DNA of 15,075 nucleotides. Origin: an uncultured archaeon. Lineage in GTDB: Archaea; Asgardarchaeota; Thorarchaeia; Thorarchaeales; Thorarchaeaceae. How positions within the stretch are numbered: the stretch's first letter is position 1; each line of letters begins with the position of its first letter. The notes beneath the pieces are model-generated. The model was given only the letters and a program-made list of their open reading frames with translations. It had not been told where the DNA came from and searched no databases. This document shows positions 1 to 15,075 of the stretch, one piece after another. The stretch is taken from assembly GCA_964458565.1 (NCBI GenBank), contig CAYWJO010000003.1, forward strand, positions 142,775-157,849. Direction: 5' to 3'. The translations under genes and the position numbers were made by a program.

Positions 1-98
1 TCGTAATCATGTTCGACCTCATGAGAGACATCATGGTCATAGTCGTGTGCGATATCGTGATCGTAGTCATGGTCAACATCATGGTCAATTCCATGATC
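1..98 (-). repeat. Coding 12-nt-period degenerate repeat encoding (H-D/E/G-x-D/A/S/E)n
   Basis: Eight His codons at exactly 4-codon spacing, with mixed synonymous codons. Confidence 0.85.
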
Positions 99-218
99 GG
101 AAAAAACAGCAAATAAACGGCCTAATGCAAACATACCAAATGTATAGAAGAGACCTGCTAAGAATATACCAAAAGAAATCTCTCTCAATATTGCTGCGAC
201 TACTGTGATATCCTGCAC
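1..218 (-). CDS. Partial (runs off left edge) membrane protein with His/Asp-rich repeats, NfeD/YqiJ-like N-terminus
   Basis: Not in the ORF track. Manual translation from GTG at 218: MQDITVVAAILREISFGIFLAGLFYTFGMFALGRLFAVFSDHGIDHDVDHDYDHDIAHDYDHDVSHEVEHDY... A hydrophobic segment is followed by HDxD tetrads, a layout typical of NfeD/YqiJ-type flotillin partners. There is an in-frame TAA upstream and no ATG. The family call is inference. Confidence 0.65.
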   Translation of the reverse strand, partial: MQDITVVAAILREISFGIFLAGLFYTFGMFALGRLFAVFSDHGIDHDVDHDYDHDIAHDYDHDVSHEVEHDY

Positions 219-442
219 TGTTTTACCAACTAACCCGCACTTTCTTATGAATTACTTGGGTTCATATAGAGTATTGACTTGAAAAAATATAAAGCTGAGC
301 CAATGAATTATCCTGAATAATCATTTTCATCATCGGGAATATGTTGATATATTAGCCGAGAGAGGCTGGATTGGACGATTCTCGAAAATGTCAGGAATAA
401 ACATTTATCAGAGATAGAATAAGTTGGAGATAGGAGCTTTAT

Positions 443-1555
443 ATGCCATCAGGTGCCTTTGTTGTTCATTGGGATGATTTCCAGGGATTACTTGTAAAGA
501 AACGGTATCCCGACTCATTGAGATTGAATGAGAAGAGTCTGAATCTCATCTATTACGAGCACCAACAGGGCGGAGAGATTGGTCTACGAAATCTGAAAGT
601 AGATACACTGAATCTCGCTTCATTCACGCACAAGAATTATCCTGGATGGATTGTGTGTTTTGTACTTGGAGAAGGTGAAGATTACAAAGTCAATGAAAAA
701 CTACTCTCGGGAATGGGAAGATTCATCGTAGAGCTCATTAATGTCGAACCAGACCTAGTGGACATTCAAGAAATACTTGATGATGAGATAATTCTGGCAG
801 AACTTGAAGAGGAGCAAAAACTTGCTACCATTTTCATAACACCATCTGCAGCTATACTCTTAGAAAAAATGCAACAGGAAGGAGTAGAAAAGGCGGCAAA
901 ACTTTCGATGTGGTTAAAGAATCAAACACAGACAGAAGGTTTAGATATAAGAGAAGTAGCTGCTCCATTATTGGAGTCCGGAGTTTTGAAAGTTGAACGA
1001 ATCGGTAAGACTACTGAAGCTGTATTTCTAGTCAAAGATGTCTTCTTCTATCGTTCCCCGCCTGTGGAAGCAATAAAATATTCATTGCAGACCATGCCAC
1101 CTATTGCTGAAGAATACATTGAATATGTCACGAATTTCTTCTCACCACCCCCTCCGAACAAAGGATACAATCCTACAATCCCAGATGATGATCCTAACTC
1201 CCCATTAGTAGAAGATAGAGAAAAGACATCGGCATTATTAGCAAATAGCTTCCACTACCAGATTCTTAATGTGCTTCGTGCCCGACCGATGACTGTAGCA
1301 GAAATTGCAGACGTCACGAATCTACCAAATGAACTTGTGCAAAAGGTCTTATGGTCACTTGAATCGAATAAGGTCACAGTTAGCCTTAAGGGAACAGAAC
1401 ACTGGGCATTAGCTACAAATCCAACATTGGAATCATTCATGCCAGAATATGTCCTACCGATAATATCAAGAAAAGTTCAACAAAAAGAGATTACAGCAGA
1501 AACAGCAACCAGATATCTCGAAATTCTTATTCAGAATTGGGGAGAGAAGAAGTGA
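443..1555 (+). CDS. Longin/uDENN-like N-terminal domain plus probable tandem winged-helix domains (NPRL2/NPRL3-like architecture)
   Basis: GGAG RBS at 432-435. The N-terminus AFVVHWDDFQGLLVKKRYP matches the uDENN/longin start pattern (hhhxFDxxxGPxhxxxYP). Clear C-terminal wHTH YQILNVLRARPMTVAEIADVTNLPNELVQKVLWSLESNKV. Probable central degenerate wHTH at about aa 130-200. Confidence 0.65.
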   Translation: MPSGAFVVHWDDFQGLLVKKRYPDSLRLNEKSLNLIYYEHQQGGEIGLRNLKVDTLNLASFTHKNYPGWIVCFVLGEGEDYKVNEKLLSGMGRFIVELINVEPDLVDIQEILDDEIILAELEEEQKLATIFITPSAAILLEKMQQEGVEKAAKLSMWLKNQTQTEGLDIREVAAPLLESGVLKVERIGKTTEAVFLVKDVFFYRSPPVEAIKYSLQTMPPIAEEYIEYVTNFFSPPPPNKGYNPTIPDDDPNSPLVEDREKTSALLANSFHYQILNVLRARPMTVAEIADVTNLPNELVQKVLWSLESNKVTVSLKGTEHWALATNPTLESFMPEYVLPIISRKVQQKEITAETATRYLEILIQNWGEKK

Positions 1556-2412
1556 TTAGAAGCGTATACATACTTGGACAGCAGAGCAATCTTGTGTATA
1601 GTAAAGAGTACGCACAGATTGAGTCAAAGAATAGTCTGATTGAATACCTTGTCAACCTTACTCAATTTCTTAATAATATAGACCTTGAGGGAAAGATTGA
1701 ATATATGAATCTGGCCGGCACTCGTATTTTCTATAAGGTTGTTCCAGATTACACATTCATTTTCGTTGCTGACAAAGCGGATGATACTGAACAAATAGAG
1801 GAGAAAGTTGACCAACTAGTCGATGTGTTTCTACGTGAATTTGGACATCTTGCTTCTTCAGGCCAACCCTTGGAAGGTTTCGATGTTAAAGTAGACGAGA
1901 TTGCTGTAACGATGGTTAAAGTAGCAATCCTTGGATTTGCCGGTGTAGGAAAGACAACTACCTTACACCTTCTTCGTGGTGAAACCTTACCGCTTATACA
2001 CGATCCAACAATTGGTGTAAGCATTAAGAAATTGCCTGAGGAAGTCGAAAATGCTAACATAGTGCTTTGGGATTTAGCTGGACAATCACGCTTCTCAATA
2101 CTCTGGGCAAAAATGATTGCGAATGCGCAAGTTGTTATTATAGTAACAGACAGTACTCTTGAGAATGTTCTGCGTAGTAAGAAACTTGTCACTCTTGTAA
2201 AGGAAGAAGTACCGGATGCAAAAGTGATTGGTATTGCCAATAAACAAGATTTACCTACTGCGTTGACGCCAGAACGTGTGGGACAGATTCTGAATATTCC
2301 TACATATGAATTGGTTGCGATTGATATCTCGTATCGAGATAGACTCATACAAATAATCCGCAAAGCAATTCTTGAAGGCAAGGCTGAAGCAAAACCACCT
2401 CCAACAACATAG
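1552..2412 (+). CDS. Longin domain - Arf-like small GTPase fusion
   Basis: Start re-assigned to GTG 1552 (GTGA overlap with the upstream stop; GGAGA at 1541-1545), giving MIRSVYIL..., a typical longin beta1. GTPase motifs: G1 GFAGVGKTT, G2 PTIG, G3 WDLAGQ, G4 ANKQDLP. Arf-like features include PTIG, RFSILW, IIVTDS and NKQDLPxA. G5 is atypical (ELVAID). Confidence 0.88.
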   Translation: MIRSVYILGQQSNLVYSKEYAQIESKNSLIEYLVNLTQFLNNIDLEGKIEYMNLAGTRIFYKVVPDYTFIFVADKADDTEQIEEKVDQLVDVFLREFGHLASSGQPLEGFDVKVDEIAVTMVKVAILGFAGVGKTTTLHLLRGETLPLIHDPTIGVSIKKLPEEVENANIVLWDLAGQSRFSILWAKMIANAQVVIIVTDSTLENVLRSKKLVTLVKEEVPDAKVIGIANKQDLPTALTPERVGQILNIPTYELVAIDISYRDRLIQIIRKAILEGKAEAKPPPTT

Positions 2413-2520
2413 TAGCATATGGAAATGAGCATTTTCATTAATACATCCATTACGACAAAGTCTAAAAACATCAAATAGCAGATTCTAGATAGAATAGGGG
2501 CTAAACCTAGGTGACAAATC

Positions 2521-3111
2521 ATGTCCTTTGATATTGCAGAAATGATGGAAAAATTAAAAGAAATAGAAGGCTTCGCAACGAAGGTTGGTGAAACGAAGCG
2601 ATTAGCAGATGAATTGGCAATGAACTTTGCCAGGATGAAGGAAGCGATTAACAAGACAATAAATGAGAGCTTCGCTGAGATTGCTAATCAAATTGACACA
2701 CTCAGGAAGAATATGGAACAGATGGAGTCTGTGCAAACATCAGCCCCAAAAGTGACGACTCCGGCGCCTGAGCCTACACCTGAGACCACACATTCACCAG
2801 AGCCGACGCCGGAGCCTGTAGTTACTCCAGAGCCTACACCAACACCTGAACCCACACCTACTCCGGTACCAGAACCAACCCCACAGCCAGTAGCCACACC
2901 TGAACCCGTTGTTACTGATACTCCGACTGGGGAGGGTAGTGATCAAATGGACTTCTTATTACAACAGAAAGACAGACTAAAAGCAGCATTGACTGATCTT
3001 AGATTTGATTATATGAGAGGTTACATTCCAGAAGAAGACTACAAGGCAAGGGAATCAGAGCTCGACACTCAGCTTGAGGATTTGGACAAACAGATTGCTG
3101 CTCTGAAGTGA
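2521..3111 (+). CDS. Coiled-coil protein with Pro/Thr/Glu linker and C-terminal SHOCT-like helical hairpin
   Basis: GGTGA RBS 6 nt before the ATG. Heptad-rich N-terminal ~70 aa, (PEPT/PTPE)n linker, C-terminal LTDLRFDYMRGYIPEEDYKARESEL. Confidence 0.75.
   Translation: MSFDIAEMMEKLKEIEGFATKVGETKRLADELAMNFARMKEAINKTINESFAEIANQIDTLRKNMEQMESVQTSAPKVTTPAPEPTPETTHSPEPTPEPVVTPEPTPTPEPTPTPVPEPTPQPVATPEPVVTDTPTGEGSDQMDFLLQQKDRLKAALTDLRFDYMRGYIPEEDYKARESELDTQLEDLDKQIAALK
2755..2928 (+). repeat. Coding low-complexity PEPT/PT repeat
   Basis: Encodes TTPAPEPTPETTHSPEPTPEPVVTPEPTPTPEPTPTPVPEPTPQPVATPEPVVTDTPT. Synonymous codons are diverged. Confidence 0.85.
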
Positions 3112-3131
3112 ATCTAGATTAACCGACATGT

Positions 3132-3176
3132 TCTGGGCACATAGTAAATGTGCCCGGACTCTCATTTCTTTTTATT
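3132..3176 (+). terminator. Hairpin plus U-rich terminator of the longin/GTPase cluster
   Basis: GGGCACAT(3135-3142)-AGTAA-ATGTGCCC(3148-3155), extendable by 3 pairs, followed by TTTCTTTTTATT. An A-rich tract at about 3189-3203 gives a U-tract for the convergent gene. Confidence 0.7.
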
Positions 3177-3217
3177 AGAAATTAGCTAAAAAAAGAAAGA
3201 AAAGTAGAGTGAGAACT

Positions 3218-4165
3218 CTACTTCAATAGCTCTTGAGCCGCCTTGATAATTTCTTTTGCTTTATCTTCTGAAATACCAGAAACTTTCTCAGCTATCTTGG
3301 CGGAGTCAGCTTTAGATATCTTCAATACAGTTTTGAACCCGGCTTCCGCTAGCTTTTCTTCAGTCGCAGATCCAACACCAGGAAGATCTGATACCAGTGG
3401 TTTGGTTGTTTTGGTAGCCTTCGGTTTAGTTTCCTTTTTCACCTCAGGTTTCTTCTCTGGAATTTTCTCAGTGGATTTCTTCGTGTCCGTAGGAGGTGTA
3501 TCTTTCTTCTTTTCCACTGTCTTCTTGGTTGACTTCTTCCCTGGTTTTGGTGGTTCTTCTATCTTTGCAGGGGTAGTCTTCTCTGGTTTTGGTTTGGGTT
3601 TGGGTCTTGGTTTGAGCTCAGGTTTGACGTCTAAAGCATCCAGCCTTTCGTCATCATCTCGTTCTGGTGCCTTTTCTAAGGGTTCAATAACAACTTCAGG
3701 ACGACGGTCTTTTGCTTTCTCTTTCCTTTCACCGGTTTCTCTTCGTTTTCTCGCGAGTCGACTTGGTTTCACAGAGGTCATACTCGCTGCAGCAAGTAAA
3801 GCAGTGTCGATTTCCTCAGTGATTACAGATTCTTCAGGAACGGAGGATGCTACTTCTTCAAGAACATCAGCAATCATGATAGGTGATTTACTCTCACGCT
3901 TCTTAAGTTCAGAAGGTGTTGTATAAACTACAAATTTACTTTCACGGATGTAGGGCACAACCTGCCCACGTTCTTCATTCTCTTTGAGGATTTGCCGGGC
4001 AACACTCAGCCTAATACCAAATTTATTGGCCAACTCATATGGTGTCACAGATCTAGCTTTAGATAGATACTCACCGATTTCTTCTGAAACTTCGGGCTTG
4101 ACGACAGCGTCTCTGATTGTCTTCTCAGTTTTAGCTGTTGTCTTGCCCCATTTCTTACGACTGAT
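3218..4165 (-). CDS. rps25e: Ribosomal protein eS25 domain with long charged/Pro-rich extension and C-terminal helix-hairpin-helix domain
   Basis: The frame stays open upstream of the track start (4048): SRKKWGKTTAKTEKTIRDAVVKPEVSEEIGEYLSKARSVTPYELANKFGIRLSVARQILKENEERGQV...FVVYT fits the eS25 pattern (KKW.K; TP..la....I..S.AR..L; V.YT). The C-terminus LVSDLPGVGSATEEKLAEAGF...VSGISEDKAKEII is a tandem HhH. The start (ATC 4165, or ATT 4171) is inferred from AGGAGAG at 4174-4180. Confidence 0.85.
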   Translation of the reverse strand: MSRKKWGKTTAKTEKTIRDAVVKPEVSEEIGEYLSKARSVTPYELANKFGIRLSVARQILKENEERGQVVPYIRESKFVVYTTPSELKKRESKSPIMIADVLEEVASSVPEESVITEEIDTALLAAASMTSVKPSRLARKRRETGERKEKAKDRRPEVVIEPLEKAPERDDDERLDALDVKPELKPRPKPKPKPEKTTPAKIEEPPKPGKKSTKKTVEKKKDTPPTDTKKSTEKIPEKKPEVKKETKPKATKTTKPLVSDLPGVGSATEEKLAEAGFKTVLKISKADSAKIAEKVSGISEDKAKEIIKAAQELLK

Positions 4166-4219
4166 AGCAATTACTCTCCTTTGTCTATTAAGGGGTTCTC
4201 GCGAAACTTCCGGGCTTGG

Positions 4220-4228
4220 CTTTTAAAG
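4220..4228 (-). promoter_or_regulatory. Candidate TATA box for the eS25 gene
   Basis: TTTAAAA on the minus strand, about 40 nt upstream of the AGGAGAG RBS. Confidence 0.45.
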
Positions 4229-4371
4229 ATGACCATTTAATACAATATCCATTAAAGAAAGAATAGAGTACAACTATGCTGCATTCATTGAGATTATTGG
4301 ATAAGAATACCGGAGAGAACGATAAAACACTCTTATGATGGTGAACTCTTGGAAGATGACTCATGGTCGAG

Positions 4372-5652
4372 CTACTTCTTTTTTGGAGTTATCTTCAATT
4401 TCTGTTCTATCATTACTTCGCTATCAGGTGGAATATTCTCGCTGATGACACATCCCGGAGAAATTGTCGAATTCTCTCCAACACGAGTTGCAGGATAGAG
4501 CGATGAATTCACACCAATAATAACACAGTCTCCAATTACCGCGCCAAATTTCTCCATTGGGATCTGAACTCGAGTATCATCATAACAAATGTAAATAGGT
4601 TCTTTCCCAGGACGCCAATTCCAAAGCTGAGCTCCTGCCTCGATACAAGTATCTGCACCAACTATTGAGTCTCCGACATATGTCATCCTTCCAACATTCA
4701 CGTTGGAGAAAAACATACTATTACGAATTTCAACGGAATAACCAATGCGAACATTGTTACTCAGACTAGCGTATTCCCGAATAAGAGAATTATTCCCAAT
4801 ATACACATCCCTACCTAGATACAGAGGACCACGGAGTGTAGTATTAGGTCGAATAATGCAACCCTCATCAATATGAACAGGACCTTCAAGAACCACACTA
4901 TCATGAATCTGAGCAGACTCAGCAATGTATGTGCCCTTGCCTCGCAACCTACGGTCCATAACAATATGATTTGCCTTTAGTAGGTCCCACGGCCATGTGA
5001 ATTCAGCCCATTCTTTCTCCCATACTGTTGCTGCAATTTTCTTCTTGTCTGCAATCATGTGCTCATATGCAGATTCCATTGTTTTATGCTTCTCGAGATA
5101 TTGGAGAACCTCTGAGTTGAATATAGATACACCTGCCACTGCATAGTTACTGATGTATCTCTCAGGTCCTCCTTTTTCAACTAGTCTTTCTACGAGCCCA
5201 CCTGTACCAATCTTCACAGTTCCAAATTGCTCAGGATTTGATACAAGTGTGACAAGCATCGTAACGAAACCATCCATTGTGTGGTGATTCTCAAGAGTCC
5301 TCGAAACCATATCGGATTCTACAAGAACATCACCGTTAACAAGAAGAAATTCCTCGTCATTTTCAAGCTCATCTCGTGCTAATAGAATGGCATTTTCTGC
5401 ACCTTTCTGTTCATGTTGAATAACATAACGTATTCTAGTATCATGATCAGCACCATGCTGAAAATGCTCAATCAACTCCTCCCGACCATGTCCGGCAACC
5501 ACAACGATATCATGGATTCCATTCGCCTTAAGACTCTCAAGGATATATTCCAGAACAGGATGTCCTGCAATCATTAACATTGATTTTGATCGATTAGCGG
5601 TTATTGGACGAAGTCGCTTCCCTTCACCAGCTGTTAGTACTAGAGCCTTCAT
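4372..5652 (-). CDS. Archaeal GlmU-like sugar-phosphate nucleotidyltransferase with left-handed beta-helix domain (divergent active-site motifs)
   Basis: Start re-assigned to ATG 5652 (MKALVLTAGEGKRLRPIT..K). Contains VNGD, VEK, PWDLL, hexapeptide repeats, YVGDS and KFGAVIGD. Confidence 0.88.
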   Translation of the reverse strand: MKALVLTAGEGKRLRPITANRSKSMLMIAGHPVLEYILESLKANGIHDIVVVAGHGREELIEHFQHGADHDTRIRYVIQHEQKGAENAILLARDELENDEEFLLVNGDVLVESDMVSRTLENHHTMDGFVTMLVTLVSNPEQFGTVKIGTGGLVERLVEKGGPERYISNYAVAGVSIFNSEVLQYLEKHKTMESAYEHMIADKKKIAATVWEKEWAEFTWPWDLLKANHIVMDRRLRGKGTYIAESAQIHDSVVLEGPVHIDEGCIIRPNTTLRGPLYLGRDVYIGNNSLIREYASLSNNVRIGYSVEIRNSMFFSNVNVGRMTYVGDSIVGADTCIEAGAQLWNWRPGKEPIYICYDDTRVQIPMEKFGAVIGDCVIIGVNSSLYPATRVGENSTISPGCVISENIPPDSEVMIEQKLKITPKKK

Positions 5653-5705
5653 ATCAGACACACAATCATGGAATCCTCGGATACCAATAAAACTGTTGTT
5701 TCGGT

Positions 5706-6434
5706 TCAAACTTTGTCTAGTTTGAAATAAATTCGTCTTTTTCCAGAACCAACATTCTTTGTTTTTCCAATTCTGATTAATCCAATTTCAGAAGTACTTG
5801 AAACATGTGTCCCTGCGCAAGATGCAGCATCATAGTCACCTATTATCAAAACACGAAACGTTTTAACCGAGGTAGGAACCATCTCGAGGTATCGCTTTTG
5901 ATAACCCCATTTGGTCAGGAATCGGATGGCTTCATCTCGTGGCATAAAGCGAATGTCGACATTGAGATTCCGAGTGATGATATCATTGACTCCATTCTCA
6001 ACCTCTCGCTTCATCTCCTCACTGATTTCCTCAATGGGGGTATAATCAGCTCGGCTCTCTCCTGGTTTTATCATATTCCCTACTGTTTCTAATTCATAAT
6101 GAATCTGAAGATAACGTGACAGAATGTGTTGAGCAGTATGAAACCGCATGCATTCATATCTGAAATCCCAATCGAGTATTCCATGTATTGAATCACCAAT
6201 CTCGATAGTGGACACATCATCGATCAGATGTTTTACTACGTCGTTATCTTTGATGGTGTTTTTCACAGGATAAATCAAGCCATCTTTCTCAATATTACCA
6301 CAATCCCCACTCTGACCGCCTCCTTCAGGATAAAATGAAGTTCTATCCAAAACCACGTAGCCTTCTTCTATATCAACAATCTTAGCATCAAATTCACGAA
6401 GATAGTTATCTTGCATAAATAGAAGGTCAGTCAT
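5706..6434 (-). CDS. alaX: Free-standing alanyl-tRNA editing protein, AlaX-M type
   Basis: LDRTSFYPEGGGQxxD, Zn-binding HxxxH (HTAQH) and CxxxH (CAGTH); 242 aa; GGTGA/GGAG RBS. Confidence 0.92.
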   Translation of the reverse strand: MTDLLFMQDNYLREFDAKIVDIEEGYVVLDRTSFYPEGGGQSGDCGNIEKDGLIYPVKNTIKDNDVVKHLIDDVSTIEIGDSIHGILDWDFRYECMRFHTAQHILSRYLQIHYELETVGNMIKPGESRADYTPIEEISEEMKREVENGVNDIITRNLNVDIRFMPRDEAIRFLTKWGYQKRYLEMVPTSVKTFRVLIIGDYDAASCAGTHVSSTSEIGLIRIGKTKNVGSGKRRIYFKLDKV

Positions 6435-6445
6435 TCTCCAATCAC

Positions 6446-6871
6446 CTAATCAGTTGCAGATTCTCTCATTCGCTTCCATTCCTCCACGGCTAGATCCTTA
6501 GCTAATTCCAGAGATTCTCCTGATAGACTAACATCACGAGTATCTGCAGCAGCGTCAATGATTTCTCTGATAGATTGTTCATCATCCTCTTCTTGGAGTC
6601 CTGTTAGGATTGCGGATATGATATCATTAGAGATTCCGTGCTCTGAAAGCATCTGTGCTAGTGGAGTATAAGATATTGGAATGAATCCCGAATCTGTAGA
6701 AGGCGTTAGATCTAATGCCTCCATTTTTTCTGTGAAAATCTCAGTGATGATTTCTTGTCGCGATCGAACGACAGGTGCGTCAGGAACTCGTCCCTTTTCT
6801 GCAGATGAAAACATCTTCTTCAACTGCTTTCCAATCTGAGATTTCTTGGGTTTCTTACCTCGACGAAACAT
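6446..6871 (-). CDS. Hypothetical protein, basic N-terminus and acidic helical C-terminus
   Basis: Open frame ending 11 nt before alaX. The start is probably ATG 6871 (MFRRGKK), after a GGTG RBS. Confidence 0.7.
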   Translation of the reverse strand: MFRRGKKPKKSQIGKQLKKMFSSAEKGRVPDAPVVRSRQEIITEIFTEKMEALDLTPSTDSGFIPISYTPLAQMLSEHGISNDIISAILTGLQEEDDEQSIREIIDAAADTRDVSLSGESLELAKDLAVEEWKRMRESATD

Positions 6872-7078
6872 TACAACACCGGCCACTAATGCAACTTTTT
6901 TTGGTAGTATCATGAATATTTATGATTCCAATGGATTTGATATTATCTCTACATATCGTTTCCACAATATCCATATAGGAACACAAACACTCCGGGGATG
7001 GTTCTCATAGTGCAAAGGTCACTTTAAGGTTTCTCCGAGAGCCCCAAAATCAATATCACCTATTTGTGAGATGGCGTT

Positions 7079-7855
7079 ATGAAGAAAAGAAAGGATGTCT
7101 TAGAGGCGCTCTCAAGAGGAAAAATTAACATTGAAGAAGCAGAGGTCTTGCTAAATAAAATGACTCTTGAGCAAATAGACGAACTTGCAGTGATAGATTA
7201 TGATCGCGAGGAAAGAAGCGGTATTCCCGAAGTAGTAATGGCGGGAACAAAAGAAAACATGCAGATAGTAAGTATAGTCAGATCAATTGTTGAGAGAAAA
7301 GGTATCGCATTGATAACCAGAGCGATTGAGAATCAAACTGAATTTCTAACGAAAAACCTTGTTGACTATGAGTTTGAAGTGTCAGGTTCAAAAAGCCATC
7401 AAACAATCTTGGTTAAGTCAAAGGAATGGAAAGAACCAGAGACAAATGGATGCATTGCAATATTAACAGCAGGCACCTCAGATATTATTTTCGCAAATGA
7501 AGTTGAAGGTGTAGCAAAACTGATGGGTGTGGAGTATCTAACCTATTATGATGTGGGAGTCGCTGGGATGCATCGACTCCTCGAACCACTAAAGGAAATC
7601 CGAGAGAAGGATGTTGATGCAATAGTTGTTCTTGCAGGAATGGAAGGTGCCTTACCCACTCTTGTTGCATCCCTTTTAGATATTCCAGTTATTGGTGTCC
7701 CAATTCCAGTTGGGTACGGATATGGCGGTAATGGAGAAACCGCGCTTGCATCAATGCTACAGTCATGTGCTCCAGGACTTTCCGTAATGAATATTGGAAA
7801 TGGATTCGGAGCTGGTGCATTTGCTTGTCTTATAGCAAAAAGACGTACGAAATGA
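7079..7855 (+). CDS. larB: Nickel-pincer cofactor biosynthesis protein LarB (PurE-like)
   Basis: D..REERSGIPEVV...K, TAGTSD, DVGVAGMHRL, AGMEGALPTLVASL, IGVP..VGYG, ML.SCAPGLSV.NI.NGFGA. Confidence 0.9.
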   Translation: MKKRKDVLEALSRGKINIEEAEVLLNKMTLEQIDELAVIDYDREERSGIPEVVMAGTKENMQIVSIVRSIVERKGIALITRAIENQTEFLTKNLVDYEFEVSGSKSHQTILVKSKEWKEPETNGCIAILTAGTSDIIFANEVEGVAKLMGVEYLTYYDVGVAGMHRLLEPLKEIREKDVDAIVVLAGMEGALPTLVASLLDIPVIGVPIPVGYGYGGNGETALASMLQSCAPGLSVMNIGNGFGAGAFACLIAKRRTK

Positions 7856-7858
7856 CAT

Positions 7859-8992
7859 TCAGATATTATCAAAATATGTTGCAATTCCTAAATAGACGTC
7901 TACAGATTTGTAAAGCTGGTCAAGTGAGATGAATTCATTTGGCTGATGTGCCTGTTCGATAGATCCTGGTCCACAAATAACATTGATAATCCCGATTTTT
8001 GGTTGCAATACACTACAATCAGTTCCAAAGGTAGCGGCGGTTGGAATTGGGCGTTTCCCCGTAATAGCTTCTACGTATTTGAGACTCACATCAACAATTT
8101 GTGAATCACGTGGAGTGATAACTGCTGGTTTTCCGTGAATATATTCTACCTTAGCACTCTTTCCAAGTCCAGCAGTATCTAGTAATTTATTCATTGTTTT
8201 GAGTAGACTATCTATATCCTGGCCTTTGACGATTCTCATATCCAGAAGAACCTCACAATAATCAGGCACGACATTGATTTTAATACCACCAGATATCATT
8301 CCAATATTCAGTGTTGGATTTCCAAGGAGCTCATCAACCTCATATGGAAAGTCTGTATCAATGATTGTTTTTAGAGCTTCAATGCAGATGCTAATGGCAT
8401 TGATGCCCTCCTCTGGTCTCGACCCGTGTGCAGCCTTTCCCGTAGCAACTATCTTAGACCAGAACATACCTTTCTCACCCACTAAGACATCGAGATTTGT
8501 AGGTTCAGCACATACTCCAAAATCTATTCCTTGAAGAAGTCCGCTCTTAGCAACGTTTTCCGCTCCGCTACAACCACTCTCCTCGTCAGATGTTGCTAAC
8601 ATGACGAGTGGGGTGTTATTTCCCTGCTCTTTGTATTGAATCATGGTTTCAACCAAGGCAGTAACTGGACCTTTCATATCGCAAGACCCTCGACCATATA
8701 TTTTACCATTGTCAACTACGCCCCCGAATGGATCATAATCCCATAGTTCTCTAGGACCTGTTGGTACAGTATCCATATGCCCGTGTAATACTAGTTTTGC
8801 AGTCTTCTTTGGATGAGTGTAAAATATCAAATTTGGGCGGTCGTCTGGACCAACGGAATCATAGGTAAAACCGTATTCTGTCATATGCTCAATGAGAACA
8901 TCAGCAACATCTCTCTCATAACCAGGTGGACTCTCTGAATCAGTAGCTATGAGTTGTTTCAGTAGCTTCAACATTCTTCTCTCATCAACCAT
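7859..8992 (-). CDS. M20 family metallopeptidase/deacylase (ArgE/DapE-like)
   Basis: HGHMDTVP, GRGSCDMKG, DEESG, EPT, AHGS, NVVP, GTD, GPG, AHQPNE. Start is likely ATG 8992, after GGTG. Confidence 0.92.
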   Translation of the reverse strand: MVDERRMLKLLKQLIATDSESPPGYERDVADVLIEHMTEYGFTYDSVGPDDRPNLIFYTHPKKTAKLVLHGHMDTVPTGPRELWDYDPFGGVVDNGKIYGRGSCDMKGPVTALVETMIQYKEQGNNTPLVMLATSDEESGCSGAENVAKSGLLQGIDFGVCAEPTNLDVLVGEKGMFWSKIVATGKAAHGSRPEEGINAISICIEALKTIIDTDFPYEVDELLGNPTLNIGMISGGIKINVVPDYCEVLLDMRIVKGQDIDSLLKTMNKLLDTAGLGKSAKVEYIHGKPAVITPRDSQIVDVSLKYVEAITGKRPIPTAATFGTDCSVLQPKIGIINVICGPGSIEQAHQPNEFISLDQLYKSVDVYLGIATYFDNI

Positions 8993-9085
8993 ATTAACAC
9001 CATGAGAATCAGTATGAATCCTCGCTATGAAGGTTATCATTGAACTTATCGAACAGCTTCATAAGTGAGCATGAGAATAGTTAGT

Positions 9086-9162
9086 TGGCAGATCAATGAG
9101 GCCGTTACCCCTGTCTGAGCTTTCTTGGCGATGACGACCTAAGAGCAGTCTGAGGTCTGCCA
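9086..9162 (+). ncRNA. Dual-guide box C/D sRNA
   Basis: 9-bp terminal stem TGGCAGATC(9086-9094)/GGTCTGCCA(9154-9162). Box C ATGAGGC 9096-9102, 12-nt guide, D' CTGA 9115-9118, short internal hairpin, C' ATGACGA 9131-9137, 12-nt guide, D CTGA 9150-9153. Both motifs have K-turn geometry (3-nt bulge plus tandem GA). Confidence 0.85.
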
Positions 9163-9203
9163 CTCTTAGTCTTGAAAGAAGAAAAGAAAGATGGCAACCA
9201 TAT

Positions 9204-10199
9204 TCAAACTATACCATGGATATATTCTCGAATTTTCTTGTAGACGTTTTCTGTTTCATCAGGATCATAATTGGAGAGAATAATGATTGTGGTTATCAGC
9301 TCGTAGCTCTTATCCATAAAAGATGCCACTCCAGATGCACCACCAGCAATGACCCATCCTGGAAGATCCCTTTTTTCTGTATTAGAAATTGGTCTGAATA
9401 CCATCTCAGAATATTTTGGAGAAAGAAGCTTATGTTCATGAACAGCTATATCGAATTTCAGTAGATCATCAACTGTGGAATAACCTCCACCTGCAGGACT
9501 TCCCTTTGAACCTATCAAGAAAGTATTCTCTTTCCTCAAACCTCCACCAAGTTCCGGACAACAATTAAATTTTGTATATCCAATTGCCAGATTTGGTTCA
9601 GGATAGTCAAGCTCAAAATGATCCGTATCATTCATACCTGCTGGAATAAAGATATGCTCCCTTACAAAGTCGTAGTAATTCACTCCAGAAATAGCCTCTA
9701 TAATTTTACCAAGAACCACATAACTTGCATTGCTGTACTGCTTTCCTGTTCCTGGTTTGAAGAGTAAAGGATCTTCAATGAATAGTCCAATAAAATCATC
9801 GACACTTCTAAGGTTCCCAATCATACCCCAATATTTCTCATTGAAATAATCACCCAAACCTGAAGTGAATGAAATCAAATGGTGTATTGCGACATTTTCT
9901 GCAATATCCTTTGGGAAGTTTGGTAGGTACTTCCCCACAAAATCGTTTATGTCCAGTTTTCCTTGTTCCATCAATTTTAGAATGGAGGTCTTTGTGAATA
10001 TCTTATTTATTGACCCAAGATTAAATTTAGTATTTAATCTATTAGGAATATTATATCGTTTGCTTGCAAAACCATACGCTCTCTTGAATACAGGGATGTT
10101 GTCCCTCGCAATGAGAACAACTCCAGAAAATTGGTCATTCTCAACCTCATTTTCAATCAATTCGTGAAGTGCATCTGTATCGATTAGTGCAGCTGTCAT
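9204..10199 (-). CDS. Beta-lactamase-family (AmpC-like) serine hydrolase
   Basis: FSGVVLIA, FNLGSINK (SxxK), LISFTSGL, YSN (YxN), PAGM, PAGG.YST..DL. Start is likely ATG 10199, after GGTG. No signal peptide is evident. Confidence 0.9.
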   Translation of the reverse strand: MTAALIDTDALHELIENEVENDQFSGVVLIARDNIPVFKRAYGFASKRYNIPNRLNTKFNLGSINKIFTKTSILKLMEQGKLDINDFVGKYLPNFPKDIAENVAIHHLISFTSGLGDYFNEKYWGMIGNLRSVDDFIGLFIEDPLLFKPGTGKQYSNASYVVLGKIIEAISGVNYYDFVREHIFIPAGMNDTDHFELDYPEPNLAIGYTKFNCCPELGGGLRKENTFLIGSKGSPAGGGYSTVDDLLKFDIAVHEHKLLSPKYSEMVFRPISNTEKRDLPGWVIAGGASGVASFMDKSYELITTIIILSNYDPDETENVYKKIREYIHGIV

Positions 10200-10215
10200 T
10201 TTTACACCAACATTA

Positions 10216-10265
10216 ATTTCGATGGTATCGAAATAATTCGACCGCATCGTTTTTAAAGTTATGCG
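10216..10265. promoter_or_regulatory. Divergent promoter region: palindromic operator candidate plus symmetric TATA box
   Basis: ATTTCGAT-GGT-ATCGAAAT (10216-10234). TTTAAA at 10252-10257 is flanked by CGCAT (10243-10247) and ATGCG (10261-10265). Confidence 0.55.
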
Positions 10266-10286
10266 ATAGAGTAATGCCATCAGAAG

Positions 10287-10892
10287 GTGATTTTCATTCA
10301 GTCCAGTGATATATCAAAATCCGACAAAAAACCACTCAGGCTGATGGAGCTAGTTGTAGATCCTATTAGAGCGCAGATCTATTTTGAGGTGTTAGTACGA
10401 GGCGAAGTGACAGCACACAAACTAATGCAGGTCCTGCCCATAAATCGAAGCACTCTTACTCATCATCTTACTAAGTTCGTGGAAGCCGGGATTTTCATAG
10501 TTGATATTCCAGCTACTGGAAGACCTGTGAAATATTATCGATTAAATGAGGTATTTGAAGAAACCATAATAGTAGAGGGCATATCATCACATTCGGTGAA
10601 GGAACGCATCATGTTTTTAGAGTCAACTGCAACTCATTTGCATGTTGTAGCTGATTTAGCTAGAAGACTTGCGTCTCAACTTAAGGAGCATTCGAAACCA
10701 CTGAGTCAAATTGGCTTTATTTTTAATCTGATGACAAGAGAAGAGGTGGATATTTGGAATAAACATTATACAAAATTCATGGAAAATGTCAGTGAAGAAA
10801 TTAAAAAGAAAAAGTTAGAATTGAAGAAAAACAAAGAGTGTACACATGTTGCGTTTTCGGGATTTCTACCTATTATAAACACGGAGTCTTAG
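10287..10892 (+). CDS. ArsR-like winged-helix transcriptional regulator
   Basis: DPIRAQIYFEVL...TAHKL...INRSTLTHHLTKFVEAGI...GRPVKYYRL. Start codon uncertain. Confidence 0.85.
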   Translation: MIFIQSSDISKSDKKPLRLMELVVDPIRAQIYFEVLVRGEVTAHKLMQVLPINRSTLTHHLTKFVEAGIFIVDIPATGRPVKYYRLNEVFEETIIVEGISSHSVKERIMFLESTATHLHVVADLARRLASQLKEHSKPLSQIGFIFNLMTREEVDIWNKHYTKFMENVSEEIKKKKLELKKNKECTHVAFSGFLPIINTES

Positions 10893-10988
10893 AAATATTG
10901 AACTTTAACGATAGCTGGGTACCCATTATTCCCAATCAGTGAAATTCTTTTAGTAGTCATTCATATTGAAATTGTGGCTGTGCCTTGA

Positions 10989-11621
10989 ATGATGGATGAA
11001 TTAGTCAATGCATTGATTGAATTGGATGAAGACAGAGTTCTTCGTATTGTCGAGGAGAAACTAGAATCCGGCACAGACCCTATGATAGTTCTCGAATCAT
11101 GTAGAAGTGGCATGGAGGAGATTGGTGCAAGGTTTGAGAGAAATGAATATTTCCTAAGTGAATTGGCACTTGCAGGTGAAATGTTTAAACAAATTTCAAA
11201 TCTTATCTTACCAAGGATTGAGGGATATGCAGAGGAAAAAATAGGAACGGTCTTAATTGGGACTGTTGAGGGGGATATTCATGATATCGGTAAGAATATC
11301 GTAATTTTCATGCTCGAATCTAATGGATTTGAGGTTATTGACATAGGAGTAGATATTCCACCAAATGTCTTTGTAGAAAAAATAAAGGAACTAAAACCAG
11401 ATATTGTTGGGTTGAGTGGTCTCCTTACTGCAGCTTTTGAATCCATGAAAATAACTGTTGATGCAATTCGAGAAGCGGGTTTACTAGATAGTGTAAAGAT
11501 AATGATTGGTGGAGGGCAGTGCAATGAGGATGTACGCGCATTTACAGGGGCTCACGCATATGGTGAAACTGCAGTCGATGCTGTTAAATTATGTAAGAAA
11601 TGGATTCAAACTAGTAATTGA
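10989..11621 (+). CDS. Corrinoid (cobalamin-binding) protein, MtaC/MtbC/MttC-like
   Basis: N-terminal cap (GMEEIGARFE..EYFLSEL..AGE), DIHDIGKNIV (DxHxxG), SGLL, MIGG. Confidence 0.93.
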   Translation: MMDELVNALIELDEDRVLRIVEEKLESGTDPMIVLESCRSGMEEIGARFERNEYFLSELALAGEMFKQISNLILPRIEGYAEEKIGTVLIGTVEGDIHDIGKNIVIFMLESNGFEVIDIGVDIPPNVFVEKIKELKPDIVGLSGLLTAAFESMKITVDAIREAGLLDSVKIMIGGGQCNEDVRAFTGAHAYGETAVDAVKLCKKWIQTSN

Positions 11622-11736
11622 AAACCACACGGGTTGAAATCTTAATTTTCCAAACCGAGGTTTCATGTGAAAGAAGAAACCACATCAAAGATACCTGATA
11701 AGATAGCCATGAGTAAGTTTCGGGTAATAGAATGGA

Positions 11737-11753
11737 GAGGGGATATTCCCCTC
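11737..11753 (-). terminator. Perfect 7-bp hairpin downstream of the small minus-strand ORF
   Basis: GAGGGGA-TAT-TCCCCTC, 21 nt after the stop at 11775, followed by pyrimidine-rich sequence on the minus strand. Confidence 0.5.
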
Positions 11754-11774
11754 AAAACAACACGCGAGAATCAA

Positions 11775-11957
11775 TTAGGGGTCGGTGAGGATTAGACCAT
11801 TTCGCCGCATTATGACCCTGTACGACCTACCGACATCATCCTCAACCTCGACCTGATCGTTCTTCAGAAACTTCTTCACAGCCCTCTTCATGTCGGTCGA
11901 AGGTAGGTCTCTGAAGCGTATGATACAGGTCTCTGTCATTTTAGGAGTCTCCATCAC
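11775..11957 (-). CDS. Small hypothetical protein (54-60 aa)
   Basis: Protein-like composition, upstream TTTATATA (12042-12049, minus) and a downstream hairpin. The alternative start ATG 11939 has GGAGA upstream. Confidence 0.55.
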   Translation of the reverse strand: MMETPKMTETCIIRFRDLPSTDMKRAVKKFLKNDQVEVEDDVGRSYRVIMRRNGLILTDP

Positions 11958-12182
11958 AACGTGCTAAGAAGTAAGGCACGGCAGTGGTGGCGCGGCAAAC
12001 CTGAAAGGAGTGCACGACATGGTGTCATATGAAGTCTTGAATATATAAAGAACAAGCTGACTTGAAATGGTTCTGGAAGCGATATTATCTCACTTTTGGT
12101 ATGCCTAGTTATTTATGATTTGTTCAGGATGATAATGGCACACACTCCATGAATATGGCCTTAACAAATGGTCAACCTATTT

Positions 12183-12410
12183 CTACACAGACAGCCAGAC
12201 ATTTGTATAATACGCACAGAGTTCAATGTCAATCATGGGATGTTCTTCCGGAGCACCCACCTCGTAGTTGTAGTCGTCAGAGGCCCAACCATTATTCACT
12301 ATGTAGGCTGTTGGCACTAAATCGATATAATCCCTGAGCGTTCCTCTAAGTAAGTTTACATGGAGGTCCATTTGATTGAGGTAAAAAAATATATCATTCT
12401 TCTCCAACAA
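12183..12410 (-). pseudogene. Possible small ORF or gene remnant
   Basis: 75 codons from a TTG start with protein-like acidic composition. A GGAGGT upstream is not spaced for this start, and a TAA closes the frame 5 codons upstream. Confidence 0.25.
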
Positions 12411-12659
12411 ACCACTTTTACCAGGTTAATACCTCCGTTTCATTCCTAAACATGATGGTTCATCCCACACGTGCACTCAATCTAAAGATAAAAAGTTATT
12501 ATTCTAAATGAGGAATACATGATGAAAAGAGATTGGTATTTTCTAATACATGGATGAACATTCTCAAAGATTAATCTGATAAAATGTATAAATCTTTGAA
12601 TCCGTTAGGTCACATCAATAATTATAAACACTTCAGATGTAATATATTTTGGGGTGTTG

Positions 12660-12803
12660 GAAAATTAGAGATTCCAGTGAAATTGAAGGCTGTTATTAGG
12701 ATGTTAAAGGAAAAATCTGAGAAGACTGAGCGTGAACGTCTGGAGATTCTGGTAGACGAACGCACTAAGGACCTCAAGCAGTAAATCAAAGAAGGAAAAA
12801 AAC
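12660..12803 (+). pseudogene. Disrupted former N-terminal segment of the downstream histidine kinase
   Basis: [21 protein letters not shown].. is a typical signalling helix. It is separated from the kinase frame by TAA (12782-12784) and one extra base in or near the A7 run (12796-12802). Confidence 0.6.
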
Positions 12804-13940
12804 GTGGTTGATGCACTCACAGAGAGTGAGAGTCGTTACCGTCTCTTGTTCGAGGACTCTGCGCTTTCACTATGGGTTGAAGATTTCTCAAAGGCTAAAG
12901 AGTTTATGAATAATCTAAAATCATCTGGTGTCAAGGGTTTACGAAAATATTTTGAGGAAAACCAAGAGGCGCTCCTTCGTTGTGTTAGTCTGGTCCAGGT
13001 GCTCGACGTAAATCGTGCCACTATGACTCTACATGGAGTACAAAATAAGAAAGAGATGTTGGGTTCTTTAGATAAGATTCTGTCAGATGACGCTTTATCT
13101 GTATTTCTTGATCAACTCTTGGCATTGAATTATGGGAATCTACCTTATGAGAGTGAGATTGAAGAAATGATGGTGTTGGGGGAGAAGAAAGCACTAGTTC
13201 TCCAACTTACTGTCCCACCTCAATATAGTGAGTCTTTAAAGAGAGTATTTCTAACAATTATCGATGCTACTGAACGGAAGAAGGCAGAGGATGAAATTAG
13301 ATCTTCACTTGCTGAGAAGGAATTTCTTCTCAAAGAAATTCATCACCGTGTCAAGAATAACCTCCAAATCATCTCGAGCCTTCTCTTCCTTCAAGCCCAG
13401 AAGAGCCAGATACCAGAGATTGTCAATTCACTCAAAGAGAGTGAGCATCGTATAAAGTCCATGGCGCTGATACATGAATTACTCTACGAGTCGAAAGATC
13501 TAGCAAAGATTGACTTTGAAAGATACATGAAGAGTCTAGGAGAATACTTGCTAAGTTCATTTGGAATGAATACAAGTGATATAGCATTGAAGATTGATGT
13601 CATCTGTGGTACAATTAGTATTGATATTGCTATTCCTTGTGCTTTAATCGTCAATGAGTTGGTATCTAATGCTATGAAGTATGCCTTTCCAGGTAACAGA
13701 CCTGGTGAGATTGAAATCAGTCTGAAGGCTCTTGGAAATGATGAACTTGAGTTGGCAGTGAGTGATAATGGTGTGGGATTACCTGCTAATCCTATACCAA
13801 AACGAGGTGAAACACTGGGTATACAGTTGGTCACTAATCTGGTTGAAAGACAACTAAAAGGGACATTGGAAGTGGATGTGGGCACGAGAACAAGATATGT
13901 AATTCGATTCAAGAATATTGGAGGCCGAAGTGATGAGTGA
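12804..13940 (+). CDS. Cytoplasmic PAS - HisKA_2 sensor histidine kinase
   Basis: [18 protein letters not shown] ending DATERK, H-box [48 protein letters not shown]. Confidence 0.93.
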
Positions 13941-15075
13941 TTCCTTCAGTGTTATGCTTGTTGAAGATGAAGCGATTGTTGCAATGGAGATTGAGGAGAG
14001 ATTAAAAATCCTTGGTTACGAAGTTATTGCATCGGTTGCATCCGGTGAGGAAGCGATTGAAATAGCATCAAAACTACGACCTGAAGTAATACTAATGGAT
14101 ATTAGATTGAAGGGGTCGATAGATGGAATCCAAGCAGCTAATTTAATCTCTAGAGAATGTGGCATTCCTGTGATTTTTATCACAGCTTATTCAGATGATG
14201 ATACATTGAAACAAGCGCGGGCTTCCTCACCATACGGATACCTGGTAAAACCATTCAAAGAGAGAGATCTTCACGCCACAATTCAGATTGCAAAACAAAG
14301 GTTTGAAAATGATCAAATTCTGATTGGTCGTGAAGAGCAGTTCAGATTGTTCTTTGAAAATGCTCCGATTTATTGTTATTTAGTGTCATTAGATGGTAAT
14401 ATTCTAGATGTGAGCGATAATGCAATTCATGCAATGGGGTATAACAAGGAGGAAATAATCGGAAAACCTCTAACTATGATATTTGCTCATGAATCTATGC
14501 TTATCGCTGAATCTTATTTTTCAAACCAGGAGAATATTGGATCTCAAGAAGAAACGGAGGCGATTCTTGCCACAGCTGATGGATCAAGGAGAACGGTTAT
14601 GATGTGTTCCAACCTTGTGGAAACACCAGATGGAAGACAATCTTACTGGATAATCTTACTTAGGGACATAACCGAACGTAAAGTTGCTGAGAAAGCGCTT
14701 TATGAGAGTGAAAAGAAATATCGAACACTTGTCGAGTCAATGCAAGACCTCGTCTTTGTCTATGATGAGAATGAATGCTACTCTCAGTATTATGCTGCCA
14801 TTGATCATCTGCTATATTCACCGCCAGGAGTATTCATGGGAAAGCACATTTCTGATGTATTGCCTAAAGAAGTAGGTGAAGAACTAATAGACCGTATCAG
14901 GAAGGTGAGGAAGAGTGGGGAGAGTGAGAGATATGATTACCCCTTAGAAGTCAAAGGCACGAATTATTGGTTTTCAACGATTATAAGTCTACACGAAGAT
15001 GGAAAGAGTATAGTATCTGTTGTAAGAGATATTACACAACGTAAAATAACAGAGGGAAAGCTTAACAAAAGCTAC
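13933..15075 (+). CDS. Partial (runs off right edge) receiver-PAS-PAS signalling protein
   Basis: Not in the ORF track because there is no stop in the window. [13 protein letters not shown]...[12 protein letters not shown]...PVIFITAY...GYLVKPF is an intact REC domain, followed by two PAS/PAC units ending RDITERK and RDITQRK. Overlaps the kinase stop; GGAGG RBS at 13920-13924. Confidence 0.93.

Follow-up and report, generated by a model that had tools for sequence, protein, structure and literature searches.

The window analysed here, a stretch of 15,075 nucleotides from an uncultured archaeon of the Thorarchaeaceae, carries a three-gene operon, in which g1 encodes a longin protein with two winged helices, g2 encodes a longin fused to an Arf-family GTPase, and g3 encodes a small helical protein. 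We propose that g1, g2, and probably g3 provide the subunits of one cytoplasmic small-GTPase switch module, which is conserved in Thorarchaeota and Jordarchaeia; the chances of this reading are judged to be about even. It draws on the folds of the encoded proteins, the GTPase family, the conservation of the operon, the existence of paralogous gene pairs, and the fusion or adjacency of g1 relatives to giant membrane proteins. Asgard Arf-family GTPases behave as membrane-associating switches, and the operon is a testable candidate for their native partners, with relevance to the way in which longin platforms and Arf switches were connected before eukaryogenesis.

Operon Organization and Translational Coupling

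The features of the operon are listed in Table 1. A GGGAGAG sequence sits immediately upstream of the GTG start codon of g2. In 51/51 orthologous Thorarchaeota loci, g1 and g2 either share 4 or 8 nt at the g1 stop and g2 start or have 1-2 nt between them. Because overlap or abutment has been kept at every one of these loci, the coupling of g1 and g2 is not a matter of chance. The hairpin located 3' of g3 has a folding energy of -21 kcal/mol (z -4.1 versus shuffles), and together with its T-rich run it sits between the convergent genes g3 and eS25-HhH.

Table 1. Features of the g1-g2-g3 operon, with positions counted from the first nucleotide of the window.
Feature	Position	Strand	Description or basis
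g1	443..1555	+	ORF; 370 aa, acidic; N-terminal longin, middle winged helix, C-terminal ArsR-like winged helix
g1 longin domain, aa 1-119	443..799	+	AF2 topology, VIA fold matches
g1 most conserved stretch, FFSPPPPxKGYNPT...DDPNSPxxEDRE	1136..1222	+	Invariant alignment columns
g1 C-terminal ArsR/SmtB-type winged helix, aa 252-335, acidic	1196..1447	+	VIA
GTGA overlap of g2 start (GTG) with g1 stop (TGA)	1552..1555	+	Translational coupling
g2	1552..2412	+	ORF, GTG start; 286 aa; longin fused to Arf-family GTPase
g2 longin domain, aa 1-122, SNARE/sigma-adaptin type	1552..1917	+	VIA, Foldseek
g2 Arf-like G domain	1915..2361	+	Pfam Arf, PDB Arl1/Arf1 matches, motifs
g2 P-loop GFAGVGKTT	1933-1959	+	Motif read
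g2 WDLAGQ, DLAGQ part	2071-2085	+	Motif read
g2 NKQD	2239-2250	+	Motif read
g3	2521..3111	+	ORF; 196 aa; helical region, linker, helical hairpin
11-bp hairpin (3132-3142 / 3148-3158) and T-rich run	3132..3176	+	After g3

Longin-Arf Fusion Protein Encoded by g2

Residues 1-122 of g2 form a canonical longin, which superposes on that of Sec22b (VIA Z 15.3, rmsd 2.4, 120 residues) as well as on sigma-adaptins and zeta-COP (Z 12.6-13.9), and all 50 top VIA rows for this region are longins. Foldseek likewise returned sigma2-adaptin at E 4e-6. Residues 122-270 match Pfam Arf at E 1e-19 (71.1 bits, cut-off 22.3), and the best PDB matches are all Arf or Arl proteins, with Arl1 as the closest solved relative (4e-16). 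This above-threshold match, together with the G1, G3, and G4 motifs, places g2 in the Arf family; its switch-1 reads PTIG, and its G5 motif is atypical (VAID).

In Arf GTPases, an N-terminal amphipathic helix couples the nucleotide state to membrane binding. The N-terminus of g2 is instead a 120-aa longin, and its sequence has neither Gly2 nor a C-terminal lipidation motif. As well, g2 does not qualify as a Rag/Gtr protein, since it reaches 18.1 bits against Gtr1_RagA (cut-off 22) and its extra domain is an N-terminal longin. Between Thorarchaeota loci, g2 is 70-83% identical, and its G domain is ~95% identical across Thorarchaeota, compared with 42-57% for every other domain. Such near-invariance would be expected if the surface of the domain engages several partners. 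In the AF2 model, the G domain is of low confidence (pLDDT 41-58 at residues 121-190), and its alignment is nearly invariant.

Longin and Winged-Helix Protein Encoded by g1

The N-terminal 119 residues of g1 were modelled with a beta-beta-alpha-beta-beta-beta-alpha topology (AF2 pLDDT 87, pTM 0.84) and superpose on solved longins, which identifies them as a longin domain. The best fold match is the longin of NPRL2 (VIA Z 10.5-10.7, rmsd 2.8-3.0, 118 residues); the Lokiarchaeota longin 8yqg was matched at Z 10.3, the alignments to these two covering 114-118 residues, and high ranks were also reached by Lst4, FLCN/FNIP2, and subunits of the yeast SEA complex. As far as established, the structural likeness to NPRL2 extends to the longin domain alone. 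Invariant columns of this domain in alignment A1 include D11, G15, R21, P23, G90, and R93. The most conserved stretch of g1 falls in a Pro-rich region, of which residues 231-260 were modelled with low confidence (AF2 pLDDT 53-74), and it may be a linear segment for partner binding. Residues 252-335 adopt a winged-helix fold, which superposes on the ArsR/SmtB protein CzrA (VIA Z 9.8, 84 residues aligned). A g1 query of the protein-language-model atlas returned only Thorarchaeota/Promethearchaeota clusters.

Helical Protein Encoded by g3

The third gene, found after g2 in all Thorarchaeota loci whose DNA extends far enough, encodes a protein that begins with a conserved helical region (aa 1-72), continues with a variable Pro/Thr/Glu-rich linker (~aa 73-139), and ends in a helical hairpin with the invariant motif LTDLRFDYMRGYIPE..YK. 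Its Pfam matches to the CdvA and GvpG coiled coils are weak and under the cut-offs, and the protein-language-model atlas gave no usable match. Small coiled-coil proteins are also encoded beside g1/g2 in Jordarchaeia, in Hodarchaeota, and in the C17 cluster of the same genome. They reached only E 0.001-0.002 against g3 by BLAST and HMM, homology was not supported by hhalign, and their kinship with g3 is retained as a lead only.

Distribution of the Operon and Its Paralogues

Orthologues of g1 are present in 84 of the 85 genomes of the family to which the genome of the window belongs, and the order g1-g2-g3 is kept in all Thorarchaeota loci with sufficient flank. The pair or the trio also occurs in Jordarchaeia (L064) and other Asgard families (L085/L069, L086/L070); a g1-g2-like pair is divergently oriented in G004, and the pair in G143 has a degenerate GTPase. 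The g1-family tree and the tree of the neighbouring GTPases both recover a Thorarchaeota clade and a Jordarchaeia-like clade (Jord L064, G117, G115), with no resolution at depth.

Two further g1-like genes were found in the genome of the window. Each of the three g1 paralogues has an N-terminally extended Arf-like gene no more than 8 kb away, and the 3.7-Mb genome holds only ~6 such GTPase genes at E < 1e-20. A fourth longin-Arf paralogue has no g1 neighbour, which speaks against a g1-g2 module; the 349-aa protein encoded upstream of it was considered as a divergent g1 and proved to be an asparaginase.

A preliminary description of this DNA, made by reading the sequence alone, had called g1 a longin followed by winged helices and g2 a longin followed by an Arf-like GTPase, the two genes being coupled by the GTGA overlap, and had placed a hairpin terminator after a third co-oriented gene. 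All of these calls held up, including the longin fold of the g1 N-terminus on which its proposal had been staked. The conservation of the gene pair, for which it had pointed to synteny, proved to be Thorarchaeota-wide and to reach Jordarchaeia and the paralogous pairs. The domain calls, the coupling, and the conservation of the pair now stand on firmer ground than the first reading could offer.

Proposed Switch Module and Alternative Explanations

Coupled translation would yield g1 and g2 in fixed proportion. A complex of the two proteins is most likely, with their two dissimilar longin domains as the most plausible interface. Previous studies describe the characterised longin/roadblock regulators as dimers on which the GTPase is seated (Levine 2013, PMC3747258; Tran 2024, PMC10933270). 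The G domain of g2 may similarly be held beside a longin platform, as on MglB, Ragulator, TRAPP, Mon1-Ccz1, and GATOR1, with a possible effect on its nucleotide cycle. Contacts to other proteins would be made by the acidic winged helices and the invariant Pro-rich segment of g1 and by the tethered hairpin of g3. Two complex predictions with row-paired alignments and no controls, each of full-length g1 and residues 1-121 of g2 (its longin), gave an ipSAE of 0.00, which counts neither for nor against binding.

The preliminary description had also envisaged an arginine-finger GAP logic of the GATOR1 / C9orf72-SMCR8 kind, and this part of it found no support. GAP-type longins (NPRL2, FLCN, SMCR8, and C9orf72) carry a GP motif in the beta1-beta2 loop or at the beta2 start (PMC12290439). 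In the alignment columns of g1, the invariant G15 is followed by F or L and never by P, and g2 has G/S-N at that position. A conserved Arg in the beta4-beta5 loop is absent from both longins; the other invariant Arg residues in alignments A1/A2 are R21 and R93 of g1 and R3 and R58 of g2, whose placement relative to a bound G domain only a model of the complex would show. Moreover, Pfam NPR2 gave no match to g1 at E <= 1 and none anywhere in the genome. A GATOR1-like GAP mechanism is unsupported, because g1 has neither the GP motif nor a conserved arginine in the beta4-beta5 loop. We suggest that g1 would rather be the non-catalytic, NPRL3/FNIP-like platform and adaptor half of the complex.

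Profile-profile comparison of the g1 and g2 longins detected no homology, so they do not form a paralogous pair of the NPRL2/NPRL3 kind. Since the Lokiarchaeota longin 8yqg crystallised as a homodimer, as its title states, g2 could also pair with itself through its own longin and bring two G domains together in a Rag-like manner, leaving g1 as a nucleotide-dependent effector or scaffold, which would bind the G domain or another surface of g2 with no g1-g2 longin heterodimer and no regulation of the nucleotide cycle. The lack of a detectable relationship between the two longins and of GAP signatures in g1 is consistent with such an arrangement, and effector recognition would fit the near-invariant G domain. 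However, 1:1 translational coupling in 51/51 loci is more typical of obligate subunits, and characterised NPRL2-like longin proteins all function as longin heterodimers (PMC12290439), and this arrangement is considered unlikely.

It is improbable that the three genes are co-regulated neighbours with independent functions and no physical complex. Longin-Arf fusions have been reported to be common in Asgard archaea (PMC4917890, PMC11914678), and one of them in this very genome has no g1 neighbour, as noted above; however, start and stop overlap or abut without exception in the same 51/51 loci, and the pairing is seen again in the paralogous copies and in other classes.

Still less probable is that g1 is a DNA-binding ArsR-type regulator, whose longin would sense the GTPase state of g2 and thereby form a GTPase-controlled gene switch. 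The C-terminal domain of g1 does resemble ArsR/SmtB repressors in fold, its C17 paralogue scores above the Pfam HTH_20 and HTH_5 cut-offs, and homologues are labelled as ArsR regulators in some databases. However, the Pfam HTH matches of g1 itself are weak and all under the cut-offs, which gives no family-level sequence assignment to ArsR/SmtB. Both winged helices are acidic (pI ~4.8-4.9), the C-terminal one having a median pI of 4.85 and, throughout the family, a net negative charge where ArsR/SmtB proteins have a basic DNA-contacting surface, and Glu is the family consensus in the wing and at the start of the recognition helix. This acidity, which amounts to a net charge of -17 for the whole protein, argues for protein contacts over DNA contacts. 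The same module also occurs in giant surface proteins, as a fusion to their membrane-anchored tails.

Finally, a targeting receptor like SR-alpha(SRX)/SR-beta, in which an Arf-like GTPase meets its longin effector at the membrane, is highly improbable: the SRX-SR-beta complex 1nrj is among the fold matches and Pfam SRPRB is weakly matched, but SRX (Z 7.9) ranks far below NPRL2-type longins, SRPRB reaches 18.8 bits versus a cut-off of 25, g2 lacks a transmembrane anchor, and an SRP-type NG domain is missing from g1.

Relation to Known Systems

Similar to NPRL2-NPRL3 of GATOR1, and to FLCN-FNIP and C9orf72-SMCR8, g1 has an NPRL2-type longin followed by further compact domains, and its gene is tied genomically to an Arf/Rag-like GTPase. 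Besides lacking the Pfam NPR2 match, the GP proline, and a conserved arginine in the beta4-beta5 loop, the operon differs from these systems in that the longin presumed to be the partner belongs to the same chain as the GTPase and that a DEPDC5-like third subunit is missing. In MglA-MglB, Rag-Ragulator, TRAPP, and Mon1-Ccz1, a small GTPase is seated on a dimeric longin/roadblock platform, which controls its nucleotide state, and the same general logic is proposed here. However, the GTPase of those systems is a chain of its own or, in the case of the Rags, precedes a roadblock domain in a fusion, whereas the G domain of g2 follows its longin, and winged helices are present in the partner g1. 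The similarity of the g2 longin to sigma-adaptins and zeta-COP also recalls the small and medium subunits of AP/COPI, which work with Arf1, and cargo adaptors are likewise brought to mind by a family context in which Arf and longin proteins occur with the cytoplasmic tails of membrane proteins. This is a resemblance at the level of fold only, and no adaptin trunk or appendage domains are encoded nearby.

Within Asgard archaea, g2 is one member of the longin-Arf fusions, that is, Arf-like GTPases (AArf, ArfR) with extra N-terminal domains. Five such fusions were reported in Lokiarchaeum (PMC4917890), longin N-termini were noted in the AArf clade, for which native regulators and effectors were stated to be unknown (PMC11914678), and longin-GTPase architectures were listed by Tran 2024 (PMC10933270). 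According to the latter study, GTPase genes of MK-D1 are generally found outside operons with longin or roadblock genes, and GTPase-regulator pairs are hard to predict for that reason. These papers on longin-Arf fusions describe no partner or operon, whereas at the present locus a very strongly constrained Arf-like GTPase has a candidate partner, an NPRL2-like longin protein, whose gene is conserved and translationally coupled to it. The locus also adds a third candidate subunit and a family-wide tie to giant transmembrane surface proteins.

In the part of the text of Liu et al. (10.1101/2020.10.19.343400) available to us, a family with a longin and a C-terminal domain was described from most Thorarchaeota MAGs and a few Lokiarchaeota MAGs, and g1 probably belongs to this NPRL2-like Asgard family. 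That part of the text mentions no adjacent Arf-like GTPase, third gene, or giant membrane proteins. Longin-Arf fusions and NPRL2-like Thorarchaeota proteins are already known parts, and the operon is a new variant of the longin-platform/small-GTPase theme. The literature searched contains no description of the operon or of the surface-protein link, and the statement of the preliminary description that no characterised module has this composition is valid as far as the searchable literature shows, both parts having been noted before. As the module consists of only three small soluble proteins, it lends itself to direct in vitro tests of binding, stoichiometry, GAP/GEF activity, and structure.

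Association of the g1 Family with Giant Surface Proteins

The g1 family is present in 302 of 400 Asgard genomes, and outside Thorarchaeota the g1 module is usually found beside giant single-pass surface proteins or as their cytoplasmic tail. Nine representative proteins consist of a large ectodomain, one TM helix, a linker of ~100 aa, and then the g1 module. As well, at eight of ten non-Thorarchaeota loci, g1-like genes abut genes for proteins of 870-1610 aa with a C-proximal TM helix, which have in common a (K/R)IPxF(V/I)KK-like juxtamembrane motif, and five of which also carry an N-terminal hydrophobic segment. This tie, which was not picked up by the preliminary description for all that its domain and operon calls were sound, is the strongest contextual lead on the function of the family.

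Because the g1 module occurs across Asgard archaea primarily as a partner or tail of giant surface proteins, the family probably serves in general to link membrane or surface proteins with a GTPase switch, and the operon of the window would be a soluble version with no surface protein in cis. A more specific suggestion, which we regard as possible if somewhat doubtful, is that the g1 module is a cytoplasmic signalling or sorting domain of giant Asgard surface proteins and works with longin-fused Arf-like GTPases. If true, this would constitute a prokaryotic system of surface receptor or cargo tail, longin platform, and Arf switch, of which the window's operon would be a soluble derivative with g3 supplying a tethered, tail-like hairpin, and Arf-type GTPases would already have been tied to membrane-protein tails via longin adaptors before eukaryotes.

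Many g1-like genes in other Asgard archaea have no GTPase gene within ~9 kb, which counts against a g1-g2 module, and no "Rosetta stone" fusion of g1 with a GTPase was seen among 150 family representatives. A search of the window's own genome for giant proteins with the (K/R)IPxF(V/I)K juxtamembrane motif returned only the C17 protein, and no giant protein that could partner the window's operon in trans was found by this motif. NPRL2-like longins fused to two-component domains were also described in the available part of Liu et al. (10.1101/2020.10.19.343400), and the genome of the window similarly carries a g1-type longin fused to TackOD1.

Organization and conservation of the operon

The operon consists of three co-oriented genes, namely g1 (a longin with two winged helices), g2 (a longin fused to an Arf-family GTPase), and g3 (two helical regions joined by a linker). 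The nearest database proteins to those of the window are all from Thorarchaeota, and the source assembly, in which the window lies on contig C3, is 3.7 Mb in size and 93% complete.

Features of the operon and the remaining window
Feature	Position	Strand	Description
g1	443-1555	+	ORF, 370 aa
GTGA	1552-1555		g2 start and g1 stop at once; GGGAGAG immediately 5'
g2	1552-2412	+	ORF, GTG start, 286 aa
G domain of g2	1915-2361
g3	2521-3111	+	ORF, 196 aa
11-bp hairpin and T-rich run	3132-3158 (hairpin)		Past g3, before the convergent eS25-HhH gene
eS25-HhH gene	3218-4048	-	eS25 ribosomal-protein domain and C-terminal helix-hairpin-helix
Ordinary genes	4372-15075		GlmU-like nucleotidyltransferase, AlaX-like editing protein, AIR carboxylase-like protein, M20 peptidase, beta-lactamase-fold protein, ArsR-type HTH protein, B12-binding protein, HisKA_2 histidine kinase

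A scan with one genome per species yielded 60 Thorarchaeota-type loci, and the order g1-g2-g3 is kept at every one with sufficient downstream DNA. At 51 of 51 loci, g1 and g2 share 4 or 8 nt at the stop/start junction or are set 1-2 nt apart. Both the translational coupling and the hairpin after the third gene, as read in the preliminary description, were borne out. The eS25-HhH gene holds its place after g3 at most Thorarchaeota loci. In a subset of lineages, an extra co-oriented gene lies between g2 and g3 (L056:6971-7816; likewise L022, L053, L057, L004, and L055); the L056 product (281 aa) has a zinc-ribbon-like CxxC...CxxC at its N-terminus along with several hydrophobic stretches, a hint that the operon is linked to a membrane.

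Synteny extends to other Asgard lineages. On a Jordarchaeaceae contig, g1 is accompanied by a longin-Arf of 282 aa and a coiled-coil protein of 107 aa, the trio is present in genome G117 (L085/L069), and the g1-g2 pair occurs in G115 (L086/L070). As well, the g1/Arf pair is divergently oriented in G004, and in G143 the gene after a g1-like gene encodes a longin joined to a degenerate GTPase.

The window's own genome possesses two further g1-like genes, on contigs C2 and C17. At a distance of 0.5 kb, the former is followed by a 395-aa protein in which an N-terminal extension of 120 aa precedes an Arf domain; this is the best paralogue of the g2 G domain. The latter is joined by a stop/start overlap to the gene for a protein of 2423 aa, which has a signal peptide and, near its C-terminus, a TM helix; a 293-aa longin-Arf and two coiled-coil proteins come next. 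All three g1 paralogues thus have an Arf-like gene within 8 kb, and only about six such genes (E < 1e-20) are found in the 3.7 Mb. No g1 neighbours a fourth longin-Arf paralogue of this genome.

Domains of the encoded proteins

The AF2 model of g1 is confident (pLDDT 87, pTM 0.84) and has longin topology in residues 1-119, for which the best matches in an exhaustive structural search were the NPRL2 longin (Z 10.5-10.7, rmsd 2.8-3.0, 118 residues) and a solved Lokiarchaeota longin dimer (Z 10.3), followed by yeast SEA subunits, Lst4, DENND1, FLCN/FNIP2, and TRAPP and SNARE longins. With whole g1, Foldseek also placed NPRL3 and NPRL2 chains on top, at marginal values only (E 8e-4, TM about 0.2). 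Residues 252-335 form an ArsR/SmtB-type winged helix (Z 9.8), while residues 120-235 are winged-helix-like in modelled secondary structure. The protein is acidic over its full length (net charge -17; pI about 4.8-4.9 for both winged helices). Its domains are 42-56% identical across Thorarchaeota, and its best-conserved part is a Pro-rich segment of low model confidence, FFSPPPPxKGYNPT...DDPNSPxxEDRE.

In g2, a textbook longin spans residues 1-122 (Z 15.3 to Sec22b, 12.6-14.7 to VAMP7, sigma-adaptins, and zeta-COP) and has no detectable relatedness to the g1 longin. An Arf-family G domain follows in residues 122-270 (71 bits to Pfam Arf; E 1e-16 to 1e-14 to Arl1/Arf1), with the motifs GFAGVGKTT, PTIG, WDLAGQ (including the Arf1 Q71 equivalent), and NKQD, and an atypical G5. 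The protein has neither an N-terminal amphipathic helix nor a lipidation motif. The G domain is about 95% identical across all sampled Thorarchaeota, residues 115 to 277 being nearly all invariant, whereas the longin is 57% identical; this constraint is unusually strong for an archaeal small GTPase.

In the g3 protein, a variable Pro/Thr/Glu-rich linker separates a conserved helical N-terminal region from an invariant C-terminal LTDLRFDYMRGYIPE..YK motif, for which the Pfam matches, CdvA and GvpG coiled coils, are both sub-threshold. Small coiled-coil proteins after the module in Jordarchaeia (L064:5961-6284) and Hodarchaeota (L062:5094-5411) begin with MG and an amphipathic stretch (MGLINKVVSFFKGLLGG, MGIWGRIKSWFGSRF), recalling the Arf N-terminal helix; Thorarchaeota g3 lacks such a start.

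The g1 family and giant surface proteins

A profile search recovered 188 representative g1-family proteins, including members from Odin-, Jord-, Hod-, Njord-, and Lokiarchaeia. Of 400 Asgard genomes, 302 encode the family, often more than once, and it is near-absent from families f8 (1/31), f10 (0/12), and f11 (1/22) of that set. Nine representatives are fusions in which a large ectodomain, made up of LamG and Ig-like domains where any can be recognised, leads through a single TM helix and a conserved juxtamembrane linker (about 100 aa) to the g1 module at the cytoplasmic C-terminus.

Five non-Thorarchaeota genomes, of which four are assembled as single contigs, supplied ten loci around g1-like genes. 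In eight, the g1-like gene abuts, and often overlaps, a neighbour whose product of 870-1610 aa has a C-proximal TM helix; five of these products also carry an N-terminal hydrophobic segment. Immediately past the TM helix, these neighbouring giants, the fused forms, and the C17 protein (L066:3079-10350) share a (K/R)IPxF(V/I)KK-like motif; the C17 protein is the only one with this motif found in the window's genome. Several cytoplasmic tails of giant proteins (L087-L094; C17) end in G-L-I-T-E-E-E-like helical motifs, which recall the g3 C-terminal motif.

Proposed function of the operon

The folds, the GTPase family, the conserved operon, and the family context above are observations; the steps that follow are inferred. 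Because of the strict translational coupling and the recurrent pairing in paralogues and other classes, g1 and g2 are probably mutual binding partners. To our knowledge, all characterised longin/roadblock platforms seat the GTPase on paired domains, and by this analogy the contact might, more tentatively, be a longin-longin pair seating the tethered G domain. Alternatively, g2 would homodimerise and g1 would be its effector.

Probably g1 is not an arginine-finger GAP. Of the GP motif, the hallmark of GAP longins, it retains the invariant Gly and lacks the Pro, its beta4-beta5 loop is without a conserved Arg, and Pfam NPR2 matched neither g1 nor any other protein in the genome; therefore g1 looks more like a non-catalytic NPRL3/FNIP-type half, a GEF-type platform, or a scaffold. 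Of the preliminary description, the observation was confirmed and the interpretation supported in part: the domains and the coupling stood, the gene pair proved to be conserved, and the GATOR1/C9orf72-SMCR8-like logic, taken as that of an arginine-finger GAP, was not supported. DNA binding by g1 is unlikely, because of its acidic charge and the membrane-tethered fusions. Its two acidic winged helices and its invariant Pro-rich segment would, like g3, serve as protein-protein connectors. At the family level, the g1 module may link giant surface proteins, on their cytoplasmic side, to a GTPase switch; of this arrangement the window's operon would be a soluble form.

Relation to previous studies

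Longin-Arf fusions in Asgard archaea have been on record since 2016 (PMC4917890), with further mentions in PMC11914678 and PMC10933270. According to these studies, the native regulators of AArf are unknown (PMC11914678), and GTPase genes generally lie outside operons with longin or roadblock genes (PMC10933270). In the literature searched, we found no account of the operon, in line with the preliminary description, which knew of no characterised module of this composition. Nor did we find one of its third gene, of the G domain being near-invariant, or of a tie between giant membrane proteins and the g1 family. The operon is a new variation on the longin-platform/small-GTPase theme and offers a concrete, cheap route to experiment.

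Heimdallarchaeia GP-motif longins have been linked to eukaryotic GAP longins (PMC12290439); unlike these, g1 lacks the GP motif. An NPRL2-like family reported in most Thorarchaeota MAGs by Liu et al. (10.1101/2020.10.19.343400) is probably g1. The window's genome also encodes, on contig C61 (L067:2220-3155), a 311-aa protein with a g1-type longin (HMM E 4e-7) and a TackOD1 two-component output domain with zinc ribbons, which matches the 'NPRL2-like longin fused to two-component domains' of Liu et al.
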